A stretch of 64,000 bases of DNA from Lachnospiraceae bacterium (GTDB lineage Bacteria > Bacillota > Clostridia > Lachnospirales > Lachnospiraceae), in assembly GCA_036310185.1 (NCBI GenBank), contig JAXJSH010000070.1, forward strand, positions 59,865 through 123,864, written 5' to 3'. Both the position numbers and the translations under genes were made by a program. Numbering within the stretch: the first letter of the stretch is position 1; each line of letters opens with the position of its first letter. The notes under the pieces are model-generated. The model made no database searches, had not been told where the DNA came from, and saw nothing but the letters and a program-made list of their open reading frames with translations. Shown in pieces: positions 1 to 64,000 of the stretch.

Positions 1-1777
1 TCAGTTTTATAAATCCCATGTCAAAATCCGCGTTATGGGCCACCATGACAGCACCCTCACAGAAAGCCATAAATTCCGGCAGAATCTTTTCAATATTCGG
101 CGAATCAAGCACCATACCGTCATTGATGCCGGTCAGCTGTTCAATGGAAAATGGAATCGGCCGCTCCGGATTTACAAAGGTAGAAAAACGATCCACAATC
201 TTTCCGTCGGCCACTTTTACCGCACCAATCTCGATAATCTTATGTTTTGCAGCACTGATACCGGTTGTTTCCAGGTCAAATACCACATACGTATTGTCAA
301 TGCCCTGATTTTTGCTGTTGTTGACGATTCCCTTCAGATCATCCACGATATAGCCTTCCATACCGTAAAGGACTTTAAAATCGGAATCTTTCAGCGGCGC
401 ACCCCAGTCAAAAAGGTGGTTTGCCTCCGGGAATGCCTGAACCACACCGTGATCCGTGATCGCGCAGGCTTTGTGTCCCCATTTTGCAGCCTGAAGCAGA
501 ATATCTTTTGCATTGGACACACCGTCCATATCGCTCATTTTCGTATGACAATGTAGTTCCACACGCTTCTCCGGAGCCGTATCCATACGGCCCTGTTCAA
601 AGCTCGCAATCGTTTTTACACCACGCACGGAACCAATGGTCAGTTCATTGTCAAAACGGTCAATGACCGTAATCCCTTTTATCTTAAGGTAAGCGCCTTT
701 CTTTATGGCCCCCTTCAGTTCTCCTGTTTCCGGGGTCGGTACAAACATTTTGCAGGTAATGCTGTCCGTAAAATCCGTAATGCTGAAAATCAGAATACTC
801 TTATCATTTTTGATATCACGCTGATCCACGGCCATAACTTTGCCGCGCACAACAATCTCACCCATCTCTGTGATGACCGAACTGAGCGGAATGCTGTCCT
901 CCTCAAAATCTCTTCCATAGATGACATCCGGATTGTTGGACTGACGAATGCCTCCGTAACGTCTGGATCTGTCTTCTGCGCCTTTTTCGCCGCTGCTCTT
1001 TTTTGCACCGAATTTCTGGCTGCCTGTTTTTGCAGCTGCCGCTTTTCCGGCTCCGTTCTTTCCGGCATCTTTGTTTCCGGAGCTGTCCTTTGCTGCCGAA
1101 GTTCCATCTGCTTTCACCGAACCGGTATCTTTACCTGCCTCTGCTGCCGCCTGTGCATCTGCTTCTTCAGTGTTTTTCCCATGTTTTCCGAACACACGCT
1201 CCACAATGTTCTGGGCCTCCTGCTGGACGCGGAGTTCACTGTTTTTACGATTGGCACTCTCGCCCCGCTTTTCATATTTTATATCGATAATTGTGGAAAA
1301 TCCGGCACGTTCACAGAATATCTTTTCCAGAATCCGATAGATTTCCTCATGTTTTCCACGGCCGATCACCGTGTCTGCAAGGGTCACTTCCATATGATTT
1401 GATTCATGAAAGACCACTTTTCCATTGATAAAAATATTGTGAAGCAGCGCATTATAGGTCTTCAGTTCCAGTAAAATACTGCTGCGGTATACCTCGTAAA
1501 AATTCTCCGGAGTGTACTGCGTGGACAGCAAAAAGCGCTCGATGATCTTAACGGTCATCGAGACACCCTGGAACAGCTGACTGGCAATAGCAGTCTCCAG
1601 CTGATATATATATTTTTTATGAATCCACTGTGGGCTGCTTATGTAAACCCGCAAATGATCCCGATCGCGATTAATGGCAACTTTGGTGACCGTAACCTGC
1701 TCCAGCAGTTCTGCCAGTTTTCCATCCAGTTTCAGATTTGGAAACACGTCGAGAAATTGTTTTTTTGTTTGTAACAT
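1..1777 (-). CDS. polC: DNA polymerase III PolC-type, N-terminal part (gene continues beyond window start)
   Basis: Manual minus-strand translation from the ATG at 1775-1777 (MLQTKKQFLDVFPNLKLDGK...) stays open to position 1. It contains the PHP motif VELHCHTKMSDMDGV and the exonuclease motif YVVFDLETTGIS..KIIEIGAVKV. It lies 1 nt after the ispG stop, which is the classical ispG-polC order. It is missing from the ORF track because no stop codon lies inside the window. Confidence 0.9.
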   Translation of the reverse strand, partial: MLQTKKQFLDVFPNLKLDGKLAELLEQVTVTKVAINRDRDHLRVYISSPQWIHKKYIYQLETAIASQLFQGVSMTVKIIERFLLSTQYTPENFYEVYRSSILLELKTYNALLHNIFINGKVVFHESNHMEVTLADTVIGRGKHEEIYRILEKIFCERAGFSTIIDIKYEKRGESANRKNSELRVQQEAQNIVERVFGKHGKNTEEADAQAAAEAGKDTGSVKADGTSAAKDSSGNKDAGKNGAGKAAAAKTGSQKFGAKKSSGEKGAEDRSRRYGGIRQSNNPDVIYGRDFEEDSIPLSSVITEMGEIVVRGKVMAVDQRDIKNDKSILIFSITDFTDSITCKMFVPTPETGELKGAIKKGAYLKIKGITVIDRFDNELTIGSVRGVKTIASFEQGRMDTAPEKRVELHCHTKMSDMDGVSNAKDILLQAAKWGHKACAITDHGVVQAFPEANHLFDWGAPLKDSDFKVLYGMEGYIVDDLKGIVNNSKNQGIDNTYVVFDLETTGISAAKHKIIEIGAVKVADGKIVDRFSTFVNPERPIPFSIEQLTGINDGMVLDSPNIEKILPEFMAFCEGAVMVAHNADFDMGFIKL

Positions 1778-1778
1778 G

Positions 1779-2834
1779 CTATTTACCCCAGTTTTGCAGT
1801 TCTTCACGCAGGCAGTTCAGAAGTTCACGCTCCGGAAGTTTTTTCACGATCTCGCCTTTTTTAATCAAAAGGCCTTCACCGATTCCGCCCGCGATTCCGA
1901 TATCTGCACCTTTTGCTTCGCCCGGTCCGTTTACAACGCAGCCCATTACAGCTACTTTGATATCCAGGTCAAAATCCTGTACCATGGTTTCCACCTGATT
2001 GGCCAGACCGATCAGGTCGATCTGTGTGCGGCCGCAGGTCGGACAGGAAACAACTTCGATGCCTCCTTTTCGAAGGCCCAGTGTTTTCAAAATACGTTTT
2101 GCAGACTTGATTTCCTCCACCGGATCTCCGGTCAGTGATACACGAATCGTATCGCCGATGCCCTGATACAGAATGATACCGAGACCGACCGCCGACTTAA
2201 TATTTCCGGAAAACAGCGTACCGGACTCTGTAATTCCCACATGAATCGGATAATTGATTTTTTCCGCGATCAGTTCATGGGCTTTGGCACACATCATAAC
2301 ATCGGATGATTTGATGCTGATAACCAGATTATCATAGCCCAGATTTTCAATGATTTTTACCTTATCAAGGGCACTTTCCACAATCCCTTCCGCCGTAACG
2401 CCGTGGTATTTCTCCACCAGATTTTTCTCCAGAGAACCGCTGTTTACACCCACACGAATGGGAATATTCCGTTCTTTTGCCACATTCACTACAGCCTTGA
2501 TCCGATCAATGTTTCCAATGTTGCCCGGATTGATACGGATCTTGTCCGCACCGTTTTCCATGGATGCGATTGCCAGTTTATAATCGAAATGAATATCTGC
2601 GACCAGCGGAATGTGAATCTGTTTCTTTATTTCTGTCAGCGCTTTTGCCGCTTCCATGGTTGGAACGGCACAGCGGATGATCTCGCATCCGGCTTTTTCA
2701 AGTGCCAGAATCTGTGCGACCGTAGCCTCCACATCCTCGGTTTTTGTGTTCGTCATGGACTGAATCAGGATTTTGTTTCCGCCTCCGATAAAACGATTGC
2801 CAATCTGGATGACTTTTGTGTGATCTCGATACAT
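1779..2834 (-). CDS. ispG: 4-hydroxy-3-methylbut-2-en-1-yl diphosphate synthase (flavodoxin)
   Basis: 351 aa. Typical IspG/GcpE sequence (IQSMTNTKTEDVEATV..., C-terminal CPTCGR and MGCVVNGPGE Fe-S motifs). Confidence 0.95.
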   Translation of the reverse strand: MYRDHTKVIQIGNRFIGGGNKILIQSMTNTKTEDVEATVAQILALEKAGCEIIRCAVPTMEAAKALTEIKKQIHIPLVADIHFDYKLAIASMENGADKIRINPGNIGNIDRIKAVVNVAKERNIPIRVGVNSGSLEKNLVEKYHGVTAEGIVESALDKVKIIENLGYDNLVISIKSSDVMMCAKAHELIAEKINYPIHVGITESGTLFSGNIKSAVGLGIILYQGIGDTIRVSLTGDPVEEIKSAKRILKTLGLRKGGIEVVSCPTCGRTQIDLIGLANQVETMVQDFDLDIKVAVMGCVVNGPGEAKGADIGIAGGIGEGLLIKKGEIVKKLPERELLNCLREELQNWGK

Positions 2835-3247
2835 AAAACGCTCCTCTCTTCTGCGCTTATCTGGCCCCCGTTCGAACCAGTCTGTGCAGTAATTCTTTGT
2901 TTTATTTTTAACTTGTACTCATATTGTTATTGATCATAGACAAAATAAGAGCCGTATATAAAGACACGGCCCCTCGCTTTCACTCCAGTTCTATTATAGC
3001 GAACACATCCGGAAAAAACAAGGCAATGTTATTCAAATAAGCGTATCGGTTTCTGCAGCTGAAGTGAAAATTTTGTTTCCACTTTGAAAGGAAAATAGAT
3101 TTTCGTCTTTCGGGTTATACCCCTTTCTGCTTCATTACAGGAGGCGGCATAGGCCGAACACTCTTGAGAAAAAGCGTAAACCAATATTGACAATATCATT
3201 TTTGCAGAACTTTCCGGACAAGTTCTTTAAAAAATCCACAATTTCCC

Positions 3248-3276
3248 TTGCAGTCACAAAACAAAAGTTTTACAAT
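3248..3276 (+). promoter_or_regulatory. Putative sigma-A promoter of ilvE (TTGCAG-17 nt-TACAAT)
   Basis: -35 TTGCAG at 3248-3253, 17-nt spacer, -10 TACAAT at 3271-3276, about 95 nt upstream of the ilvE ATG. Confidence 0.45.
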
Positions 3277-3370
3277 GTTAAACAGATATATCATTAAACT
3301 GTCCGGCAGTCCTCAAACACAGAAGACCGGAAAGGTTTAATTTTGAACAACACGAACGGAGGAATTTATT

Positions 3371-4396
3371 ATGGAAAAAAAGAATATCGACTGGGGTAAT
3401 CTTGGATTTGGCTATGTACAGACCGATTATCGCTATGTTTCAAATTTTAAAAACGGTGCCTGGGATGAAGGCGGTCTTACCACAGATGCAAATATTTCCA
3501 TCAGTGAATGTGCAGGTGTCCTGCAGTACGCACAGACCGTATTCGAAGGCCTGAAAGCATATACAACCGAAGACGGACGTATCGTAACATTCCGTCCTGA
3601 CTTAAATGCCGAACGTCTGGAACAGTCTGCAAAAAGACTTGAGATTCCGGTATTCCCGAAAGAACGCTTTATCGACGCCGTTGTTGAAACCGTAAAAGCA
3701 AACGCAGCTTACGTTCCGCCATTCGGCTCCGGTGCAACTTTATATCTTCGTCCATTCATGTTCGGTTCCAACCCGGTTATCGGCGTAAAACCGGCTGACG
3801 AATATCAGTTCCGTATTTTTGCTACTCCGGTTGGCCCGTACTTCAAAGGCGGCGTAAAACCGCTGACCATCCGTGTATGTGATTTTGACCGTGCAGCTCC
3901 ATGCGGAACCGGCCATATCAAAGCTGGTCTGAACTATGCCATGAGTCTGCATGCCATCGTTGATGCTCACAACCAGGGCTACGACGAAAACATGTATCTG
4001 GATGCAAAAACACGTACGAAAGTAGAAGAAACCGGCGGTGCAAACTTCCTCTTCGTTACAAAAGACGGAAAAGTTGTTACTCCGAAATCCAATACCATCC
4101 TGCCGTCCATCACACGCCGCTCTCTTATTTATGTTGCAAAAGAGTACCTTGGTTTGGAAGCGGAAGAAAGAGAAGTTTATGTTGACGAGTTGGGTGACTT
4201 TGCAGAATGTGGTCTCTGCGGTACTGCTGCTGTTATCTCTCCAGTCGGCAAAATCGTTAACCATGACAAAGAAATCTGTCTGCCGAGCGGCATGACTGAA
4301 ATGGGCCCGATTACTAAGAAACTGTATGATACTTTAACTGGTATTCAGATGGGTCGCATTGAGGCACCGGAAGGCTGGATCAAAGAAATCCTGTAA
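3371..4396 (+). CDS. ilvE: Branched-chain amino acid aminotransferase
   Basis: 341 aa, class IV aminotransferase pattern (VFEGLKAY...RPDLNAERL...GTGHIKAGLNYA). RBS GGAGGA lies 8 nt upstream. Confidence 0.9.
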   Translation: MEKKNIDWGNLGFGYVQTDYRYVSNFKNGAWDEGGLTTDANISISECAGVLQYAQTVFEGLKAYTTEDGRIVTFRPDLNAERLEQSAKRLEIPVFPKERFIDAVVETVKANAAYVPPFGSGATLYLRPFMFGSNPVIGVKPADEYQFRIFATPVGPYFKGGVKPLTIRVCDFDRAAPCGTGHIKAGLNYAMSLHAIVDAHNQGYDENMYLDAKTRTKVEETGGANFLFVTKDGKVVTPKSNTILPSITRRSLIYVAKEYLGLEAEEREVYVDELGDFAECGLCGTAAVISPVGKIVNHDKEICLPSGMTEMGPITKKLYDTLTGIQMGRIEAPEGWIKEIL

Positions 4397-4449
4397 ATTT
4401 CATATATTAAAAAAGGGGCAGATTAAATCAGTCCCCGGATTGTAAACAA

Positions 4450-4496
4450 AGGCTTTGTTTTGACTGAAAAATCAGAAGAAACAAAGCCTCTTTTTG
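4450..4496 (+). terminator. Rho-independent terminator after ilvE
   Basis: 11-bp stem AGGCTTTGTTT/AAACAAAGCCT (4450-4460 and 4479-4489) followed by CTTTTTG. Confidence 0.6.
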
Positions 4497-4646
4497 TTAT
4501 GTGCGGGGTCTTGCATATGCAATCTTAAATTTGCTGTGCTGAATTTAACCAAATCCCCTGCCTGTATATACAAAAAGAAGCTGATAAAACCACAATATCA
4601 CTTAATTTATAAATAACATTGGATAAAACCAGCCTCTTCTTTTATT

Positions 4647-5141
4647 TTAATCTTGTTTCTTCACATAAGCAGCAAATACATATTCCAAATCAAAATAAGT
4701 CTGCTCGTCGCTTTCTTTTTCCAGTTTCCACTCCGGCATCTCATCCAGATTCGGGAAATAAGTATCCGCCTGATATGCAAAGTCAATTTTCGTCACATAT
4801 GCAGTATCACAATACGGAAGCAGCAGCTTGTAAATACTGTCACCGCCAATACAATACACATCATCCGCCGGATATTTTGCTATTTCTTCCAACAGAGAGT
4901 CCAGATCATGCACCACTGTGGCTCCCTTTACCTGAAAATCTTTGTTTCTGCTGAGAACAATATTCGTTCTGCTTTTCAATGGCTGTCCGTTCGGAAAACT
5001 CTCCAGCGTTTTTCTTCCCATGACAACTACTTTGTTTGCTGTCTGGGTACGGAAAAATTTCATATCAGCAGGAATGCTGACCAGAAGTTTGTTATCTTTT
5101 CCGATGGCCCAGTTCTTATCTACTGCTACGATTAACTTCAT
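4647..5141 (-). CDS. folA: Dihydrofolate reductase
   Basis: 164 aa. DHFR pattern MKLIVAVDKNWAIGKDNKLL...VVMGRKTLESFP. Downstream of thyA on the same strand. Confidence 0.9.
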   Translation of the reverse strand: MKLIVAVDKNWAIGKDNKLLVSIPADMKFFRTQTANKVVVMGRKTLESFPNGQPLKSRTNIVLSRNKDFQVKGATVVHDLDSLLEEIAKYPADDVYCIGGDSIYKLLLPYCDTAYVTKIDFAYQADTYFPNLDEMPEWKLEKESDEQTYFDLEYVFAAYVKKQD

Positions 5142-5323
5142 CTTTTTCTCCTCAGATTCTTATTTATCATATTGAAACCGATTTTTGCACCCGGATAATG
5201 GTATAAAAATAATAACTATTCAAAAATACATATATGAAGGTGTACATGGGAATTCACTCACCAAATTCTCTCTGCACCTTTTCTCTGTGCATATACGTAC
5301 CATTATCCTTATAAAAAATCTTA

Positions 5324-6175
5324 TTATACTGCAATCGGAATATTTTTCACCTGTGGACCTGCCTGATAATTCTCTACAGTCAGATCATCTGTGGTGAAAT
5401 CGTAAAAGTTTTTGATTTCCGGATTCAGTGTTACTTTCGGTGCATCAAAAGTTTCTCTTGTGATCAGTTCTTTCACAACCGGTATATGACGGTCGTAAAT
5501 GTGGGCATCCGCAATTACGTGTACAAATTCGCCCACATTCATGTTGCTCACCTGTGCAAACATCATGGTAAGCAATGCGTACTGACATACATTCCAGTTA
5601 TTAGCTGCCAGAACATCCTGAGAGCGCTGATTTAAAATCGCATTCAGCGTAAGTCTGTCCTCTCCCGGTCTCTGAGTCACGTTAAAAGTCATGGAATATG
5701 CACATGGATATAATGCCATTTCGTTCAAATCCTGGTGTACATAAATATTGGTCATGATGCGGCGGCTGTAAGGATTGTTTTTCAGATCATACAGTACACG
5801 GTCTACCTGGTCAAACATGCCCTCTTTATATTGATGTTTTACCCCAAGCTGGTATCCGTAGGCCTTTCCGATGGAACCGTTTTCGTCTGCCCACGCATCC
5901 CAGATGTGGGGTTTCAGGTCGTGGATATTGTTTGATTTTTTCTGCCAGATCCAGAGAATCTCATCCATACAGCTTTTCAAAGCGGTCTTGCGCAGCGTGA
6001 TCGCCGGAAATTCTTTTCTCAAATCATATCGGTTTACCACACCAAATTTTTTTATAGTATAGGCAAACTCTCCTGTGTCCTCCCATTTTGGACGAACTTT
6101 TTCTCCTTCCGTGCTGACACCGTTTGCAATAATGTCCTGACACATATCAATAAAAATCTTATCTGCAATACTCAT
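5324..6175 (-). CDS. thyA: Thymidylate synthase (ThyA type)
   Basis: 283 aa. The conserved active-site region is recognisable (ALYPCAYSMTFNV, RSQDVLAANNWNVCQYALL). Confidence 0.93.
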   Translation of the reverse strand: MSIADKIFIDMCQDIIANGVSTEGEKVRPKWEDTGEFAYTIKKFGVVNRYDLRKEFPAITLRKTALKSCMDEILWIWQKKSNNIHDLKPHIWDAWADENGSIGKAYGYQLGVKHQYKEGMFDQVDRVLYDLKNNPYSRRIMTNIYVHQDLNEMALYPCAYSMTFNVTQRPGEDRLTLNAILNQRSQDVLAANNWNVCQYALLTMMFAQVSNMNVGEFVHVIADAHIYDRHIPVVKELITRETFDAPKVTLNPEIKNFYDFTTDDLTVENYQAGPQVKNIPIAV

Positions 6176-6212
6176 TTCATATTTCTCCTATCAAGTACAA
6201 TGCTACAGACTT

Positions 6213-6241
6213 ATTATAATATAGGAAACACCCCAGCGCAA
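6213..6241 (-). promoter_or_regulatory. Putative sigma-A promoter of thyA (TTGCGC-17-TATAAT)
   Basis: Read on the minus strand: TTGCGC (6236-6241), 17-nt spacer, TATAAT (6213-6218), about 38 nt upstream of the thyA ATG. Confidence 0.4.
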
Positions 6242-6354
6242 GGCAGAACCCCGCCTCGCGTTCACTTTTCATCCTGCAACATTTCCCTCCATTCTGTAAA
6301 AGTGAATGTAACATACCTTTTACACATATGTCACACCTTCTGAATAATTACTAA

Positions 6355-6389
6355 AATTTGAAAAGGGTGAGGTAAAATCTACCTCACCC
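6355..6389 (-). terminator. Rho-independent terminator overlapping the acyP stop codon
   Basis: 10-bp stem GGGTGAGGTA/TACCTCACCC (6365-6374 and 6380-6389). On the minus strand it is followed by TTTTCAAATTTT. Confidence 0.55.
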
Positions 6390-6648
6390 GAAAACCGCTC
6401 TCTTCGATAGGCGGCATATTAATTTTGCTGATATGATCAATGCGAATCCAGCGCTGGGATTGAATTTTGAGCAGCAGCCGGTCTATGGATTCTTCCAGTC
6501 CCTGGGCTTCCATGGTCACGGTTCCATCCCATTCGTTTCGCACCCAGCCAGTTACACCAAGGGTATCTGCGGCATACTTTGCATTGTAACGAAATCCCAC
6601 ACCCTGGACCCGACCGGTAAAAACATAGTGTCTCCGTATTATGCTCAT
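6379..6648 (-). CDS. acyP: Acylphosphatase
   Basis: 89 aa. Signature VTGRVQGVGFRY and GWVRN...DGTV. Confidence 0.85.
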   Translation of the reverse strand: MSIIRRHYVFTGRVQGVGFRYNAKYAADTLGVTGWVRNEWDGTVTMEAQGLEESIDRLLLKIQSQRWIRIDHISKINMPPIEESGFRVR

Positions 6649-6693
6649 GATTTTCTCCTGTACATTTACGAATTCATCTGTATTATGCAGCTT

Positions 6694-9243
6694 TTACTCT
6701 ACTGATACAACCTCATAATCCTGAGCTTCTACCGTACTTTTCAGCACATCATCTGCAATCTCCGCATTCAGTTTCACAATTGCGGTTCCATCCTGATGGC
6801 TTACAATCGCCTCATCCACTTCCGGAAGTGCTTCCAGCACTTTTTTCACTCTGCCTGAGCAGTGACCACACATCATACCATTAATTTTCATTGTTCTTTC
6901 CATCTTTTTGTTCTCCTTTGCGTTCTTTGTTTTCTTTGCTTTTATTTTTCTGTCTCTGCTGGCATCATACATGGAGAAAAAGTTCAATCTCAACGCATTT
7001 GTCACCACACAGAAACTGGATAAACTCATAGCAGCCGCGCCAAACATGGGATTTAACTGCCATCCGAAAATGGGGATGAACACGCCGGCGGCCAGAGGAA
7101 TACCGATACAGTTGTAGAAAAATGCCCAGAACAGATTTTGATGAATATTCCGCAGCGCAGCGCGGCTCAGACGGATCGCCGCCGGTACGTCACTGAGACG
7201 GCTTTTCATCAATACCACATCAGCTGCATCAATTGCTATATCCGTGCCTGCGCCAATGGCAATTCCCATATCAGCTCTTGTCAGAGCCGGCGCATCATTG
7301 ATGCCGTCGCCAACCATGGCTGTTTTCCCTTTTTCTTTCAGTGCACGGATGACACTTTCTTTTCCTTCCGGAAGCACTCCGGCGATGACTTCGTCTACGC
7401 CTGCCTGGGCGCCGATTGCTTTTGCAGTACGCTCATTATCACCGGTCAGCATAACGACTTTGATGCCCATGTTCTGCAATTCTTTCACTGCCTGGGGGCT
7501 GTCTTCTTTTATCACATCCGCAACTGCGATAATACCAAGCAGCTTACCGTCCGCACTGAAAAACAATGGTGTTTTTCCTGCATTTGCAAACTCTTCTGCT
7601 TTTTCTTCTATTTCTTTTGAAACTTTTGCATTTCCCCGGATAAAGTTCAGATTTCCACCAGCCAGCTTTTTCTGCTGCCACATTCCCGTAAGACCGTTGC
7701 CCGGCACCGCCTGGAAGTCTGAAATCTCCTGTTTGGGCAGATTTTGCTTCTCCCCATATGCAATGATCGCTCTTGCCAGCGGATGCTCGCTTTTTAATTC
7801 CAATGCATGCGCAGCATCCAGAAGTTCTCTTTCTGTATATCCCGCTGTCGGGTAAATATCTGTCACTTTCGGTTCACCACTGGTAATGGTTCCTGTTTTG
7901 TCAAGAGCCACAATCTGGATCTTTCCGGTTTCTTCCAAAGAAACCGCCGTTTTAAACATGATACCGTGTTTTGCACCCATACCATTGCCCACCATGATTG
8001 CAACCGGAGTTGCAAGACCAAGTGCACACGGACAGCTGATTACCAGAACGGAAATTCCGCGCGCCAGAGCGAATCCAATGGTCTGTCCGGCCAGCAGCCA
8101 GACAATAGTCGTAATCACTGCAATGGTAATTACTGTCGGCACAAAGATGCCGGATACTTTATCCGCGATTTTTGCAATCGGCGCTTTTGTGGCAGCCGCA
8201 TCACTGACCATCTGAATAATCTGTGATAAAGTGGTATCTTCACCGACTCTGGATGCTTCACATTTCAGATATCCGGACTGATTCAGCGTTGCCGCAGATA
8301 CTCCGTCACCGACTTCTTTGTCCACCGGAATGCTCTCTCCTGTCAGCGCTGATTCATTGACCGCACTGTGACCTTCCACTACAACGCCGTCTACTGGAAT
8401 ATTTTCGCCCGGGCGGACTGCAAAAATATCTCCGATGCGAACCTGTTCAACAGGCACTTCTACTTCCTGTCCGTCCCGAATCAGAGTAGCCGTCTTTGGT
8501 GCCAGCTTCATCAGACTCTTCAGTGCATCTGTGGTCTTTCCTTTTGAGCGTGCTTCCAGCATTTTTCCTACTGTGATCAATGCCAGAATCATTGCCGCTG
8601 ATTCAAAGTAAAATTCATGCATATAGGACATTACTGCTTCCACGTCACCTTTTACCTGCGCATCTGTCATGGCAAAAAGCGCATAAAGACTGTAGATAAA
8701 GGATGCCCCAGATCCAAGCGCGACCAGTGTATCCATATTCGGCGCTTTATGCATCAGACCTTTGAATCCGTTGACAAAAAATTTCTTATTGATAACCATA
8801 ATCGCAATGGTCAAAAGCAGCTGTACCAGCCCCACTGCAATATGATTTCCGTCAAAAAACGAAGGCAGCGGCCAGCCCCACATGGTATGTCCCATGGAAA
8901 AATACATAAGCGGAATCAGAAGGACAAGCGATAGAACCAGCCTGCGTTTCAGCACCGGCGTTTCCTTGTCTTTTAACATCTCTTCATATTCCGAAGCCAT
9001 ATTTCGTCCGCCGTTTTTTCCATCTTTACTGCCGGAACCTTTTTGGGTTGCTCCGTATCCGGCATGCTCCACTGCCGCAATGACCTGCTCCGGTGCGGCT
9101 GTTCCCTCTACGCCCATGGAGTTGGTCAACAGACTGACTGAACAGGCTGTTACACCCGGCACTGCAGAAACTGCCTTTTCTACACGGGCGCTGCAGGCCG
9201 CACAGCTCATACCTGTAACATTATATTGTTCCAAAATCATCAT
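6694..9243 (-). CDS. copA: Copper-translocating P1B-type ATPase with N-terminal and C-terminal HMA domains
   Basis: 849 aa. N-terminal HMA motif [11 protein letters not shown], transmembrane CPC motif ([11 protein letters not shown]), DKTGT phosphorylation site, GDGINDAP hinge. A second HMA domain ([11 protein letters not shown]) forms the last ~69 aa. Confidence 0.95.
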
Positions 9244-9419
9244 CTCCTTTTATATTGCCAGATATCAAATTTTCATTTTTATCTTTTCGTTGAATTTATT
9301 CCTGTCTGCTATTTTCATAATCCATACTATAGATGAGCAAATATCAAATATTGCACAATTCAGTCCGCTGTACACATGCACAAACTGTGAATAACATTTT
9401 CCATTACCATTTTTGTACT

Positions 9420-9731
9420 TTACTTCATCAGTTTTCCCAGTGTTTTTACCAGTTCATCCACGGTTTCATCCCGACCTGCACGAATATCATCAGCCACACA
9501 GGTTCTGATATGATTCGCCAGAAGCACTTTGTTAAAACTGTTCAGAGCTGCGTTCACTGCTGCCACCTGAACCAGAATATCCGTACAGTATGCATTTTTT
9601 TCCACCATTCCCCGGATTCCTCTGACCTGGCCTTCAATACGATTCAGGCGATTCACCAGATCCCGATATTCTTTTTCTGAACGCTCTTTTGTTTTCCCGC
9701 AGCATTCGCAGATTTCTTTGTTTTCCGCCAT
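9420..9731 (-). CDS. csoR: CsoR-family copper-sensing transcriptional repressor
   Basis: 103 aa. CsoR/RcnR (DUF156) pattern LNRLNRIEGQVRGIRGMVE...YCTDILVQ...H..C. Directly upstream of copA. Confidence 0.85.
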   Translation of the reverse strand: MAENKEICECCGKTKERSEKEYRDLVNRLNRIEGQVRGIRGMVEKNAYCTDILVQVAAVNAALNSFNKVLLANHIRTCVADDIRAGRDETVDELVKTLGKLMK

Positions 9732-9831
9732 ACATGCACCTCCCGGATATTATACCTTTGCATTTTTGCTATTTCATACAGCCATCTGGTCTGCATATTT
9801 TTTGTTTTCGGTAAGTTCTTTTTTGCGCTGT

Positions 9832-9881
9832 ATACCCCTTACCGGTATTTCATATTATTAGTTTATACCCCACCAGGGTAT
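9832..9881 (-). promoter_or_regulatory. Two CsoR-type operator palindromes (ATACCCCTTACCGGTAT and ATACCCCACCAGGGTAT)
   Basis: GC-rich inverted repeats of the ATACCC-N5-GGGTAT type at 9832-9848 and 9865-9881, upstream of csoR. They resemble the known Bacillus copZA operator type TACCC..GGGTA. Confidence 0.6.
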
Positions 9882-9888
9882 TTGTCAA
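9860..9888 (-). promoter_or_regulatory. Putative sigma-A promoter of csoR-copA (TTGACA-17-TAAACT)
   Basis: Minus strand: TTGACA (9883-9888), 17-nt spacer containing the second operator, TAAACT (9860-9865). Confidence 0.55.
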
Positions 9889-9985
9889 TCGATTTATGCT
9901 GTCTGGTATTTTTTCTCATCTAATCTGCTGTAACTAAGCCAGCAGCCACCTTTTAAGCGGTGGTTTAAAAAGTGAACGAATTGAA

Positions 9986-10016
9986 CAGGGGCAGGTGATC
10001 CAAGCACCTGCCCCTG
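9986..10016 (-). terminator. Terminator hairpin ending the glp operon
   Basis: Perfect 12-bp stem CAGGGGCAGGTG/CACCTGCCCCTG with a 7-nt loop, 22 nt after the stop of the micro-ORF. The downstream T-tract is weak and interrupted. Confidence 0.5.
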
Positions 10017-10038
10017 TCCAATTCATTATTTATTCAAA

Positions 10039-10227
10039 TCATTCACCCGTACAGTTCATATCTGTGATGCTGCAGGTTTTATCCTCTTCCTCCGCCACAC
10101 AGTTCATATCCGTCAGCCCACAGGTCTTTTCCTCTTCATCGGCCAGACAGTTCATATCATTTAACCCACAGGTTTTGTCATCATCTGTCATTCCGTTCAT
10201 ATTTGTGATGCCCAGTTCTTTTCCCAT
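10039..10227 (-). CDS. Cys-rich acidic tandem-repeat micro-protein (62 aa), unknown function
   Basis: Strong RBS (GAAAGGAGAATCAGCT-ATG) 15 nt after the DUF1667 stop. The protein contains three 16-aa repeats K-T-C-(G/S)-(L/I)-(N/T)-D-M-N-C plus an acidic linker, and a degenerate fourth copy. Confidence 0.6.
   Translation of the reverse strand: MGKELGITNMNGMTDDDKTCGLNDMNCLADEEEKTCGLTDMNCVAEEEDKTCSITDMNCTGE
10051..10203 (-). repeat. In-frame 48-nt tandem repeat inside the micro-ORF
   Basis: The core ACAGTTCATATC recurs at 10051, 10099 and 10147, an exact 48-nt period. A degenerate copy GTTCATAT lies at 10195. Confidence 0.85.
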
Positions 10228-10242
10228 AGCTGATTCTCCTTT

Positions 10243-10602
10243 CTACAGAACATTCTTCGTGGCTACAATATCCACTCCCGTATCCGCCACATTGGCCAGC
10301 ACAACATCGCCAATGTGCACCGGAGCCGGAACCACGATTCCCTTCAGTGCTTTCACACAATCAAAAATCTTTCCTTTCGGAATATCCTCTTTTGTCTTAA
10401 CGGACACCATATCCGCACTTCCGCCTGTCACCCGAACAGTGGACGTAACGATTCTTGTGGGGTTCGTCACTTCTTTTTCGGCATATATCTTACCGCGTTT
10501 ACAGGTATTTCCGGTTACCTTTACCACTGCAGTTCCATCCATTTCGACAGTCAGAGGACAGCCCATCGGGCAGCTGATACAGGTCAAATTTCTAACTTCC
10601 AT
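10243..10602 (-). CDS. DUF1667 domain-containing protein (Cys-rich, glp operon)
   Basis: 119 aa. N-terminal CISCPMGC motif. It occupies the usual third position in the clostridial G3P dehydrogenase / oxidoreductase / DUF1667 cluster. Confidence 0.75.
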   Translation of the reverse strand: MEVRNLTCISCPMGCPLTVEMDGTAVVKVTGNTCKRGKIYAEKEVTNPTRIVTSTVRVTGGSADMVSVKTKEDIPKGKIFDCVKALKGIVVPAPVHIGDVVLANVADTGVDIVATKNVL

Positions 10603-10604
10603 CT

Positions 10605-11873
10605 TTACGCCTCCTCTATCTTAACGGTAATGTTTTTCAGTTCCGGATAACTCAGCAGCTGCTCTTTTGTAAGCTTGATTTCCTCCATCTCGCCCGGAGC
10701 AACTACCTGACGTTTTTTATGGATCACTCTCTCTTCATCAAAGTATGCGCTCACATAGCAGTTCTTATACACACCGCCCACGCGGAAACGCACGGTCAGA
10801 TTTTCATCCATACGCGCCACATTGATGGTTCCCGGAACGGTATAGCGAACCCCTTCTACTGCACTGATTTTGATGACTTCCTGATCTTCTGACTTCTGTG
10901 CACCGTCTTTTACATAAGCCGCCGCATTCTTTCCTGCCGCAGCCGCCTCCTCGGAAACAAAATCCACCAGATCATGTACATGAAGTACATTACCACAGGC
11001 AAATACGCCCTCAATACTTGTCTCGAGGCTTTCGTTTACCTTCGGTCCGGAAGTAACCGGATTCATCTCAACACCCATACCATTTGAAAGCTCATTTTCC
11101 GGAATCAGACCTACGGAAAGGAGCAGCGTATCACAGGAATAAAATTCCTCGGTTCCCGGAATTGGTTTTCCCCTGTTATCCACTTCTGCCAACGTGATTC
11201 CTTCCACGCGCTCTTTTCCTTTAATATCTACAACCGTGTGACTGAGCTTCAGCGGAATGCCGTAATCATCCAGACACTGTACAATGTTTCGCTTCAGACC
11301 GCCTGAATAGGGCATCAGTTCCGCAACTACTTTGACTTTTGCTCCTTCAAATGTCATTCTTCGTGCCATAATCAATCCGATATCACCGGATCCAAGGATG
11401 ACAACTTCTCTGCCCGGCATATATCCTTCCATGTTTACCAGTCTCTGTGCCGTACCTGCGGAAAAAATGCCTGCCGGACGATAACCCGGAATATTCAGGG
11501 CACCTCTGGACCGCTCGCGGCATCCCATCGCCAGGACAATGGCCTTTGCCTGAATCTCAAACAAACCTTCTTCCCGGTTCATGGCGGTCACCACTTTTTC
11601 CGGGCTGATGTCCATAACCATCGTATTGAGTTTATACTCAATATTCAATTCTTTTACCTGATCGATAAATCTTCCTGCATACTCCGGTCCGGTCAATTCT
11701 TCTTTGAATGTGTGCAGACCGAACCCATTGTGAATACACTGGTTCAAAATGCCGCCAAGTTCTTTATCTCTTTCCAGTATCAAAATACTGTCTATGCCGT
11801 TTTTTCTGGCTGAAACAGCTGCCGAGAGGCCCGCCGGTCCACCGCCAATTATTACGATATCATACGCTTTCAT
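10605..11873 (-). CDS. NAD(P)/FAD-dependent (pyridine nucleotide-disulfide type) oxidoreductase
   Basis: Start re-set to MKAYDIVIIGGGPAGLSAAV, with a GGGGG RBS upstream. Two Rossmann GxGxxG motifs (IIGGGPAG and ILGSGDIG). Confidence 0.85.
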   Translation of the reverse strand: MKAYDIVIIGGGPAGLSAAVSARKNGIDSILILERDKELGGILNQCIHNGFGLHTFKEELTGPEYAGRFIDQVKELNIEYKLNTMVMDISPEKVVTAMNREEGLFEIQAKAIVLAMGCRERSRGALNIPGYRPAGIFSAGTAQRLVNMEGYMPGREVVILGSGDIGLIMARRMTFEGAKVKVVAELMPYSGGLKRNIVQCLDDYGIPLKLSHTVVDIKGKERVEGITLAEVDNRGKPIPGTEEFYSCDTLLLSVGLIPENELSNGMGVEMNPVTSGPKVNESLETSIEGVFACGNVLHVHDLVDFVSEEAAAAGKNAAAYVKDGAQKSEDQEVIKISAVEGVRYTVPGTINVARMDENLTVRFRVGGVYKNCYVSAYFDEERVIHKKRQVVAPGEMEEIKLTKEQLLSYPELKNITVKIEEA

Positions 11874-11889
11874 TCCGACGCCCCCTTTT

Positions 11890-13332
11890 TTATAATGTAT
11901 CTTTGTTTGTTCCAACTACGATTCTGGAATCTCCGCCTGACTTTGTAATGTCAAACATGCTCATATTACATTCGCGGGCAAGAATTTCCATGGTTCTTGG
12001 GGAACAAAATCCTGACTGACAGCGTCCCATTCCTGCTCTGGTTCTTCGCTTTACGCCATCCAGAGATCTGGCACCAAGGGGACGTCTGATTGCATCTATG
12101 ATCTCACCTTCGGTTATCATTTCACAGCGGCAGATAATATTGCCGTATGCCGGATTTTCTTTGATGAGAGCAATACGCTCTTCTTTTGTCAGTTCTTCCG
12201 GATTCAGAATCCCTTTTCTTGTGGCAATAAAGTCTTCCTTTTCTTCCAGCCCCATTTTTTCTTTCAGGATATCCGCAACCATCACACCGATCGCAGGCGC
12301 ACTGGAAAGACCCGGAGACTCGATTCCCGCACAGTCGATAAATCCTTTTGCATCCTCAACCTCTTCAATGATAAACTCATGTCCGTCTTCGTGAGCACGG
12401 AGTCCTGCAAAGGAAGTAATAACCTGTCTCATCGGAATATTTTTCACACTCATTCCGGATTTGGAAATGACCTGATCCAGACCTTCTCTTGTGGTATTGG
12501 TTCCTTCTCTGTCTTCAACGTCGATAGCAGTTGGTCCCACAAGCAGATTTCCATGTACGGTAGGCGTTACCAGAATGCCCTTTCCGTATTTGCCCGGAAG
12601 CGCGAAAATGGTTCTGCTCACGTGTTTTCCTGCACTCTTATCCAGCAGACAGTAATCTCCTCTTCTTGGGGTAATATGTATCTTTTTTTCACTGACCATA
12701 TTGTGGAATACATCTGCGTATACACCAGCCGCATTTACGACGTATTTTGCAGTATAGATTCCTTTGCCTGTGTGCAGTTCAAATCCTTCTTCCAGTTTTC
12801 TGATTTCCTGGACTTCTGTGTTGAACCTGAATTCCACACCGTTTGCATATGCATTTTCCGCAAAAGCGATATTCATGTGAAACGGACACACGATACCGGC
12901 TGTATGTGCGTACAGAGCAGCAACCACTTCATCGGAAACATTCGGTTCCATTTCCAGAACTTCTTCCCTGCCGATAATCCGGAGATCTTTTACTCCATTT
13001 GCAACGCCGCGCTCATAAAGGGCCTGCAGATTCGGCATATCACTTTCATTTAAACAGATAACCAGCGAACCGCATCTTTTGAACGGAAAATCCAGTTCTT
13101 TTGAAAGTTCTTCCATCATCTCATTGCCGCGCACATTTAATTTCGCCATCAGAGACCCTTCCGCCGCGTCATAACCGGCATGGACAATGGCACTGTTTGC
13201 TTTTGATGTTCCGCAGCATACATCTTCTTCTTTTTCGATCACACAGGCTTTTACCTTATAGCGGGATAATTCCCTTGCGGAAGCCGCGCCCGACACTCCT
13301 GCGCCGATTATAATTACATCATAATCAAACAT
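11890..13332 (-). CDS. FAD-dependent glycerol-3-phosphate dehydrogenase/oxidase with C-terminal BFD-like [2Fe-2S] domain
   Basis: 480 aa. N-terminal DVIIIGAGVSGAA FAD motif and C-terminal ICRCEMITEGEI...CQSGFC. Sits in the glp operon context. Confidence 0.85.
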   Translation of the reverse strand: MFDYDVIIIGAGVSGAASARELSRYKVKACVIEKEEDVCCGTSKANSAIVHAGYDAAEGSLMAKLNVRGNEMMEELSKELDFPFKRCGSLVICLNESDMPNLQALYERGVANGVKDLRIIGREEVLEMEPNVSDEVVAALYAHTAGIVCPFHMNIAFAENAYANGVEFRFNTEVQEIRKLEEGFELHTGKGIYTAKYVVNAAGVYADVFHNMVSEKKIHITPRRGDYCLLDKSAGKHVSRTIFALPGKYGKGILVTPTVHGNLLVGPTAIDVEDREGTNTTREGLDQVISKSGMSVKNIPMRQVITSFAGLRAHEDGHEFIIEEVEDAKGFIDCAGIESPGLSSAPAIGVMVADILKEKMGLEEKEDFIATRKGILNPEELTKEERIALIKENPAYGNIICRCEMITEGEIIDAIRRPLGARSLDGVKRRTRAGMGRCQSGFCSPRTMEILARECNMSMFDITKSGGDSRIVVGTNKDTL

Positions 13333-13455
13333 CTTTTCTTTCTCCTTTTTATGTCTCTGTCACAAAGAGCCCAGCAAATCATCGCATGTATAAATGCGGT
13401 ATTGCCAGGCTCTTTATTCACGCAATCACATATTCAGTTTTACAGGTCTGATCTT

Positions 13456-14172
13456 TTACCACGGAATCGCTCCGTATAACAATACAGCTGCAATGGCACC
13501 AAGCACCGGGCCTACTAAAGTAACGATGGCATATTTCCAGTTTGAACTTCCCTTTCCTTTGATCGGAAGGACTGCATGTGCCAGACGAGGTCCGATGTCA
13601 CGGGCCGGATTGATGGCATAACCGGTCAGACCGCCAAGAGACATACCGATGGATACGATGATTCCGAATACAACAAATTTATCAAGACCGCCTGCGATAC
13701 CAGGAACGTTGGCGATACCTTTGATTGCAAATACAAGCACAAAAGTTCCCACTGCTTCACTTAAAATATTAAGCGGCATATTCGGGATAGACGGAGCGGT
13801 GGAAAATACACCGAGTTTTGTTCCCGGATCTTCGGTTGCATCGAACTGGCCCTTGAAGAGCAGATATACCAGACATGCCCCTACAAATGCACCTGCAAAC
13901 TGGGCGATTATATAACCCGGAACCTGTGACCATGCAAAACTTCCCTCAATTGCCAGCGCAAGGGTAAGCGCCGGGTTAAAGGATGCACCGGAAGCCGCAC
14001 CAAAAATACATGCCGGAACCATAACTGCAAGACCCCATGCCAATGTGATCTGGATTGATCCTGCGCCCTTCATACCTGATTTATTCAGGGTTACGTTAGC
14101 TACTACGCCATCACCTAAGAGAATCAACATCATTGTTCCCAAAAATTCTGCTATATATGGTAACATAAACAA
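13456..14172 (-). CDS. glpF: Glycerol uptake facilitator (MIP/aquaporin family)
   Basis: 238 aa. Two NPA boxes (SFNPALTLA and AINPARDIGPR). Confidence 0.9.
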   Translation of the reverse strand: MFMLPYIAEFLGTMMLILLGDGVVANVTLNKSGMKGAGSIQITLAWGLAVMVPACIFGAASGASFNPALTLALAIEGSFAWSQVPGYIIAQFAGAFVGACLVYLLFKGQFDATEDPGTKLGVFSTAPSIPNMPLNILSEAVGTFVLVFAIKGIANVPGIAGGLDKFVVFGIIVSIGMSLGGLTGYAINPARDIGPRLAHAVLPIKGKGSSNWKYAIVTLVGPVLGAIAAVLLYGAIPW

Positions 14173-14251
14173 TTCCTCCTGTTTAAATATTTGAAAATAC
14201 GAGCACTATTCCTGCCCCTGTACGGAACGCAGTCATTCTGCATTTTCACGA

Positions 14252-15889
<1,638 letters not shown>

Positions 15890-15988
15890 TTACAATATTC
15901 ATTTGTTTTTTCATATATTATGCACATACTCGTATATTCTTCTTGTGCACTATGTATATTTTGTTTATTTTTTAACATTCCTATTTGG

Positions 15989-16642
15989 TTATTTTTTTAT
16001 CAATCTTAAAACCTCTTCCATATCTTTCTGACCAACGTAAACATCTTCATCATTCACAATAACCACCGGCACACGTTCTATTTTATATCGCTCCACCAAA
16101 TCTTTATAAAGTGTGGCATCAATCATTTCTGCCTCAATATTTTCGTTCAGGGAGGCAATTCTCTGACAGGCTGCAACCACCTTCGGGCAATGATGACAGG
16201 CCAGTGATACACATATTTTAATATTTGTCTTTTTATCCAGCTTCTGAATCTTTTTTAAGGTCCATCTGCTGATTTCCTGTCCTGGTCCGGCAAGATTATA
16301 GATAGCCAGAACAAAGGAATTAATCTCCTGCCCTCCGGGCACTCCATGAAAAGCAACACCGCAATACCGCCCATCTTTGTACATAGCCACTGCCGGAAGA
16401 TAGGTCTGATCCAATTCCGGAACCTCAGTTCCTTCCGACGCATCATAGACTTCCAGGTGTATTTTTTCATTTAATGCAGCAACAGCAGCAAGGAATTCCG
16501 CCATCTCTTTCCCCTTGGCATCATTCATATCCACAACGGATTTCAGAATCATATCCTCTGTCAGTTTTGCAAAAATCCCGGACAGTTCACTTTTCAGTTT
16601 ATCATTGACCAATGGACTTTCCGCCTTAATGTTTTCGATCAT
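15989..16642 (-). CDS. Thioredoxin-fold protein resembling the AhpF N-terminal domain (no reductase module)
   Basis: Start re-set to MIENIKAESPL, with RBS GGAGGG, 11 nt after the ahpC stop. A single CxxC motif (CHHCPKV) and a tandem thioredoxin-like layout. Confidence 0.7.
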   Translation of the reverse strand: MIENIKAESPLVNDKLKSELSGIFAKLTEDMILKSVVDMNDAKGKEMAEFLAAVAALNEKIHLEVYDASEGTEVPELDQTYLPAVAMYKDGRYCGVAFHGVPGGQEINSFVLAIYNLAGPGQEISRWTLKKIQKLDKKTNIKICVSLACHHCPKVVAACQRIASLNENIEAEMIDATLYKDLVERYKIERVPVVIVNDEDVYVGQKDMEEVLRLIKK

Positions 16643-16653
16643 CCGAATCCCTC

Positions 16654-17229
16654 CTACAGCATACCCACAAGATCCAGACTTGGCATTAATGTGTCTTCGC
16701 CCGGTCTCCATTTCGCCGGACACACCTGATCTCCGTGGGTTTCCACGAACTGAGCAGCCTGAACCTTTCTAAGAAGTTCTTCTGCATTTCTTCCGATTCC
16801 CATATCGTGAATCTCATAAGCCTTAATTTTTCCCTCCGGATTCACAATAAACGTACCGCGAAGTGCCTGTCCCTCCTCTTCTACCAGCACGCCAAAGAAA
16901 CGGGCCAGTTTTCCAGCCGGATCACCCAACATGGGATAAGGTATTCTTCTGATCGTCTCAGATGCATCTGCCCAGGCCTTGTGAACAAAATGTGTATCTT
17001 CTGATACGGAATAAATCTCACAGTCAGCAGCTTCAAATTCCTCGTAAAAATCAGCCAGATCCCCCAGTTCTGTGGGACAGACAAACGTAAAATCCGCAGG
17101 ATAAAAGAAAAATACGGACCAGTGGCCCAGAATATCTTCCTTTGTCACTTCAATAAACGCGCCTCTGTGATACGCCTGCACTTTGAAATCTTCTACCTCT
17201 CTGTTGATTAAGCTGCACATTTTCATCAC
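16654..17229 (-). CDS. ahpC: Peroxiredoxin, typical 2-Cys (AhpC)
   Basis: 191 aa. Peroxidatic FTFVCPTE motif and resolving VCPAKW motif. The exact start among the MMKM codons is uncertain. Confidence 0.9.
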   Translation of the reverse strand: MMKMCSLINREVEDFKVQAYHRGAFIEVTKEDILGHWSVFFFYPADFTFVCPTELGDLADFYEEFEAADCEIYSVSEDTHFVHKAWADASETIRRIPYPMLGDPAGKLARFFGVLVEEEGQALRGTFIVNPEGKIKAYEIHDMGIGRNAEELLRKVQAAQFVETHGDQVCPAKWRPGEDTLMPSLDLVGML

Positions 17230-17239
17230 CTCGTCCTTT

Positions 17240-17536
17240 TTATTTTAATTCATTCTCATGGCCGCGCTCTGCGGAAGCTTTTTCCGCATCACCATATTCA
17301 CCCTCGTTTTTTCCGGAATTCTCATCGCTGCGATTTTTATACAGACCAATAAGACTGCTGACCACAAAAAATCCACCGATGACAACGAAAAGGACAGAAA
17401 ATATCCCCAGAATCACCGGATTGGCTCCGGTCTCTTCGTTTACATATCCCATAACCAGTTTTACTCCCAGATACGCAACATATGCACCTACTGCGATTCT
17501 TAAATAGTACGAAGAATTTGTATTTTTATCCTCCAC
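17240..17536 (-). CDS. Hypothetical small membrane protein
   Basis: 98 aa. Two predicted hydrophobic helices and an acidic/Lys-rich tail. No recognisable family. Confidence 0.5.
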   Translation of the reverse strand: MEDKNTNSSYYLRIAVGAYVAYLGVKLVMGYVNEETGANPVILGIFSVLFVVIGGFFVVSSLIGLYKNRSDENSGKNEGEYGDAEKASAERGHENELK

Positions 17537-17642
17537 GATCCTACTCCTTTTCTTTCGTTCCTGTTATCTCAAGTTTAACATATCGCATACATTCCCACAA
17601 GCCAAAAGACCTTCTCCTCTTTTGTACAATTTTTCTCTATGA

Positions 17643-17685
17643 CACAAAAACAGCGATCCGAGTACTTCTGCTCCAATCGCTGTTT
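17643..17685 (-). terminator. Rho-independent terminator after the LacI-family gene
   Basis: Stem AAACAGCGAT/ATCGCTGTTT (17648-17657 and 17676-17685). On the minus strand it is followed by TTTTTGTGTC. Confidence 0.5.
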
Positions 17686-17715
17686 TCATCTTTTATACTG
17701 AACTTTCATATCCAG

Positions 17716-18762
17716 CTATTCTTTTGTAATTCTTTTTGTGGATTCACGCTCCAGCAACTCACCTTCCAGAACTACCCGGCGATGGCCGCCGCGTTTTTTA
17801 ATCTCGTCAAACAGAATTTTGATGGTTTCCTTTGCCATTTCTTCCACAGGCTGACGCAAAGTGGTCAGCGCCGGACTGTAATAAGCACCCATCTCTATTC
17901 CATCAAAACCGATTACCGATATATCATCCGGTATGCTTTTGCCCACATCACGGATTGCTCTGCAGGCTCCGATGGCAATACGGTCTGCAATACAGTACAG
18001 CGCTGTAAACGCTTCCTGTTCCAGCAGCAGTTCCTTCGCCAGATGATAACCGGTCGCCATGTCATAATCGTCGCTCTCACCATCCATATATTTTACGAGC
18101 TTTGGATTGTAGGCAATTCCCCGATTCTCCAGTGCTTTTTTGTACCCGAGAAACCGGAGCTGTCCAATACTCTGATCATCCCTGCTGGATGTAATGATCG
18201 CGATTTTATCATGTCCAAGATCACATAAGTAATCTACAATTTTATAGCTTTCTTTAAAATCGTCCAGAGATACCGAGGAACACCGGCTCTCTCCCTTTTC
18301 ATCGTAAAGCCCAACGGTACTTAAAACAAAGGGAACATTCAGCTGACTGAGCTTTTCTTCTGACTGGGCAAAAGTACCGCCCAAAAATACAATCCCTTTC
18401 AGCCGTTTTTCCTTTGTCAGTTCAATCGCAATATCCAGCTCATTCTCATACTCTTCCACTCGCTGTAAAATAAAAGAACACTTCTTCTTTCGTATTTCAC
18501 TCTCTATGATGTCTATCATTTCATTAAACAGGGGATTGGTGATACCTTTGATCAATACGGCGATTGTATTCGCATCCGAACGTTTCAGATTACGGGCACT
18601 GTTATTGGGAATATAATTATTCTCCCGAATAACTTTCATAATCATTTCTTTTGTCTCCGGATTAATATCGGGATGATTATTGATCGCGCGGGATACTGTA
18701 CTTACACCCACACCACTCAGACGAGCGACATCTTTTATTGTTATATCCCCCATATCCAACAC
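17716..18762 (-). CDS. LacI-family transcriptional regulator (maltodextrin cluster)
   Basis: 348 aa. N-terminal HTH ITIKDVARLSGVGVSTVSRAINN followed by a periplasmic-binding-fold body. Confidence 0.85.
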   Translation of the reverse strand: MLDMGDITIKDVARLSGVGVSTVSRAINNHPDINPETKEMIMKVIRENNYIPNNSARNLKRSDANTIAVLIKGITNPLFNEMIDIIESEIRKKKCSFILQRVEEYENELDIAIELTKEKRLKGIVFLGGTFAQSEEKLSQLNVPFVLSTVGLYDEKGESRCSSVSLDDFKESYKIVDYLCDLGHDKIAIITSSRDDQSIGQLRFLGYKKALENRGIAYNPKLVKYMDGESDDYDMATGYHLAKELLLEQEAFTALYCIADRIAIGACRAIRDVGKSIPDDISVIGFDGIEMGAYYSPALTTLRQPVEEMAKETIKILFDEIKKRGGHRRVVLEGELLERESTKRITKE

Positions 18763-18770
18763 CTCAAAAA

Positions 18771-20249
18771 TTAAATTCTACCATAGAGTTTCGTCATTTT
18801 TCTGATATCAGATGCCAACTCATCCGTAATCTGACCCTTTTTCAATCTCCATTTCCAGTTATTTCCAAGGGTTGACGGCGTGTTAATACGGGCTTCTTTT
18901 CCAAGTCCAAGGTAATCCTGCATCGGAATCACACAAAGGGCAGCCACACTGGACTGTGCCATACGGATGAAATCCCATGCGATTTCCTCTTTTGGTGTAT
19001 GCGCATTATTCATATAACGGATTGCAAAATCTTTATCTGCTTCGTTCATGCTCTCATACCAGCCAACGATCGTATCATTGTCATGGGTTCCGGTATATAC
19101 AACACAGTTGCTGTTGTAATTATGAGGCAGATAATCACTTTCCTCCCGGGAATCAAATGCGAACTGAAGAATCTTCATTCCCGGATACCCGGTATCTTTT
19201 ACCAGCTGTATTACACTATCAGTCAGGAAACCAAGATCTTCTGCGATGATGCTGACTTCTCCCAGATTTCTTTTCAGTGTCTCAAAGAGATCCAGACCCG
19301 GTCCTTTTTCCCAATGACCGAACTCAGCAGTCTCATCTCCATAAGGAATGGAATAATATTCATCAAATCCACGGAAATGATCCACACGCACAACATCATA
19401 CATTTCCAGACAATGTGCCATACGTTTCTGCCACCATGCATAACTGGTCTCTTTGTGATAGTCCCACTTATAAAGAGGATTGCCCCAGAGCTGTCCTGTA
19501 GCGGAAAAAGCATCCGGCGGACAGCCGGCAACAGCCACCGGAAGATTCTCTTCCGTAAACTGGAATAACTGAGGATTTGCCCAGGTATCTGCACTGTCAA
19601 ATGCCACATAAATCGGAATATCGCCGATAATCTTTACATCGTTCTCTTTTGCATATGCATGGACACGATTCCACTGTTCATAGAACATATACTGCTGGAA
19701 ACGGTAGAAGGAAATCTCCTGTGCCAGCTTTTCGCGGATATCCCAAAGAGCAGTCTCTTCCCGGTCACGCAGCGGTGCATCCCACTGGATCCATGCCGCA
19801 CCGTTCATGCTGTCCTTGATTGCCATATAAAGGCAGTAATCTTCCAGCCAGTAACTTTGTTCACGGACAAATTTTCCAAAATCCGGTTCATTCACATCAA
19901 AACGCTCAAAGGCTTTTCTTAAAACTGCAAAACGTGAAAAATATATTTTTTCATAATCCACATATGCTTCGCAGTCTCCAAAATCAGCCCCTTCACATTC
20001 TTCTTCTGTCAACAGACCGTCTTCCACTAATGACTCCAGATCGATATAATACGGATTACCCGCAAAAGTTGAGAAAGACTGATACGGAGAATCTCCGTAT
20101 CCAGTCGGTCCCAATGGTAAAATCTGCCAGTTTTTCTGACCAGATTCTTTCAAAAAATCAATAAATTCAAATGCTTCTTTTGAAAAGCATCCGATGCCAT
20201 ATTTTGATGGCAATGAAGAAATAGGTAATAAAATGCCGCTTTCTCTCAT
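18771..20249 (-). CDS. malQ: 4-alpha-glucanotransferase (amylomaltase, GH77)
   Basis: 492 aa. GH77 pattern (GILLPISSLPS..., RVDHFRGF, IIAEDLG, YTGTHDNDT). Confidence 0.9.
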   Translation of the reverse strand: MRESGILLPISSLPSKYGIGCFSKEAFEFIDFLKESGQKNWQILPLGPTGYGDSPYQSFSTFAGNPYYIDLESLVEDGLLTEEECEGADFGDCEAYVDYEKIYFSRFAVLRKAFERFDVNEPDFGKFVREQSYWLEDYCLYMAIKDSMNGAAWIQWDAPLRDREETALWDIREKLAQEISFYRFQQYMFYEQWNRVHAYAKENDVKIIGDIPIYVAFDSADTWANPQLFQFTEENLPVAVAGCPPDAFSATGQLWGNPLYKWDYHKETSYAWWQKRMAHCLEMYDVVRVDHFRGFDEYYSIPYGDETAEFGHWEKGPGLDLFETLKRNLGEVSIIAEDLGFLTDSVIQLVKDTGYPGMKILQFAFDSREESDYLPHNYNSNCVVYTGTHDNDTIVGWYESMNEADKDFAIRYMNNAHTPKEEIAWDFIRMAQSSVAALCVIPMQDYLGLGKEARINTPSTLGNNWKWRLKKGQITDELASDIRKMTKLYGRI

Positions 20250-20281
20250 TCGTTCAAACCTTCCCTGTTTCTAAATTTTTA

Positions 20282-21127
20282 TCAGCCTTTTACTGCTCCT
20301 GCTGCCACGCCCTTGATGATATATTTCTGACAGAATAAGTATACGATAATAACAGGAATAATACTGATCATGATAATTGCCATGGTTGCACCGAGGTCAA
20401 CGGTACCATAGCTTCCTTTCAAATACTGTACATGAATCGGAATAGTCATATATTTTGTTCTGTCCAGTACAAGGTACGGGAGCAGGTAGTCATTCCAGAT
20501 CCACATTACTTCCAATACACCAACGGAAATCAGAATGGATTTCAACATTGGGAATACTACTTTAAAATATGTAGTCAGCGCACTACATCCATCGATGGCT
20601 GCTGCCTCCTCGATTTCCAACGGAATACCCTTGATAAATCCGGTAAACATAAATACCGCCAGACCGGCACCAAATCCAAGATAAATAACAGGAATCGTCC
20701 ACGGAGTATTCAGATTCAATTTATCTGCTGTACTGGACAGAGTAAACATTACCATCTGGAACGGTACGATCATGGAAAAGGCACACAGTGTGTACATTGC
20801 CTTTGAAAACAGATCATCTACACGCACAATATACCATGCTGCCATGGATGTACATAAGAGAATCAAAATAGTAGACAAAACTGTAATTACAAGACTGTAA
20901 AATACAGAATTCAGGAACGGATAGTTACCAAATGTCATACCTTTGATATAGTTTGCCATTCCCATAAAAGTTTCTGAATTAGGGAATGCAAAAGGATCCT
21001 TATTTACAGCACCATTACTCTTGAAAGAGTTCATCAATACGGCAAAAATCGGAATCAGCCAAACAACACTGATAACGGAAAATAATGCAGTAAGCAAGGT
21101 ACTACCTAAATGTTTTTTTGTTTTCAT
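20282..21127 (-). CDS. Carbohydrate ABC transporter permease (MalG-like)
   Basis: 281 aa, multi-pass. EAA loop (EEAAAIDGCS). Confidence 0.85.
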   Translation of the reverse strand: MKTKKHLGSTLLTALFSVISVVWLIPIFAVLMNSFKSNGAVNKDPFAFPNSETFMGMANYIKGMTFGNYPFLNSVFYSLVITVLSTILILLCTSMAAWYIVRVDDLFSKAMYTLCAFSMIVPFQMVMFTLSSTADKLNLNTPWTIPVIYLGFGAGLAVFMFTGFIKGIPLEIEEAAAIDGCSALTTYFKVVFPMLKSILISVGVLEVMWIWNDYLLPYLVLDRTKYMTIPIHVQYLKGSYGTVDLGATMAIIMISIIPVIIVYLFCQKYIIKGVAAGAVKG

Positions 21128-22059
21128 TATGCCTGTACCTCCTTCTCACGTGTAAATTTCAGCTGTGCAAGAGCCAGTACAGCTACCATAACAAAGAAAA
21201 TAACAGCTTTTGCCTGAGCTACACCACGGCTGTTTGAGCTTGCATAGAATGTCTTATAGATATTAAGTGCCATCATTTCAGTTGTATTTACCATAGAACC
21301 ATCTGCCTGTACTGCAATCGGCATACCCTCTGTCAATGCCAGGTTCTGGTCGAACAACTTAAAGGAGTTCGTCAAAGTCAGGAAAATACAAATGGTAATA
21401 GAAGACATAACGTTCGGAATCGTAACTTTAAACAATGTCTGAACTTTATTTGCACCGTCAATCTTAGCAGCTTCCATCATATCTTCTGAAACGCTCTGAA
21501 GACCTGCAATATAAACAATCATCATGTAACCAATCTGCTGCCAGCACATCAGAATAATCAGTCCCCAAAAACCGTATTCTGATTTTGCCAGTAAGTATGT
21601 ACCATATTTGCTTAAAATACCATCGAAAATCATAGACCAGATATAACCAAGTACGATACCGCCAATCAGATTCGGCATGTAGAATACAGTACGGAAAATA
21701 TTAGATCCTTTGATATTCTGGGTTAAAAGATATGCAATAAGGAATGCGAAAAAGTTAATCAAAATAATTGATACTACCGCAAACAATGCCGTATACCACA
21801 TAGAATGACGAAATCCTGCGTCGCTAAAAGCCTTTGCATAGTTATCCAATGCAACAAACTGCGCATCTGACGGCAGTGTAAATTTGCAGAATGACAAATA
21901 CATACCCTGTACAAACGGCCAAATGAAGCCAACACAAAAAGCAAGAAATGTAGGTAACATAAAGATCGGGAAACATTTACGAATCGGTCTTGATACCAAA
22001 CGGCTGTTTACTGCCGCTGCTGATGGTTTTTTCTTCTTTCTCATAAAACTAGCCCTCAT
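21127..22059 (-). CDS. Carbohydrate ABC transporter permease (MalF-like)
   Basis: 310 aa, multi-pass. EAA loop (MEAAKIDGAN). The start may be an internal Met. Confidence 0.85.
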   Translation of the reverse strand: MRASFMRKKKKPSAAAVNSRLVSRPIRKCFPIFMLPTFLAFCVGFIWPFVQGMYLSFCKFTLPSDAQFVALDNYAKAFSDAGFRHSMWYTALFAVVSIILINFFAFLIAYLLTQNIKGSNIFRTVFYMPNLIGGIVLGYIWSMIFDGILSKYGTYLLAKSEYGFWGLIILMCWQQIGYMMIVYIAGLQSVSEDMMEAAKIDGANKVQTLFKVTIPNVMSSITICIFLTLTNSFKLFDQNLALTEGMPIAVQADGSMVNTTEMMALNIYKTFYASSNSRGVAQAKAVIFFVMVAVLALAQLKFTREKEVQA

Positions 22060-22119
22060 ATTATTATTAAGAAAGGGGAGTGCTTGCGCCCTCCCCCAAT
22101 CCTTCAGTTATTTATTGAA

Positions 22120-23460
22120 TTACTGATTAGCGTACTGTGTAGCCCAGCCATTAACGAATGCGGTTACTACGTTATCCCAGCTGCTGTTGTTGCATGTATA
22201 ATCCTGTAATGTAGAAACAACTGCTGCTCTCCATTCATCTACGTTCGGAGTATAGTTGAATGCCCATGTTACAACATATTTGCCTTCAGCGATCAGATCG
22301 TTAGCTGCTGTGAAGAATACGTTTTCAGATTCTTTTGCATTGTTGAACGGGATCGGTCCAAACTGTTCAGCCATCATGGTTGTACCTTCTTCAGATGTTA
22401 CAACCCAGTACATGAAGTCTAATGTAGCCTGGATATCTTCTTCAGATGCTTTGCTGTTTACAGCCCAGCAGTTTTCTGTACCACATGCAAGTGCGGAGTT
22501 GTCTTCACCTTCAACACCGATGTAGATCGGGATCATGGTCAGATCATCCGGATTCATGTTGTAATCGTTCACTAAGGAATCATATTCCCATGTACCATTC
22601 TGATAGAATACAGCCTCTCCTGAGCCGAACTCTTCTTTAGACATATCGCCAGTAGCGGTCGGAAGTGCAGAAGCTTCAACAGTTGCATTGTTTACATACA
22701 GATCCCAGATAGCTTTGTAGTTGTCAAGGTAAGCACCTGTGATTTCAGCCGGCTGTTCTGTTACGCCGTCATCTTCGAATTCATAGTACAGCGGCATGTT
22801 TGCCAGATGTCCGGAGAATCTCCAGGAAGAAGAACTGTCAAGACCTGCAGATGAGAATGCAGAGAATCCAAGTTCATCTTTACGAGCTGTGATATCTTCA
22901 ACAACTGCTTTTAAGGAATCGAAATCTGTGATATCAGATACTTCGTATCCAGCTTCAGCTAAAAGAGCTTTGTTTGTGATAAGACCGAATGCTTCGTAGC
23001 AGTAACCTACTGCGTAAACTTCTCCGTTATCACCTTTTAAGTTAAAGTCATCTGTAGTCATCTCAGCGTATACATCAGTATCAGCCAGATCTAAGCAGTA
23101 GTCACCCCATGTTGCAAGAGACTGCTGATTACCACACTGGAATAAGGTCGGAGCGCTGCTCTTTGCCATTTCAGCAGTTAAAGTCTGTTCATATTCACCA
23201 CCTGCTGCAGTAACAACTTTAACTTCTACACCAGTCTGCTCTGTATATGTAGCTGCCAGTTTCTGCCAAGCTGCATCTGATTCCGGTTTGAAGTTCAGAT
23301 AATATACAGAACCTTTTGCATCAGAGCTTTCATCATCTGCATCATCTGTTGTTTTTGCATCATCACCTGTGGTCTCTTTTTCTTTTGAACCACAGCCAGC
23401 GAACATGCTGGTAACCATAGCGGCTGAAAGTAAAAGAGCCATTACCTTTTTCATTTTCAT
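22120..23460 (-). CDS. Sugar ABC transporter substrate-binding lipoprotein
   Basis: Start re-set to MKMKKVMALLLSAAMVTSMFAGCGS (lipobox FAGC), with a GGAG RBS upstream. Confidence 0.85.
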   Translation of the reverse strand: MKMKKVMALLLSAAMVTSMFAGCGSKEKETTGDDAKTTDDADDESSDAKGSVYYLNFKPESDAAWQKLAATYTEQTGVEVKVVTAAGGEYEQTLTAEMAKSSAPTLFQCGNQQSLATWGDYCLDLADTDVYAEMTTDDFNLKGDNGEVYAVGYCYEAFGLITNKALLAEAGYEVSDITDFDSLKAVVEDITARKDELGFSAFSSAGLDSSSSWRFSGHLANMPLYYEFEDDGVTEQPAEITGAYLDNYKAIWDLYVNNATVEASALPTATGDMSKEEFGSGEAVFYQNGTWEYDSLVNDYNMNPDDLTMIPIYIGVEGEDNSALACGTENCWAVNSKASEEDIQATLDFMYWVVTSEEGTTMMAEQFGPIPFNNAKESENVFFTAANDLIAEGKYVVTWAFNYTPNVDEWRAAVVSTLQDYTCNNSSWDNVVTAFVNGWATQYANQ

Positions 23461-23514
23461 AGTATCTCTCTCCTTTATTATACTTTTTTTGGAACAGTTA
23501 TCGGAAAGGTTTCC

Positions 23515-23527
23515 GGTAACGTTTCCA
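23515..23527 (-). promoter_or_regulatory. Putative LacI-type operator / cre-like site upstream of the sugar ABC operon
   Basis: The minus strand reads TGGAAACGTTACC, which fits TGNAANCGNWNNC and is a near palindrome around AACGTT. Confidence 0.35.
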
Positions 23528-23645
23528 AATGTTGAATAAATAATACACCCTCTTGGTAAATAATGCAAGGAAATATTGGACAGACATGTGTATTTTGTTA
23601 AACCATCCAGAATTTTTCTTTATTTTTTGTGAATTTTTACAAGTA

Positions 23646-23670
23646 AAAAGCTGTCATAAAGACAGCTTTT
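23646..23670 (-). terminator. Terminator after the histidine kinase gene
   Basis: 10-bp stem AAAAGCTGTC/GACAGCTTTT placed immediately after the stop at 23672. Confidence 0.55.
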
Positions 23671-23671
23671 C

Positions 23672-25330
23672 TCAAAATTGTATGGAAATGGTTGTTCCCT
23701 CTCCTACTTTGCTTTCTACTTTTATTTTTGCCCGATGCATCATGGCACCATGCTTCACAATGGACAGACCAAGGCCGGTTCCTTCCGTCTCACGGGAATG
23801 ACTTTTATCTACCCGGTAGAACCGTTCAAAAATACGTTCCTGATCTTCCGGTGAAATACCGATTCCTGTGTCGGTTACAGTCCACAAAATACCGGCGGCA
23901 TCTTTCTTTACCTGAATGCTGACCGTACCATTTTCTCTGTTATATTTAACTGCATTGTCACAGAGGTTGTAGATCATTTCGTATATAACCTGGCGTACAC
24001 CTCGAATTTCCGCATTTTCCCCCTGCAGATGCACGGTAATGTTCCGTTTTTTTGCCTGAAGATCCAGGCATGCACAGACATCTTTTGTCACATTGTAAAG
24101 GTCTACGGTTTCCAGCTCCACTGCTGTATCTGCCAGTTCATCCAGCTTTGACAGGCGGATAATATCTTCCACCAGAGAGGTAAGCCGTCCGGCTTCGCTG
24201 CGAATACGTCCGGCAAATTCCGGTATATCTTCCGGTTTTACCATGCGATTCTGGATCAGTTCCGCATATCCGGATATGGACATCAGCGGTGTTTTCAGTT
24301 CGTGTGACACGTTAGCAGAAAATTCTCTTCTCAGCTTCTCTGCCTGTTCTTTTTCCGTCACATCCAGAACCAGAATGACCGCACCTTCTGTGGTGCCGTC
24401 GATCACCACCGGATTTCCTACCAGATTGTAGGTTCTGCCGCCCTGTTCAAACAGCTTTTCCGTGGCTTTTCCGTTCCGTGCATCATCCCACACCTGTTTC
24501 AGATCTTCCTGACGGCTCATTTCCAGAAGATTTTTTCCTGCGCAGCTTTCCGCCTGCACGCGGTATATTTTCTGAGCTGCTTTATTAATGGAGAGAATCA
24601 CGTTTTTATTTGTAACGATCAGTCCGTCTTTCATATTATCTGTGATCGCCAGATATTCCTGATGGGAAGTTCTCAGCTCTTCCACCTGACTTTTGATCAA
24701 ACCATTCTGCTTGTGAATGCGGCGAAGCAGCGGTGAAAGTTCTTCATACACCTCATTTTCCAGGGGATGCTCCAGATCCAGTTCATTGATGGGCTCCACC
24801 AGTTTCTTTGTAAAACGGCCGGTTACATAAATATTGAGAACGATCACACCCACGATAATCAGTACAATCAAAGTAAAACCGGACATCATGGTCTTAAATA
24901 CACTGTCCACCGTATGCGCCATACGGAGTACCTGACCGTTTTCCAGCCTTATGGCATAGTAGTAAGTCACCTCACCCAGGGTATTCGACATTCTGGTGAT
25001 TTCCCCGCGTCCCGTTTCAAGCGCATCCTGTACTTCCGGACGATCGCCGTGATTTTCCATCTCTTCGGTCTTTTTTGCAGAATCATAGGTCACTTCACCG
25101 TTTTCATCAATCAGGGTGATTCGGGTTGCCGTCACATTTGCAACCTCCCGGGTCAGGTAGCTTCCTCCCATCTGATTGACGGAAATCTGAACATACTGAG
25201 CTTCATCCCTGACCGTTTCTTTCATCTCATCAAAAAACTGGTTATATGTCACAAGTTCAATCAGAAGGAACGCCAGAATAACCGAAACACTGACCAGAAA
25301 ACTTACATTTTTAAATATCTTCCGTCTCAT
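23672..25330 (-). CDS. Sensor histidine kinase (PhoR-like by operon context)
   Basis: 552 aa. N-terminal TM segments, a PAS-like region, H-box FSANVSHELKTPL, and HATPase N/G boxes (DNAVKY, GTGLGLSIV). Confidence 0.85.
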   Translation of the reverse strand: MRRKIFKNVSFLVSVSVILAFLLIELVTYNQFFDEMKETVRDEAQYVQISVNQMGGSYLTREVANVTATRITLIDENGEVTYDSAKKTEEMENHGDRPEVQDALETGRGEITRMSNTLGEVTYYYAIRLENGQVLRMAHTVDSVFKTMMSGFTLIVLIIVGVIVLNIYVTGRFTKKLVEPINELDLEHPLENEVYEELSPLLRRIHKQNGLIKSQVEELRTSHQEYLAITDNMKDGLIVTNKNVILSINKAAQKIYRVQAESCAGKNLLEMSRQEDLKQVWDDARNGKATEKLFEQGGRTYNLVGNPVVIDGTTEGAVILVLDVTEKEQAEKLRREFSANVSHELKTPLMSISGYAELIQNRMVKPEDIPEFAGRIRSEAGRLTSLVEDIIRLSKLDELADTAVELETVDLYNVTKDVCACLDLQAKKRNITVHLQGENAEIRGVRQVIYEMIYNLCDNAVKYNRENGTVSIQVKKDAAGILWTVTDTGIGISPEDQERIFERFYRVDKSHSRETEGTGLGLSIVKHGAMMHRAKIKVESKVGEGTTISIQF

Positions 25331-26007
25331 TGTCTTCCCCCTATGCGATATCCGACACCGCGAACGGTTTCAATAATGTCACCTGCTTCTCCCAGCTTCT
25401 GTCTGAGGGTCCGGATATGCACATCCACGGTTCTCGTTTCTCCGTCAAAATCATATCCCCAGATATGTTCCAGCAGCTGATTTCTTGTTAAAACAATCCC
25501 ACGGTTTTCCAGCAGATAACGCAGCACCTCGAACTCTTTTAAGGTCAGCACCACATTTTTTCCATCTACGGTAACCCGATGCTGTTCCACCTGAATTTTC
25601 AGTTTTCCGGCCGTATATTCATGAACCGACTGTTGTGTTTCACTGCCGCTGCGGCGCAGCACCGCACGCACTCTGGCCACAAATTCCATCATACCGAAAG
25701 GTTTTGCTATATAATCATCCGCACCCGCATCCAGGCCCAGTACTTTATCATACTCTGCCCCTTTTGCCGTGACCATAATAACCGGAATATCACCGGTATC
25801 CGAACTTCTTTTTAATTTTTTCAGAATTTCCATCCCGTCTTCTCCCGGAAGCATAATATCCAGCAGGATCAGATCCGGTTTTTTTTCTGCCAGTCCTTTA
25901 AAAAATTGCGCACCATCCGAAAAACCGCGGGCCTCAAAACCGCTGGTCTCCAGGGTATAGACGATCAACTCTCTTATGTTTCTCTCATCTTCTACGCAAT
26001 AAATCAT
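25327..26007 (-). CDS. OmpR-family response regulator (PhoP/PhoB-like by operon context)
   Basis: Start re-set to MIYCVEDERNI, in an ATGA overlap with the phoU stop. Receiver Asp (LLDIMLPGEDG) and a winged-helix C-terminus (VRGVGYR). Confidence 0.9.
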   Translation of the reverse strand: MIYCVEDERNIRELIVYTLETSGFEARGFSDGAQFFKGLAEKKPDLILLDIMLPGEDGMEILKKLKRSSDTGDIPVIMVTAKGAEYDKVLGLDAGADDYIAKPFGMMEFVARVRAVLRRSGSETQQSVHEYTAGKLKIQVEQHRVTVDGKNVVLTLKEFEVLRYLLENRGIVLTRNQLLEHIWGYDFDGETRTVDVHIRTLRQKLGEAGDIIETVRGVGYRIGGRQ

Positions 26008-26657
26008 CTTTCTTTGTCTCCTCTGTGTACGCCTGTTATGGAAAATTCCACCCATTCCGCTATATTGGTGGCATGGTCACCGATTCTCTCATAATATTTT
26101 GCAATCATAAGAAGATCCATAATATATGCACCGTCAAATCCCGGATGTTTCAGCCGTTCAATCAGCTGTTCTCTTATTCTCACGAAAAGTTCATCCACCG
26201 CATCGTCGCTGTCAATGACTTTCTGTGCCATGTACAGATCACGCTTTACATATGCATCAATACTCTCATTTACCATGTTCATGGTAGCAACTGCCATCTC
26301 TCTGATGGGGATGCTTTCATCCGGTGCCTGCAGATGAGAGGTTTCCAGAATTTCCGCAATATCTGCAGCCTGATCACCGATTCGTTCCATATCGGTAATC
26401 ATCTTCAGCGCCGCCGAGATCTGTCTGAGATCGCGGGCCACCGGCTGCTGCTGGAGCAGAAGTTTCAGACACATATTTTCGATTTCCTTTTCCTTGTGAT
26501 CGATCTCCTGATCTTTCCGGATAATCTCACGGGCTGCTTCCTGATTTTCCTCCATCAGTACCTCATATGTGCGGTTAATCACCTGCTCACACAGGGAGCC
26601 CATCTCGATCATCTGCACATTCAGCTCCTGTAACTGCTCATCAAATCTTACTCTCAT
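26004..26657 (-). CDS. phoU: Phosphate signalling complex protein PhoU
   Basis: Start re-set to MRVRFDEQLQEL, just after the pstB stop. Two PhoU repeats with ERIGD motifs. Confidence 0.9.
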   Translation of the reverse strand: MRVRFDEQLQELNVQMIEMGSLCEQVINRTYEVLMEENQEAAREIIRKDQEIDHKEKEIENMCLKLLLQQQPVARDLRQISAALKMITDMERIGDQAADIAEILETSHLQAPDESIPIREMAVATMNMVNESIDAYVKRDLYMAQKVIDSDDAVDELFVRIREQLIERLKHPGFDGAYIMDLLMIAKYYERIGDHATNIAEWVEFSITGVHRGDKER

Positions 26658-26661
26658 GACA

Positions 26662-27411
26662 TCAACCAAACCTTCCTGTAATATAATCTTCTGTTCTCTT
26701 ATCATTTGGCATGGAGAACAATTTGTCTGTATCGTTCATTTCGATTACTTCGCCCAGAAGGAAGAAGGCCGTCTTGTCTGAAATACGGGCAGCCTGCTGC
26801 ATATTATGGGTAACCATGATAATAGTATAGTCTTTTTTCAGTTCTACAGCAAGGTCTTCAATCTTGGAAGTAGAAATCGGATCCAGCGCAGAAGTCGGTT
26901 CATCCATCAGAAGCACTTCCGGCTGTACCGCCAGTGCTCTTGCGATGCAAAGTCTCTGCTGCTGTCCGCCGGAGATGCCAAGGGCACTTTTTTTCAGACG
27001 ATCTTTCACCTCATCCCAGATTGCAGCCTGCCTCAGGGAAGTTTCCACAATTTCATCCAGTTTCGCCTTGCTGCGGATTCCGTGTGTTCTCGGTCCATAG
27101 GCAATATTGTCATAAATGCTCATCGGAAAGGGATTGGGTTTCTGGAATACCATACCCACACGCTTGCGAAGCAGGTTTACATCCATTTTTCCGTAAATGT
27201 CTTCTCCGTCCAGAAGAACGTCTCCGGTGATCTTACAGCCTTCTACCAGGTCATTCATACGGTTCAGTGATTTTAATAAAGTAGATTTTCCACAGCCGCT
27301 GGGACCGATAAATGCGGTAATCTGCTTAGCCGGAAGATGCAGTTCCACATTTTTCAATGCATGAAAATCTCCGTAGTAGAGATTCATGTCTTTTACTGTC
27401 ATTTTATCCAT
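26662..27411 (-). CDS. pstB: Phosphate ABC transporter ATP-binding protein
   Basis: 249 aa. Walker [10 protein letters not shown], signature ISGGQQQR, Walker [12 protein letters not shown]. Confidence 0.95.
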
Positions 27412-27502
27412 AATCGATTTATCCTTTCACCAGTTATCTGGTATCGCTTTTCTCTTCTCATTTGCTGTTTTTTACAGCTCTTCAATCATTGTTCTTCAAA
27501 TC

Positions 27503-28423
27503 TTATGCTTTTGTCAGCCGTTTCGCGACAAAATCAGAAATCGCGTTAATAATGAGTACCAGGAACAGCAGGATAACAGCTGTTGCATAAGCCTGATCCA
27601 TGTGCAGACCTTCACTGGAAAGAACATACATATGCACTGCCAGAGTTCTTCCCGAGTCCATAATTCCCGATACCTGTGCAACAGTTCCTGCTGTGTAGAT
27701 CAAAGCGGCAGTCTCACCTACCACACGACCGATGGCCAGAATGACGCCGGACAAAATTCCCGGCACCGCTGCAGGAAGTACAATTTTAAATACAGTACGC
27801 AGTTTTCCTGCGCCCAGCCCGAAACTGGCTTCACGATAGGAATCCGGCACAGCCAGAAGTGCCTCTTCCGAAGTACGCATGATCAAGGGCAAAATCATGA
27901 TAACCAGAGTAAAGGAACCAGCCAGCATGGAATATTTCCATTTCAGCGTGGTCACAAAAAACAGCATACCAAACAGACCGTATACGATGGAAGGAATGCC
28001 GGAGAGTGTTTCTGCTGTCATACGGATAATTTTTACGACGCGGCTTCCTCTTTTTGCGTATTCTACCAGATAAATGGCAGAAAAGATGCCGATCGGAGCT
28101 GCGATCGCAAGGGTCAGAAGGGTCATCATTATGGTGTTGATGAGCGCCGGCATGAGAGAAGCATTCTCTGATGTATAAGTAAACGCAAACAAATCTTTAT
28201 TAATATGAGGAATTCCTTTTACCAGAATATAAGCAACCAGAAAGATCAGTACCGTGATCGCAGTCAATGCGCCGAGCAGTGTGATCAGGGCAACCAGTGC
28301 AGAAATGGGGTGTCTCCTGTACTGATTCATTCTCTGTGCAAAAGTCGTTCTGTTTTTAATTTTTGCTTTATCATTCGCAGCCTGCATCTGCGGGGCAAAG
28401 TTCATTTTATTTTCAATTTCCAT
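27503..28423 (-). CDS. pstA: Phosphate ABC transporter permease PstA
   Basis: Start re-set to MEIENKMNFAP. Multi-pass, with EAS/EAA loop (YREASFGLGAGK). Confidence 0.88.
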   Translation of the reverse strand: MEIENKMNFAPQMQAANDKAKIKNRTTFAQRMNQYRRHPISALVALITLLGALTAITVLIFLVAYILVKGIPHINKDLFAFTYTSENASLMPALINTIMMTLLTLAIAAPIGIFSAIYLVEYAKRGSRVVKIIRMTAETLSGIPSIVYGLFGMLFFVTTLKWKYSMLAGSFTLVIMILPLIMRTSEEALLAVPDSYREASFGLGAGKLRTVFKIVLPAAVPGILSGVILAIGRVVGETAALIYTAGTVAQVSGIMDSGRTLAVHMYVLSSEGLHMDQAYATAVILLFLVLIINAISDFVAKRLTKA

Positions 28424-29279
28424 TATTCGCCCTCCTCTTGAGCGCTGATACTGCCAGGTTGATAACCAGGATAAATACAAACAGCACAACACCGGTGGCA
28501 ATCAGTGCTTCTCTGTGCAGTTCTGCTGCATACCCCATCTCGGTAACGATATTTGCTGTCATGGTTCGTACTCCTTCCAGAATCCCCTGGGGCATACGGG
28601 GCTGATTTCCTGCAACCATGATAACCGCCATGGTTTCCCCGATGGCACGGCCGATTCCAAGAACAATACCTGCCATGATACCGGATTTTGCAGCCGGGAA
28701 TACGATACAGTATACGCTTCTCTCATGGGTTGCTCCCAATGCAAGAGAACCTTCATAATAACTGTCCGGCACGCTTCGAATGGAAGTTTCCGTCACTCCG
28801 ATGATGGTAGGAAGAATCATAATACCAAGCAGAACCGATGCGGCCAGCATACTGCTGCCGGAAATATAAGCTTCAGGAAACAGATTTCGAATGGTTGGTA
28901 CGATCAGCACCATACCGAAGAATCCATATACAATAGAAGGAACACCGGCCATCAGATTGATAGCGCTGCGGAAAAGAGGATAGATTTTCTTCGGACAATA
29001 TTTTGCCATAAACACAGAAGTCAGAAGTGCGATCGGTACACCGATCAGAATTGCTCCGGCGGTAACATAAATGCTGCCCAGAATCATGGGCAGAATACCG
29101 TAAATATTATTGGATGGTCTCCACTCTTTTCCCAGAAGGAAATCGAACAGTCCGATTTCCGCGATGGCCGGAACACCGTTTGCAAACAGGAATACGCAGA
29201 TGAGCACCACCGCCAAGACGGAGGTGCACGCTGCGATCAGGAAGACCAGTCTCATAGCCTGCTCTTTAAAATTTTTCAT
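28413..29279 (-). CDS. pstC: Phosphate ABC transporter permease PstC
   Basis: 288 aa, multi-pass. EG..ALGAT loop. Confidence 0.9.
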   Translation of the reverse strand: MKNFKEQAMRLVFLIAACTSVLAVVLICVFLFANGVPAIAEIGLFDFLLGKEWRPSNNIYGILPMILGSIYVTAGAILIGVPIALLTSVFMAKYCPKKIYPLFRSAINLMAGVPSIVYGFFGMVLIVPTIRNLFPEAYISGSSMLAASVLLGIMILPTIIGVTETSIRSVPDSYYEGSLALGATHERSVYCIVFPAAKSGIMAGIVLGIGRAIGETMAVIMVAGNQPRMPQGILEGVRTMTANIVTEMGYAAELHREALIATGVVLFVFILVINLAVSALKRRANNGN

Positions 29280-30205
29280 TAGATTTCATCCCATGCTGTT
29301 GTTTCACCAACGTAGATTGCTTTTACCTGGTCAACTGTTAAATCATCTGTCGGGTTTTCATTGTTTACGATAACTGCGATACCATCCTGTGCAATTACAG
29401 TTGCTGTTACGCCTGTTTCGCTGTCTTTCAGATCACGGGAGGCCATACCGATATCACAGATACCTTCGATAGCAGAATTAACACCTGTAGTAGAATCGCT
29501 CTGCTGGATTTCGATTTCAGCGTTCGGGTTAACTTCTGCATAAGCTTCTTTCAGTTTTTCCATAACCGGTGTTACAGAAGAAGAACCAGCTACTACAACT
29601 TTACCTTCCGGAGCAGAACCTGCATAAGCTTCCACATCATCCAGTGCAATGTAACCGTTTTCAGCAACAACTTCCTGTCCTTCTACACTTAAGATGAAGT
29701 CAATGAAGTCCTGAGCTACTTCAGACAGATCGTCTTTTGTTACGATGTTGAACGGTCTGCATACCTGATAATCACCAGATTTTACGTTCTCAACAGTTGC
29801 TTCTACACCGTCGATCTTAACCGCTTTTACAGAATCATTCAGAGAACCAAGAGAGATGTAACCGATTGCGTTCGGGTTGCCAGCTACTGTTGTCATCATT
29901 ACAGATGTGTTGTTTGTGATTTCAGCATCTACTGTTGTGTAGTCTACTTTCTCACCCGCATCGTTTTTCTGTTCTACACCAAACAGTTCGATGAACGCTC
30001 CGCGAGTACCGGAACCATCTTCACGGGATACAACTGTGATTTTACCGGTTGCGCCTGCTGCCTCTGCTTCTTCGTCAGCAGATTCTGTCACTTCTGCATC
30101 TGCAGATCCATCGTTTGCAGCATCAGCTGTGTCTTCGCTGCTTCCACAGCCGACCATTCCAAGTACCATTGCCGATGTTAATAATAATGCTAATTTTTTC
30201 TTCAT
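29279..30205 (-). CDS. pstS: Phosphate-binding lipoprotein PstS
   Basis: 308 aa. Lipobox LGMVGCGS and the GSGTRG phosphate-binding motif. Confidence 0.9.
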   Translation of the reverse strand: MKKKLALLLTSAMVLGMVGCGSSEDTADAANDGSADAEVTESADEEAEAAGATGKITVVSREDGSGTRGAFIELFGVEQKNDAGEKVDYTTVDAEITNNTSVMMTTVAGNPNAIGYISLGSLNDSVKAVKIDGVEATVENVKSGDYQVCRPFNIVTKDDLSEVAQDFIDFILSVEGQEVVAENGYIALDDVEAYAGSAPEGKVVVAGSSSVTPVMEKLKEAYAEVNPNAEIEIQQSDSTTGVNSAIEGICDIGMASRDLKDSETGVTATVIAQDGIAVIVNNENPTDDLTVDQVKAIYVGETTAWDEI

Positions 30206-30273
30206 AACTAAAGATCTCCTTGCTTTTTTCTTTTTGTTTTTGTTTGCTTTGTTTTCTCAACAAGGACATCTTA

Positions 30274-30322
30274 TGTAAAAAATGTAAAATCCAAAAGTAA
30301 AATCATGTTAAATCTACGTAAA
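30274..30322 (-). promoter_or_regulatory. Array of five Pho-box-like TTTACA/TTAACA direct repeats upstream of pstS
   Basis: Plus-strand TGTAAA, TGTAAA, AGTAAA, TGTTAA and CGTAAA start at 30274, 30283, 30296, 30306 and 30317, with 9-13 nt spacing. On the minus strand these read TT(T/A)AC(A/T/G), like the Bacillus PhoP boxes TT(A/T/C)ACA. Confidence 0.45.
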
Positions 30323-30331
30323 ATCACATAG

Positions 30332-30359
30332 AAAAAGCTGCCGTATCCGCTACGACAGC
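30332..30359 (-). terminator. Terminator after the alpha/beta hydrolase gene
   Basis: 9-bp stem GCTGCCGTA/TACGACAGC with one mismatch and a 5-nt loop. TTTTT follows on the minus strand. Confidence 0.5.
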
Positions 30360-30365
30360 CAATTT

Positions 30366-31286
30366 TCACACCTTCGACAGATATTTTACAATATCCGCAT
30401 ACACATCATATTTCATTGTTTCCATCAATATCTCATGGCGCATGCCCGGATATAATTTCCCGCGGATGTTGCAGTAGCCCTGCATGCGCAGATGATTAAT
30501 TGTTTTCTTCAGCTTCCTGGGTCCGCCAATGCACGGATCTTCGCTTCCGCCAATAAAAAGAATCGGCAGCTTCGGCTTTTTACATGCCCAGCCTTTTGAA
30601 TTGTAAGTCTCTCCCATCAGTTCGAACAGCGCATGATACCCGTCTACGGTGAATGTAAATCCACATTCCGGAGCAGAGTCGTACTCTTCCACCACTTTCG
30701 GATCCGAACAGTGCCAGGCAAACCGGCTTTTTTCCTCCGCATACTTTGCCTCATAGGAACCAAAGACTGCTGATTCCAGAAATTTGCTCGGATGCATACT
30801 GCCGCAGATCAGCTTCTGTACCCGGTCAACACATTTTCCCACCGGAAGCGCCCGATTTTTGCTGGGCGAACCGCTTAGAATCAGTGCCTGCAGTTCTGCA
30901 TCATATTTTTTCAGATAAGTTCGCGCGATCAGACTGCCCATGCTGTGCCCCAGCAGGATAAACGGCGCCTGGGGCCATCTGTCCTTCGCCTGCATGGTAA
31001 TCTGATGCAAATCTTCCACCAGGGCTTCTGCACCTCCCCCGTACATGTACCCCAGATGTGATTTTTCTTTTACGCTGCTTCCATGACCTCTGTGGTCATG
31101 AATGATACTGGCATAACCCTTCTGTGCCATGTATTCCATAAATTCGGTGTAACGCTCTTTTGTCTCGCACATACCGTGGGAAATCTGAATTACACCTTTC
31201 AGTTCGGGATCATTCGGTTCTATGATGAATACATCCAGTTCAAGCCCGTCAAAATCCGACTGCAGTTTCAAATATTCTTTCTGCAT
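30366..31286 (-). CDS. Alpha/beta hydrolase (lysophospholipase / monoacylglycerol lipase-like)
   Basis: 306 aa. HG oxyanion motif (ISHGMCE) and nucleophile elbow GHSMGS. Confidence 0.8.
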   Translation of the reverse strand: MQKEYLKLQSDFDGLELDVFIIEPNDPELKGVIQISHGMCETKERYTEFMEYMAQKGYASIIHDHRGHGSSVKEKSHLGYMYGGGAEALVEDLHQITMQAKDRWPQAPFILLGHSMGSLIARTYLKKYDAELQALILSGSPSKNRALPVGKCVDRVQKLICGSMHPSKFLESAVFGSYEAKYAEEKSRFAWHCSDPKVVEEYDSAPECGFTFTVDGYHALFELMGETYNSKGWACKKPKLPILFIGGSEDPCIGGPRKLKKTINHLRMQGYCNIRGKLYPGMRHEILMETMKYDVYADIVKYLSKV

Positions 31287-31622
31287 ACAATCACCCCTAA
31301 ATCATTCATACCCCCAGTTATTTTTATTCTTAGTGTCAGTTTTTCTTTTCTTCCTCCGACAGAACCGTTTTTTGTTCCAGTCCTTTCTTTATTGTAAGTC
31401 TTTCGTTTTTCAATGTCAAAATAATTACTGTTAAAATTGTAAATCTTCCGAAGATGCGAACCGTTACTCGCATTTTATAAAGATCTGCCACATATTTTTC
31501 CCCATATTTCTCACACTATCATTATATGAAACGTTCATGCATCCACATTCATTTTGCCGGACCAGACCGCCTGACACGAAAATGCATGAAAATCCATATC
31601 AAAAACAAAAAGGAGTCTGCCC

Positions 31623-31802
31623 ATGAAAAAGAAGAAAAAAAATCCGTATAACATCTACGACAACCACAATTTTGCCGACAGCGCTTCCTCTACAGAATGC
31701 ACTGGTCTGATTCCCGGCAATCCGGATTCCAGAGAAACCTTTCAGACTTACAGCAATATTTACGAATTCACCGGTTCTCCCGATGACGATGATGCCTCCT
31801 GA
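31623..31802 (+). CDS. Unannotated small ORF (59 aa), hypothetical
   Basis: It is just below the 60-aa floor seen in the ORF track. RBS AAAAGGAG lies 7 nt before the ATG. Translation: MKKKKKNPYNIYDNHNFADSASSTECTGLIPGNPDSRETFQTYSNIYEFTGSPDDDDAS. A strong terminator follows directly. Confidence 0.45.
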   Translation: MKKKKKNPYNIYDNHNFADSASSTECTGLIPGNPDSRETFQTYSNIYEFTGSPDDDDAS

Positions 31803-31810
31803 TGACAGAA

Positions 31811-31847
31811 AAGGTGTAAAAAGCGTGCCACACACTTTTTACACCTT
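31811..31847. terminator. Bidirectional terminator hairpin between the small ORF and mscL
   Basis: 13-bp stem AAGGTGTAAAAAG/CTTTTTACACCTT with an 11-nt loop. A/T runs in the stem give U-tails in both orientations. Confidence 0.6.
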
Positions 31848-31886
31848 ACACACAACTATCTCAAATAATATTCTATTTTCTTCTGT

Positions 31887-32327
31887 TTAAGCTTCTTTTG
31901 AAAGATCTGAAGTACAATGTGCACATTTTGTTGCCTCAATCGGAATCTCAGACAGACAGTACGGACATTTCTTTGTAGTCGGTGCCGGAGCTTCCTCCTC
32001 TTTGACGCCAGCCAGCCGCTTTGCTTTTTCAGTCGCTTTGTTCACAGCCTTCATCATACAGAATACCACCAGCGCCATAATCAGGAAATTGAATACTGCT
32101 GTAAGGAATTTTCCGTAATTCAGTGTCACTTCTCCAAGAATGTTGAGTGACAGCTTATCGAAGTTCTTGCCCCCAAACAGACCGAGAATCGGTGAAATAA
32201 TGTCCTCGTTCAAAGACGTTACGATTGATGTAAATGCACCGCCGATGATAACACCGACTGCCATATCCATCACATTTCCTCTTGCGATGAAATCTCTAAA
32301 TTCACCCCAAAAACCTTTTTTTGCCAT
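31887..32327 (-). CDS. mscL: Large-conductance mechanosensitive channel with C-terminal zinc-ribbon tail
   Basis: Start re-set to MAKKGFWGEFRDFIARGNVMDMAVGVIIGGAF. The C-terminus carries CPYC-x12-CAHC. Confidence 0.9.
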   Translation of the reverse strand: MAKKGFWGEFRDFIARGNVMDMAVGVIIGGAFTSIVTSLNEDIISPILGLFGGKNFDKLSLNILGEVTLNYGKFLTAVFNFLIMALVVFCMMKAVNKATEKAKRLAGVKEEEAPAPTTKKCPYCLSEIPIEATKCAHCTSDLSKEA

Positions 32328-32430
32328 TTGCGTTTCCTCCCTGGTTCTTTTAATTTTTTTCTGAACGTATTTTTCCGGCAAAAATCTGCCGTTTTTTTAA
32401 TGCTTTACACCAGATTTGTAAATCCCGTAT

Positions 32431-32868
32431 TTATTCTTCCAGTTCATGAATCATTGCAATACGTCTGTTGTGACGGTCACCTTCGAACTCAGACTCCAGA
32501 TACGCGTCACAAATATCTTTTGCCAGTTCCACACCCACGATTCGCGCACCAAATGCCAAAATATTGGCATTGTTATGCTGTTTTACAAGGCGGGCTGTTG
32601 CGGTGTCACTGCATACCGCAGCGCGGATTCCCTTTACTTTATTTGCGGCAATTGAAATACCTACACCGGTACCGCAGATCAGAATACCACAGTCAACTTC
32701 CTTTGCCACTACCGCATCTGCTACTTTTTTCGCGAAGACCGGATAATCGCAGCTGTCATTTGTGTCGGTACCAAAGTTTACAATTTCATGCCCTTTTTCT
32801 TCCAGATATTTTTTGATTACCCACTTCAGTTCTGTTCCGCCGTGGTCGTTTCCCATTGCAATTTTCAC
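32431..32868 (-). CDS. rpiB: Ribose-5-phosphate isomerase B
   Basis: 145 aa. RpiB/LacAB pattern MKIAMGNDHGG...GILICGTGVGISIAANK. Confidence 0.9.
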   Translation of the reverse strand: MKIAMGNDHGGTELKWVIKKYLEEKGHEIVNFGTDTNDSCDYPVFAKKVADAVVAKEVDCGILICGTGVGISIAANKVKGIRAAVCSDTATARLVKQHNNANILAFGARIVGVELAKDICDAYLESEFEGDRHNRRIAMIHELEE

Positions 32869-33390
32869 AATAATGTCCTCCGTGTTTTCTATTCCAGTGC
32901 AGCCTGTGCACTGCTTATTTACTCCGCGAATATCTTATCACAAAGTTTTCTGTCTGGGAAGACAGGTTTTATGCAATAATTGCATTTCCGGTATAAAGCT
33001 CACAATATAATGCAGAAACCATTTTTTCATCTCCTTTCACAAAAATGAACGGAGAAACTGCTCTGATACTATTTTTCCAAAATATAAAATTATTGTCAAT
33101 ACAATATTCCTATGTATTTGTTTTCCGTTTCCCTTCTAAGTTAAACCAGCATATTTTTGCCCATTTTTCACATACTATTTACGAAAGATACCAGGGTCAA
33201 AAGTTCATATGTTTCATGCCTGCATGAAAAATGTGACTTTGATACCCGCAAAACATGAGAAAATAGCCCGAACAGGGCGGATTTCGAATATTTTTAGGAT
33301 TACGGGAGCATAAAATGCGAAGTAATCCGCAGGTATCAGGGGACAAATACCTTTTGACCCCAACATCTTACGAAAGGAAGGTGCTCAATC

Positions 33391-33519
33391 ATGCTCAACA
33401 TTCAAAACGACGGCTACGACGACGACAATATCCCGGATGTGGATCTGCCGGAGAAATCCGATTCTTCCGAAGTCAAACCAGACGACGTCCCAAGACGTGA
33501 CGGTCCCGGCGGAGAATAG
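33391..33519 (+). CDS. Possible acidic micro-ORF (42 aa), hypothetical
   Basis: RBS GGAAGGTG lies 7 nt before the ATG. Translation: MLNIQNDGYDDDNIPDVDLPEKSDSSEVKPDDVPRRDGPGGE. No family recognised, so this could be chance. Confidence 0.25.
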   Translation: MLNIQNDGYDDDNIPDVDLPEKSDSSEVKPDDVPRRDGPGGE

Positions 33520-33564
33520 AAACACCCGAAAAACCGCCAACTTCAAAACAGTCTAAATTTGCGC

Positions 33565-33597
33565 ACAAAAAAACCGCTTGAATCATCAAGCGGTTTT
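33565..33597 (-). terminator. Rho-independent terminator after the tRNA-Gly pair
   Basis: 11-bp stem AAACCGCTTGA/TCAAGCGGTTT with a 4-nt loop. A run of 7 T follows on the minus strand. Confidence 0.7.
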
Positions 33598-33600
33598 CAG

Positions 33601-33673
33601 AGCGCGAGACGGGACTCGAACCCGCGGCCTCGACCTTGGCAAGGTCGCGCTCCACCAACTGAGCCACTCGCGC
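33601..33673 (-). tRNA. tRNA-Gly (anticodon GCC)
   Basis: The reverse complement folds as a cloverleaf: acceptor GCGCGAG/CTCGCGC, D arm GCTC-AGTTGGTG-GAGC, anticodon stem CGACC/GGTCG with loop TTGCCAA, T arm GCGGG-TTCGAGT-CCCGT, discriminator U. No encoded CCA. Confidence 0.95.
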
Positions 33674-33756
33674 ATATGTTGTTTCGGAAGTTTTGCTTCC
33701 CACAACCCTTATTTAATTGCCAAACGAAAAACTTCAAATCATCAAAGCTTTTCAAG

Positions 33757-33829
33757 AGCGCGAGACGGGACTCGAACCCGCGGCCTCGACCTTGGCAAGG
33801 TCGCGCTCCACCAACTGAGCCACTCGCGC
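33757..33829 (-). tRNA. tRNA-Gly (anticodon GCC), identical second copy
   Basis: The 73-nt sequence is identical to the copy at 33601-33673, separated by an 83-nt spacer. Confidence 0.95.
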
Positions 33830-33984
33830 ATATTGTTGTTTCAGAAGTTTTTTGTGTTCCTCACAACAATAGTTATAATACACTATACCATTCACTTTGT
33901 CAACACTTTTTTTGAATTTTTTAATTATTCAAAAAACTATGACAATTATCTCGCTTACTTATTCTGTTTCATACCTGTTTTCGC

Positions 33985-34749
33985 TCAGGATTTCAGCACC
34001 GCACTGAGTACATACTGATTTTTTGAAAAAGTCTTCTGGCTGATATCTTCCAGACGGATCAGATCCAGATCAAGCCAAAGTTCCTCCGCCACGATCATAA
34101 TATGTGCAAACATAATACCAAAGTTCAGTTCATCCCATTTTTTAAATCGATCCACACTTGCCTTTTTGGAGAAAATATGAATACGGTTTGAATAAACCAC
34201 AAACCGCCATGGCTGACCGTTGTAGCTGGAAGGCGCAAGCCGGGCTGCTTCCAGAACCTTCAGTTCCCACTCTTTCGGTGTTTCTTTGTACACGCATAGT
34301 TCCCGGAGACTCAGGCGCTTTGCCTCCTGCTGCGGACGGATATGCGGTTCTTTGCTTTTACCAAATGCCACCATCATGATCAGTTCTTTGCTGCCGCGCA
34401 TGGTCTGACTTCCTTTTACCACAGCACTGCCCATAATGCAGCTTCCCAGCCCCTTTGCAGTCAGATACAGGCAAAGCTGTTCCAGAATATACCCTGCATT
34501 CATCTGATATTTATCGCTTTTCTCCGAATAAAGTGCCAGATAATACGGTGCCTTGATACCAAAAAGCCCTTTCAGTTTCTGCTGCCCACGGCTGTTGTCA
34601 ATAATGCCAAGTTCCGTGTCAATGCCCGGAAACAATCTGGGAATCTCCTGATAGAAGTTTCCAATGTCTTCCAGAATTCTGGGACTGATCGGTTCCATCA
34701 TATAATTTCGTACAGATTTTCTTACGTAAATAGCCTCTGATAAATTCAT
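33985..34749 (-). CDS. Nitroreductase-family protein
   Basis: 254 aa. N-terminal RKSVRNY motif and a later SSYNGQPWRF motif, both typical of the nitroreductase fold. Confidence 0.72.
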   Translation of the reverse strand: MNLSEAIYVRKSVRNYMMEPISPRILEDIGNFYQEIPRLFPGIDTELGIIDNSRGQQKLKGLFGIKAPYYLALYSEKSDKYQMNAGYILEQLCLYLTAKGLGSCIMGSAVVKGSQTMRGSKELIMMVAFGKSKEPHIRPQQEAKRLSLRELCVYKETPKEWELKVLEAARLAPSSYNGQPWRFVVYSNRIHIFSKKASVDRFKKWDELNFGIMFAHIMIVAEELWLDLDLIRLEDISQKTFSKNQYVLSAVLKS

Positions 34750-35022
34750 TTATTTGATCACCTACTGATTTGCTTAGTATTAGTTTATCACATATCTTTT
34801 TATTTGCAACCAAACTTTGTGACCATTTTTCTTTAAAAAAATTCCTTTTCTTGGTCATCTTAACAAAAAATCTCAATTCTGTTCACAGTTCTTTTACAAA
34901 CCCATCAAGAATTGAACACATTTTTCCTGTATATTAATACTTGTAAGAAAGATATACACACACTTTTCTTTTTCATAGCTGGTCACAGCGACCAGCACTC
35001 CTTCCTTTTTATATTATATAAT

Positions 35023-35051
35023 AAAAAAGACCGAACTAATCGGTCTTTTTT
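35023..35051 (-). terminator. Rho-independent terminator after pepF
   Basis: Stem AAAAAAGACCG/CGGTCTTTTTT with a 7-nt loop, 18 nt after the stop. Confidence 0.65.
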
Positions 35052-35068
35052 ATTTTGCTCTTATTTAT

Positions 35069-36868
35069 CTATTTTATCAGACTTTCCAGTTCCCCAACAT
35101 ATTCTTCAAAAACAGACAGTGCCTCGTTCACCGGTTCCGGCGACGTCATATCCACACCGCAGATTTTCAGCAGATCGATCGGGTCTTTGGAGCTTCCTCC
35201 GCTTAAGAACTCTTTATATTTTTCCACGATTCCCGGCTCACCGGCAAGTATCTTTTTGCTGATCGCAATGGCCGCTGAAAATCCGGTCGCATACTGATAC
35301 ACATAAAACGGCGTATAAAAATGGGGTATTCTGGACCATTCCAGTGCAATTTCGGGATCTGAAACCACTCCATCGCCATAATACTGCTGATTCAGCTTAT
35401 AATAAATATCACTTAAGTTTTCTCCGTTCAATACTTCGCCCTGTTCCACCATACGGTGAATCATTTTTTCAAATTCCGCAAACATGGTCTGACGATACAG
35501 CGTTCCTTTGAACTGATCCAGGAAATAATTAACCAGATAGGATTTTTCTCTGTCGTCTTTTGCGTGCTCCATCAGATAATGAATCAGCAGTGCCTCGTTA
35601 CAGGTGGACGCCACCTCTGCCACAAAAATGCGATATCCAGCATAGGTATAGGGCTGCTCGTGATCAGAATAATAACTGTGTATTGCATGCCCCATCTCAT
35701 GCGCCAGCGTAAACACATGGTTCAGGCTGTCGTTATAGTTCAGAAGCACATATGGGTGTGTGCCATAAGCTCCCCAGGAATAGGCTCCGCTTCGTTTTCC
35801 TTCATTTTCATACACGTCGATCCATCCATTGCTGAAGCCTTCATCCAGCTTTTCCAGATAATCTTCCCCGAGAACAGACAGACCTTCTCTTACCAGCTCT
35901 TTTGCCTGTTCAAACGGGATCTCCATATCAATATCTTTTGTGATCGGTACATGCACATCATACATATGAAGTTCATCCAGATGCAGTGCCTTTTTGCGCA
36001 GTTCCATGTACCGATACATAGCCGGCAGATGATCATGCACTGCTTCGATCAGTTTATCATATACGGACAGCGGAATATTGCCTCCATCCAGAGCAGCTGC
36101 CCGGGATGATTCATAATGGCGGGCTTTTGCGTAAAAAACAGCCTGCTGTACATTGGTATACATCAGAGAACCCAATGTGTTTTTAAATTCTCCATACTTA
36201 TGATAAAGTGTGGTAAATGCCTCTTTTCTGGCTTCCCGGTTTTTGCTTTCCAGAAAACGGATATATCTTCCGTGGGTCAGACTGGTCAATTCACCGTCTT
36301 CATCATGTATCTCACCGAATTTCAGATCTGCATTGTTAAACATGGAAAACGTGTTGTAGGGACCCTGGGCAATCTCATAGACTTTTGCCAGCATCGCCTC
36401 CATCTCTTCGGAAAGAACATGTTCTTTTGTGCGCAGACGTTCCCTGATATAACGCTCATAATGGGCCAGTCCCGATTCTTCCTCCATGAATTTTTTCAAT
36501 GTTTCCTCCGGGATCGCCAGAAGTTCCGGTTCCACATAGGATGCCGCATCGCCTGCTGCCGCCATGATACTCTGGGCACGGGCAGACAGGGTCTGATAGG
36601 TTCCGTTCCCCGTATCTTCATGATATTTCTGGTTTGCATACACATATACTTTTTCCAGAAGTTCTTCCATCTCATCCTGCGTTTTCAGCACATGCAAAAG
36701 CTGACCTGCACTTTTTCCCATCGTTCCCTGAAGCTGACGGAATTTTTCGATCAGTTCCGATGCCTTCTCTGCATCTTCTTTCCACAAATCATCGTTTGCA
36801 TATAAATCTTCTATTTTCCACTTATATTCCGGTTCCACTTCTGTACGTTTCTTCAAATTTTCAGCCAT
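35069..36868 (-). CDS. pepF: Oligoendopeptidase F (M3B)
   Basis: 599 aa. Zinc motif HEMGHAIH and M3B family features throughout. Confidence 0.9.
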   Translation of the reverse strand: MAENLKKRTEVEPEYKWKIEDLYANDDLWKEDAEKASELIEKFRQLQGTMGKSAGQLLHVLKTQDEMEELLEKVYVYANQKYHEDTGNGTYQTLSARAQSIMAAAGDAASYVEPELLAIPEETLKKFMEEESGLAHYERYIRERLRTKEHVLSEEMEAMLAKVYEIAQGPYNTFSMFNNADLKFGEIHDEDGELTSLTHGRYIRFLESKNREARKEAFTTLYHKYGEFKNTLGSLMYTNVQQAVFYAKARHYESSRAAALDGGNIPLSVYDKLIEAVHDHLPAMYRYMELRKKALHLDELHMYDVHVPITKDIDMEIPFEQAKELVREGLSVLGEDYLEKLDEGFSNGWIDVYENEGKRSGAYSWGAYGTHPYVLLNYNDSLNHVFTLAHEMGHAIHSYYSDHEQPYTYAGYRIFVAEVASTCNEALLIHYLMEHAKDDREKSYLVNYFLDQFKGTLYRQTMFAEFEKMIHRMVEQGEVLNGENLSDIYYKLNQQYYGDGVVSDPEIALEWSRIPHFYTPFYVYQYATGFSAAIAISKKILAGEPGIVEKYKEFLSGGSSKDPIDLLKICGVDMTSPEPVNEALSVFEEYVGELESLIK

Positions 36869-36998
36869 AATAGATTCCTCTTTCTACTACAATATAATGA
36901 TGCTGCATTAAGCATAACATATTATTTACAAACTATGTATACCCTACCCACCTTTTTTTATGATTATGCGTGCACTGAAAATTTTGTAAATGTTGTAC

Positions 36999-37027
36999 TT
37001 GACAACCAAATCTCTTGGTTGTATTAT
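36999..37027 (+). promoter_or_regulatory. Sigma-A promoter of the GntR-ABC operon (TTGACA-17-TATTAT)
   Basis: -35 TTGACA at 36999-37004, 17-nt spacer, -10 TATTAT at 37022-37027. Confidence 0.55.
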
Positions 37028-37047
37028 TGTATTAAATCATTAATACA
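37028..37047 (+). promoter_or_regulatory. Putative GntR/YtrA-type operator palindrome
   Basis: TGTATTAA-ATCA-TTAATACA has perfect 8-bp arms with a GT..AC core. It lies immediately after the -10 box and before the RBS. Confidence 0.45.
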
Positions 37048-37064
37048 GTTATGGAGGTGACAGA

Positions 37065-37433
37065 ATGTCATGGGAATTAAGTTCCGAGCGCCCCATTTAC
37101 GCACAGATCATCGAGAAAGTAATGATTGATATTGTTTCCGGACATTATCAGCCAGGAGAAAAACTGCCGTCTGTCCGGGATCTGGCCAGCGAAGCTGCGG
37201 TCAATCCCAACACCATGCAGAAAGCTCTCTCAGAACTAGAACGAAGCGGACTCGTATACAGCCAGCGCACCAGCGGCCGCTTCATCACGGAGGATTACAC
37301 TATGATTGAAAATGCGAAAAAGGAACTGGCGCATACACAGATTGAGGAATTCATGAAAAAAATGAATCAATTGGGACTGAGCAAAGAAGAAACCATCACA
37401 TTGATTCAGAACAGTAAGGAGGGGGATTCATGA
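37065..37433 (+). CDS. GntR-family transcriptional regulator, YtrA subfamily
   Basis: 122 aa. Winged-helix motif (LPSVRDLASEAAVNPNTMQKALSELE) with a short C-terminal domain. Confidence 0.85.
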   Translation: MSWELSSERPIYAQIIEKVMIDIVSGHYQPGEKLPSVRDLASEAAVNPNTMQKALSELERSGLVYSQRTSGRFITEDYTMIENAKKELAHTQIEEFMKKMNQLGLSKEETITLIQNSKEGDS

Positions 37434-38128
37434 GTACTCTTGTAGAATGTAAACAGCTGACCAAAAAATATTCCTCTAAGACAGCATTGAACGGTATCAA
37501 TCTGAACCTGGAGAGCGGTCGCATCATTGGGCTTCTCGGCCCCAACGGAAGCGGAAAAACAACGCTGATCAAACTGATCAACAATCTGCTGACCGTTACT
37601 TCCGGCGAACTTCTGATCGACGGAAAAGCTCCCGGCGTGGAGACAAAAGGAATCGTTTCCTATCTTCCGGAGCGTTCCTATCTCGGAAACTGGATGCGCG
37701 TAAAAGATGCACTCGATTTCTTCGCTGATTTTTACGATGATTTTGACCGCAGCCGTGCTCTTGCCATGCTGGAAAAGCTGGGTCTGCATCCTTCTGACAA
37801 GATTAAGACCATGTCAAAAGGAACCAAAGAAAAAGTGCAGCTGATTCTGGTCATGAGCCGCCGTGCACGTCTCTACTGCCTGGATGAACCGATCGCAGGT
37901 GTGGATCCGGCAGCACGGGACTACATTCTTTCTACTATTATTAATAATTATGATGAAAATGCTACTATCCTGATCTCCACCCATCTGATTTCAGATGTGG
38001 AAAATATTCTGGATGAAGTCGTTTTTATTCAGAACGGAAATATTCGCCTTCACGCATCTGTGGATGATATCCGTATGCAGGAAGGAAAATCTGTTGATAC
38101 ACTTTTCAGGGAGGTATTCCGATGCTAG
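37430..38128 (+). CDS. ABC transporter ATP-binding protein
   Basis: 232 aa. Walker A GPNGSGKTT, signature MSKGTKEK (degenerate), Walker B LYCLDEP. 4-nt overlap with the regulator gene. Confidence 0.9.
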   Translation: MSTLVECKQLTKKYSSKTALNGINLNLESGRIIGLLGPNGSGKTTLIKLINNLLTVTSGELLIDGKAPGVETKGIVSYLPERSYLGNWMRVKDALDFFADFYDDFDRSRALAMLEKLGLHPSDKIKTMSKGTKEKVQLILVMSRRARLYCLDEPIAGVDPAARDYILSTIINNYDENATILISTHLISDVENILDEVVFIQNGNIRLHASVDDIRMQEGKSVDTLFREVFRC

Positions 38129-38922
38129 GCAAATTATTCAAACACCAAATGAAATCGGTCAGTAAAGTCCTGATCATTATCCACGCAGCGCTGCTTCTTC
38201 TGGGACTTTTCCTTGGTATCACAGCGCCAAACTTTGCTGAAAGCAGCGAATTTTTCAATGCATACGAATTTATTTTTGTTTTTGCCATGGTTCTGTATAT
38301 TTTCCTGCTTGCAGGCGTACTTATGGCAACTTATATACTGTTAGGCATCCGCTTTTACCGCAATATGTTCACGGACGAAGGCTACCTGACACATACACTG
38401 CCGGTAAAAACCGGAACATTGCTGTTTTCTCATATACTGACTTTTACGGTATGGTATGTTATTTCCATGATTGTCATGTTCCTGTCCATTGCTTTACTTG
38501 TGATCGGTGCAGGAGGCGGCAGCGAATTATTTGAATTAATTTCTTATCTGCCGGAAGTCTATAACACAAGTATGCCTGTCCTGATTCTGGCAGTCGCACA
38601 ATACCTGATTGTTGGTGCCATCTCGGCCGCTACTATGATTTATCTGTCAACCTGTATCGGAAACCTGTTTGCGCCTCATAAAGTCATTGCTTCAATCGTT
38701 TCTTACATTATACTTTACATCATTGTAATGATTGTCTCCATGATATTTATGATATGCTCACCAGCCCTTAAGGATATGATGTTCTCATCCACATCTTATG
38801 TATATCTTCCAACCGAATTCATACAGACCATGTGGCAGACTGAACTGTTAACCATAATCCTTGCAGCGGTATTTTGGATTTCCAGTCATATCATTCTGAA
38901 AAAACATCTGAATATGGAGTAA
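38122..38922 (+). CDS. ABC-2-type membrane protein (putative permease partner)
   Basis: 266 aa with about 6 hydrophobic helices. It overlaps the ATPase gene by 7 nt. Confidence 0.65.
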   Translation: MLGKLFKHQMKSVSKVLIIIHAALLLLGLFLGITAPNFAESSEFFNAYEFIFVFAMVLYIFLLAGVLMATYILLGIRFYRNMFTDEGYLTHTLPVKTGTLLFSHILTFTVWYVISMIVMFLSIALLVIGAGGGSELFELISYLPEVYNTSMPVLILAVAQYLIVGAISAATMIYLSTCIGNLFAPHKVIASIVSYIILYIIVMIVSMIFMICSPALKDMMFSSTSYVYLPTEFIQTMWQTELLTIILAAVFWISSHIILKKHLNME

Positions 38923-38928
38923 AACATT

Positions 38929-38966
38929 TGGGACCGTCGCGAAAATCGCACGGTCCCAGACTTTTT
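38929..38966 (+). terminator. Rho-independent terminator of the GntR-ABC operon
   Basis: Stem TGGGACCGT/ACGGTCCCA with extra inner GCG/CGC pairs, followed by GACTTTTTAC. Confidence 0.65.
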
Positions 38967-39003
38967 ACATTATGCATCTTTATGATTCTCAAACATGCAA
39001 CGG

Positions 39004-39546
39004 TTATCTTTTACTTAAATCAGTATCTTTCTCGCTAAACTGTCTCTCAACAATTTTCACATTCCCCTTATACGTTTGTCGAATCATTCTCTCCAAATTG
39101 GTATACTCTGGTGAAGCTTTCAAATTTGGCGTAGAAGATGTAACAATTGCTCTCGCATACACATGACTAAACTTTCGAAAAACATCTTTATATAATATCA
39201 AGGTTCCTTTCAGTTGTTCTAATGCTTTTTGCACGTTAACCCCTTTCAATTCTGTTAAAACAGCAGTCAATTCCGAATCATCCACAACATAAAAGTAATC
39301 ACATTTGTTTGTATGTGGAGGCACTGTATTGTCCTCAACAATAATACCATTATCCATTTTATATAAAATCACATGGTTCTTTTTAGTATTTTCCAATATA
39401 TACTTTTTCTTGCTTTCTTCGCACTTTACAGCAGAACGATTGTCCGATGACTCAATGCAAACAGATTGATTTCTATTATCACATTCAGCTAACGAAATCC
39501 CCGCCAATTGCCCGTCTATACATTCTTGCAATTTTTTACAAATCAT
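39004..39546 (-). CDS. Hypothetical 180-aa protein with PD-(D/E)xK-like motif (putative nuclease partner of the ATPase)
   Basis: The ATG overlaps the ATPase stop (ATGA). Alternating beta-like segments HVILYKMDNGIIVED, KCDYFYVVDD and TAVLTELKG are followed by the helix VQKALEQL. This gives D83/D89-x-E99-L-K101, which matches the D...ExK layout. The gene is AT-rich. Confidence 0.6.
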   Translation of the reverse strand: MICKKLQECIDGQLAGISLAECDNRNQSVCIESSDNRSAVKCEESKKKYILENTKKNHVILYKMDNGIIVEDNTVPPHTNKCDYFYVVDDSELTAVLTELKGVNVQKALEQLKGTLILYKDVFRKFSHVYARAIVTSSTPNLKASPEYTNLERMIRQTYKGNVKIVERQFSEKDTDLSKR

Positions 39547-40850
39547 TCGTCTATCTCCATATCAATCAATTCTTCTAGCTCACTATTTGTAATTGAAGAC
39601 ACTTCATCAATATAGCTTGTACTTATCATATGACTTTCTTCATCCAATAACGATTCCATTGTTTTTTCAAATCTTCCGATTTTGAAAGCTACAAAATTAC
39701 CATAACTCACTCTTAAATTTCTGGGAATTATAACCTTTCCATCTTTCGAGTGTGCATTTTCAACTTTCTCAGAATATAATAAAATGTTTGTAGAAGTAAG
39801 AATATATGGACTATGCGTTGTAATAATAACTTTACTATTTGTAACATTTACCATCAGTGAAATCAGACTGATAATATCTTTTTGAGCAACAGGAAACAAG
39901 TGTGCTTCCGGTTCTTCTATTACAATGAAAGATTTTTTCTTTTCCAGTATAATTACAAAAGCCAACATTAATATCCATAAAGCTTCCTGCTGTCCTGATG
40001 ACCCATACATTAACTTAACCCAATGATATTCATCAAAATAAATTTTTTCTCCATCATTTTCACTTGTATAATCAGCTTTAAGAATCTTTTTGATTAATTC
40101 ATACGCATATTCCAGTGCTACATTATTTACCTGTCCTTTTACCGTCTTAGTATAATCTTTCACCATTTCCGGAATTTTTGTTCCAAACTTGTTTTTTGTA
40201 GTTCTTATCAGCTTTATAAATTCCTGCATGGTTAAATCCATTTCATCAACAGATACATCCTGCAGCTGTTCCGACATGGTAGCCAGCAAACTTCTTCCGG
40301 CAGGTACATATATAATATCCATTTCATTTCCGAATGACGCAATTAACGCTTCATTCAAATGACGCTTCATTACACCTAATGCTGTAATGTTATCCATAAT
40401 AGAACTAACTTCGCTGTTCAATTTATCTAAAAACATGTCAGCAGATTCATCTATCAACTGCAATATCTCATTTTTCAATATAGGATCAAAAGAAAAACGC
40501 ACATAACCATCCTGATTCAAAAATATACTGATTTTTTTACCAGAAAAATCATATAAAATTTTAAATTTTTGCATATGTTTTGTTTTTCCGAAACACCCCA
40601 TAAATTGTCTGGTCAAATATTTTAAATAGTTATTAAAATATTCATTTTTATGATTCTGGGTAAACTGTTCTGAACTCATCAAAAAATCCAATGTATAATC
40701 TCTGATTTTCTGACAAAAATACACCACTTTACAAATTGTACTTTTTCCAGAAGCCTGCGCCCCAATAAAGATTTGAAAATTTTTGTTTAAATCAACCTTT
40801 GCCTCACGAACAGGCCCGAAATTTCGAATGATAATTTCATTTTTTCTCAT
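39543..40850 (-). CDS. ABC/SMC-fold ATPase (AAA_15/AAA_21-like)
   Basis: 435 aa. Walker A GAQASGKST (aa 30-38), VPAGRS (aa 182-187), signature-like SSGQQE (aa 284-289), Walker B FIVIEEPE (aa 308-315), H-loop TTHSP (aa 344-348). About 245 aa are inserted between Walker A and the signature. Confidence 0.85.
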   Translation of the reverse strand: MRKNEIIIRNFGPVREAKVDLNKNFQIFIGAQASGKSTICKVVYFCQKIRDYTLDFLMSSEQFTQNHKNEYFNNYLKYLTRQFMGCFGKTKHMQKFKILYDFSGKKISIFLNQDGYVRFSFDPILKNEILQLIDESADMFLDKLNSEVSSIMDNITALGVMKRHLNEALIASFGNEMDIIYVPAGRSLLATMSEQLQDVSVDEMDLTMQEFIKLIRTTKNKFGTKIPEMVKDYTKTVKGQVNNVALEYAYELIKKILKADYTSENDGEKIYFDEYHWVKLMYGSSGQQEALWILMLAFVIILEKKKSFIVIEEPEAHLFPVAQKDIISLISLMVNVTNSKVIITTHSPYILTSTNILLYSEKVENAHSKDGKVIIPRNLRVSYGNFVAFKIGRFEKTMESLLDEESHMISTSYIDEVSSITNSELEELIDMEIDE

Positions 40851-40895
40851 AATCTGCGCTTCCTAACATCTTTTTATTTACTATTCAATACAAAA

Positions 40896-40924
40896 ATTAT
40901 ATGAGATATTATTTTAATTTACAA
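40896..40924 (-). promoter_or_regulatory. Near-consensus sigma-A promoter of the two-gene island (TTGTAA-17-TATAAT)
   Basis: Minus strand: TTGTAA (40919-40924), 17-nt spacer, TATAAT (40896-40901), about 45 nt upstream of the ATPase ATG. RBS AGGAAG. Confidence 0.55.
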
Positions 40925-40957
40925 TGATATTTTAAAAATAAATATTTTTATACCAAA

Positions 40958-40985
40958 AGGCCCCCGCTGTCACCAGCGGAAGCCT
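40958..40985 (-). terminator. Possible terminator after the amidase gene
   Basis: Stem CCGCTG/CAGCGG plus outer AGGC/GCCT pairs. The T-tract on the minus strand is weak (CCTTTTGGT). Confidence 0.4.
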
Positions 40986-40991
40986 CTCATC

Positions 40992-41672
40992 TTACAACTC
41001 ATTTATTTTATTTCCCACATCTGCCTTAAACTGTTCCCAGGCACTTTCGTCCTCCACAAAATATTTCGGACATATCTTTCCGGTCACATCATAATGCCGG
41101 ATTACCTGATCACTGGTAAGGTCAAATTTTTTACACAGCCATGCTGTGAGATGCACCAGAGACTCATATGTAGCGTCCGTATATTGCCCGCTCTCATCCG
41201 GATGACAGGTCTCAATGGACACCGTATCCCAGTTGCGGTCATTGGACGCATAGGCAATCTCAGCAGTCGGAACACACTGAACAATTTCTCCATCCAGTCC
41301 CACAATAAAATGGCTGCTGGCCATTGTGGTCTGGGTATACTGAAGATTTTCAAAATAATCCCGATTCGCCTGAGCACTGCTGCCGGGGTTTGCGGTGTAA
41401 TGGACCACAACCGCATTCACCTGTTCCAGTGCGATTCCAGGTCTGGAATAATCATTTACCGTCAAAAGCTGAACATCTATATCCGGCTTTCCCGGTATTT
41501 CACCATTCACTGTCTGGGCAGACGATTTTTCCGGACTGCTGACAAAATCACGAGCGGCCCAAAAAGCAACGGCCAGGCCTGCAAGAACAAAGATTGTCCA
41601 CAAATTCTTTTTAAAATTTTCTACCTTTCTCTGTCTCTCAGCTTTCCAGTCGCTGCTTTTTTTCTCCTGCAT
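40992..41672 (-). CDS. Membrane-anchored N-acetylmuramoyl-L-alanine amidase (Amidase_2/PGRP fold)
   Basis: 226 aa. N-terminal TM helix (IFVLAGLAVAFWAA). Amidase_2 pattern VVVHYTANPG...SSHFIVGLDGEIVQ...SIETCH...HYDVTGKICP. Confidence 0.85.
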   Translation of the reverse strand: MQEKKSSDWKAERQRKVENFKKNLWTIFVLAGLAVAFWAARDFVSSPEKSSAQTVNGEIPGKPDIDVQLLTVNDYSRPGIALEQVNAVVVHYTANPGSSAQANRDYFENLQYTQTTMASSHFIVGLDGEIVQCVPTAEIAYASNDRNWDTVSIETCHPDESGQYTDATYESLVHLTAWLCKKFDLTSDQVIRHYDVTGKICPKYFVEDESAWEQFKADVGNKINEL

Positions 41673-41725
41673 CGTTCTATCATTCTTTCTTACTATATCA
41701 GTAACGGTTCAGAAAGTTGCCTGTA

Positions 41726-43237
<1,512 letters not shown>

Positions 43238-43243
43238 TCAATG

Positions 43244-43741
43244 TCAATCATCAAATGCAGTTCGCGGCATGCGTCTTTTTATGTTCTGAAACATAGCCTG
43301 ATCCAGCTGAAGCAAAACTTTTACCTGGGTGTTATTTTTGCTGGTAACCAGGACATACGGACGCTGTTCTCTGTCATTTGCCGAATAATCAATGGTTTTC
43401 AGGTTCTGATAGGAATCCAGATGATGAGAACCAAGGGGTGCCACCATCTCAACCTGATTCAGATCGATGTTCATCACTCTTTTTCGTTTCTGTTTGGAAA
43501 AAATCTTGTCCACGTCAATCTCATCGTTTATATGCAGATATTCAAATTCCACATTCAGTTTGGGAATCACGAAATAATCCACCAAAGCCAGTACCAATGC
43601 CACCAGCAGAATGATCGGGTTCAATGAAAGCAGTACCATAATAACCGCCGCAGCCGTCAATCCCAGCAATGCAGACCGGATCAGGCCATCTTTCAATGAC
43701 ATTTTTCTTTTCACAAGAAGTTCTGAGTATAAATCGCTCAT
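43244..43741 (-). CDS. Hypothetical membrane protein
   Basis: 165 aa. Two central hydrophobic helices. No family recognised by eye. Confidence 0.55.
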   Translation of the reverse strand: MSDLYSELLVKRKMSLKDGLIRSALLGLTAAAVIMVLLSLNPIILLVALVLALVDYFVIPKLNVEFEYLHINDEIDVDKIFSKQKRKRVMNIDLNQVEMVAPLGSHHLDSYQNLKTIDYSANDREQRPYVLVTSKNNTQVKVLLQLDQAMFQNIKRRMPRTAFDD

Positions 43742-43860
43742 TTTGTGTGTACCTCCACTATGTTTCCTTTTCTCGTATTTTCTGGAATTCAGAAGGTGCC
43801 ATAAAAAACATGCATATGTACGTGCACCTTCTGAGCAGTTATATTCATTTTAACACAAAG

Positions 43861-43893
43861 AAAGGACAACGTCTACGAATGACATTGTCCTTT
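43861..43893 (-). terminator. Terminator after groEL
   Basis: 9-bp stem AAAGGACAA/TTGTCCTTT with a 15-nt loop, followed on the minus strand by CTTTGTGTT. Confidence 0.5.
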
Positions 43894-43909
43894 CGAAAAA
43901 ATTCATAAA

Positions 43910-45837
<1,928 letters not shown>

Positions 45838-45883
45838 ATTATATTGCCTCCCTTGCAAAATTAGAATCAATGTTTTTGTCGAA

Positions 45884-45910
45884 TTAGCACTCGATTTAGT
45901 TGAGTGCTAA
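45884..45910 (-). promoter_or_regulatory. CIRCE operator (HrcA binding site)
   Basis: Exact match to the consensus TTAGCACTC-N9-GAGTGCTAA. Confidence 0.92.
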
Positions 45911-45922
45911 CACCATGGTTAC

Positions 45923-45951
45923 ACTATACTACCGCAGGATTTTTTTGTCAA
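45923..45951 (-). promoter_or_regulatory. Sigma-A promoter of groES-groEL (TTGACA-17-TATAGT)
   Basis: Minus strand: TTGACA (45946-45951), 17-nt spacer, TATAGT (45923-45928), immediately upstream of CIRCE. Confidence 0.6.
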
Positions 45952-45988
45952 TAGCATTAAATATAAAATAATAATAAACAAAAAGTAA

Positions 45989-46010
45989 AACCGGCTGTCT
46001 CCAGCCGGCT
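45989..46010 (-). terminator. Terminator after codY
   Basis: Stem AACCGGCTG/CAGCCGGCT with a 4-nt loop. TTTACTTTTTG follows on the minus strand. Confidence 0.55.
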
Positions 46011-46022
46011 CCTTGGTATCTC

Positions 46023-46808
46023 TTATTTTGCATTTCTCTCCTGTTTGATTCTCTCCAGTTCGTCAAAAATCACTTCATTTACCACTTTAATATAGGTTCC
46101 CTTCATACCGGAGGAACGGGATTCGATCACACCGGCACTTTCAAACTTGCGAAGTGCATTTACGATAACAGAACGGGTAATTCCCACCCGGTCCGCGATC
46201 TTGCTGGCAACCAGAATTCCTTCATTTCCCTGCAGTTCGTCAAATATATGGATGATTGCCTCCATCTCGGAATAGGATAATGTGTTAAATGCAGACTTCA
46301 CGACCTGTACTTTTCTGTTTTCTTCTGCATTTTCCTCATCGACGGAACGCATCATCTCCAGTCCCACTACCGTTGTTCCATATTCGCTTACAATAATATC
46401 CTCAATATCATAGGCTGCATTCTGACGGTAACTGAATACGGTGCCAAGGCGTTCGCCGGCAATCTCGATGGGATTTATGATCGCGCTGTATTTTTTAATA
46501 TCTTCTCCTTCAAATCCAAGGGTCTGCAGATTTACGTTTTCTTTTGTGGAAAGAACGCCCAGGAAACGGTCATTGAGCAGTGAATCTACATGTCCTCCGA
46601 CATTATCTGCAACCAGTTCTTTCAGTTCATCTACACCTTTGCACATTCCAACGCCAAGTACTTTACCTTTTTTACTGATAACCAGCACATTTGAATTTAA
46701 TGTATCTACAAGGACCTGGCAAATGTCATTAAAAACTACTTTGCTGCTGTTATTATTATGAAGCAGTTTATTGATTTTTCTAGTCTTGTCTAACAGTTGT
46801 ACGCTCAT
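46023..46808 (-). CDS. codY: GTP/BCAA-sensing global regulator CodY
   Basis: 261 aa. The C-terminal HTH ASKIADRVGITRSVIVNALRKFESAGVIESRS is diagnostic. Confidence 0.92.
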   Translation of the reverse strand: MSVQLLDKTRKINKLLHNNNSSKVVFNDICQVLVDTLNSNVLVISKKGKVLGVGMCKGVDELKELVADNVGGHVDSLLNDRFLGVLSTKENVNLQTLGFEGEDIKKYSAIINPIEIAGERLGTVFSYRQNAAYDIEDIIVSEYGTTVVGLEMMRSVDEENAEENRKVQVVKSAFNTLSYSEMEAIIHIFDELQGNEGILVASKIADRVGITRSVIVNALRKFESAGVIESRSSGMKGTYIKVVNEVIFDELERIKQERNAK

Positions 46809-46935
46809 CGTTTCCTCCTTATGTATTATTTTATAATTATTTTTATCTTAGCACAAAAATCCCGCCAATTCAACTGAATCAGCAGGATTTTTATGAACAT
46901 TTTGTGTATTTTCAGAATATTTTAATCTTTTGAAT

Positions 46936-49008
46936 TTATTCCTTTTCGTTTTTCAATTCCACATATCCGCACTTTTCATCTGCGCAGACCAGTTTGTTTC
47001 CTTTTTCCACCATATAGCCGCCGCATTTCGGACATTTTTTGTGGGACGGTTTCTGCCAGGACATAAATTCGCACTCCGGATTATCCTCACATCCATAGTA
47101 TTTGCGGCCTTTTTTGGTCTTTTTGAGAACCACGTCCTTACCGCAGTTCGGACAGGCCACACCGATTTTTTCATAATAGGGCTTCGTGTTTTTGCAGTCC
47201 GGGAAACCCGGGCAGGCCAGAAATCTTCCGTGGGGGCCGTATTTGACTACCATGTTCCGTCCGCAGTTTTCGCAGATCACATCGGTAACTTCGTCCTCTA
47301 TTTTTACCTGTTCCAGCTCTTTTTCCGCAGCCTCCACTGATTCGGCCAGATCCGGATAAAAGTTTTCCACTACCACTTTCCAGTTTACGCTTCCATCCTC
47401 GATCTTATCCAGAAGATCTTCCATAGTTGCGGTAAAGTCCACATCCACAATGGCAGGAAAGGCCTGTTTCATAATGTTATTGACCACTTCACCCAGCTCT
47501 GTTATATACAGATTCTTGTTCTCTTTTGCAATGTAGCGGCGGGCCAGAATGGTGGTGATCGTCGGTGCATAGGTACTTGGACGGCCGATTCCACGCTCTT
47601 CCAGTGCTTTTACCAGCGATGCCTCTGTATAATGTGCAGGCGGCTGTGTAAAATGCTGTTCCGGCGCAAAAGATTCAAAATGAAGCTCTGTGTCTTTATC
47701 AATGCTCTTCAGCAGCTGATTGTTTTCGGCCTTCTCATCTTCTTCCTGTGTATAGACTGACATAAAGCCATCAAACGCTATTTTGGATGCCGCAACCGTA
47801 AATGTATACACACCGCCGCCGATTTTTACGGAAGTCGTCTCATATACCGCCGGTTTCATACGGCTGGCTGTAAATCTGCGCCAGATCAGCTGATAGAGAC
47901 GGAACTGATCTCTTGTTAAGGATTCTTTGATCATCAGCGGGGTTCTGACAATATCCGTCGGACGAATTGCCTCATGGGCATCCTGTACCTTTTTCTTTTC
48001 TTCTGTTTTCTTTTCTCCGACCGCCACATACTGTTCTCCATACTGTTCCTGAATATAAGTTCTTGCAGCGGTATCTGCTTCCTCAGAAATACGGGTGGAA
48101 TCAGTACGCAGATAGGAAATCAGACCCACCGTTCCGTTTCCTTTTATATCAACGCCTTCATACAGCTGCTGCGCCAGACGCATGGTCTTCTGGGTAGAAA
48201 AATTCAGGGTTTTTGCAGCTTCCTGCTGAAGGGTACTGGTGATGAACGGGAGGGGTGCTTTTTTGCATCGCTCACCTTTTTTCACATCCGTTACGTGATA
48301 TTCTGCACCTTCCAGTTCTGCCAGAATCTGATCCAGTTCTTCTTTCGAATGGATCTCCATTTTTTTATCCGTTCCGTAGAATTTTGCTTTCAGCGGTTTC
48401 TTTTCTCCCGGAATGGAAAACTGAGCTTCCAGTGTCCAGTATTCTGTGGGAATAAATGCATTGATCTCATCTTCCCGGTCACCGATGATGCGGAGCGCCA
48501 CCGACTGTACACGGCCTGCGCTTAAGCCTCTTTTTACTTTTGCCCAGAGCACCGGACTGATCTTATACCCTACCATTCGGTCCAGAATACGGCGGGTCTG
48601 CTGCGCATCCACCAGATTCATGTCGATGTCACGGGCGTTTTTGATGGATGCTTTTACCGCATTTTTTGTAATTTCATTAAACGTGATACGGCGCATTTTC
48701 TTTTCGTCCAGATTCAGCGCCTTTGATAAGTGCCAGGAAATTGCTTCTCCTTCCCGGTCCGGGTCAGTTGCAAGGTATACTTTTTCCGCTTTTTTTGCAG
48801 AACGGCGCAATTTTGCAAGCAGTTCCCCTTTTCCTCTTATTGTAATATATTTGGGTTCGAAACCATGCTCCACATCAATACCGAGCTGACTTTTGGGCAG
48901 GTCTCTGACATGTCCCTGGGACGCTTCCACTTCGTAGTTGTTTCCCAGGAATTTCTTTACTGTTTTTACTTTTGCAGGTGATTCCACAATCACAAGATAT
49001 TTTGCCAC
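46936..49008 (-). CDS. topA: DNA topoisomerase I
   Basis: 690 aa. Toprim start (LVIVESPAKVKT), active-site region ISYLRTDS, and C-terminal Cys4 zinc ribbons. Confidence 0.95.
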   Translation of the reverse strand: MAKYLVIVESPAKVKTVKKFLGNNYEVEASQGHVRDLPKSQLGIDVEHGFEPKYITIRGKGELLAKLRRSAKKAEKVYLATDPDREGEAISWHLSKALNLDEKKMRRITFNEITKNAVKASIKNARDIDMNLVDAQQTRRILDRMVGYKISPVLWAKVKRGLSAGRVQSVALRIIGDREDEINAFIPTEYWTLEAQFSIPGEKKPLKAKFYGTDKKMEIHSKEELDQILAELEGAEYHVTDVKKGERCKKAPLPFITSTLQQEAAKTLNFSTQKTMRLAQQLYEGVDIKGNGTVGLISYLRTDSTRISEEADTAARTYIQEQYGEQYVAVGEKKTEEKKKVQDAHEAIRPTDIVRTPLMIKESLTRDQFRLYQLIWRRFTASRMKPAVYETTSVKIGGGVYTFTVAASKIAFDGFMSVYTQEEDEKAENNQLLKSIDKDTELHFESFAPEQHFTQPPAHYTEASLVKALEERGIGRPSTYAPTITTILARRYIAKENKNLYITELGEVVNNIMKQAFPAIVDVDFTATMEDLLDKIEDGSVNWKVVVENFYPDLAESVEAAEKELEQVKIEDEVTDVICENCGRNMVVKYGPHGRFLACPGFPDCKNTKPYYEKIGVACPNCGKDVVLKKTKKGRKYYGCEDNPECEFMSWQKPSHKKCPKCGGYMVEKGNKLVCADEKCGYVELKNEKE

Positions 49009-49021
49009 AGCAGATCTCCTC

Positions 49022-49963
49022 TTACGCTTTCACAAACTTATTTTTACCGGCCTGCTGAACATATCCGTCCAGTTCCAGCCGAAGCAGAATCTCAGAAACC
49101 CGGGCCAGAGACATGTCCGTCTGCCGGACAATCTCGTCCAGATTTTGAGGTTCAAAATCGAGACAACTATACACCAAATTCAAATCACTTGCAAGCCCAA
49201 ATTTTATTTTTTCATTTTTGCTCATCTCTTTGCTATTATCTATATGCAGTTCGGATAACAGACATTCAGGAGAATATGCAATGCCCGCTCCCTGAAAAAT
49301 CAGGCGGTTGCATCCAACACTCAGCTTATCGCCCACTCTGCCCGGCACCGCATAGACAGTCTTTCCCTGCTCCAGCGCACAGTCTGCCGTAATCAGGGAT
49401 CCTGATTTTTCTTTTGCCTCTACCACAAGAACCAGATCCGAAAGAGCGCTGATCAGCCGGTTGCGTTTTGGAAACATCCAGGGCTGGGGCGGGGTGCACA
49501 TGGGAAACTCGGAAATGATACCGCCTCCCGCTTCCACCATACGTGTCCACAAATTTTTATGTTCAGCAGGATAGCAGTGATCCAGCCCGCAGCCCAGTAT
49601 GGCATATGTTTTTCCGCCGCCATCCAGAGCCCCCTCATGTGCATAGCCATCCACACCCCTGGCCAGACCGCTGATGACCGCTGCTCCGTGCTGCGCCAGA
49701 TATTTTCCGAACTCATAAGCCTGTTTCTTTCCATAATTGCTGCACATGCGGGCTCCCACGATGGCAACAGCCGGCTGGTTCACCTCCGGAAGCTGTCCCT
49801 GTACATAGATTCCATCCGGCGCATCATGAAGATTCCTGAATTTTTCCGGATATTGTACGTGTTTCTTCATATAATAATAGACTTTTTTGCCAGGTTCTTT
49901 TTCTGCTCTCTTTATGTCTTCCTGCCAAATTTCTTTTTCTGTTTTTTCCTCATCTGTATACAT
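49022..49963 (-). CDS. dprA: DNA-processing protein DprA (Smf)
   Basis: 313 aa. Rossmann-like core VAIVGARMCSNYG...ISGLARGVDG...FPKRNRLISALS. Confidence 0.9.
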   Translation of the reverse strand: MYTDEEKTEKEIWQEDIKRAEKEPGKKVYYYMKKHVQYPEKFRNLHDAPDGIYVQGQLPEVNQPAVAIVGARMCSNYGKKQAYEFGKYLAQHGAAVISGLARGVDGYAHEGALDGGGKTYAILGCGLDHCYPAEHKNLWTRMVEAGGGIISEFPMCTPPQPWMFPKRNRLISALSDLVLVVEAKEKSGSLITADCALEQGKTVYAVPGRVGDKLSVGCNRLIFQGAGIAYSPECLLSELHIDNSKEMSKNEKIKFGLASDLNLVYSCLDFEPQNLDEIVRQTDMSLARVSEILLRLELDGYVQQAGKNKFVKA

Positions 49964-51547
49964 CTAATTTCTCCAATATTTCTTATCTATGACCCGATAC
50001 TGTATTGCCTCGCTGATATGAATGGTATCGATTACATCCGCTGCTTCCAGATCTGCGATGGTTCTCGCCACACGAATGATCCGGTGATATCCTCTGGCAC
50101 TTAATCCCATTTTGTGAAAAGCCCTCTCCAGAAGTTTTTTTGCCGCATCCGTCATGGGACAGAACTGTTCCAGCTGACCAGGATTTAGTTCCGAGTTAAA
50201 CACAATGCCCATATCTTTATATCGTTTCTTTTGAATCTGCTGTGCCGCAACCACCTGTCTGCGCATCTGTTCCGATGTCACATCTCCCTTTTCCGTACTG
50301 CTGAGCTCTTCGTATGATATGGCCGGAGCCTCCACACATACATCCATACGGTCCAGCAGCGGAAAACTGATTTTACTGCGGTAACGGTTCACATCTTTTG
50401 CCGTACAGGTACAGCGGTTCATATCCGGGAAATGGCCGCAGGGACAGGGATTCATGGCAGCCAGAAGAAGAAACTCCGCCGGAAAACAGTAAGTTCCGCT
50501 GCTCCTGGACAGATAGATTTTCCGGTCTTCCAGCGGCTGACGCAGAATCTCAAGACTGTGCCGGGAAAATTCCGGCAGTTCATCCAGAAACAGCACACCC
50601 CGATGGGCCAGCGTAATTTCACCGGGCTTTGGTATGTAGCCGCCTCCCGCCAGAGCCTGTGCGGAAGAAGTGTGATGGGGCGAGCGAAAGGGTCTGGTTC
50701 CCATCAGGGGTTTTTCCTGAGACAAAAGCCCGGCCACACTGTAGATCTTCGATATTTCCAGACTTTCCTCCTTTGTAAGGGGCGGCAAAATGGTGGGAAT
50801 CCGCCGGGCAAGCATGGTTTTTCCTGAACCGGGCGGACCGATCAGCAGCATATTGTGGAAACCGGAAACCGCAATCAGCGCCGCTCTTTTCAGGGATTCC
50901 TGACCGCGGATATCCGAAAAATCCACCGTGTAATCTTCCACAACCGTATCCCTTATCGGTTCTTTTTCCCGCATCATATTCTTTTTCACACACTCCGGAC
51001 TTCTTCCGGCACATGCTCCCTCAGAGGGTATTTTACAGTGAACAAGTGCCATAAATTCTCTCAGATCAGTCACACCGGCTACCTGAATATTTTCCACTAC
51101 TCGTGCTTCCATAAGATTATCCCTGGGCACAATGCAGAGGCGGCAGCCACATTCTCTGGCTTTCAGCACCATAGGCAAAATGCCTGAAACCGGGTGAATC
51201 TCCCCGTTCAGTCCCATCTCCCCCGCCAAAAACACCTGATCAAGCTGCTTTAATTCTACCTGTCCCTCCGCCGCCAGAATCGCCGCTGCAATAGGCAGAT
51301 CAAAACAGGCTCCTTCTTTGCGGATATCTGCAGGCGCCAGATTAACCGTTATTTTCTTTGGCGGCAGAGCCATTCCCACATTTTTCAATGCAGTTCGCAC
51401 CCGGTCCTGTGCCTCCTTCACCTGCGAGGTCAGATACCCCACCATAACGAATCCAGGCAGCCCGTCACTGACATCCGCTTCCACAGAAACCGGGTGCACT
51501 TCAAGGCCAGTGATTGCCGCCGACATAACACGACTAAACAAATACAT
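49964..51547 (-). CDS. comM: YifB/ComM-family Mg-chelatase-like ATPase
   Basis: 527 aa. Walker A GPPGSGKTM, Walker B VLFLDELPEF, Lon-like N-domain. Confidence 0.88.
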   Translation of the reverse strand: MYLFSRVMSAAITGLEVHPVSVEADVSDGLPGFVMVGYLTSQVKEAQDRVRTALKNVGMALPPKKITVNLAPADIRKEGACFDLPIAAAILAAEGQVELKQLDQVFLAGEMGLNGEIHPVSGILPMVLKARECGCRLCIVPRDNLMEARVVENIQVAGVTDLREFMALVHCKIPSEGACAGRSPECVKKNMMREKEPIRDTVVEDYTVDFSDIRGQESLKRAALIAVSGFHNMLLIGPPGSGKTMLARRIPTILPPLTKEESLEISKIYSVAGLLSQEKPLMGTRPFRSPHHTSSAQALAGGGYIPKPGEITLAHRGVLFLDELPEFSRHSLEILRQPLEDRKIYLSRSSGTYCFPAEFLLLAAMNPCPCGHFPDMNRCTCTAKDVNRYRSKISFPLLDRMDVCVEAPAISYEELSSTEKGDVTSEQMRRQVVAAQQIQKKRYKDMGIVFNSELNPGQLEQFCPMTDAAKKLLERAFHKMGLSARGYHRIIRVARTIADLEAADVIDTIHISEAIQYRVIDKKYWRN

Positions 51548-51773
51548 TGCTCCTTTCTCTATTGGATTTTATAAAATAAAAATGGAAAACCGGCCGAACG
51601 GCCATGAAATAAACTGCTGCAAAGATACAGCATTTAGACGAAATCAGCATAACATATCTGTGTTTCCTCTGTCAATTGCAGATATTTCTTTCTTATGTCC
51701 TCTTTTTCTTTGGAAAAGCACGCGAACACCACCTTTTTCATAAACTAAAACAAAACCGCTTTCGAGGTATCCT

Positions 51774-52400
51774 TTGAAAACTTTCCAAAAACCACTCACA
51801 CCGGAAGAGGAAACCGCCTATCTGCTGGCCTGCCATGAAGGGGATGAAACGGCAAAATCCATTCTGGTCGAACGCAATCTGCGTCTGGTGGCCCATGTGG
51901 TAAAAAAATATCAGAATACGGGCGATGACCCGGATGACCTCATTTCCATCGGTACCATCGGACTGATCAAGGCCATCGGCACCTTTGACCCGGGCCGGGG
52001 CCGGAGACTGGCCACCTATGCCGCAAAATGCATCGACAACGAACTGCTCATGTATTTCCGCACGAAAAAAAAGACCTCCAGAGAGGTCTCTTTGTATGAA
52101 CCGATCGGCATTGATAAAGAAGGCAACGAGATCAACCTGCTGGACATCATGGAAAGCGACCAGCCGGATTCTTTTGAGCTGTACAGCCAGAAGCAGGATA
52201 TTCTCCGAATTGCGGGCCTGATGAAACAGGTGCTGGACCATCGGGAATCCCAGGTTCTCTGCCTTCGCTACGGCCTTGGGGCCGAACCGGAGATGACTCA
52301 GCGCGAGATTGCCAAACGGCTGAATATCAGCCGTTCCTACGTTTCACGCATTGAAAAAAATGCGCTTGCAAAACTGCGGGAAAATTTTCCCCACGAATAA
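51774..52400 (+). CDS. sigK: Sporulation sigma factor SigK-like, without a pro-sequence (TTG start)
   Basis: 208 aa. Close to the B. subtilis SigK pattern (NLRLVAHVVKKY, DLISIGTIGLIKA, REIAKRLNISRSYVSRIEKNAL). The reading frame opens at 51744, and the only start is TTG at 51774, with GAGG 6 nt upstream. Confidence 0.8.
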   Translation: MKTFQKPLTPEEETAYLLACHEGDETAKSILVERNLRLVAHVVKKYQNTGDDPDDLISIGTIGLIKAIGTFDPGRGRRLATYAAKCIDNELLMYFRTKKKTSREVSLYEPIGIDKEGNEINLLDIMESDQPDSFELYSQKQDILRIAGLMKQVLDHRESQVLCLRYGLGAEPEMTQREIAKRLNISRSYVSRIEKNALAKLRENFPHE

Positions 52401-52462
52401 TCCACACCTGCCATCGTTTTTTCTGCACTTATCCACTTCAGACCCTTTCTGAAGTGAACACT

Positions 52463-53707
52463 TTATGCTTCCGGTTCCTGTCTGCGCAGAATATCGAATG
52501 CATCCAGTTCCATGCCAAGATCGATATAAAGCACCTGTTTCGGATGCGGAGCGCTGGGCATATCATTGCCCTCCTCATCTACAATACGTTTTACCGTAAC
52601 TTCAATATTGGAACCATCCGGTTTCATTACTTCTATGGTTTCTCCCACGGAGAATTTGTTTCTCTGCTCAATCCGATACAGACCGGCTTCATTCTGTGGT
52701 CCTGCAATACCAAGATAGGTATACTCTTTTACATAAGTGTTGCTGTCATAAATCTGCGTATTTTCATCCGGTCTTCCATAGAAAAATCCGGTTGTAAACT
52801 GGCGATACGTACAGTTGGAAATCTGTTCCTGATACCAGGGCATATTTGCCTCATAAACATCCTTACCCTTTGCAAAATCATCCAGTGCCTTACGATAGGT
52901 TCTTGCAACGGTAGCTACATACAGGGCTGTCTTCATACGCCCCTCAATCTTCAGACTGTCGATTCCCGCATCGATCAGATCCGGAATATGCTCGATCATA
53001 CATAAATCTTTTGAATTAAAAATATACGTTCCGCGCTCATTTTCATATACCGGCAGATATTCACCCGGTCTCTGCTCTTCCACCACCGCATATTTCCAAC
53101 GGCACGGATGGGTGCAGGCGCCCTGGTTCGCATCTCTTCCGGTAAAATAATTGCTCAGAAGACACCTTCCGGAATAGGAAATACACATGGCACCATGAAT
53201 AAATGACTCAATCTCCATATCATCCGGAATGTGCGCACGAATCTCTCTGATTTCCTCAAGAGAAAGCTCCCGGGCTGATACCACGCGCTTTGCGCCGAGA
53301 CGATGCCAGAACAGGTATGTCTCATAGTTTGTGTTATTGGCCTGGGTACTGATATGACGCTCGATTTCCGGACAGATCTGCTCTGCCAGTGTATACATGC
53401 CCGGATCCGCAATGATCAGCGCGTCCGGCTTCATTTCTTTCAGCTCGCGAAAATACTCTTTTGCCCCTTCCAGATCCCGGTTGTGGGCCAGAATATTGGC
53501 TGTCACATATACTTTTACCCCGTGTTCGTGGGCAAAAGCGATTCCCTCGGCCATATCACTTTTCGAAAAATTCTTGGCTTTTGCACGAAGCCCAAATGCT
53601 TCACCGCCGATATAAACGGCATCGGCACCAAAGATAACGGCCACTTTCAGCACTTCCAGGCTGCTGGCCGGCACTAATAACTCAGGTAATTTCATTTTTT
53701 TCTCCAT
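52463..53707 (-). CDS. Peptidase U32 family protein (TrhP/YrrO-like)
   Basis: 414 aa. U32 pattern PELLVPASSLE...GADAVYIGG...E.FIHGAMCISYSGRCLLS. Confidence 0.85.
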   Translation of the reverse strand: MEKKMKLPELLVPASSLEVLKVAVIFGADAVYIGGEAFGLRAKAKNFSKSDMAEGIAFAHEHGVKVYVTANILAHNRDLEGAKEYFRELKEMKPDALIIADPGMYTLAEQICPEIERHISTQANNTNYETYLFWHRLGAKRVVSARELSLEEIREIRAHIPDDMEIESFIHGAMCISYSGRCLLSNYFTGRDANQGACTHPCRWKYAVVEEQRPGEYLPVYENERGTYIFNSKDLCMIEHIPDLIDAGIDSLKIEGRMKTALYVATVARTYRKALDDFAKGKDVYEANMPWYQEQISNCTYRQFTTGFFYGRPDENTQIYDSNTYVKEYTYLGIAGPQNEAGLYRIEQRNKFSVGETIEVMKPDGSNIEVTVKRIVDEEGNDMPSAPHPKQVLYIDLGMELDAFDILRRQEPEA

Positions 53708-53711
53708 CGTC

Positions 53712-54362
53712 TTATTTCTGTCCTGTCTTTACACTGACCGTAATTCCATCACCGACCGGCAGCACCGAAGTCACCAGCTGCTCGTGATGGGTCAGCTCAT
53801 AGAGATAATCTCTCATACGTTTGTATATGGTACGGTTTCTTCTCTCTACTGCAAAATGAGACTCGATAATGTCCCCGTCCTGCAGTACATTGTCCGTAAT
53901 CAGTACTCCGCCGGGCTCCAGCAGACGCAGCAGTTCCGGCAAATAAAAGATATATTGCCCCTTCGCTGCATCCATAAAAATAAAATCAAAGGGGCCTTCC
54001 AGTTCTTTCAGAATATCCTGGGCATCCCCTTCCAGCAGAGTGATCTGTTTTTCCCTGCCGGCACGGGCAAAATTGGCCCGGGCCACAGGTATTCTTTTTT
54101 CATAATTTTCAATCGTCGTAATCTGTACATCCGGCTCACCGTATTCGCACATGAGAAGTGCAGAAAAACCGATTGCCGTACCCACTTCAAGAATCCGCTT
54201 CGGACGTTTCATGGCCAGAAATGTTTTTAAAAAGGTCTGCATATCCTTCCGGATAATCGGTACATAAGTATCCAGCGCCTCCTGCTCCAGCTCTTCCAGA
54301 AACGGCGTGTTTCCCGGATCCAGGGAATTGATGTACGTAAGCATACGTTCATTAATAATCAT
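53712..54362 (-). CDS. Class I SAM-dependent O-methyltransferase (TrmR/YrrM-like)
   Basis: 216 aa. SAM motif ILEVGTAIGFSAL and the O-methyltransferase family 3 layout. Confidence 0.8.
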   Translation of the reverse strand: MIINERMLTYINSLDPGNTPFLEELEQEALDTYVPIIRKDMQTFLKTFLAMKRPKRILEVGTAIGFSALLMCEYGEPDVQITTIENYEKRIPVARANFARAGREKQITLLEGDAQDILKELEGPFDFIFMDAAKGQYIFYLPELLRLLEPGGVLITDNVLQDGDIIESHFAVERRNRTIYKRMRDYLYELTHHEQLVTSVLPVGDGITVSVKTGQK

Positions 54363-54820
54363 TCTTCCACCTTATCAATCGCATCGTTTTCCGAAGTATT
54401 TTCTTCCGAATCCGAAGCGCTCTGCAAAATACCGTCCGGATTGTCACCGGACAGGATCTCCATCATTTCATCTGCAGTCATAGAGGTATTTAAAAGATAG
54501 GTTCCCGGCAGCAATCTGCCGTGATATCCGGACAAACGTTCCTGAAGCAGAAAAATGGCATCATCCTCAATCAGCCCTTTCCGTTCAAGCGTTCTGGCAA
54601 TATCTTTCACAGTGGAATCTTCCGGTATAATAACCGTCACCGCCTGCCCCGGTGCTTCTGCAACCGGCTCCTGGTTAAAGATCGCATAGCCAAAAGAATA
54701 TGCTTTTTGAGCCAGATATATCATGACTATAATTACCAGGACATAGAATAATATCTTCAATACGCTTTTCGCCCCAAACACCGCTGCCTGATAGCCGGTA
54801 TCTGATTTCTTTTTTGCCAT
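54359..54820 (-). CDS. Short MltG/YceG-like membrane protein (TM + LysM-like module only)
   Basis: 153 aa. N-terminal TM helix, then VTVIIPEDSTVKDIARTLERKGLIED...LPGTYLLNTSMTADEMMEIL, typical of the MltG N-terminal part. The catalytic half is absent. Confidence 0.55.
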   Translation of the reverse strand: MAKKKSDTGYQAAVFGAKSVLKILFYVLVIIVMIYLAQKAYSFGYAIFNQEPVAEAPGQAVTVIIPEDSTVKDIARTLERKGLIEDDAIFLLQERLSGYHGRLLPGTYLLNTSMTADEMMEILSGDNPDGILQSASDSEENTSENDAIDKVEE

Positions 54821-54834
54821 ACGCTCTCCTTACC

Positions 54835-55164
54835 CTACACTCCCGGAATCTGAATATCCAGACTGCCGCAGATTCTTGCAGCCACTCGCTGAATTACTTT
54901 GCAAAGGTCAACCTCCGCATCCAGATAAGCATTGACTTCCGGTTTTTTCCTCAGTTCTGCATATTGTGTCTCCAGATTTTCAGATGCTTCGAACCAGTCC
55001 TGTTCCTGATGCATCTGATAGATCACGGACCGGTAACTGTCCACTTCTTTTTTCAAATCCGGATTTTCCGCCAGTGTCTTTTCACACCGCAGATAATTCT
55101 GATAAATACTGCTCTCGTGTATACAATCCAAAAGTGTATTTACACATTCGTCAATTTCTCTCAT
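54835..55164 (-). CDS. YlbF/YmcA-like helical protein
   Basis: 109 aa, all-helical. YQNY...L..NPDLKKEVDSYR resembles the Com_YlbF family. Recognised only by pattern. Confidence 0.45.
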   Translation of the reverse strand: MREIDECVNTLLDCIHESSIYQNYLRCEKTLAENPDLKKEVDSYRSVIYQMHQEQDWFEASENLETQYAELRKKPEVNAYLDAEVDLCKVIQRVAARICGSLDIQIPGV

Positions 55165-55178
55165 GGTATTTTACATCC

Positions 55179-56843
55179 TTATGCTTCCATTATTATCGGT
55201 AATATCATAGGTCTTCTCTTGGTACGCTTCCAGACAAACTCGCCTAAAGAGTCTTTGATGATGTTTTTGATCTTACTCCAGTCTGTAATATTTTTATCCA
55301 GACAGATATCAAGCGCATTTTCCACAACCTGATGTGCCTCTTCCATCAGATCCTCTGACTCCCGCACATAAACAAATCCACGGGATACAATATCCGGACC
55401 TGCAAGCACATGATTTGTGTGGTGCTCCAGGGTCATAACCACAATCATGATTCCGTCTTCCGCCAGATGCTGACGGTCACGCAGTACAATATTGCCCACA
55501 TCGCCAACGCCAAGACCGTCCACCAGAATAGATCCTGTCTGAACTTTTCCAATGACTTTGGCGCTCTCTTCACACAGTTCCAGCACATCGCCGGATTTTA
55601 AAATGAAGGTATTTTCTTTCGGTATACCAAGGTTGATCGCCAGATTGGCCTGCGCTTTCAGATGGCGCACCTCGCCGTGAACCGGAATGGCATACTTTGG
55701 CTTTAACAGAGAATAAATAAGCTTGATTTCCTCCTGACAGGCATGTCCTGATACATGCACATCCTGGAAAATAACATCTGCACCGATACTGGTCAGCTCG
55801 TTGATCACTTTTGATACGGCTTTTTCATTGCCCGGAATCGGATTGGAACTGAAAATGATCGTATCCCCCGGCATGATCGTAATCTTTTTGTGAATATTTG
55901 CCGCCATACGGGAGAGAGCCGCCATGGACTCGCCCTGACTTCCGGTGGTGATCAGAACCGTCTTTTCCGGCGGATAGTTTTTCAGCTGATCCATTTCCAC
56001 AAGGGTATTTTCCGGAATACTTAAATAACCCACTTCGGAAGCTGTGCCGATGACATTTACCATGCTTCGTCCTTCCAGGCAGACTTTACGGCCAAATTTG
56101 TAGGCAGAGTTGATGATCTGCTGTACACGGTCCACATTGGACGCAAAGGTGGCAATGATAATTCTGGTATTTGTGTGCTCTGCAAAAATATTGTCAAAGG
56201 TTCTTCCCACCGTACGCTCGGACATGGTAAAGCCCGGACGTTCCGCATTGGTACTGTCACACATAAGTGCCAGCACGCCTTTTTTTCCGATCTCTGCCAG
56301 ACGCTGAAGATCAATGGCATCACCGAATACCGGTGTGTAATCTACTTTGAAGTCACCTGTGTGCACCACGGTTCCGGCCGGTGAATAAATAGCCAGTGCA
56401 GATGCATCCTGAATGCTGTGGTTTGTCTTGATAAATTCGATTCGAAAATCGCCCAGATTAATGGATTGTCCGTGTCGGACAACTTTTCGTTTCACTCGCT
56501 TTACCATGCCGTGCTCTTCCAGCTTTTTCTCGATCAGGGCCATGGTCAGTTTTGTTGTATAAATCGGTACGTTGATGTCTCTTAATACATACGGGAATGC
56601 GCCGATATGGTCTTCATGCCCGTGTGTTACTACAAATCCCTTAATTTTGCTGTAATTATCTTTTAAATATGTGATGTCCGGAATGACCAGATCAATTCCC
56701 AGCATATCGTCCTCCGGGAATGCCAGACCGCAGTCCACCACAACAATACTGTCTTCGTATTCAAAGGCAGTAATATTCATCCCGATCTGCTCAAGGCCGC
56801 CAAGCGGGATAATTTTCAATTTTGAGTTGGTTTTTTTCTTCAA
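55179..56843 (-). CDS. rnj: Ribonuclease J
   Basis: Metallo-beta-lactamase motif HGHEDHIG plus beta-CASP and C-terminal domains. The start is probably TTG at 56841-56843 (LKKKTNSKLKIIPLGG), with GGAGG 7 nt upstream. The ORF-track start at 56861 is also TTG. Confidence 0.9.
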   Translation of the reverse strand: MKKKTNSKLKIIPLGGLEQIGMNITAFEYEDSIVVVDCGLAFPEDDMLGIDLVIPDITYLKDNYSKIKGFVVTHGHEDHIGAFPYVLRDINVPIYTTKLTMALIEKKLEEHGMVKRVKRKVVRHGQSINLGDFRIEFIKTNHSIQDASALAIYSPAGTVVHTGDFKVDYTPVFGDAIDLQRLAEIGKKGVLALMCDSTNAERPGFTMSERTVGRTFDNIFAEHTNTRIIIATFASNVDRVQQIINSAYKFGRKVCLEGRSMVNVIGTASEVGYLSIPENTLVEMDQLKNYPPEKTVLITTGSQGESMAALSRMAANIHKKITIMPGDTIIFSSNPIPGNEKAVSKVINELTSIGADVIFQDVHVSGHACQEEIKLIYSLLKPKYAIPVHGEVRHLKAQANLAINLGIPKENTFILKSGDVLELCEESAKVIGKVQTGSILVDGLGVGDVGNIVLRDRQHLAEDGIMIVVMTLEHHTNHVLAGPDIVSRGFVYVRESEDLMEEAHQVVENALDICLDKNITDWSKIKNIIKDSLGEFVWKRTKRRPMILPIIMEA

Positions 56844-56864
56844 TAAAACACCTCCGCGCAACTT

Positions 56865-57122
56865 TTATAAGTCTATTTCTGTGTCGTCCAACATCTCCTG
56901 AAACACGCGGGAAAGCGCCTCAAGTTCCACGTCGTCTTCTACCATAACGTAATTGGCCACTTCGTCCTCGTCTTCTGAAATGTCTTTTAAAATATAGGCA
57001 TCCGCCTCATCATCCTGTGAATCTGTTACGAGCAGATAGTTTGTACCGTTCACTCTGGTCTGCTCTTCCACATAAAAATCTACAACTGTACCGTCTTCTA
57101 ATTCAAATTTCAATTTTTCCAT
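56865..57122 (-). CDS. DUF1292 domain protein (YrzB-like)
   Basis: 85 aa, acidic. The pattern DEDGNE-like ...YLLV...ILK is typical of DUF1292. Conserved position next to ruvX. Confidence 0.8.
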   Translation of the reverse strand: MEKLKFELEDGTVVDFYVEEQTRVNGTNYLLVTDSQDDEADAYILKDISEDEDEVANYVMVEDDVELEALSRVFQEMLDDTEIDL

Positions 57123-57240
57123 AATCTGTTATCCCTGCATTCTGAATGTTTTTGTATTTTACTGCTGCGGGCACCGCCCCGTTTCATGCCATTTGTACAA
57201 ATTCATTTTTCCCCGGCATTCTGTATATTATAGCCCGAAC

Positions 57241-57684
57241 TTACTGTTTTTCCTGCTGTTTCTGCATAGCCAGCGAATCAAGATATCCCTGCAGGATAAA
57301 CACGGCTGCCAGCTCGTCCACATATTTATAACGGTTCTCACGGCGCACTCCGGCCTCCATCAGAGTCCGGTTCGCTTCCACCGTAGTCAGCCGTTCATCC
57401 CACATAAAAATAGCCAGGCCTGTTCTTCTCTCAAGCATGCGCTTAAATTCTAGAGATTTCTCAGCCCTGTCCCCAATCGTGTTATTCATGTTTTTCGGAA
57501 AACCAAGAACAATGGCTTCCACCTGGTATTCCTCAATCAGTTCCTCAATCCGTGCCAATGTCTGACGAAGCTTGTTCTCAGACTTTCTCCTGATAATTTC
57601 GATTCCCTGCGCAGTCAAACCCAGGGGGTCGCTGATAGCGACTCCTACTGTTTTTGACCCGTAATCCAATCCCATAATTCGCAT
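57241..57684 (-). CDS. ruvX: Putative pre-16S rRNA nuclease / Holliday junction resolvase-like RuvX (YqgF)
   Basis: 147 aa. N-terminal [17 protein letters not shown]. Confidence 0.9.
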
Positions 57685-57687
57685 AGA

Positions 57688-57954
57688 TTATCTTCTCCAT
57701 GCCTCATTTTTAATATACTCTTTCAGCAGTTCCTCAACCAGCTCATCACGCTCCACTTTCATGATCATGCTTCGCGCACCCTTGTAACTGGTGATATAAG
57801 TGGGATCTCCTGACATAATATATCCAACAATCTGGTTAACCGGATTGTAACCTTTTTCTGCCATCGCATTGTATACCACATCCAGAACCTCTTTTACCTG
57901 AATCTCAGGCTCTGTTTTTACTTTAAAAAACTGTGTATTGCTCAAATCTGCCAT
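57688..57954 (-). CDS. IreB-family regulatory phosphoprotein (UPF0297)
   Basis: 88 aa. YNPVNQIVGYIMSGDPTYITS is diagnostic. Confidence 0.85.
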   Translation of the reverse strand: MADLSNTQFFKVKTEPEIQVKEVLDVVYNAMAEKGYNPVNQIVGYIMSGDPTYITSYKGARSMIMKVERDELVEELLKEYIKNEAWRR

Positions 57955-58030
57955 TTTTGCTCACGCCCTTATCTTACTTAGTCTCTATGTTCATTCTAAA
58001 CTATATACGCATAAAATTCAATCAAAAATA

Positions 58031-59371
58031 TTATGAAAAAAGATATAACGTACCGTCTTCGCTTACCTCAGCTACCTTACATGTTCTCTGTACATTTGTC
58101 AGATCTGTTCCGGATTGCAGCTTTGCCTTTACATATTCGCGTGTATGTCCAACCCAGTATTCCCGGCCGTTTTCCATGATTTTTTCTTCAAAAAGCACTT
58201 CCACTTCTTTTCCGGCAAAGGAATCCGCATAAGCCCTCTGATGGCGCTGACCGATCTCAATGAGGATCTGGCTGCGCTCTGCTTTTTTCTGTTCCGGCAC
58301 CTGATTTTCCATCACCGCCGCCTTCGTACCCTTTCTGCGGGAATATTTAAAAATATGTGTCTCAAAAAAGTTGATCCGTTCCACATATTCTTTTGTTGCC
58401 GCAAATTCCTCTTCCGTCTCACCCGGAAAACCTGCGATAATATCGGTAGTGAGCGCCGGATTATCAAAATATTTCCGCAGAATTCTGCAGCGTTCCTCGT
58501 ACTGTGCCGTATCATACCGGCGGTTCATGCGCTTAAGCGTGGCATCACAGCCGCTCTGCATGGACAAGTGAAAATGGGGACACACTTTATCAAAACCGGA
58601 TAATTCTTTCGCAAACGCCTCTGTCACAATCCCCGGTTCCAGCGATCCCAGACGGATGCGTGTGATTCCGTCTGTATTCTGAATGGCTTCGATGAGTTTC
58701 AGCAGTGCTGTTCCATACGGATATTCCTCACTTTTTTCCCATTCCGCAAAATCAGCGCCATAAGAACTGAGATGTATACCGGTCAGGACCACTTCCTGAT
58801 AACCGCCCTGGGCCAGCCTGTTCACTTCCCCCATCACATCTTCCATGCTGCGGCTTCTCACACGGCCCCGTGCAAAAGGAATAATACAGTAGGTGCAAAA
58901 CTGATTGCAGCCGTCCTGAATTTTCAAATAAGCTCTTGTATGCTCCGCAGTTCGGGATATATGAAGGGACTCATATTCTTTTGTATGATTGATGTCTATA
59001 ATATTTGAAAAATCGGTTGCCTGCTTTTCCTGATACTCCTCCAGAATCTGAAGAAGATCCTGTTTTTTATTATTTCCAATTACAATGTCGATTGCCTCAT
59101 CTTTTTTCAGTTCTTCACCGGCAGCCTGCACATAGCAGCCTGCTGCCACAACAATGGCATCCGGATTCATTTTTTTTGCTTTATGCAGCATCTGACGGGA
59201 TTTGCGGTCCGCAATATTCGTCACCGTACAGGTGTTGATCACGTATACATCCGCTCCCGGTTCAAAGGGAACTATCTCATATCCGCCCTCTTCCAGCAGC
59301 TGCTGCATGGCCTCTAACTCATATGCATTTACTTTACAGCCCAGATTGTGCAGGGCGGCCTTCTTACTCAT
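58031..59371 (-). CDS. mtaB: tRNA (t6A37) methylthiotransferase MtaB (radical SAM)
   Basis: Start re-set to MSKKAALHNLGCKVNAYE, with RBS AAGGAG. Radical SAM motif CNQFCTYC and a C-terminal TRAM-like region. Confidence 0.85.
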   Translation of the reverse strand: MSKKAALHNLGCKVNAYELEAMQQLLEEGGYEIVPFEPGADVYVINTCTVTNIADRKSRQMLHKAKKMNPDAIVVAAGCYVQAAGEELKKDEAIDIVIGNNKKQDLLQILEEYQEKQATDFSNIIDINHTKEYESLHISRTAEHTRAYLKIQDGCNQFCTYCIIPFARGRVRSRSMEDVMGEVNRLAQGGYQEVVLTGIHLSSYGADFAEWEKSEEYPYGTALLKLIEAIQNTDGITRIRLGSLEPGIVTEAFAKELSGFDKVCPHFHLSMQSGCDATLKRMNRRYDTAQYEERCRILRKYFDNPALTTDIIAGFPGETEEEFAATKEYVERINFFETHIFKYSRRKGTKAAVMENQVPEQKKAERSQILIEIGQRHQRAYADSFAGKEVEVLFEEKIMENGREYWVGHTREYVKAKLQSGTDLTNVQRTCKVAEVSEDGTLYLFS

Positions 59372-59518
59372 AGTATGCTCCTTTTTTGTTAATTTCCAAC
59401 CATTTTTTACCATTATTTTATTGCAACTTTATATTTATTTCGCTTGACTTCATCTTCCAGAAAATGTAAGATTAAACCGAGAATAAAAAGGAATTCACTT
59501 CAACAGGAGGTTAATATT

Positions 59519-59752
59519 ATGAAAACTATTCAAATTTCACTGAACTCTATCGATAAAGTAAAATCTTTTGTTAACGAGATTAATAAATTTGATTTTGATT
59601 TTGATCTGGTTTCCGGAAGATACGTTATTGATGCAAAATCAATCATGGGTATCTTCAGTCTTGATCTTTCCAAACCGATCGATTTAAATATCCACGCAGA
59701 TGGAGATAAACTGGACGAAGTTCTCAAAGTTCTGGAATCTTACTGCATCTAA
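59519..59752 (+). CDS. HPr-family protein lacking the His15 phosphorylation site
   Basis: Start re-set to MKTIQISLNS, with RBS CAGGAGG (77 aa). VIDAKSIMGIFSL aligns with the HPr Ser46 region (VNLKSIMGVMSL). There is no His in the first 30 aa. Confidence 0.65.
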   Translation: MKTIQISLNSIDKVKSFVNEINKFDFDFDLVSGRYVIDAKSIMGIFSLDLSKPIDLNIHADGDKLDEVLKVLESYCI

Positions 59753-59766
59753 TTCGTTTTTTAAGC

Positions 59767-59797
59767 AGAGCCGTTACATCCGTAGCGGCTCTTTTTA
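59767..59797 (+). terminator. Rho-independent terminator after the HPr-like gene
   Basis: 11-bp stem AGAGCCGTTAC/GTAGCGGCTCT (one G-T pair) followed by TTTTTA. Confidence 0.6.
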
Positions 59798-59879
59798 TTC
59801 TTCTATCGTTCAAACAGCGCTTTGTATCTTTCCCCAACTGAACGTCATTTCCTGGATCTGTCCGAAAAAATTCACTTTT

Positions 59880-61067
59880 TTATTCGGAAACAATGATCAC
59901 TTCTGTGGTCTTGATTGCCTCTTCTACCAGCTCATCAATTTTTTCTGCCAGTTTTTCCTCGGAGTGTCTGATGATATTCAGATTCGGCTTTGTTACCGGA
60001 TGTTTTGCCACAAAAACGGTACAGCAGTCTTCGTATGGAAGAATCGAAGTCTCAAATGTATCAATTTTATTTGCCACTTCCACGATTTCCTGTTTATCAA
60101 AACCGATCACCGGACGATATACCGGAAGTGTACATACTTCGTTGGTCGCCGCAAGACTCTGAAGTGTCTGGCTGGCTACCTGACCAATGCTCTCACCGGT
60201 AATCAGACCGAGACAGCCGGTCTCTTTTGCAAAATGCTCTGCAATACGCATCATATAGCGGCGCATGATAATGGTCAGTTCTTCATGGGGACATTTGTCA
60301 TAGATATACAGCTGAATATCGGTAAAGTTTACTACATGCAGATAAATCGGACCGGTATATCTGGATACGATTTTTGCCAGGTCGATCACCTTCTGTTTTG
60401 CACGTTCGCTGGTGTATGGCGGTGCATGGAAATATACCGCATCGATCTTTACGCCACGTTTTGCGATCATGTAGCCTGCCACCGGACTGTCGATACCGCC
60501 GGACAGAAGCAGCATGGCTTTTCCATTTGTACCAACCGGCATACCGCCCGGTCCCGGAATCACTTCCGAATACAGATAGATTCTGTTTCTGATCTCTACC
60601 GTAAGCAGAATATCCGGATTGTGTACATCCACTTTCATCTCCGGGTATGCATCCAGAACAGCGCCGCCCAGCTCACGGTTCAGTTCCATGGAGTCCATGG
60701 GATAGCGCTTATCTGCACGACGGGCATTCATTTTAAATGTTTTGTTTTTATCCGGATAAATGTCATCCACATATTTTACCACATGTTCTGCCAGTTCTTC
60801 GTATTCACACATTTCATGAATCACAACCGGACAGATGCCCACAATACCAAACACTTTTGTGAGCCCATTGATTACTTCATCGTAATCATAGTTGCTGTCA
60901 CAAAATACATAGATTCTTCCCTGGTCTTTCGTCACGCGGAACTCACCTTCTACTTTTTTCAATGCGTGACGGATCTGTTTTACCAGCGCATCTTCAAAAA
61001 GATGGCGGTTTTTTCCTTTTATAGCTATTTCCGCATATTTAATCAAAAATGCCTTGAACATGTTCAT
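59880..61067 (-). CDS. thiI: tRNA 4-thiouridine(8) synthase ThiI
   Basis: 395 aa. THUMP N-domain and the PP-loop SGGIDSPVA. Confidence 0.9.
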   Translation of the reverse strand: MNMFKAFLIKYAEIAIKGKNRHLFEDALVKQIRHALKKVEGEFRVTKDQGRIYVFCDSNYDYDEVINGLTKVFGIVGICPVVIHEMCEYEELAEHVVKYVDDIYPDKNKTFKMNARRADKRYPMDSMELNRELGGAVLDAYPEMKVDVHNPDILLTVEIRNRIYLYSEVIPGPGGMPVGTNGKAMLLLSGGIDSPVAGYMIAKRGVKIDAVYFHAPPYTSERAKQKVIDLAKIVSRYTGPIYLHVVNFTDIQLYIYDKCPHEELTIIMRRYMMRIAEHFAKETGCLGLITGESIGQVASQTLQSLAATNEVCTLPVYRPVIGFDKQEIVEVANKIDTFETSILPYEDCCTVFVAKHPVTKPNLNIIRHSEEKLAEKIDELVEEAIKTTEVIIVSE

Positions 61068-61193
61068 TTTTTTATCTCACTTTCTTTTCCTTATCTGCTG
61101 CATCAAATCTATTGCATAATTCCAATAATCACCGGCTTGTTTTTCTGCTGTCTTATCTTCTCCGTTTTTCTCCTGATCGTGCTTTTGATCCGT

Positions 61194-62351
61194 TTAATGG
61201 GCACGATAACGGCGCAGCATCGGAAGCACCTTTTTCAAAACCGAAATCACTTCATCTACTTCTTCTTTTGTGTTTTCTTCGGTAAAACTGAAACGCACGG
61301 AGCTGTCCATTTCTTCGTTTTTTGCGCCAATGGCGGAAAGGGACGGGCTTTTAGACCGTTTGTGTGTAGAGCATGCACTGCCCGCAGACACATAAATCTG
61401 ATGATCCTCCAGCGTATGAAGCAATACTTCACTGCCTACGCCAACAAAAGAGACATTGATAATATGCGGCGCGCTCCTGCTTCGGTCTGTGGTTCCGTGA
61501 ATCACCACATTCTCGATTGTACCGAGCTGTTCAATCATATATTCTTTCAGTTCATATAATGCTGCATTTTTCTCTTCACGGTTCTCATAGATTTCTCTGG
61601 CCGCCTGTGCTAAGCCTGCTGCTCCCGGAACATTGTCCGTACCGGAACGCATGCCTCTCTGCTGTCCCCCCCCATGAATGATCGGTGCAACTTTTGCCTT
61701 TTCGCTCATGTATAAAAGACCTGCGCCTTTTGGTCCATGAATTTTATGACCGCTGGCAGACATAAGATCAATTCCCATTCGTTTTGGATAAATCTGATAT
61801 TTTCCAAAGGCCTGAATCGCATCCACATGATACAGTGCTTTGGGACATTTTCGATGAATCAGCCGGGCAATATCTTCTATCGGCTGAACAGCACCCATCT
61901 CATTATTTACATACATGGTTGAGACCAAAATGGTCTGATCTGTCAGAGCCGCTTCCAGTTCTTCCAAAGAAATCTGACCATTTTTGTCCACCCCGAGACG
62001 GGTCACTTCAAATCCCTGCTCTTCCAGAAAACGAAGGGGTTCGGACACTGCCGGATGTTCAATCGCTGTGGTTATAATATGATTGCCGCTCCTCTTATTG
62101 GCAAGTGCAGTTCCTATCAGTGCCCAGTTGTTGGATTCGGTACCGCCTGAAGTAAAATAAATCTCTTTTTCATTTACTTTCAGTATCTTTGCCAATGTCT
62201 GTGCAGCTTCTTTTACATATTTTTCGCCTTCTACACCTTTCTGGTGCATGGATGACGGATTCCCGAAATCTACCATCATTACTTTTACAACCACATCACG
62301 AACGGACTCATAGCATCTGGTTGTGGCTGAATTGTCAAAATATATTTCCAT
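61194..62351 (-). CDS. Cysteine desulfurase (NifS/IscS-like, ThiI partner)
   Basis: Start re-set to MEIYFDNSATT. PLP lysine region SASGHKIHGPKG and active-site SAGSACS. Confidence 0.9.
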   Translation of the reverse strand: MEIYFDNSATTRCYESVRDVVVKVMMVDFGNPSSMHQKGVEGEKYVKEAAQTLAKILKVNEKEIYFTSGGTESNNWALIGTALANKRSGNHIITTAIEHPAVSEPLRFLEEQGFEVTRLGVDKNGQISLEELEAALTDQTILVSTMYVNNEMGAVQPIEDIARLIHRKCPKALYHVDAIQAFGKYQIYPKRMGIDLMSASGHKIHGPKGAGLLYMSEKAKVAPIIHGGGQQRGMRSGTDNVPGAAGLAQAAREIYENREEKNAALYELKEYMIEQLGTIENVVIHGTTDRSRSAPHIINVSFVGVGSEVLLHTLEDHQIYVSAGSACSTHKRSKSPSLSAIGAKNEEMDSSVRFSFTEENTKEEVDEVISVLKKVLPMLRRYRAH

Positions 62352-62584
62352 TTTTATACCTTTATCTCTATTTTTTCTGTTCATCTGTTTTACATATTGT
62401 ATAGTTTTGCAATTTTTAATTATATCACAAGTCCTCCAAATATGGTAGAATTACTTTGAGCAGATGACAGAATTAAAGCGGAAATAGATTTTTCACTTCA
62501 GCGAATTAAATTATCTGCGCCAACCGTTCAGAAGAATTGTTCCTATCTGAAAATAAAATTACTGAAAATATGAGGTTTAAAAAA

Positions 62585-63322
62585 ATGAATTATAAAATGA
62601 TCTTGCAATATGATGGCACCAGATACAATGGATGGCAGCGTCAGAAAGCCACCGACAATACCATTCAGGGCAAACTGGAAGGGATCCTGACAAAAATGTC
62701 CGGTCAGCCCATAGAAATTCACGGAGCAGGACGTACCGATGCCGGCGTGCATGCGCGCGGACAGGTTGCCCATTTCTCACTTGACACCCATATGACACCG
62801 GATCAGATAAAAAACTACATCAACGAATACCTTCCGGATGACATCGGGGTGCTGAAGCTGACTGAGGCTTCTCCCCGTTTTCACAGCCGTTTAAACGCCA
62901 TTGGAAAAGTATATCAGTATCGCATCGGCAAGAGCCGGGCCACAAACGTTTTTGATCGCAAATATGTTTATATCCACCCGGAAACTCTTGATGTCAGACA
63001 GATGAAATCGGCCAGTGCATATCTGCTTGGCAAACATGACTTTAAAAGTTTCTGCGGCAACCCACGAATGAAAAAATCCACGGTCCGCACGATTCACTCC
63101 ATTCAGATTGAGGAGACAGAATCCGAAATCAAGATCACCTATTCCGGCAACGGTTTTCTTCAGTATATGATTCGAATCCTGACCGGAACATTGATCGAAG
63201 TGGGCGAAGGCAAACGCACCCCGGAATCCATCCCGGAACTTATCGCCTGCCTGGATCGCAGTCAGGCAGGTGTCACCGCACCGGCATGCGGATTAACTTT
63301 ATTAGAAGTAAAATACGATTAA
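62585..63322 (+). CDS. truA: tRNA pseudouridine(38-40) synthase
   Basis: Start re-set to MNYKMILQYDGTRYNGWQRQ. Catalytic motif GAGRTDAGVHA. An alternative start at 62570 is possible. Confidence 0.9.
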   Translation: MNYKMILQYDGTRYNGWQRQKATDNTIQGKLEGILTKMSGQPIEIHGAGRTDAGVHARGQVAHFSLDTHMTPDQIKNYINEYLPDDIGVLKLTEASPRFHSRLNAIGKVYQYRIGKSRATNVFDRKYVYIHPETLDVRQMKSASAYLLGKHDFKSFCGNPRMKKSTVRTIHSIQIEETESEIKITYSGNGFLQYMIRILTGTLIEVGEGKRTPESIPELIACLDRSQAGVTAPACGLTLLEVKYD

Positions 63323-63449
63323 CCCTGCTTTCAAATCCCTTTTTAAATATATGCAAAATGGTGCAGAATCTCACAATTCCACACCATTTTACCAGCAATA
63401 CATTTAACACATATTCTGCATACTGTTTTTAAATATGCCCTATACCCTC

Positions 63450-64000
63450 TCACTGTTCCAGATGATACATCAATATTGATAATACCGTAAACCCGGCGGT
63501 CTCTGTTCTCAGAATTCTCTTTCCAAGTGTAATCGGCTGAAATCCCATATCCATGGCCGCCTGGATTTCCTCTTCCTCAAAGCCGCCCTCCGGGCCGATA
63601 AAGACAGCAATGGACTGTCCCGGTTCAATGGCACCAATCTGCTCCCGCGCAGCGTCCATACCTTTTGCCAGCTCATATGGAATCAGTTTCACATCCATTT
63701 CAGCCGCATATTTCAATGCCTCTGGAAACTTCAAAACAGAATGCACCTGCGGAATATACATGCGTTTGGACTGCTTCGCGGCACTCTCGGAAATCCCCTG
63801 CCATCGCCTGATTTTGGATGTTTCTTTTTTTGCATCCAGCTTTACCACGCAGCGGGAAGATGCCACCGGAATGATTTCAGCAGCGCCCAGCTCGACGGCT
63901 TTTTGTATAATCAGTTCCATTTTATCACTTTTCGGCAGGCACTGAAATAAATATACTTTTGAAGGCAGTTCAAGCCCGGCCTCTTCCACAAACATAATTT
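63450..64000 (-). CDS. rsmE: 16S rRNA (uracil1498-N3)-methyltransferase RsmE, C-terminal part (N-terminus beyond window end)
   Basis: SPOUT-domain pattern LFQCLPKSDKMELIIQKAVELGAAEIIP...IGPEGGF..EE. The frame stays open to position 64000, and the usual N-terminal PUA-like domain is missing. Confidence 0.8.
   Translation of the reverse strand, partial: IMFVEEAGLELPSKVYLFQCLPKSDKMELIIQKAVELGAAEIIPVASSRCVVKLDAKKETSKIRRWQGISESAAKQSKRMYIPQVHSVLKFPEALKYAAEMDVKLIPYELAKGMDAAREQIGAIEPGQSIAVFIGPEGGFEEEEIQAAMDMGFQPITLGKRILRTETAGFTVLSILMYHLEQ

Follow-up and report, generated by a model that had tools for sequence, protein, structure and literature searches.

A tandem-repeat small protein encoded near glycerol-3-phosphate oxidoreductase and peroxide-reduction genes in gut Clostridia

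The window, i.e. the whole stretch of DNA that was analysed, comprised 64,000 nucleotides of a contig from a Lachnospiraceae bacterium. The genes of interest were found in the order ahpC, an ahpF homologue consisting of the N-terminal domain (NTD) only, glpK, glpF, fngABC and, as the last gene before a terminator, a small gene encoding a mini-protein (Table 1). The neighbouring products named in the original prediction (DUF1667, Pyr_redox_2, DAO with Fer2_BFD and MIP proteins, with a CsoR-type repressor and CopA further downstream) were all recovered. The three genes directly upstream of the small gene encode FngABC (DAO+BFD, Pyr_redox_2 and DUF1667). FngB was found to be a thioredoxin-reductase-like flavoprotein without a CxxC of its own. 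FngABC has been described as a ferredoxin- and NAD-dependent electron-bifurcating glycerol-3-phosphate (G3P) oxidoreductase, which requires ferredoxin and was purified from P. furiosus as a heterotrimer (Schut, Poole and Adams 2026, PMC13689815). The text of that paper mentions neither a fourth small subunit nor a peroxiredoxin.

Table 1. Coordinates of the mini-protein gene, its signals and repeats, and the neighbouring genes in the window
Feature	Position	Strand	Remarks
Small-protein gene, 62 aa (coordinates incl. stop)	10039..10227	(-)	homologues in ~180 species; pS 0.5-1.0 vs pN 0.13-0.40
Shine-Dalgarno sequence AAGGAG	10236..10241	(-)	8 nt 5' of ATG; like SD + ATG in homologous loci
Repeat 1, core LGITNMNG	10192..10215	(-)	Cys-less: Leu at the first pair position, Gly at the second (family alignments)
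Repeat 2, core CGLNDMNC (Cys20-x6-Cys27)	10147..10170	(-)	
Repeat 3, core CGLTDMNC (Cys36-x6-Cys43)	10099..10122	(-)	
Repeat 4, core CSITDMNC (Cys52-x6-Cys59)	10051..10074	(-)	
Intrinsic terminator, end of transcription unit	9978..10024	(-)	stem starts 14 nt past the mini-protein stop
fngC (DUF1667)	10243..10602	(-)	E 2e-36; invariant Cys8/11/15/34 motif
fngB, FAD/NAD-binding Pyr_redox_2, no CxxC	10605..11915	(-)	likely true start Met at 11873
fngA, FAD G3P dehydrogenase (DAO) + BFD-like [2Fe-2S] tail (Fer2_BFD)	11890..13332	(-)	
glpF, MIP-family glycerol facilitator	13456..14172	(-)	
glpK, glycerol kinase (FGGY)	14252..15883	(-)	
trx3, N-terminal-domain-only AhpF homologue (Thioredoxin_3, CHHC motif)	15989..16723	(-)	likely start near 16642
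ahpC, typical 2-Cys peroxiredoxin	16654..17229	(-)	

The mini-protein gene starts with an ATG at 10227-10225 and is separated by 15 nt from the TAG stop codon of fngC (10245-10243). The open reading frame of 62 residues, its distance from the DUF1667 gene and its strong ribosome-binding site had all been predicted; the translation was reproduced exactly and the Shine-Dalgarno sequence was confirmed. All of the 14 homologues checked also had a Shine-Dalgarno sequence with ATG, as did almost all of the 78 homologous loci. The product, MGKELGITNMNGMTDDDKTCGLNDMNCLADEEEKTCGLTDMNCVAEEEDKTCSITDMNCTGE, has a mass of 6.7 kDa and a pI of 4.05. It is acidic and rich in Cys, Met and Asp, and neither a signal peptide nor a TM segment was predicted. 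Cys accounts for 6 of the 62 residues (10%), with no CxC and no CxxC. The operon terminator expected behind the gene was found as a 20-bp stem with a dG of -42.6 kcal/mol (z = -9.2 against shuffled sequences) and a T-rich tail.

The 48-nt repeat was likewise present, with the ACAGTTCATATC cores located at 10051, 10099 and 10147, and Tandem Repeats Finder reported the region 10051-10173 with a period of 48, 2.6 copies, 80% matches, 0 indels and a score of 141. The N-terminal LGITNMNG, which had been set apart as a separate segment, was reassigned: the alignments identified it as a fourth, Cys-less copy of the 16-residue repeat.

A single-sequence search of 61 relatives matched only the copy in the window itself, and a profile was required. 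Profile searching of 1.84 billion representatives returned 151 matches, and the family comprised ~150 clusters as counted at 50% identity. The best homologue was found at E = 2e-25, and a Cys-type copy occurred in ~180 species. Synonymous and nonsynonymous changes were not equally frequent (Table 1), indicating strong purifying selection on the mini-protein; synonymous sites were saturated, omega was ~0.07-0.3 where calculable, and the codons TGC/TGT, GAT/GAC and AAC/AAT were freely interchanged at invariant residues. The homologues and the selection show that the gene is real, protein-coding and under protein-level selection, and the proposal of a genuine small protein belonging to no named family was upheld. 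Scans of Pfam and NCBIfam with the mini-protein and 10 diverse relatives produced no match above noise (NCBIfam E <= 1), a literature search on the family motifs found no relevant paper, and no family member was found in the MetaRibo-Seq supplements searched. A tblastn search of an ars-linked relative against plasmids gave no match.

The family is previously undescribed and in no curated database, and it belongs to gut Clostridia. The hosts were abundant Lachnospiraceae and Oscillospiraceae of the gut, among them the cultured Enterocloster, Mediterraneibacter and Clostridium porci, and the peptide was present in ~2% of Lachnospiraceae genera. The members are ~60 aa long and typically consist of four (3-5) tandem repeats of ~16 residues with an invariant [D/N]-M-N core. 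Each repeat follows the formula hydrophobic-or-Cys, x3, [D/N]-M-N-[G/A or C], and the mini-protein showed every feature that defines the family in the family alignments. The repeats were mildly homogenised, with 80.5% nucleotide identity within a gene compared to 75-76% between genes at the same or different repeat position. About half of the family was Cys-less.

The Cys residues were examined across 824 repeats in 246 non-redundant proteins; in these counts, drawn from related sequences and hence not from independent events, 415 repeats carried C..C, 407 carried L/Y/F..G/A (hydrophobic..Gly/Ala) and 2 carried a lone Cys. The pairs are coupled, i.e. a repeat carries both of its Cys or neither, and for this reason each pair was regarded as one autonomous unit. 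The number of pairs per protein ranged from 0 to 4; therefore each pair acts alone and is not part of one shared cluster.

This bears on a small Fe-S carrier, a mini-ferredoxin that would serve as the low-potential partner of FngABC, and on the earlier suggestion of an Fe-S subunit of the dehydrogenase complex. The size of ~60 aa, the acidic character and the 6 Cys agree with such a protein, as do the ferredoxin dependence of FngABC (PMC13689815) and the presence of Fng in every testable genome with the peptide. A fixed 4-Cys cluster is nevertheless unlike pairs that are lost as independent units, neither a CxxCxxC-type motif nor a ferredoxin/rubredoxin family match was obtained, and more than 85% of the sampled Fng operons were without the peptide. 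The suggested Fe-S subunit is weak because of the variable number of pairs, and the carrier is very unlikely.

Several known classes were compared with the mini-protein and rejected. A ferredoxin/rubredoxin-type carrier was dismissed on the C-x6-C spacing, the variable pairs and the lack of a Pfam or PDB match, and the thioredoxin/glutaredoxin superfamily on the lack of a Pfam match, of CxxC, of secondary structure in the AF2 model and of a Foldseek match. AF2 gave a pLDDT of 53 with 20 sequences and of 67.5 with 86 sequences (pTM 0.22), with no secondary structure and no global fold; local confidence was moderate around the repeat loops. A sequence profile search of the PDB returned only a chance match (E = 3.7), and Foldseek of the AF2 model against the PDB returned none.

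One locus per species was then compared for 78 species. The peptide gene was always near fngABC and/or ahpC with the NTD-only AhpF: 66 loci had Fng genes and 64 had ahpC/trx3 at a distance of up to 10 kb, and in 10 of 10 testable genomes with only the ahp genes nearby DUF1667 was encoded elsewhere. The synteny and co-occurrence of the peptide with Fng and ahpC/trx3 hold, which agrees with the predicted linkage to the module of G3P dehydrogenase, oxidoreductase and DUF1667. The narrower claim, that the gene is appended to the DUF1667 gene, stood only in part. The immediate upstream neighbour was fngC in 47 of the 78 loci, but in 26 loci it was ahpC or trx3 (24 with a divergent gene, 2 with a co-directional trx3) and in 2 loci it was glpF, so homologues do not always follow DUF1667 genes. 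Downstream, dhaKLM was found on the same strand in 31 loci.

Such an open reading frame behind fngC was absent in nine of nine other DUF1667-bearing relatives, including the same-genus genome G002. FngABC was characterised as a heterotrimer, whereas the peptide-bearing operons add an extra small gene that most Fng operons miss. An obligate fourth FngABC subunit was rejected on these two grounds, the lack of the peptide in most Fng operons and the heterotrimeric state of the purified enzyme (PMC13689815). It was also observed that certain Cys residues of the Fng subunits were enriched in peptide-bearing clusters compared to other clusters, namely C386 of FngB (80% vs 10%), C82 of FngC (94% vs 55%) and C39/C40 of FngA (~100% vs 40-60%); this enrichment may reflect mere shared ancestry.

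Another explanation is a cis-acting regulatory sORF in which ribosome stalling at Cys, Asn or Met codons would adjust termination or expression of the genes that follow, and the product would have no role. Mycobacteria have polycysteine sORF attenuators according to a preprint (bioRxiv 10.1101/834739), the distance from the mini-protein stop to the terminator stem is only 14 nt, and dhaKLM may follow. Across the loci, however, the distance from stop to hairpin varied from 4 to 66 nt, a terminator-like element was present in 23 of 77 loci only, and the downstream gene was variable or missing. The whole amino-acid sequence is under purifying selection with saturated synonymous sites, and the covariation of Cys pairs with hydrophobic-Gly pairs is a protein-level signal. 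An amino-acid-responsive leader or attenuator was rejected on geometry and selection, and the sORF reading is hardly credible.

Further, a repeat RiPP precursor matured in trans had been suggested, and a multi-core precursor of the ranthipeptide type, with Cys-x3-Asp or [D/N]-x-x-Cys thioethers installed e.g. by the SCIFF maturase, was considered. The core is repeated, the protein is acidic, and the host genome encodes one SPASM radical-SAM enzyme. The ranthipeptide precursors (SCIFF, PapA/freyrasin and NxxC) are, like the mini-protein, small acidic peptides with many Cys, whose repeated motifs set Cys at a distance of 3-4 residues from Asp or Asn; the C-G-L-N-D (C-x3-D) and D-M-N-C ([D/N]-x-x-C) segments of the mini-protein bear a superficial resemblance to the freyrasin and NxxC motifs that serves as a lead only. 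Unlike those precursors, the peptide has no recognisable leader, has Cys-less relatives that retain the same scaffold, and sits in metabolic operons.

The absence of a nearby maturase and of SCIFF identity, as originally noted, was corroborated: no maturase was found in the window or in ~90 loci, and NCBIfam gave no match. Genes for radical-SAM, YcaO or LanM enzymes, peptidases or exporters did not recur in those ~90 loci, which covered several families. The only SPASM enzyme above the cut-off in this genome lies on another contig, next to a SCIFF precursor of its own, and SCIFF is near-universal in Clostridia whereas the peptide is confined to a small share of Lachnospiraceae genera. The gene often lies inside a metabolic operon, with a terminator-like hairpin in only 4 of 31 spacers between the peptide gene and dhaK. 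Maturation in trans is thus weak as a proposal, and a RiPP precursor is very improbable. Membership of the ranthipeptide/SCIFF group was rejected on the lack of an adjacent SPASM maturase and of a match to SCIFF or related NCBIfam models for the peptide and 10 relatives.

The copper operon downstream had prompted the suggestion of a metallochaperone-like peptide, but this link was not sustained: csoR was found in 0 of 78 other loci, and G002 keeps csoR by its fng operon without having the peptide. No maturase, exporter or copper gene recurred at the peptide loci. In the broader form of this explanation, the mini-protein would be a metal- or metalloid-binding peptide, similar to metallothioneins or metallochaperones, whose Cys pairs together with Asp, Met and Asn would bind a thiophilic ion, e.g. 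As(III), Cu(I), Zn or Fe; the ion would come in or be freed as glycerol is taken up or oxidative damage occurs. In 5 loci, a sister subfamily is encoded with ACR3 on one side and arsD-arsA-arsC on the other, glpF belongs to the cluster, and GlpF-type channels conduct arsenite. The acidic composition rich in Cys, Met and Asp, the predicted unfolded apo form and the variable number of pairs, which would fit bidentate sites, point the same way.

Bacterial metallothioneins and metallochaperones (SmtA, MymT, CopZ and ArsD) are likewise small, cytoplasmic and thiol-bearing, and the ars-linked sister subfamily is encoded directly upstream of arsD, but those relatives are Cys-poor and have one Cys only, which lies in an NMCG motif. 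Across the 78 loci, neither a metal transporter nor a metal regulator recurred, and the csoR-copA adjacency is shared by the peptide-less G002. The Cys content is low, CxC/CxxC clusters are absent and no metallothionein family was matched. Metal binding is unlikely, if conceivable. A metallothionein proper was rejected, given 6 Cys in 62 residues, no CxC/CxxC and no family match.

The Cys-less relatives suggest a different possibility, a multivalent non-catalytic binder or regulator, in which hairpin-like [D/N]MN[G/C] repeats would dock on an oligomer and the Cys would serve as staples or as a redox gate. Fng, GlpK/GlpF, DhaKLM or a Trx-fold protein would be the candidate partners. The family is defined by [D/N]-M-N and not by Cys, and its repeats are interchangeable. 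A Cys-less relative (L151) and a relative with one pair (L140) are also encoded behind fngABC-dhaKLM operons; hence, whatever ties the scaffold to the operon does not strictly depend on thiols. Both the ars and the ahp contexts lie beside a protein of Thioredoxin_3-like fold, with a weak match for ArsD (E 7e-4); BLASTP of trx3 against ArsD gave no detectable similarity, so a shared Trx-fold partner stays a lead only. The contexts of Cys-less members are, however, heterogeneous (hydrogenase-gltX, GNAT/NUDIX and GntR/HypB-like), and the near-perfect retention of Cys pairs in the ahpC and fng loci argues that thiols matter there. Such a binder is improbable.

The most specific neighbour set of the peptide was ahpC together with the CxxC-bearing homologue of the AhpF N-terminal domain. 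The AhpF homologue at the peptide loci was a short form, with a median of 232 aa and a maximum of 364 aa from stop to stop. In a sample of 151 Lachnospiraceae genomes, 20 of 24 AhpF homologues were full length (510-583 aa); as raw counts, taken without a species tree, the peptide occurred in 0 of these 20 and in 3 of the 4 genomes with the short form (hypergeometric p ~0.002). Four informative Fng operons lacking the peptide, including that of G002, had no ahpC/trx3 nearby. Exceptions were also found: at least one genome (G022) has an NTD-only AhpF system without the peptide, and of the peptide genomes, 3-4 encode a full-length AhpF and 3 lack an AhpF homologue. The latter two groups make the AhpF link strong but not absolute. 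Neither this link nor the Cys-less relatives had figured in the original prediction.

The truncated AhpF is without the flavin/CxxC reductase half, and another dithiol or flavoprotein donor is therefore needed. Split clostridial variants of AhpF/AhpC, such as the Cp34/Cp9/Cp20 system of C. pasteurianum, are the closest known form. The peptide supplies dithiols but has no thioredoxin/glutaredoxin fold, no CxxC and no predicted fold.

It was proposed that the mini-protein is a cytoplasmic dithiol/disulfide accessory that links glycerol oxidation to peroxide defence by the truncated AhpF and AhpC, with a probability of roughly 0.45. That the peptide travels with a G3P-oxidising enzyme and a truncated peroxide system favours a thiol-redox helper over a modified antibiotic-like peptide; we infer the disulfide chemistry, the cytoplasmic location and the partners from sequence. 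The mini-protein would be an acidic, largely unstructured chain of 62 residues, three of whose four repeats carry C-x6-C. In the simplest case, each pair would form a reversible intramolecular disulfide closing the GLNDMN loop, and would replace the hydrophobic...Gly/Ala contact of the Cys-less relatives, which includes an Asn-Gly turn. The protein would sit between G3P oxidation by FngABC and peroxide reduction by AhpC via the truncated AhpF, possibly as a relay, a redox-gated binder or a protectant. Against the redox reading, C-x6-C is, to our knowledge, not among the known redox motifs, and stable disulfides are unusual in the cytoplasm of anaerobes.

In a more specific version of the thiol-redox accessory, which is doubtful, the peptide would be a multi-dithiol relay completing a 'split AhpF' and thereby a glycerol-fuelled peroxide reductase of gut anaerobes. 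FngB, or the Fe-S/flavin chain of FngABC, would reduce the C-x6-C disulfides, and the reduced peptide would pass electrons to the truncated AhpF and then to AhpC. G3P (~-190 mV) cannot reduce NAD+ without ferredoxin, and peroxide would be the electron sink. The Cys-less relatives would be constitutively 'closed' hairpin scaffolds with a binding role only.

The family is tied to an enzyme, FngABC, that was described only in 2026. Even without a known function, the covariation of Cys pairs with hydrophobic-Gly pairs offers a clean natural experiment for small-protein structure. Many peptide hosts keep the AhpF N-terminal domain alone, which raises the question of the reductant of AhpC. Should the peptide prove to be the missing thiol link, it would show how glycerol catabolism and peroxide defence are coupled in strict anaerobes, and it would represent a new type of redox carrier, a disordered chain bearing autonomous C-x6-C loops in tandem.

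The ORF of 62 codons, its 48-nt repeat, its 15-nt distance from the DUF1667 gene (fngC) and the terminator behind it had all been read from the window in the original prediction, and all four were borne out (Table). The gap follows from the coordinates of the fngC stop and the ATG, the period was recovered by Tandem Repeats Finder, and the terminator was confirmed. The sole correction concerned the N-terminal LGITNMNG, which was no distinct leader but a fourth, Cys-less repeat copy. Beyond the terminator lay a promoter-like site for a CsoR-type repressor gene. The same-strand genes 5′ of the peptide were, in transcription order, ahpC, trx3 (a short homologue of the AhpF N-terminal domain, Thioredoxin_3, with a CHHC motif), glpK, glpF (MIP), fngA (DAO+Fer2_BFD), fngB (Pyr_redox_2) and fngC.

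Table. Location of the peptide gene, its signals and the related loci (window positions unless a locus or genome is named).
Feature	Location	Strand	Details
Peptide ORF	10039-10227	minus	MGKELGITNMNGMTDDDKTCGLNDMNCLADEEEKTCGLTDMNCVAEEEDKTCSITDMNCTGE
Peptide ATG	begins 10227	minus	
AAGGAG (SD)	10241-10236	minus	
fngC stop	10245-10243	minus	
Tandem repeat	10051-10173		period 48 nt, 2.6 copies, 80% matches, 0 indels
Terminator	9978-10024		20-bp stem, dG -42.6 kcal/mol, z = -9.2
fngC	10243-10602		
fngB+fngA	10605-13332		
trx3 (short AhpF homologue)+ahpC	15989-17229	minus	
Window side of same-genus comparison	9400-17300		
Same-genus locus L157	G002:C24:79000-98000		
Five-repeat member	L083:8061-8312		four Cys pairs
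ars-linked member	L036:9539-9733		
ars-linked member	L138:7001-7195		
ars-linked member	L141:6911-7105		
ars-linked member	L142:6992-7177		
ars-linked member	L143:919-1113		
Long-tailed member	L151:6995-7162		two Cys-less repeats only
Long-tailed member	L140:5649-5876		one Cys pair
SCIFF precursor	L188:247-390		canonical, MKHIKTLNTKNLQNTLKKGGCGECQTSCQSACKTSCTVGNQSCESQK; window's genome, contig C63
Radical-SAM/SPASM maturase	L188:412-1830		472 aa, after the SCIFF precursor; secD next; contig C63

A word-indexed protein search returned 21 homologues (E down to 2e-25). When one genome per species was scanned, Cys-type relatives were encoded in 180 stretches, of which 79 loci were retained, and 151 of 1.84 billion representatives matched in a profile search at E ≤ 1e-3, nearly all of them 40-100 aa long. 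A GGAGG-type SD was present 6-9 nt 5′ of the ATG in every copy examined. Synonymous and nonsynonymous changes, proposed as a check on the ORF, occurred at different rates in 12 diverse orthologues (Nei-Gojobori), where pS was saturated at 0.5-1.0 and pN was 0.13-0.40. Where Cys, Asp or Asn was invariant, both synonymous codons were in free use. Hence, the constraint acts on the protein rather than on DNA or RNA, and the comparative evidence indicates that the ORF is a genuine gene. The role of an attenuator short ORF was at odds with this protein-level selection and with the variable downstream geometry.

The peptide belongs to no curated family. No Pfam or NCBIfam model matched it or ten diverse relatives, no PDB sequence matched it, and the strings GLNDMNC and ITNMNG were not found in the literature searched, where NMNG and DMNC matched unrelated abbreviations only. 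Among the profile matches, about half of the family lacked Cys, the repeats there following [Y/F/L]-S-[I/L]-x-[D/N]-M-N-G-[V/I]-[S/T]; by this measure, the Cys residues are not what defines the family. The first and eighth repeat positions were tallied over 824 repeats of 246 non-redundant proteins, which are related, so that the counts are not independent events. Both positions were Cys in 415 repeats, a hydrophobic residue at the first was paired with Gly/Ala at the eighth in 407, and a single Cys was recorded in 2. The rule also held in distant lineages, despite the non-independence. Pairs seen there were F/Y..A in repeat 3 of Oscillospiraceae copies, A/T..G in P0017 and L034, and A..N in L019. 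The two positions would thus be in contact, and each Cys pair would be an autonomous unit, serving either as a disulfide or as a bidentate thiolate site, rather than part of one shared cluster.

Cys pairs numbered 0, 1, 2, 3 or 4 per protein, to which an Fe-S carrier was a poor fit. A check on repeat number had been suggested; both number and homogenisation varied, given the five repeats of one species (L083) and the three repeats identical at the protein level in several others (e.g. L091). Nucleotide identity of repeats was 80.5% within a gene versus 75-76% between genes, where it was equal for matching and non-matching positions; therefore the repeats are interchangeable. Asn-Gly is a classic type I′ turn former. 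As the Cys form replaces the turn Gly, the loop is probably closed by a Cys-Cys link instead. AF2 predicted no global fold for the peptide; pLDDT was 53 from an alignment of 20 sequences and 67.5 (pTM 0.22) from one of 86, and confidence peaked around the repeat loops. A weak match to the family profile, P0165 (1568 aa), carried DSFTY-DV-x-D-I-N-G-x-TETAT every 88 residues, and one Cys-less member matched the bacterial Ig domain Big_9 (E 0.13). Both matches hint at a resemblance between the repeat of the small proteins and the strand-turn-strand hairpin of Ig-like domains.

The three genes 5′ of the peptide encode FngABC, a ferredoxin- and NAD-dependent electron-bifurcating glycerol-3-phosphate oxidoreductase. 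The enzyme was purified in 2026 from P. furiosus, and Clostridia account for about 35% of its homologues; the paper describing it mentions neither a small fourth protein nor a peroxiredoxin (PMC13689815). Among 78 species loci, Fng genes lay within 10 kb of the peptide in 66, ahpC/trx3 in 64, and none was outside both neighbourhoods. Whether homologues always follow DUF1667 was answered in part: the upstream neighbour was fngC at 47 loci, and at others divergent ahpC (19), trx3 (divergent in 5, same strand in 2) or glpF (2). On the same strand, dhaKLM followed at 31 loci. All ten loci with ahpC-trx3 only had DUF1667 elsewhere in the genome; for the twelve with Fng only, a short trx3 was found elsewhere in 5 genomes, a full-length AhpF in 4 and neither in 3. 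No csoR, maturase or exporter gene recurred across the 78 loci. A RiPP precursor is unlikely, no maturase being found at the peptide loci, and the only SPASM enzyme over the cut-off in the window's genome adjoined its own SCIFF precursor.

An AhpF homologue was detected in 24 genomes of a 151-genome Lachnospiraceae sample. It was full length in 20 (frames of 510-583 aa), none of which had the peptide, and reduced to the N-terminal domain, like that of the window, in 4, three of which had it (the window's own genome, G081 and G157; G022 was the exception). By our own hypergeometric calculation, the chance that the three genomes with the peptide would all belong to the four with a short form was ~0.002. 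At peptide loci the AhpF homologue was always short (median 232 aa). FngB is thioredoxin-reductase-like without a CxxC. The cluster thus encodes three relevant parts, namely a peroxidase, the half of AhpF that shuttles disulfides and a flavoprotein without a redox disulfide, to which the peptide adds three dithiol pairs. Our best explanation and a bolder 'split AhpF' reading both follow by inference from this list of parts, and we infer all functions of the peptide from sequence, covariation and gene neighbourhood.

The peptide is an accessory. Any family member was found in 8 of 401 Lachnospiraceae genera sampled, the Cys-type in 6 of those 8. Nothing comparable lay 3′ of fngC in nine other DUF1667-bearing relatives, including the same-genus G002, whose FngC is 76% identical to that of the window. 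There, csoR adjoined glpP-glpK-fngABC without glpF, ahpC, trx3 or the peptide. The conserved csoR-adjacent site with differing glycerol clusters suggests cassette replacement. In a comparison using 5-11 peptide-less clusters, Cys was more frequent in peptide-bearing ones at FngB C386 (80% vs 10%), FngA C39/C40 (~100% vs 40-60%) and FngC C82 (94% vs 55%), an excess that may be phylogenetic signal only.

Relatives were also met in other settings. A Cys-poor subfamily (SINNMNGVS...NMCG), whose last repeat has NMCG in place of NMNG, lay between ACR3 and arsD-arsA-arsC at five loci and looks like a gene that annotation of clostridial ars operons has missed; in the case of one copy (L036), a relaxase gene was only a few kb away. 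This ars link makes binding of a metal or metalloid the main alternative role for the peptide, against which stand the low Cys content of the ars-linked members and the lack of recurrent metal genes at peptide loci. Two copies with long unrelated C-terminal tails, from fermentation and gut metagenomes, lay 230-440 nt 3′ of glpF-fngABC-dhaKLM operons. Further copies were near a hydrogenase-like gene and gltX, GNAT/NUDIX genes, or GntR and a HypB-like GTPase. The relatives elsewhere argue for a thiol-independent scaffold role, probably binding; at ahpC/fng loci, the Cys pairs would confer a redox or ligand function as well.

Follow-up and report, generated by a model that had tools for sequence, protein, structure and literature searches.

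A two-gene ATPase and putative nuclease cassette in a Lachnospiraceae genome as a probable member of the WonAB family of anti-phage systems

A low-GC islet with two overlapping genes

Two overlapping genes on the minus strand of the 64,000-nt stretch of Lachnospiraceae DNA analysed here (the window) raise the question of whether they constitute a phage-defence pair and, if so, whether that pair is new, as an earlier note made from the sequence had proposed. The first, gene A (wonA-like; minus strand, 39543..40850), encodes a 435-aa OLD-type ABC ATPase, and the second, gene B (wonB-like; minus strand, 39004..39546), a 180-aa protein that is predicted to be the nuclease effector. Both ORFs were confirmed, and the numbers of their homologues (thousands for A; hundreds for B, with 1,423 clusters at 50% identity) indicate that they are real genes. 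The stop codon of gene A and the start codon of gene B overlap in an ATGA sequence (minus strand, 39543..39546), and a GGAG ribosome-binding site for gene B (minus strand, 39555-39558) is situated within the 3' end of gene A. By sequence, A and B are translationally coupled, and in the loci compared they are always inherited together as an autonomous unit.

The two genes are the only ones in an islet of approximately 1.9 kb (38970..40990, no strand assigned). Its GC content (0.31 in gene A and 0.34 in gene B) lies below that of the flanks (0.44-0.47) and of the neighbouring genes (0.40-0.47), and the same holds for GC3 (0.27 and 0.30, respectively, versus 0.39-0.53). The neighbours in the window include amidase, guaB, groEL and pepF genes. 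Neither integrase nor transposase genes, flanking repeats or att sites were found in the flanks of the islet, where the repeat search returned AT-rich chance matches only.

Upstream of gene A, an AGGAAG ribosome-binding site (minus strand, 40859-40864) precedes the start codon by 8 nt, and a consensus scan located the promoter-like sequence TTGTAA-17-TATAAT (minus strand, 40896..40924; 10/12 matches) 46 nt upstream of the ATG, the gap between the amidase gene and gene A being 141 nt long. This sequence, previously taken as the pair's own promoter, is indeed present and is a plausible promoter of the pair; we grade it no higher because, in a region this rich in AT, such sites show no enrichment relative to shuffled sequence (15 observed versus 11.5 +/- 3.3 expected). 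At the other end, an inverted repeat search revealed a hairpin with 19-nt arms (38919..38968, no strand assigned; core GGGACCGT / ACGGTCCC) between gene B and a convergent ABC-2 permease gene. It is probably a bidirectional terminator and would delimit the islet downstream, although its T-run was too short for it to be called in the terminator scan.

An intact ABC ATPase and a putative PD-(D/E)xK nuclease

By its motifs, A is an OLD-type ABC ATPase of the ABC/SMC fold in which all the catalytic motifs are intact. These motifs comprise the Walker A GAQASGKST (residues 30-38, including K36), VPAGRS (182-187, with R186 at the "Q-loop" position), the signature-like SSGQQE (284-289), the Walker B FIVIEEPE (308-315, with the catalytic E312-E313) and the H-loop TTHSP (344-348, with H346). 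A total of 245 residues separate the Walker A motif from the signature, and an extension of about 70 aa (365-435) forms the C-terminus. The Pfam search matched AAA_15 (6.5e-28) and AAA_21 (3.7e-14) and detected no nuclease or Toprim domain, so that the split ABC head with its 245-residue insertion and no fused nuclease, as originally described, is confirmed by motif positions and Pfam alike. A Foldseek search with the model of A, which is of poor quality at residues 188-283, produced 129 matches at E<=1e-3, including the heads of Rad50, PtuA, AriA, OLD and SMC; the nearest solved folds were those of PtuA, AriA, retron-associated ATPases and OLD, with a best TM of only ~0.42-0.47.

To define the conserved residues of B we used 106 diverse relatives, each 25-52% identical to it. 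D65, D83, E99-x-K101, Q111 and R132 were invariant throughout this set. Of the residues first pointed out, D83 and E99-x-K101 hold, whereas D89 was not conserved, and the original list had missed D65, Q111 and R132 as well as the N-terminal cysteines C3, C9, C22, C30 and C42. The protein can be divided into a cysteine cluster (residues 1-42) and a putative nuclease core (~55-175) containing D65, D83, E99-L-K101-G102, Q111 and R132. In a confident AlphaFold2 model (pLDDT 92.7), D83 is followed by a strand (84-89), a second strand (93-99) ends at E99-x-K101, Q111 sits in a helix (105-118), and a further strand spans residues 128-135.

Profile searches placed B in no family of Pfam, NCBIfam or PHROGs, with no Pfam family above threshold, and two B profiles run against PDB sequences found no homologue. 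Among the relatives of B, the weak but recurring Pfam matches all fell within the PD-(D/E)xK clan (HSDR_N in 13 members, HSDR_N_2 in 12, DUF2726 in 3 and NucS_C in 2), and single members matched Cas4 (6e-4) and, in another case, SduA (9e-5). A fold search against PDB and BFVD gave nothing at E<=1e-3 (best E 1.5e-2, TM 0.2-0.3), its weak top matches (Mus81, EcoO109I, XPF, NucS and the Avs4 nuclease domain) being weakly enriched in restriction-fold proteins. Since Foldseek returned no significant match, the assignment of B to the PD-(D/E)xK type proposed earlier rests on its invariant motifs, the clan-confined profile matches and its homology to WonB, which carries an equivalent essential lysine. 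Taken together, this evidence supports the view that B is a variant PD-(D/E)xK nuclease of small size whose putative D...D...ExK...Q active site is intact. The corresponding assignment of WonB itself comes from modelling and one mutant (PMC12137116).

Inactive versions of B are also found. In Acetatifactor lineages, variants with an in-frame deletion that removes D65 and D83, and hence catalytically dead, persist; the apparent disruption of gene B at another locus (L064) is explained by a scaffold gap.

Relationship to WonAB and to other ATPase-nuclease systems

WonAB is a system of the V. cholerae WASA-1 prophage (Adams et al., Nat Microbiol 2025, PMC12137116) that confers phage resistance by abortive infection and requires both genes and both active sites. 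WonA K34, R182, E300 and H333 and WonB K71 are each essential for defence (PMC12137116). In BLASTP comparisons, A was 25% identical to V. cholerae WonA over 355 aa (E 1e-23), with K36, R186, E313 and H346 aligned with K34, R182, E300 and H333, and B was 33% identical to WonB over 105 aa (E 6e-12), with D65, D83, E99-L-K101-G and Q111 aligned with D40, D53, E69-L-K71-G and Q81. An hhalign comparison of the B-family profile with WonB gave a probability of 99.1% (E 6e-19). Consequently, all five experimentally essential residues of WonAB have counterparts here (K36, R186, E313 and H346 in A; K101 in B).

The likeness extends to the organisation of the system. In both cases the gene for the ATPase (~400-450 aa) precedes that for the small nuclease (~140-180 aa) in an operon of two co-oriented genes, and both are carried on mobile DNA. 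WonA and A have in common an arginine in place of the Q-loop glutamine, the SSGQQE signature, the motifs EEPEAHLFP and THSPYIL, and an extended C-terminus; WonB and B share the predicted variant PD-(D/E)xK core with VDG(G), CD(Y/W), ELKG and A-x-x-Q motifs. Residues ~378-435 of A align with the C-termini of the full-length WonA proteins of Maridesulfovibrio and Bacteroides ovatus (AYxI...SxLDEE...ID-VS...LxDxE), which suggests that the extension of A is a conserved counterpart of the surface of WonA predicted to dock WonB.

WonAB homologues are all encompassed by the "OLD-ABC ATPase + novel REase" operon family of Krishnan, Burroughs, Iyer and Aravind (2020) in the account of PMC12137116, where the model of the operon was built from Anaerovibrio lipolyticus (Supplementary Table 5) and the family is assigned to 0.96% of genomes. 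The branch closest to the pair is this operon, in the form of its Geobacillus kaustophilus member (PMC12137116, Table 5), whose "OLD-ABC ATPase" is 39% identical to A over 390 collinear residues, inserts included (E 5e-86), and whose "Novel REase" matches B at E 3e-12. Furthermore, a protein of Anaerocolumna, another member of the Lachnospiraceae, that was called WonB by the WonAB model of that study (PMC12137116, Table 4) is 48% identical to B over its full length.

PADLOC has two candidate systems, PDC-M29 and PDC-M47, in which an ABC ATPase (FAM_00005) is joined to a small unannotated partner and which are described as untested (Payne et al. 2024 bioRxiv, 10.1101/2024.01.29.577857); the supplementary tables of that work list cassette composition and contain no partner-family annotation. 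A literature search under the name "PDC-M29" found nothing. A matched PDC-M29A at 1.6e-21, in three stretches, and B matched PDC-M29B at 7.5e-07 over 126 of 164 profile positions; 54 of the 106 relatives of B also matched PDC-M29B. The Bacteroides fragilis "Novel REase" and WonB matched the same model (4.8e-64 and 1.2e-09, respectively), which makes PDC-M29 a branch of the WonAB family. True members of PDC-M29 score around 1e-64, and the modest scores of the pair, which come from PADLOC models built on a different, Bacteroides-type branch, thus place it on a sister branch.

The named systems PARIS, Septu, Gabija, HEC-02 and PD-T4-4 follow the same logic, with an OLD/SMC-type ABC ATPase as both sensor and regulator for a nuclease effector, and A matched the generic PADLOC profiles AriA, PtuA, GajA, HEC-01A and PD-T4-4_A. 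B, for its part, gave no Toprim/DUF4435, HNH, UvrD-helicase or NERD match in Pfam or PADLOC, and no match to the AriB, PtuB, GajB, NERD or RloB-type partner models of PADLOC, in agreement with the lack of HNH and Toprim motifs recorded at the outset. PARIS is excluded by the lack of an AriB, Toprim or DUF4435 match of B at E<=1 in Pfam and PADLOC, A fitting the generic AriA/AAA_15 profile only. Septu is excluded by the lack of an HNH or PtuB match in B and by the weak match of A to PtuA (PADLOC 9e-14; NCBIfam 35.9 bits, cut-off 500). Gabija consists of a GajA-Toprim fusion and the UvrD-like helicase GajB; A has no Toprim domain and the islet no helicase gene. HEC-02 (ABC ATPase and NERD) does not fit, B lacking a NERD or HEC-02B match and HEC-02A not ranking in the top 25 among the 113 PADLOC models matched by A. 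In the case of PD-T4-4, which is related to WonAB but a distinct operon (PMC12137116), A matched PD-T4-4_A at 3.9e-15 but B did not match PD-T4-4_B at E<=1; V. cholerae WonB itself shows a marginal match to this model (6e-3). AbiL was rejected on account of a mismatch of the partner protein in Pfam and PADLOC.

Distribution, proposed mode of action and alternative readings

In essentially every locus examined, genes A and B are adjacent, in the same order and with overlapping stop and start codons, the overlap measuring 1 to 20 nt in all annotated homologous loci. At least 32 distinct genomic contexts were found (31 among 50 loci, plus that of the window), and no third gene recurred in the 31 context groups from the 50 loci. 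One related pair lies inside a prophage, another adjoins a prophage, and a third is located in a defence or toxin island with transposase, NERD, PIN and nucleotidyltransferase genes. In other taxa, 40 genome loci with the pair lacked the amidase, guaB, groEL and pepF genes, which contradicts its conservation as a core gene pair. In the species of the window itself, the cassette lies between housekeeping genes and not in a defence island, and each of the 16 contigs sampled from this species carried it, with no empty site or presence-absence polymorphism. A tblastn search with B found no match in phage and plasmid collections, nor did a viral contig collection contain the wonB qPCR primer. A second large-database search with a diverse alignment recovered mostly the same close relatives.

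The family proved to be widespread in gut Lachnospiraceae, including Eisenbergiella, Acetatifactor, Hungatella, Blautia, Dorea and Fusicatenibacter, whereas matches to the WonAB model were described as mainly Gram-negative (PMC12137116). Judging from these loci, the pair is one that moves through gut Lachnospiraceae as a bare two-gene cassette, prophages included, and the contexts support its description as a mobile defence or abortive-infection cassette. A further difference from WonAB, which is a prophage moron, is that the pair of the window belongs to a Gram-positive host, occupies a chromosomal islet and has no adjacent transcriptional regulator.

On the strength of this homology, the low GC content and these mobile-cassette contexts, which also support the defence role first suggested for the pair, the cassette very probably belongs to the WonAB family, having been acquired horizontally, and would act as a two-gene anti-phage abortive-infection system. 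If it works as WonAB does (PMC12137116), A would dimerise through ATP-sandwiched heads, and its paired C-terminal extensions would offer the docking site for B. After the onset of phage DNA replication, the ATPase activity of A would license the nuclease of B, a form of control that would differ from simple antitoxin-style sequestration, and proteolysis would keep any excess of free B low. Activated B would shut down translation, with a tRNA or rRNA as the most likely cleavage target, and leave the chromosome undegraded; the arrest of the infected cell would block phage production. Given the modest identity to the V. cholerae proteins (25% for A and 33% for B), trigger and target could differ from those of WonAB.

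An alternative scheme differs in the substrate. Within the same family, B could be a restriction-like DNase that cuts DNA of the phage or the host under licence from A, on the pattern of Gabija, Septu and the OLD nucleases, with no shutdown of translation through RNA cleavage. Most PD-(D/E)xK enzymes are DNases, the weak profile and fold matches of B are to DNA nucleases (the HsdR N-terminal domain, NucS, Mus81/XPF and EcoO109I), its cysteine-rich N-terminus could form a zinc ribbon that binds DNA, and its identity to WonB is only 33%. We nevertheless consider a DNA target unlikely, since the toxicity of V. cholerae WonB stops translation and leaves genomic DNA intact, the authors proposing an rRNA or tRNA target (PMC12137116), and the active-site residues are identical in B. 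Our literature search found no direct target identification for any WonAB-family member.

It is improbable that the islet is instead a selfish, toxin-antitoxin-like addiction cassette in which the loss of A frees a toxic B and which has no real anti-phage role in the host. WonB is not toxic without WonA and needs its ATPase activity, which excludes simple antitoxin sequestration for WonAB, and WonAB protects strongly against phage (PMC12137116); the order of ATPase first and small coupled effector second, as well as the prophage and defence-island contexts, likewise fit defence. These considerations outweigh the small size and autonomy of a two-gene islet that lies amid housekeeping genes in 16/16 own-species contigs, the Pfam text for AAA_21 ("putative AbiEii toxin, Type IV TA system") and the persistence of catalytically dead B variants in Acetatifactor.

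The proposal that the pair is a distinct, previously undescribed ATPase-nuclease module, apart from all named systems, could draw on the lack of a Pfam or NCBIfam family, a PDB sequence homologue or a significant fold match for B, on its failure to match the partner models of PADLOC and on the lack of the N-terminal cysteine cluster in V. cholerae WonB. This claim of novelty fails because the pair belongs to an existing family: A and B show clear homology to WonA/WonB as well as to the "OLD-ABC ATPase + Novel REase" pairs, PMC12137116 already names an orthologue from the Lachnospiraceae among its WonAB hits, and PADLOC-DB already contains the family branch PDC-M29. We regard a separate module as very improbable. 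Least credible of all is a housekeeping pair for DNA repair or chromosome maintenance, composed of a RecF/RecN/Rad50-like ATPase and an accessory nuclease, since the Rad50, RecN and SMC heads among the top Foldseek matches of A reflect the shared ABC head alone (TM <= 0.48) and the weak NCBIfam RecF and RecN matches at its N-terminus stand against a patchy distribution, a low GC content, at least 32 unrelated contexts, prophage carriage and specific homology to a validated defence system.

The pair opens no new mechanistic question by itself, and its practical value is modest. All that sets it apart, on comparison of the sequences, is an N-terminal extension of B with four conserved cysteines, B being 40 aa longer than WonB. 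This extension carries C3, C9, C22 and C30, and C42 falls within the part that aligns; all five are missing from V. cholerae WonB, and the 143-aa Geobacillus REase lacks most of the cysteine-rich extension. C3, C9, C22 and C30 were jointly present in 89 of the 106 relatives of B, and C42 in 85. The N-terminus gave a weak Pfam match to Zn_Tnp_IS91 (E 0.24). The extension probably forms a structural zinc site, with possible effects on stability, on docking or on the binding of nucleic acids. We put forward, tentatively, that the Lachnospiraceae-type B might be a distinct WonB subtype in which the cluster is a functional zinc-binding module that alters nuclease recognition or the hold and release of B by the ATPase. 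If so, the cysteine-type subfamily could have another target (e.g., DNA or a different RNA) or another trigger than WonAB. The cysteine-rich subtype could be of use as a comparator once the nucleic-acid target of WonB is identified.

Three separately named things are joined by these comparisons, namely the "OLD-ABC ATPase + novel REase" operon, WonAB and PADLOC PDC-M29/PDC-M47. Joining the names should aid annotation, since the small partner, at present without a Pfam or NCBIfam model, is labelled "hypothetical protein" everywhere.

Two overlapping genes within a low-GC islet

The gene for the 435-aa OLD-type ABC ATPase (A; 39543-40850, minus strand) and that for its 180-aa partner (B; 39004-39546, minus strand) overlap on this strand at 39543-39546, where an ATGA holds both the stop and the start codon, as the earlier note had claimed and as ORF and sequence reading confirmed. 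At the level of sequence, this overlap demonstrates an arrangement for translational coupling of A and B. An AGGAAG ribosome-binding site is located 8 nt 5' of the ATG codon of A. The promoter proposed for the pair, TTGTAA-17-TATAAT, is indeed present upstream of A (40924-40896, minus strand), but promoter-like sites in this AT-rich stretch are not enriched over shuffled sequence (15 observed versus 11.5 +/- 3.3 expected), and the promoter of A is thus plausible only.

A and B constitute a low-GC islet, with GC contents of 0.31 and 0.34 (neighbouring genes, 0.40-0.47) and GC3 values of 0.27 and 0.30 (neighbouring genes, 0.39-0.53), respectively. The islet has an ABC-2 permease gene on one side and, on the other, an Amidase_2 gene followed by guaB and groEL, and a search of its flanks revealed no adjacent repeats, integrase or transposase. 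A hairpin with 19-nt arms (38919-38968, core GGGACCGT/ACGGTCCC), missed by a simple terminator scan, separates B from the convergent ABC-2 permease gene and is likely a bidirectional terminator. For guaB (41726-43228), the mechanical ORF comprises 500 aa from a TTG codon, but the gene is called at 484 aa in near-identical contigs, and translation thus probably begins at an internal ATG.

Assignment of the pair to the WonAB family

The motifs previously read in A were all found in place, i.e., Walker A (residues 30-38), VPAGRS (182-187), SSGQQE (284-289), FIVIEEPE (308-315) and TTHSP (344-348), with 245 residues separating Walker A from the signature, and the predicted ATPase active site is intact. 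Pfam searches matched A to AAA_15 (6.5e-28) and AAA_21 (3.7e-14) and detected no second domain, in agreement with the proposed absence of a fused nuclease. The AlphaFold2 model of A (pLDDT 74, residues 188-283 being poor) retrieved 129 PDB chains at E<=1e-3, the best with a TM-score of only ~0.42-0.47, and all of them are ABC heads of the Rad50, SMC, RecN, PtuA, AriA, OLD or retron-ATPase type.

WonAB is a two-gene operon of the Vibrio cholerae WASA-1 prophage (Adams et al., Nat Microbiol 2025, PMC12137116). Its products, a 16-kDa variant PD-(D/E)xK nuclease and an OLD-type ABC ATPase, act by abortive infection to protect against ICP1 and, in an E. coli host, against Vequintavirinae. Adams et al. 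connect the operon with the 'OLD-ABC ATPase + novel REase' pair of the ABC ATPase survey by Krishnan et al. 2020. Direct comparisons with sequences from the supplementary tables of PMC12137116 aligned B with WonB (33% identity over 105 aa, E 6e-12), matching D65/D83/E99-L-K101-G/Q111 with D40/D53/E69-L-K71-G/Q81, and A with WonA (25% identity over 355 aa, E 1e-23), matching K36/R186/E313/H346 with K34/R182/E300/H333. WonB K71 and these four WonA residues are essential for defence according to mutagenesis (PMC12137116). Furthermore, hhalign of the B-family profile against WonB gave a probability of 99.1% (E 6e-19). A is 39% identical over 390 aa, inserts included, to the Geobacillus kaustophilus 'OLD-ABC ATPase' of Table 5 in PMC12137116 (E 5e-86), B matches the Geobacillus 'Novel REase' (E 3e-12), and B is 48% identical over its full length to a Lachnospiraceae protein, from Anaerocolumna, that Table 4 gives as a WonB match.

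PDC-M29, an ABC ATPase family with an unannotated partner family, is one of the 145 PDC candidate systems derived from 'guilt-by-embedding' (Payne et al. 2024). Its PADLOC-DB profiles were matched by A (PDC-M29A, 1.6e-21) and B (PDC-M29B, 7.5e-07), with weaker matches to PDC-M47A and PDC-M47B. PDC-M29B was also matched by 54 of 106 B relatives, by V. cholerae WonB (1.2e-09, roughly level with B) and by the Bacteroides fragilis 'Novel REase' of Table 5 (4.8e-64). On the basis of these cross-matches, a single family takes in 'OLD-ABC ATPase + novel REase', WonAB and PDC-M29 (with PDC-M47) as its branches, and homology places A and B within it. The ATPase-nuclease defence function proposed earlier is therefore essentially right as a prediction from the homology of both components to WonAB. 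The suggestion of an undescribed module fails, the family having been predicted in silico in 2020 (Krishnan et al.), included in PADLOC as a candidate and validated experimentally in 2025 (PMC12137116). In contrast to the matches to the WonAB model, described as mainly Gram-negative (PMC12137116), the pair in the window belongs to a Gram-positive gut anaerobe, and it lacks an adjacent regulator.

Predicted nuclease and mode of action

B belongs to no Pfam or NCBIfam family, and profile searches found no PDB relatives by sequence. An exhaustive profile search gathered 1,423 clusters at 50% identity, mostly of 140-220 aa. An alignment of 106 members, whose identity to B is just 25-52%, has seven invariant columns (D65, D83, E99, K101, G102, Q111 and R132), with C82, L100, E44, Y49 and P140 nearly invariant; among the motif residues named in the earlier note, D83, E99 and K101 thus stood, whereas D89 is not conserved. 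In the predicted structure of B, which is of high confidence (pLDDT 92.7), D83 begins strand 84-89, E99-x-K101 closes strand 93-99 and Q111 lies in the next helix, a predicted layout that is the canonical PD-(D/E)xK arrangement. Although this layout fits, Foldseek returned no significant match, its weak top matches being Mus81, EcoO109I, BsmI, XPF, NucS and the Avs4 nuclease domain. Recurrent weak Pfam matches among the 106 members were confined to PD-(D/E)xK-clan families (HSDR_N, 13; HSDR_N_2, 12; DUF2726, 3; NucS_C, 2). Together with the WonB homology, the motif layout and these clan matches support the restriction-endonuclease-like fold suggested for B, whose predicted nuclease active site is intact.

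B carries an N-terminal extension of ~30-36 residues. Of the 106 relatives, 89 have all of its cysteines C3, C9, C22 and C30, and 85 have C42. This cluster, a putative site probably binding structural zinc, is absent from V. cholerae WonB and missing from several other branches too.

By analogy with WonAB, A would dimerise and B would bind the dimerised C-terminal extensions of A; the extension of WonA is the predicted docking surface for WonB (PMC12137116), and that of A aligns with full-length WonA proteins. The system would fire once phage DNA replication has begun, and A would license B rather than merely sequester it, since in WonAB the nuclease is toxic only with an ATPase-active partner present (PMC12137116). 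Translation would stop and genomic DNA would stay intact, the observations from which the WonAB authors propose an rRNA or tRNA target (PMC12137116); a search of the available literature found no later mechanistic work. A DNA-targeting variant in the branch of the window is a less likely alternative. In WonAB, Lon-dependent degradation of WonB limits autoimmunity (PMC12137116), and the same would apply to B.

Genomic distribution and contexts

In 40 genome loci with B relatives from Lachnospiraceae and related Clostridia, A lies directly upstream of B wherever the DNA suffices, and the amidase, guaB, groEL and pepF flanks of the window recur in none. Loci with both genes number 50 and represent 31 context groups, including housekeeping-operon sites and a site adjoining a prophage integrase; no third gene is shared by more than three groups, and the recurring ones are generic. 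The overlapping stop/start codons were maintained throughout the loci examined, and in the pair's own species 16 of 16 contigs with identical flanking proteins contain the intact cassette (99-100% identical). The behaviour of the pair is thus that of a mobile, autonomous cassette of two genes, inherited as a unit; the varied contexts and unshared flanks argue against a core pair held at one locus across the family.

Several individual loci deserve description. In a prophage (L075, 8698-10531; L076, 2407-4240), a WonAB-like pair (B 46% identical) is flanked by tail-tube (YomU_Tube) and antirepressor (P22_AR_N/ANT) genes, much as V. cholerae WonAB is itself prophage-borne. A capsule/O-antigen-type biosynthesis locus (L053 and L054, 1-10549) carries three consecutive AAA_15/AAA_21 ATPase modules: a 436-aa ATPase with 216- and 123-aa ORFs, a 364-aa ATPase with 145-, 239- and 71-aa ORFs, and a WonAB-like pair; the small partners in the first two have no Pfam match. 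On a separate contig (L074, 2005-12350), a distant pair (B 30% identical, 147 aa) next to a DDE transposase is followed by DUF4365, NERD+Zn_ribbon_Top1, NTP_transf_2 (nucleotidyltransferase), PIN and DUF433 genes, a typical defence/toxin-antitoxin island. In Eisenbergiella (L041-L046; e.g., L041, 7911-8672), a same-strand DUF6062 gene (253 aa), absent from the other context groups, stops 29 nt before the ATPase gene and could represent a lineage-specific third component or regulator. The pair is preceded in bacterium D16-51 (L047, 4496-8364) by a Uma2 (PD-(D/E)xK) gene and a 990-aa HD_3-domain gene, and at L026 by a 1016-aa ORF.

In uncultured Acetatifactor, three B variants (P0107 and P0108, 142 aa, 28 and 43 contigs; P0120, 136 aa) have an in-frame internal deletion (alignment A1 columns ~57-97) with D65 and D83 lost and E99 changed, and look like catalytically dead nuclease copies persisting in this lineage. 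At L064 (5161-5711), the gene caller breaks B into 42- and 117-aa ORFs, an assembly artefact rather than a mutation, since a run of N (scaffold gap) occupies codons 21-22. Finally, the A homologue P0127 (82% identical) is labelled 'MAG: Alphaproteobacteria bacterium'; all other close relatives are from Lachnospiraceae, and its source is probably a mis-binned metagenomic contig.

Follow-up and report, generated by a model that had tools for sequence, protein, structure and literature searches.

Among the most widespread designs of bacterial immunity is the pairing of an ABC-type ATPase with an effector, as in Septu, PARIS, Gabija and the HEC systems. The way in which the individual ATPases detect infection and control their nucleases is under active study. 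In a stretch of 64,000 nucleotides from a Lachnospiraceae bacterium (contig JAXJSH010000070.1), referred to herein as the window, a gene for an ATPase is directly followed by a gene for a protein of 180 amino acids. An earlier note, made from the sequence alone, read the central part of the small protein as compatible with a restriction-endonuclease fold, which would make it the effector of the pair, with an N-terminus that may dock onto the ATPase. Is this protein a nuclease, and what might the pair be for? In our view, the 180-aa protein is likely to act as the nuclease effector of an anti-phage module of two genes, the other of which encodes a PtuA/AriA-like ATPase. The pair is arranged as follows.

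39004..39546, minus strand: gene for the predicted PD-(D/E)xK nuclease partner (open reading frame; 180 aa, 21 kDa)
39543..40850, minus strand: gene for a 435-aa ABC/SMC-type ATPase, a putative sensor or regulator (from Pfam, PADLOC, motifs and an AF2 model)
40896..40924, minus strand: promoter-like site 5' of the ATPase gene (TTGTAA, 17 nt, TATAAT; a consensus match only)

The reading frame of the small protein is present as the earlier note had described it. Its start codon and the stop codon of the ATPase frame have four nucleotides, ATGA, in common, and a GGAG lies 9 nt 5' of that start codon; the two genes are probably translationally coupled. The promoter-like site agrees with the consensus at 10 of 12 positions. 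The motifs of the upstream gene product are intact and invariant in 30 homologues, namely Walker A (G30-x4-G35-K36-S37), the signature (S284-S-G-Q-Q), Walker B (I-E312-E313-P-E315) and the H-loop (T345-H-S-P). This protein matches Pfam AAA_15 (6.5e-28) and AAA_21 (3.7e-14), and the best PDB folds for its AF2 model (pLDDT 79, pTM 0.83) are PtuA (9.3e-8), AriA (1.5e-7), OLD, GajA and Rad50. Judged by its motifs and its model, it is an ABC/SMC-type ATPase that is catalytically competent and falls into the structural class of PtuA, AriA and OLD.

The small protein had been called an orphan of no recognizable family. The second half of this description holds for curated libraries, since Pfam and NCBIfam scans gave no family match, and neither the single sequence nor either of two profiles retrieved anything relevant when searched against PDB sequences; the sole PHROGs match was phrog_12848, of unknown function (5e-4). 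The word orphan has to be given up, as there are 141 close homologues, 1451 clusters of the family (50% identity, E<=1e-3) and a weak match to PADLOC PDC-M29B (7.5e-7, 27 bits) over core residues 35-159. Related loci were sought with the alignment of close homologues, and the family was found in Bacillota and Bacteroidota, directly downstream of the ATPase gene. Wherever a near-full-length ATPase match (at least 380 aa) was obtained, the ATPase gene lay directly upstream with an overlap of 4 or 11 nt (37 of 37 loci, including Prevotella, with an ATPase ~25% identical, and a bacterial bin, L050, with one ~23% identical). The ATPase gene is directly upstream in Capnocytophaga (L047) as well. The two-gene pairing and its overlap thus extend across two phyla.

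Whether the small protein can be a nuclease depends on its central part, of which the relevant elements are listed below.

39127..39390, minus strand: predicted nuclease core, residues 53-140 (from conservation, the AF2 model and hhalign)
39298-39300, minus strand: codon of D83 (gat, read directly)
39250-39252, minus strand: codon of E99 (gaa, read directly)
39244-39246, minus strand: codon of K101 (aaa, read directly)

The AF2 model of the 180-aa protein (pLDDT 93.1, pTM 0.90) begins its core with a strand (residues 58-63) followed by D65-G-G. C82-D83 then open strand 84-89, with D83 immediately before the strand, and E99-L-K101-G102 close strand 93-102; D83 and E99-x-K101 are placed in this way at the start and the end of a beta-hairpin. 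Next comes helix 105-118, bearing A108 and Q111, then strand 128-135, bearing R132, and P140. The order of strand, hairpin, helix and strand is that expected of the restriction-endonuclease fold, and the PD-(D/E)xK motif, an Asp where strand beta2 begins and (D/E)xK on strand beta3, is found in D83 and E99-L-K101.

Conservation narrows the catalytic candidates that had been named from the sequence. No substitution of D83, E99 or K101 occurs in 92 close homologues; along with D65, G102 and Q111, these three are also invariant in all 120 representatives clustered at 50% identity and in 64 sequences down to 25% identity. Even the pairs that are most distant (L047, L049 and L055-L057) retain this core motif. 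R132 and C82 are conserved as well. E52, E71, D89 and D90, also put forward at that time, are unconserved among the 120 representatives; it is E44 and D65, instead of E52 or E71, that are conserved in addition. An invariant D...ExK and Q in more than 100 divergent clusters points to selection for catalysis, the normal reason for such retention. D83, E99 and K101 would form a metal-dependent active site, to which Q111 of the helix and E44, D65 or both would contribute.

Remote similarities lead to the same superfamily. Foldseek searches of the PDB and BFVD gave no statistically significant structural match; the best matches, all weak, were the PD-(D/E)xK nucleases Mus81/Eme1, XPF, NucS (2vld), EcoO109I and Mrr, along with the Rpb5 N-domain, with a best E-value of 0.048 and a TM of ~0.3 across ~100 residues. 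When the family was compared by hhalign with the N-domains of 18 type I restriction HsdR proteins encoded in related genomes, 55 columns were aligned with a probability of 68.7% (P 4.6e-5), compared to 0.24% (P 0.25) for an unrelated control, and D83, E99, K101 and Q111 fell on the catalytic D, ExK and Q of the HsdR domains. Pfam models recurrently matched over the motif region were HSDR_N (9 members), HSDR_N_2 (8) and NucS_C (2), all below threshold (18-19 bits versus a gathering score of 25). One family member matched Shedu SduA (9e-5). A search of the window's own genome for NucS_C found no loci. Together, the alignments and the model support assigning residues ~53-140 to a PD-(D/E)xK domain of the HsdR-N / NucS / Shedu type. 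The earlier note had named two computational checks that could refute its nuclease reading, on conservation and on the predicted fold, and the reading withstood both.

With the HsdR N-domain (HSDR_N), NucS_C and Shedu DUF4263, this core has in common the motif D...hELK(G/R)...A..Q, although all scores to these families are under the curated thresholds. The 180-aa protein is free-standing, whereas the nuclease domain of HsdR is fused to a helicase motor and NucS_C to the NucS N-domain. It also differs from all three in having an N-terminal Cys cap and a C-terminal helix-hairpin. Four residues after Q111, it has a Thr in place of the Tyr of the QxxxY motif.

The setting of the pair in the genome bears on its role. 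Two further elements are required here.

38990..40960, no strand: low-GC island of ~1.95 kb (from composition), holding only the promoter and the two genes
38930..38966, no strand: GC-rich hairpin, GGGACCGT...ACGGTCCC, with T-runs on both sides (sequence read directly)

The island has a GC content of 0.28-0.34, compared to 0.42-0.49 in its flanks, and it sits between the terminators of a permease gene and an amidase gene. In a genome of the same genus (G002), the flanking genes are the same and equally ordered but lie only ~195 bp apart, and the pair is absent. The ATPase and nuclease genes are an insertion, very probably a horizontally acquired module. The hairpin separates the convergent permease and nuclease genes, and from its sequence it is probably a bidirectional terminator; this assignment is tentative, since the terminator scan did not call the hairpin. 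Within the window the pair is surrounded by housekeeping genes and has no further defence gene as a neighbour. It was found in 2 of 41 related genomes and in 6 of 401 genomes of the phylum (1.5%), and several of the related loci hold decayed copies, with in-frame deletions and frameshifts recurring in the nuclease gene.

NucS, Mus81/XPF and Hjc recognize mismatched or branched DNA, and the weak structural matches of the small protein are mostly to structure-specific nucleases of this sort (Mus81, XPF and NucS). It could be PD-(D/E)xK-like and yet, instead of being the killing effector, act as a subunit that senses nucleic acid or recognizes DNA structures and that loads or activates the SMC/Rad50-like ATPase on phage DNA, or the pair could serve repair or housekeeping. 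The resemblance of the ATPase to Rad50/SMC heads and the housekeeping neighbours of the window copy would suit such a role. However, the full D...ExK and Q set would not be expected to stay invariant in so many divergent clusters if it were not used, and relatives elsewhere have defence genes as neighbours. Moreover, sporadic spread, low GC, an empty site in a close relative and frequently decayed copies match a costly accessory gene for defence rather than one for repair. We regard a sensing or repair role as unlikely.

The neighbours of the relatives favour defence. They include AbiH, AbiEi/AbiEii and GmrSD_N-type genes and a gene for an AAA_21-DUF3696 ATPase, and one distant pair is embedded in a BREX locus, where pglZ and brxL follow it directly downstream; this BREX embedding and the Abi neighbours point to immunity. 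(A Pnkp-like RNA-repair neighbour in Acetatifactor aquisgranensis was considered as a hint of an RNA target and dropped, as it occurs at that one locus only.) The same neighbours argue against a second alternative, that of a toxin-antitoxin-like addiction module which mainly stabilizes the DNA segment carrying it; the nuclease would be a toxin neutralized by the ATPase, and phage would not be sensed. A tight gene overlap, a conserved gene order and the recurrent lesions in the nuclease gene are what such a module might display, and Pfam AAA_21 is annotated as "AbiEii toxin, type IV TA system". The ATPase, however, retains all its ATP-hydrolysis motifs as well as the large insert domains typical of the sensor ATPases of Septu, PARIS and Gabija, and tblastn searches of phage and plasmid collections found no homologues of the module. 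Addiction in place of immunity appears quite improbable to us, and the two roles are not mutually exclusive.

If the pair is a defence module with the 180-aa protein as its nuclease, to which known system does it belong? The closest counterpart is PDC-M29, a guilt-by-embedding candidate system of PADLOC, in which cassette CAS_00123 has the ABC ATPase FAM_00005 first and FAM_02872 second (Payne et al. 2024, bioRxiv 10.1101/2024.01.29.577857); a search of the literature for PDC-M29 by name found nothing. The order is the same in both, an ABC ATPase and then a small protein (~165 aa in PDC-M29). The ATPase families are homologous along their length: the window ATPase matches PDC-M29A at 1.6e-21 in three stretches, best at residues 304-432, and the ATPases of Prevotella (5.7e-55) and Capnocytophaga (1.5e-32) match it at full length. 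The small proteins are further apart, the window protein matching PDC-M29B only weakly and four relatives not matching it at E<=1e-3. The N-terminal cap with its four Cys belongs to the Lachnospiraceae clade and is absent from the shorter PDC-M29-like proteins of Bacteroidota.

HEC-02, an ABC ATPase with a NERD PD-(D/E)xK protein, is reported to have been validated in phage defence (bioRxiv 10.1101/2024.01.29.577857). Its logic is the same, an ABC ATPase gene beside a separate gene for a nuclease of the PD-(D/E)xK superfamily. The 180-aa protein, however, matches neither NERD nor HEC-02B models, its predicted nuclease being of the HsdR-N/NucS type with a Cys cap, and HEC-02A is not among the best 25 of the 113 PADLOC families matched by the window ATPase; it matches two relatives, L046 (3.7e-15) and L049 (9.7e-10), only partially.

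In fold, the ATPase is closest to PtuA (8sux, 9.3e-8, TM 0.42-0.47) of Septu (PtuA-PtuB) and of retron-associated PtuAB. Septu is likewise a two-gene system of ATPase and nuclease, here a predicted one, but its PtuB belongs to the HNH nucleases and the present partner is predicted to be PD-(D/E)xK. In sequence, the similarity to PtuA is confined to the ABC motifs (PDB phmmer 8e-5 to 1.5e-3, ~50-60 residues). Membership of Septu was rejected, with an NCBIfam PtuA score of 35.9 bits against a cut-off of 500 and a partner without an HNH motif or match. The ATPase fold is also AriA-like (8v46, 1.5e-7), and the PADLOC "AriA" matches are to generic models (lengths of 373 and 304, versus 374 for Pfam AAA_15 and 304 for AAA_21). 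In PARIS (PMC11464382), the nuclease is held by the ATPase oligomer until a phage trigger binds. Its AriB is a Toprim/DUF4435 protein of ~35 kDa that cleaves tRNA, whereas the partner here is a 21-kDa protein without a Toprim signature, and membership of PARIS was likewise rejected. The small protein is very improbably a degenerate Toprim (as in AriB, OLD and GajA) with IVED and VVDD as its acidic motifs, a reading that the earlier note ranked as the less likely one and that we reject: Toprim nucleases are frequent partners of ABC ATPases of this class (PARIS, OLD, Gabija and HEC-01) and E71-D72 and D89-D90 are present in the window protein, but these four residues are unconserved (the commonest residue of each column occurs in no more than 47 of 120), no match to a Toprim, DUF4435 or RloB model was obtained at E<=1, no Toprim structure was among the Foldseek matches, and the invariant residues make a D...ExK hairpin instead.

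These comparisons support the pair as a further variant of the ABC-ATPase and nuclease defence systems, with a nuclease activity predicted from alignments and models. By analogy with Septu, PARIS and HEC-02, an oligomer of the ATPase would hold or gate the nuclease in a complex. An infection cue sensed by the ATPase might then release or activate the nuclease, which would cut nucleic acid, either DNA or RNA, and so stop phage propagation. That the 180-aa protein is the effector, and that its N-terminus might dock on the ATPase as the earlier note envisaged, are both inferences. The family adds to this class a compact (21 kDa), confidently modelled and predicted PD-(D/E)xK effector with a conserved Cys cap, whose ~1450 clusters (50% identity) occur in Bacillota and Bacteroidota of the gut and are annotated in no curated library. 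D83, E99, K101 and Q111, plus E44 and D65, provide a mutable candidate catalytic set for a PADLOC candidate, and better annotation of defence systems in gut Lachnospiraceae would follow. Even if the pair proves ordinary, it is one more effector type within a known class.

The N-terminus of the nuclease partner forms a module of its own.

39391..39546, minus strand: N-terminal module, residues 1-52 (helix 6-15, a short helix 27-30 and three short strands)

The five Cys residues listed by the earlier note, C3, C9, C22, C30 and C42, are all present in this module, and C82, which that list lacked, lies in the core. C3, C9, C22 and C30 co-occur in 99 of 120 representatives; where they are lost, they mostly go together with the N-terminal segment, whereas C42 varies independently of them. 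The four behave as one unit and probably form a metal site, most likely as ligands of a single structural metal (Zn or an Fe-S cluster). E44, Y49 and N53 are near-invariant, and the module is absent from the distant pairs L047, L049, L055 and L056. In Cas4 / AddB / RecB-type nucleases with an Fe-S "iron staple", the four Cys bracket the nuclease domain (one N-terminal and three C-terminal) and a QhxxY motif is present. A Cas4-type staple was rejected for the 180-aa protein, in which the cluster Cys lie N-terminally without exception, C-terminal Cys residues are unconserved, the residue at +4 from Q111 is Thr instead of Tyr, and no Cas4/RecB model matched.

C86 of the ATPase is found only in pairs whose nuclease bears the N-terminal Cys cluster. 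Beyond a structural Zn, the cap might be a regulatory metal centre, for example an Fe-S cluster or a site completed by C86 of the ATPase, a reading to which we give little credence. If true, the cap would couple release of the nuclease to the redox or metal state or to the conformation of the ATPase, and the protein would be a PD-(D/E)xK defence effector gated by a metal-cluster switch. To our knowledge, gating of this kind is known in no ABC-ATPase defence system.

The remainder of the protein follows the core.

39007..39126, minus strand: C-terminal part, residues 141-180 (helix 146-159 and beta-hairpin 163-173; pLDDT 87-97)

These 40 residues had been described as rich in Lys and Arg and as a putative nucleic-acid-binding part. 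With 9 K/R versus 6 D/E they are mildly basic, so only a weaker form of that description stands. In the AF2 model they are folded into a helix and strands, rather than forming a disordered tail, and L151, G161, N162 and E172 are conserved among them.

The small protein is encoded on the minus strand next to an ATPase gene, and the 180-aa ORF described in the earlier note is present in the ORF listing, with C3, C9, C22, C30 and C42 all in its translation and C82 as an additional Cys. The features of the window that bear on the two genes, and one tRNA pair, are as follows.

39004..39546 (-): ORF of the small protein, 180 aa (ORF listing)
39543..40850 (-): upstream ATPase ORF, 435 aa (ORF listing)
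Upstream of the ATPase gene: promoter-like TTGTAA-17-TATAAT (consensus scan and sequence read)
38930-38966: GC-rich hairpin between the small gene and the convergent ABC-permease gene downstream (read by eye; no call in the terminator scan)
33600-33673 and 33756-33829 (-): tandem pair of tRNA-Gly(GCC), 83 nt apart

The two ORFs share an ATGA on the same strand, the small-gene ATG lying on the TGA of the 435-aa ORF, and a GGAG is found 9 nt 5' of the small-gene start, which makes translational coupling of the two genes likely.

The small protein has no family match in Pfam or NCBIfam, and no match among PDB sequences. It was previously regarded as an orphan, which is incorrect: a word-indexed search retrieved 141 homologues, all from Lachnospiraceae and either unnamed or annotated "hypothetical protein", and an exhaustive profile search retrieved 1451 of 1.84 billion cluster representatives at E<=1e-3 (355 at E<=1e-10). 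Fourteen residues, C3, C9, C22, C30, C42, D65, G67, D72, D83, E99, K101, G102, Q111 and R132, are invariant in 92 close homologues. Among 120 representatives (one per 50%-identity cluster), D65, D83, E99, K101, G102 and Q111 are found in 120/120, and the same six are invariant in a 64-sequence alignment reaching down to 25% identity. Next in conservation are C82 (118/120), R132 (117/120), Y49 and P140 (113/120 each) and E44 (111/120, with Asp in six more). D83, E99 and K101, three of the catalytic residues proposed earlier, are retained throughout, while the other candidates, E52, E71, D89 and D90, fall in columns whose commonest residue reaches at most 47/120, as does D72.

An AlphaFold2 model built from the 92-sequence alignment (pLDDT 93.1, pTM 0.90) predicts the following elements.

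Residues 6-15 and 27-30 (helices), 31-35, 39-44 and 47-52 (strands): Cys-bearing cap
58-63: strand, followed by the D65-G-G turn
84-89: strand, with C82-D83 immediately before it
93-102: strand, with E99-L-K101-G102 at its end
105-118: helix bearing A108 and Q111
128-135: strand bearing R132
146-159 and 163-173: helix and hairpin

An Asp heading one strand of a hairpin, an ExK ending the next and a helix thereafter constitute the classical PD-(D/E)xK arrangement. A Foldseek search of the model against PDB and BFVD returned nothing significant (best E-value 0.048); the top of both lists, all of it below significance, was occupied mostly by PD-(D/E)xK nuclease domains, and included Mus81-Eme1, XPF, NucS (2vld), EcoO109I, the Rpb5 N-domain, an ERCC4 protein and an Mrr protein. 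A permissive Pfam scan of all 64 diverse members gave just four families more than once, HSDR_N (9 members, best match 4e-4), HSDR_N_2 (8), COR-B (5) and NucS_C (2); the HSDR_N-type matches, and one to DUF2726 in a single member, cover the D...ExK...Q segment, all under gathering scores. One member also matched the Shedu nuclease model SduA (9e-5). Moreover, hhalign of the family profile against 18 HsdR N-terminal domains from related genomes gave a probability of 68.7% (P 4.6e-5, 55 columns), pairing D83 with the HsdR catalytic Asp (R-x-D-V), E99-x-K101 with I-E-L-K, and A108/Q111 with the next stretch, E-A-x-x-Q; the same profile against an unrelated ATPase alignment gave 0.24% (P 0.25). The nuclease interpretation of the earlier note is upheld with these corrections, and on sequence and model the assignment of the small protein as a PD-(D/E)xK nuclease domain appears well supported, though not proven. 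Its nearest branch would be the HsdR-N / NucS / Shedu type. HsdR and RecB carry a QxxxY motif, whereas the small protein has Thr115 in place of the Tyr.

The cap is less uniform. C3, C9, C22 and C30 occur jointly in 99 of the 120 representatives, and in most of the remainder the N-terminal segment is absent or re-patterned. C42 is substituted, mostly by Val, in 11 sequences retaining the other four, and C82 is near-universal, even in sequences devoid of the cap. In the distant pairs of Capnocytophaga, Prevotella and two Bacillota genomes the cap is missing, yet D65, C-D83, ExK and Q111 are retained. A subclade of 200-220-aa homologues (P0163, P0168, P0177, P0183, P0191 and P0204) has about 25-45 extra residues, rich in Lys and Arg, between C9 and C22 (columns about 30-70 of the diverse alignment A3); in the 64-sequence alignment this Lys-rich insert measures up to about 40 residues. 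The simplest reading is that C3/C9/C22/C30 form one putative four-Cys metal site, accessory to the nuclease core. Their placement does not match that of the Cas4/AddB iron staple. In a small sample of 13 comparable pairs (the window ATPase against L047, L049, L055, L056 and L057, among other loci), C86 of the ATPase, within a conserved M-G-C-F-G, occurs in exactly those pairs whose nuclease has the N-terminal Cys cluster, and is missing in all four whose nuclease has none. This co-occurrence is only a lead, because it is confounded by phylogeny.

The partner ATPase matches Pfam AAA_15 and AAA_21, and its Walker A, signature, Walker B and H-loop are all kept across 30 homologues; the predicted catalytic set is intact in both proteins. 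Its AlphaFold2 model (pLDDT 79, pTM 0.83) has the architecture of the PtuA/AriA class, the nearest folds being PtuA of Septu (9.3e-8) and AriA of PARIS (1.5e-7), followed by retron-associated PtuA, OLD, GajA and Rad50/SMC heads. In PADLOC, the ATPase matched PDC-M29A (1.6e-21) and the small protein PDC-M29B (7.5e-7), the two models of the candidate system PDC-M29, and the ATPase of a Prevotella relative is a full-length PDC-M29A match (5.7e-55). The window pair is distantly related to this candidate, a name absent from the literature searched. PDC-M29 corresponds to cassette CAS_00123, in which FAM_02872 comes after a family of ABC ATPases, and is among 145 candidates predicted from "guilt by embedding"; the same study reports that HEC-02, a pair of an ABC ATPase and a NERD (PD-(D/E)xK) protein, protects against phage (bioRxiv 10.1101/2024.01.29.577857). 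HEC-02 is the closest validated analogue of the window pair, which is an ABC ATPase with a predicted nuclease effector, a known design, set apart by its Cys cap and by belonging to no curated family.

The overlapping gene pair is conserved. With each species represented by one genome, a scan yielded 49 loci, chiefly in Lachnospiraceae (Dorea, Hungatella, Acetatifactor, Eisenbergiella, Blautia, Fusicatenibacter and Roseburia), with Capnocytophaga and Prevotella also represented. At 37/37 loci with a near-full-length ATPase match, the ATPase gene immediately precedes the nuclease gene on the same strand and overlaps it by 4 or 11 nt, and further distant pairs are arranged alike. Decay of the module is common: the nuclease is frameshifted at L036 and the ATPase at L038, and partial copies occur at L041 and L043-L045. 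A recurrent 142-aa nuclease (L025:1570-1986, L040:1292-1709; P0107, P0108, P0113 and P0120), present in dozens of contigs from uncultured Acetatifactor, has lost residues about 57-97, including D65 and D83, through an in-frame deletion, while the ATPase gene upstream is intact; it could be an inactivated effector retained in the lineage, or an assembly-independent decay product.

The locus is accessory and sporadic, and in other genomes it has defence neighbours: AbiH at L007, AbiEi/AbiEii at L049, and GmrSD_N with an AAA_21-DUF3696 ATPase at L046. At L062:1734-8130 (G061:C33), a distant pair is embedded in a BREX locus, since pglZ and brxL follow immediately downstream. Both pglZ and the ATPase gene of this pair are broken into two ORFs apiece in the assembly, and masked or N bases leave runs of X in the ATPase translation. 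A further AAA_15/21 ATPase is encoded upstream of the pair, at 850-1656. In Acetatifactor aquisgranensis DSM 110981, the module adjoins a 730-aa kinase (AAA_33) - phosphoesterase - T4-type RNA ligase (L010:7175-9367, minus strand) resembling the RNA-repair enzyme Pnkp, a neighbour found in no other locus examined.

By analogy with Septu, PARIS and HEC-02, an ATPase oligomer may bind and restrain the nuclease until the ATPase state is shifted by a cue from the phage, or by the depletion or binding of ATP, whereupon the nuclease would cut phage or host nucleic acid. The substrate may be DNA, on which most PD-(D/E)xK enzymes act, or RNA/tRNA, the target in PARIS and retron-Eco7.

The window copy is an insertion. 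GC content is 0.28-0.34 over about 39000-40950, versus 0.42-0.49 in both flanks (composition scan), and a same-genus genome, G002, keeps the window order, pepF-gntR-ABC-permease, about 195 bp, then amidase-guaB-orf165-groEL, with neither of the two genes.

L061:6600-6796 (G002:C29): empty site, about 195 bp from amidase to ABC-permease with two terminator-like hairpins, occupied in the window by a 1.95-kb island

The pair is present in 2/41 related genomes and in 6/401 sampled across the phylum. The window copy showed no integrase, transposase or flanking repeat, and no homologue was found in phage and plasmid collections. In a Lachnospiraceae MAG from a wild mouse (L029:6610-8595), a module whose nuclease is 50% identical adjoins the GntR - ABC ATPase - permease operon that it also adjoins in the window, with a gene unlike that of the window on its other side; this arrangement suggests either that the insertion is old or that the site is preferred.
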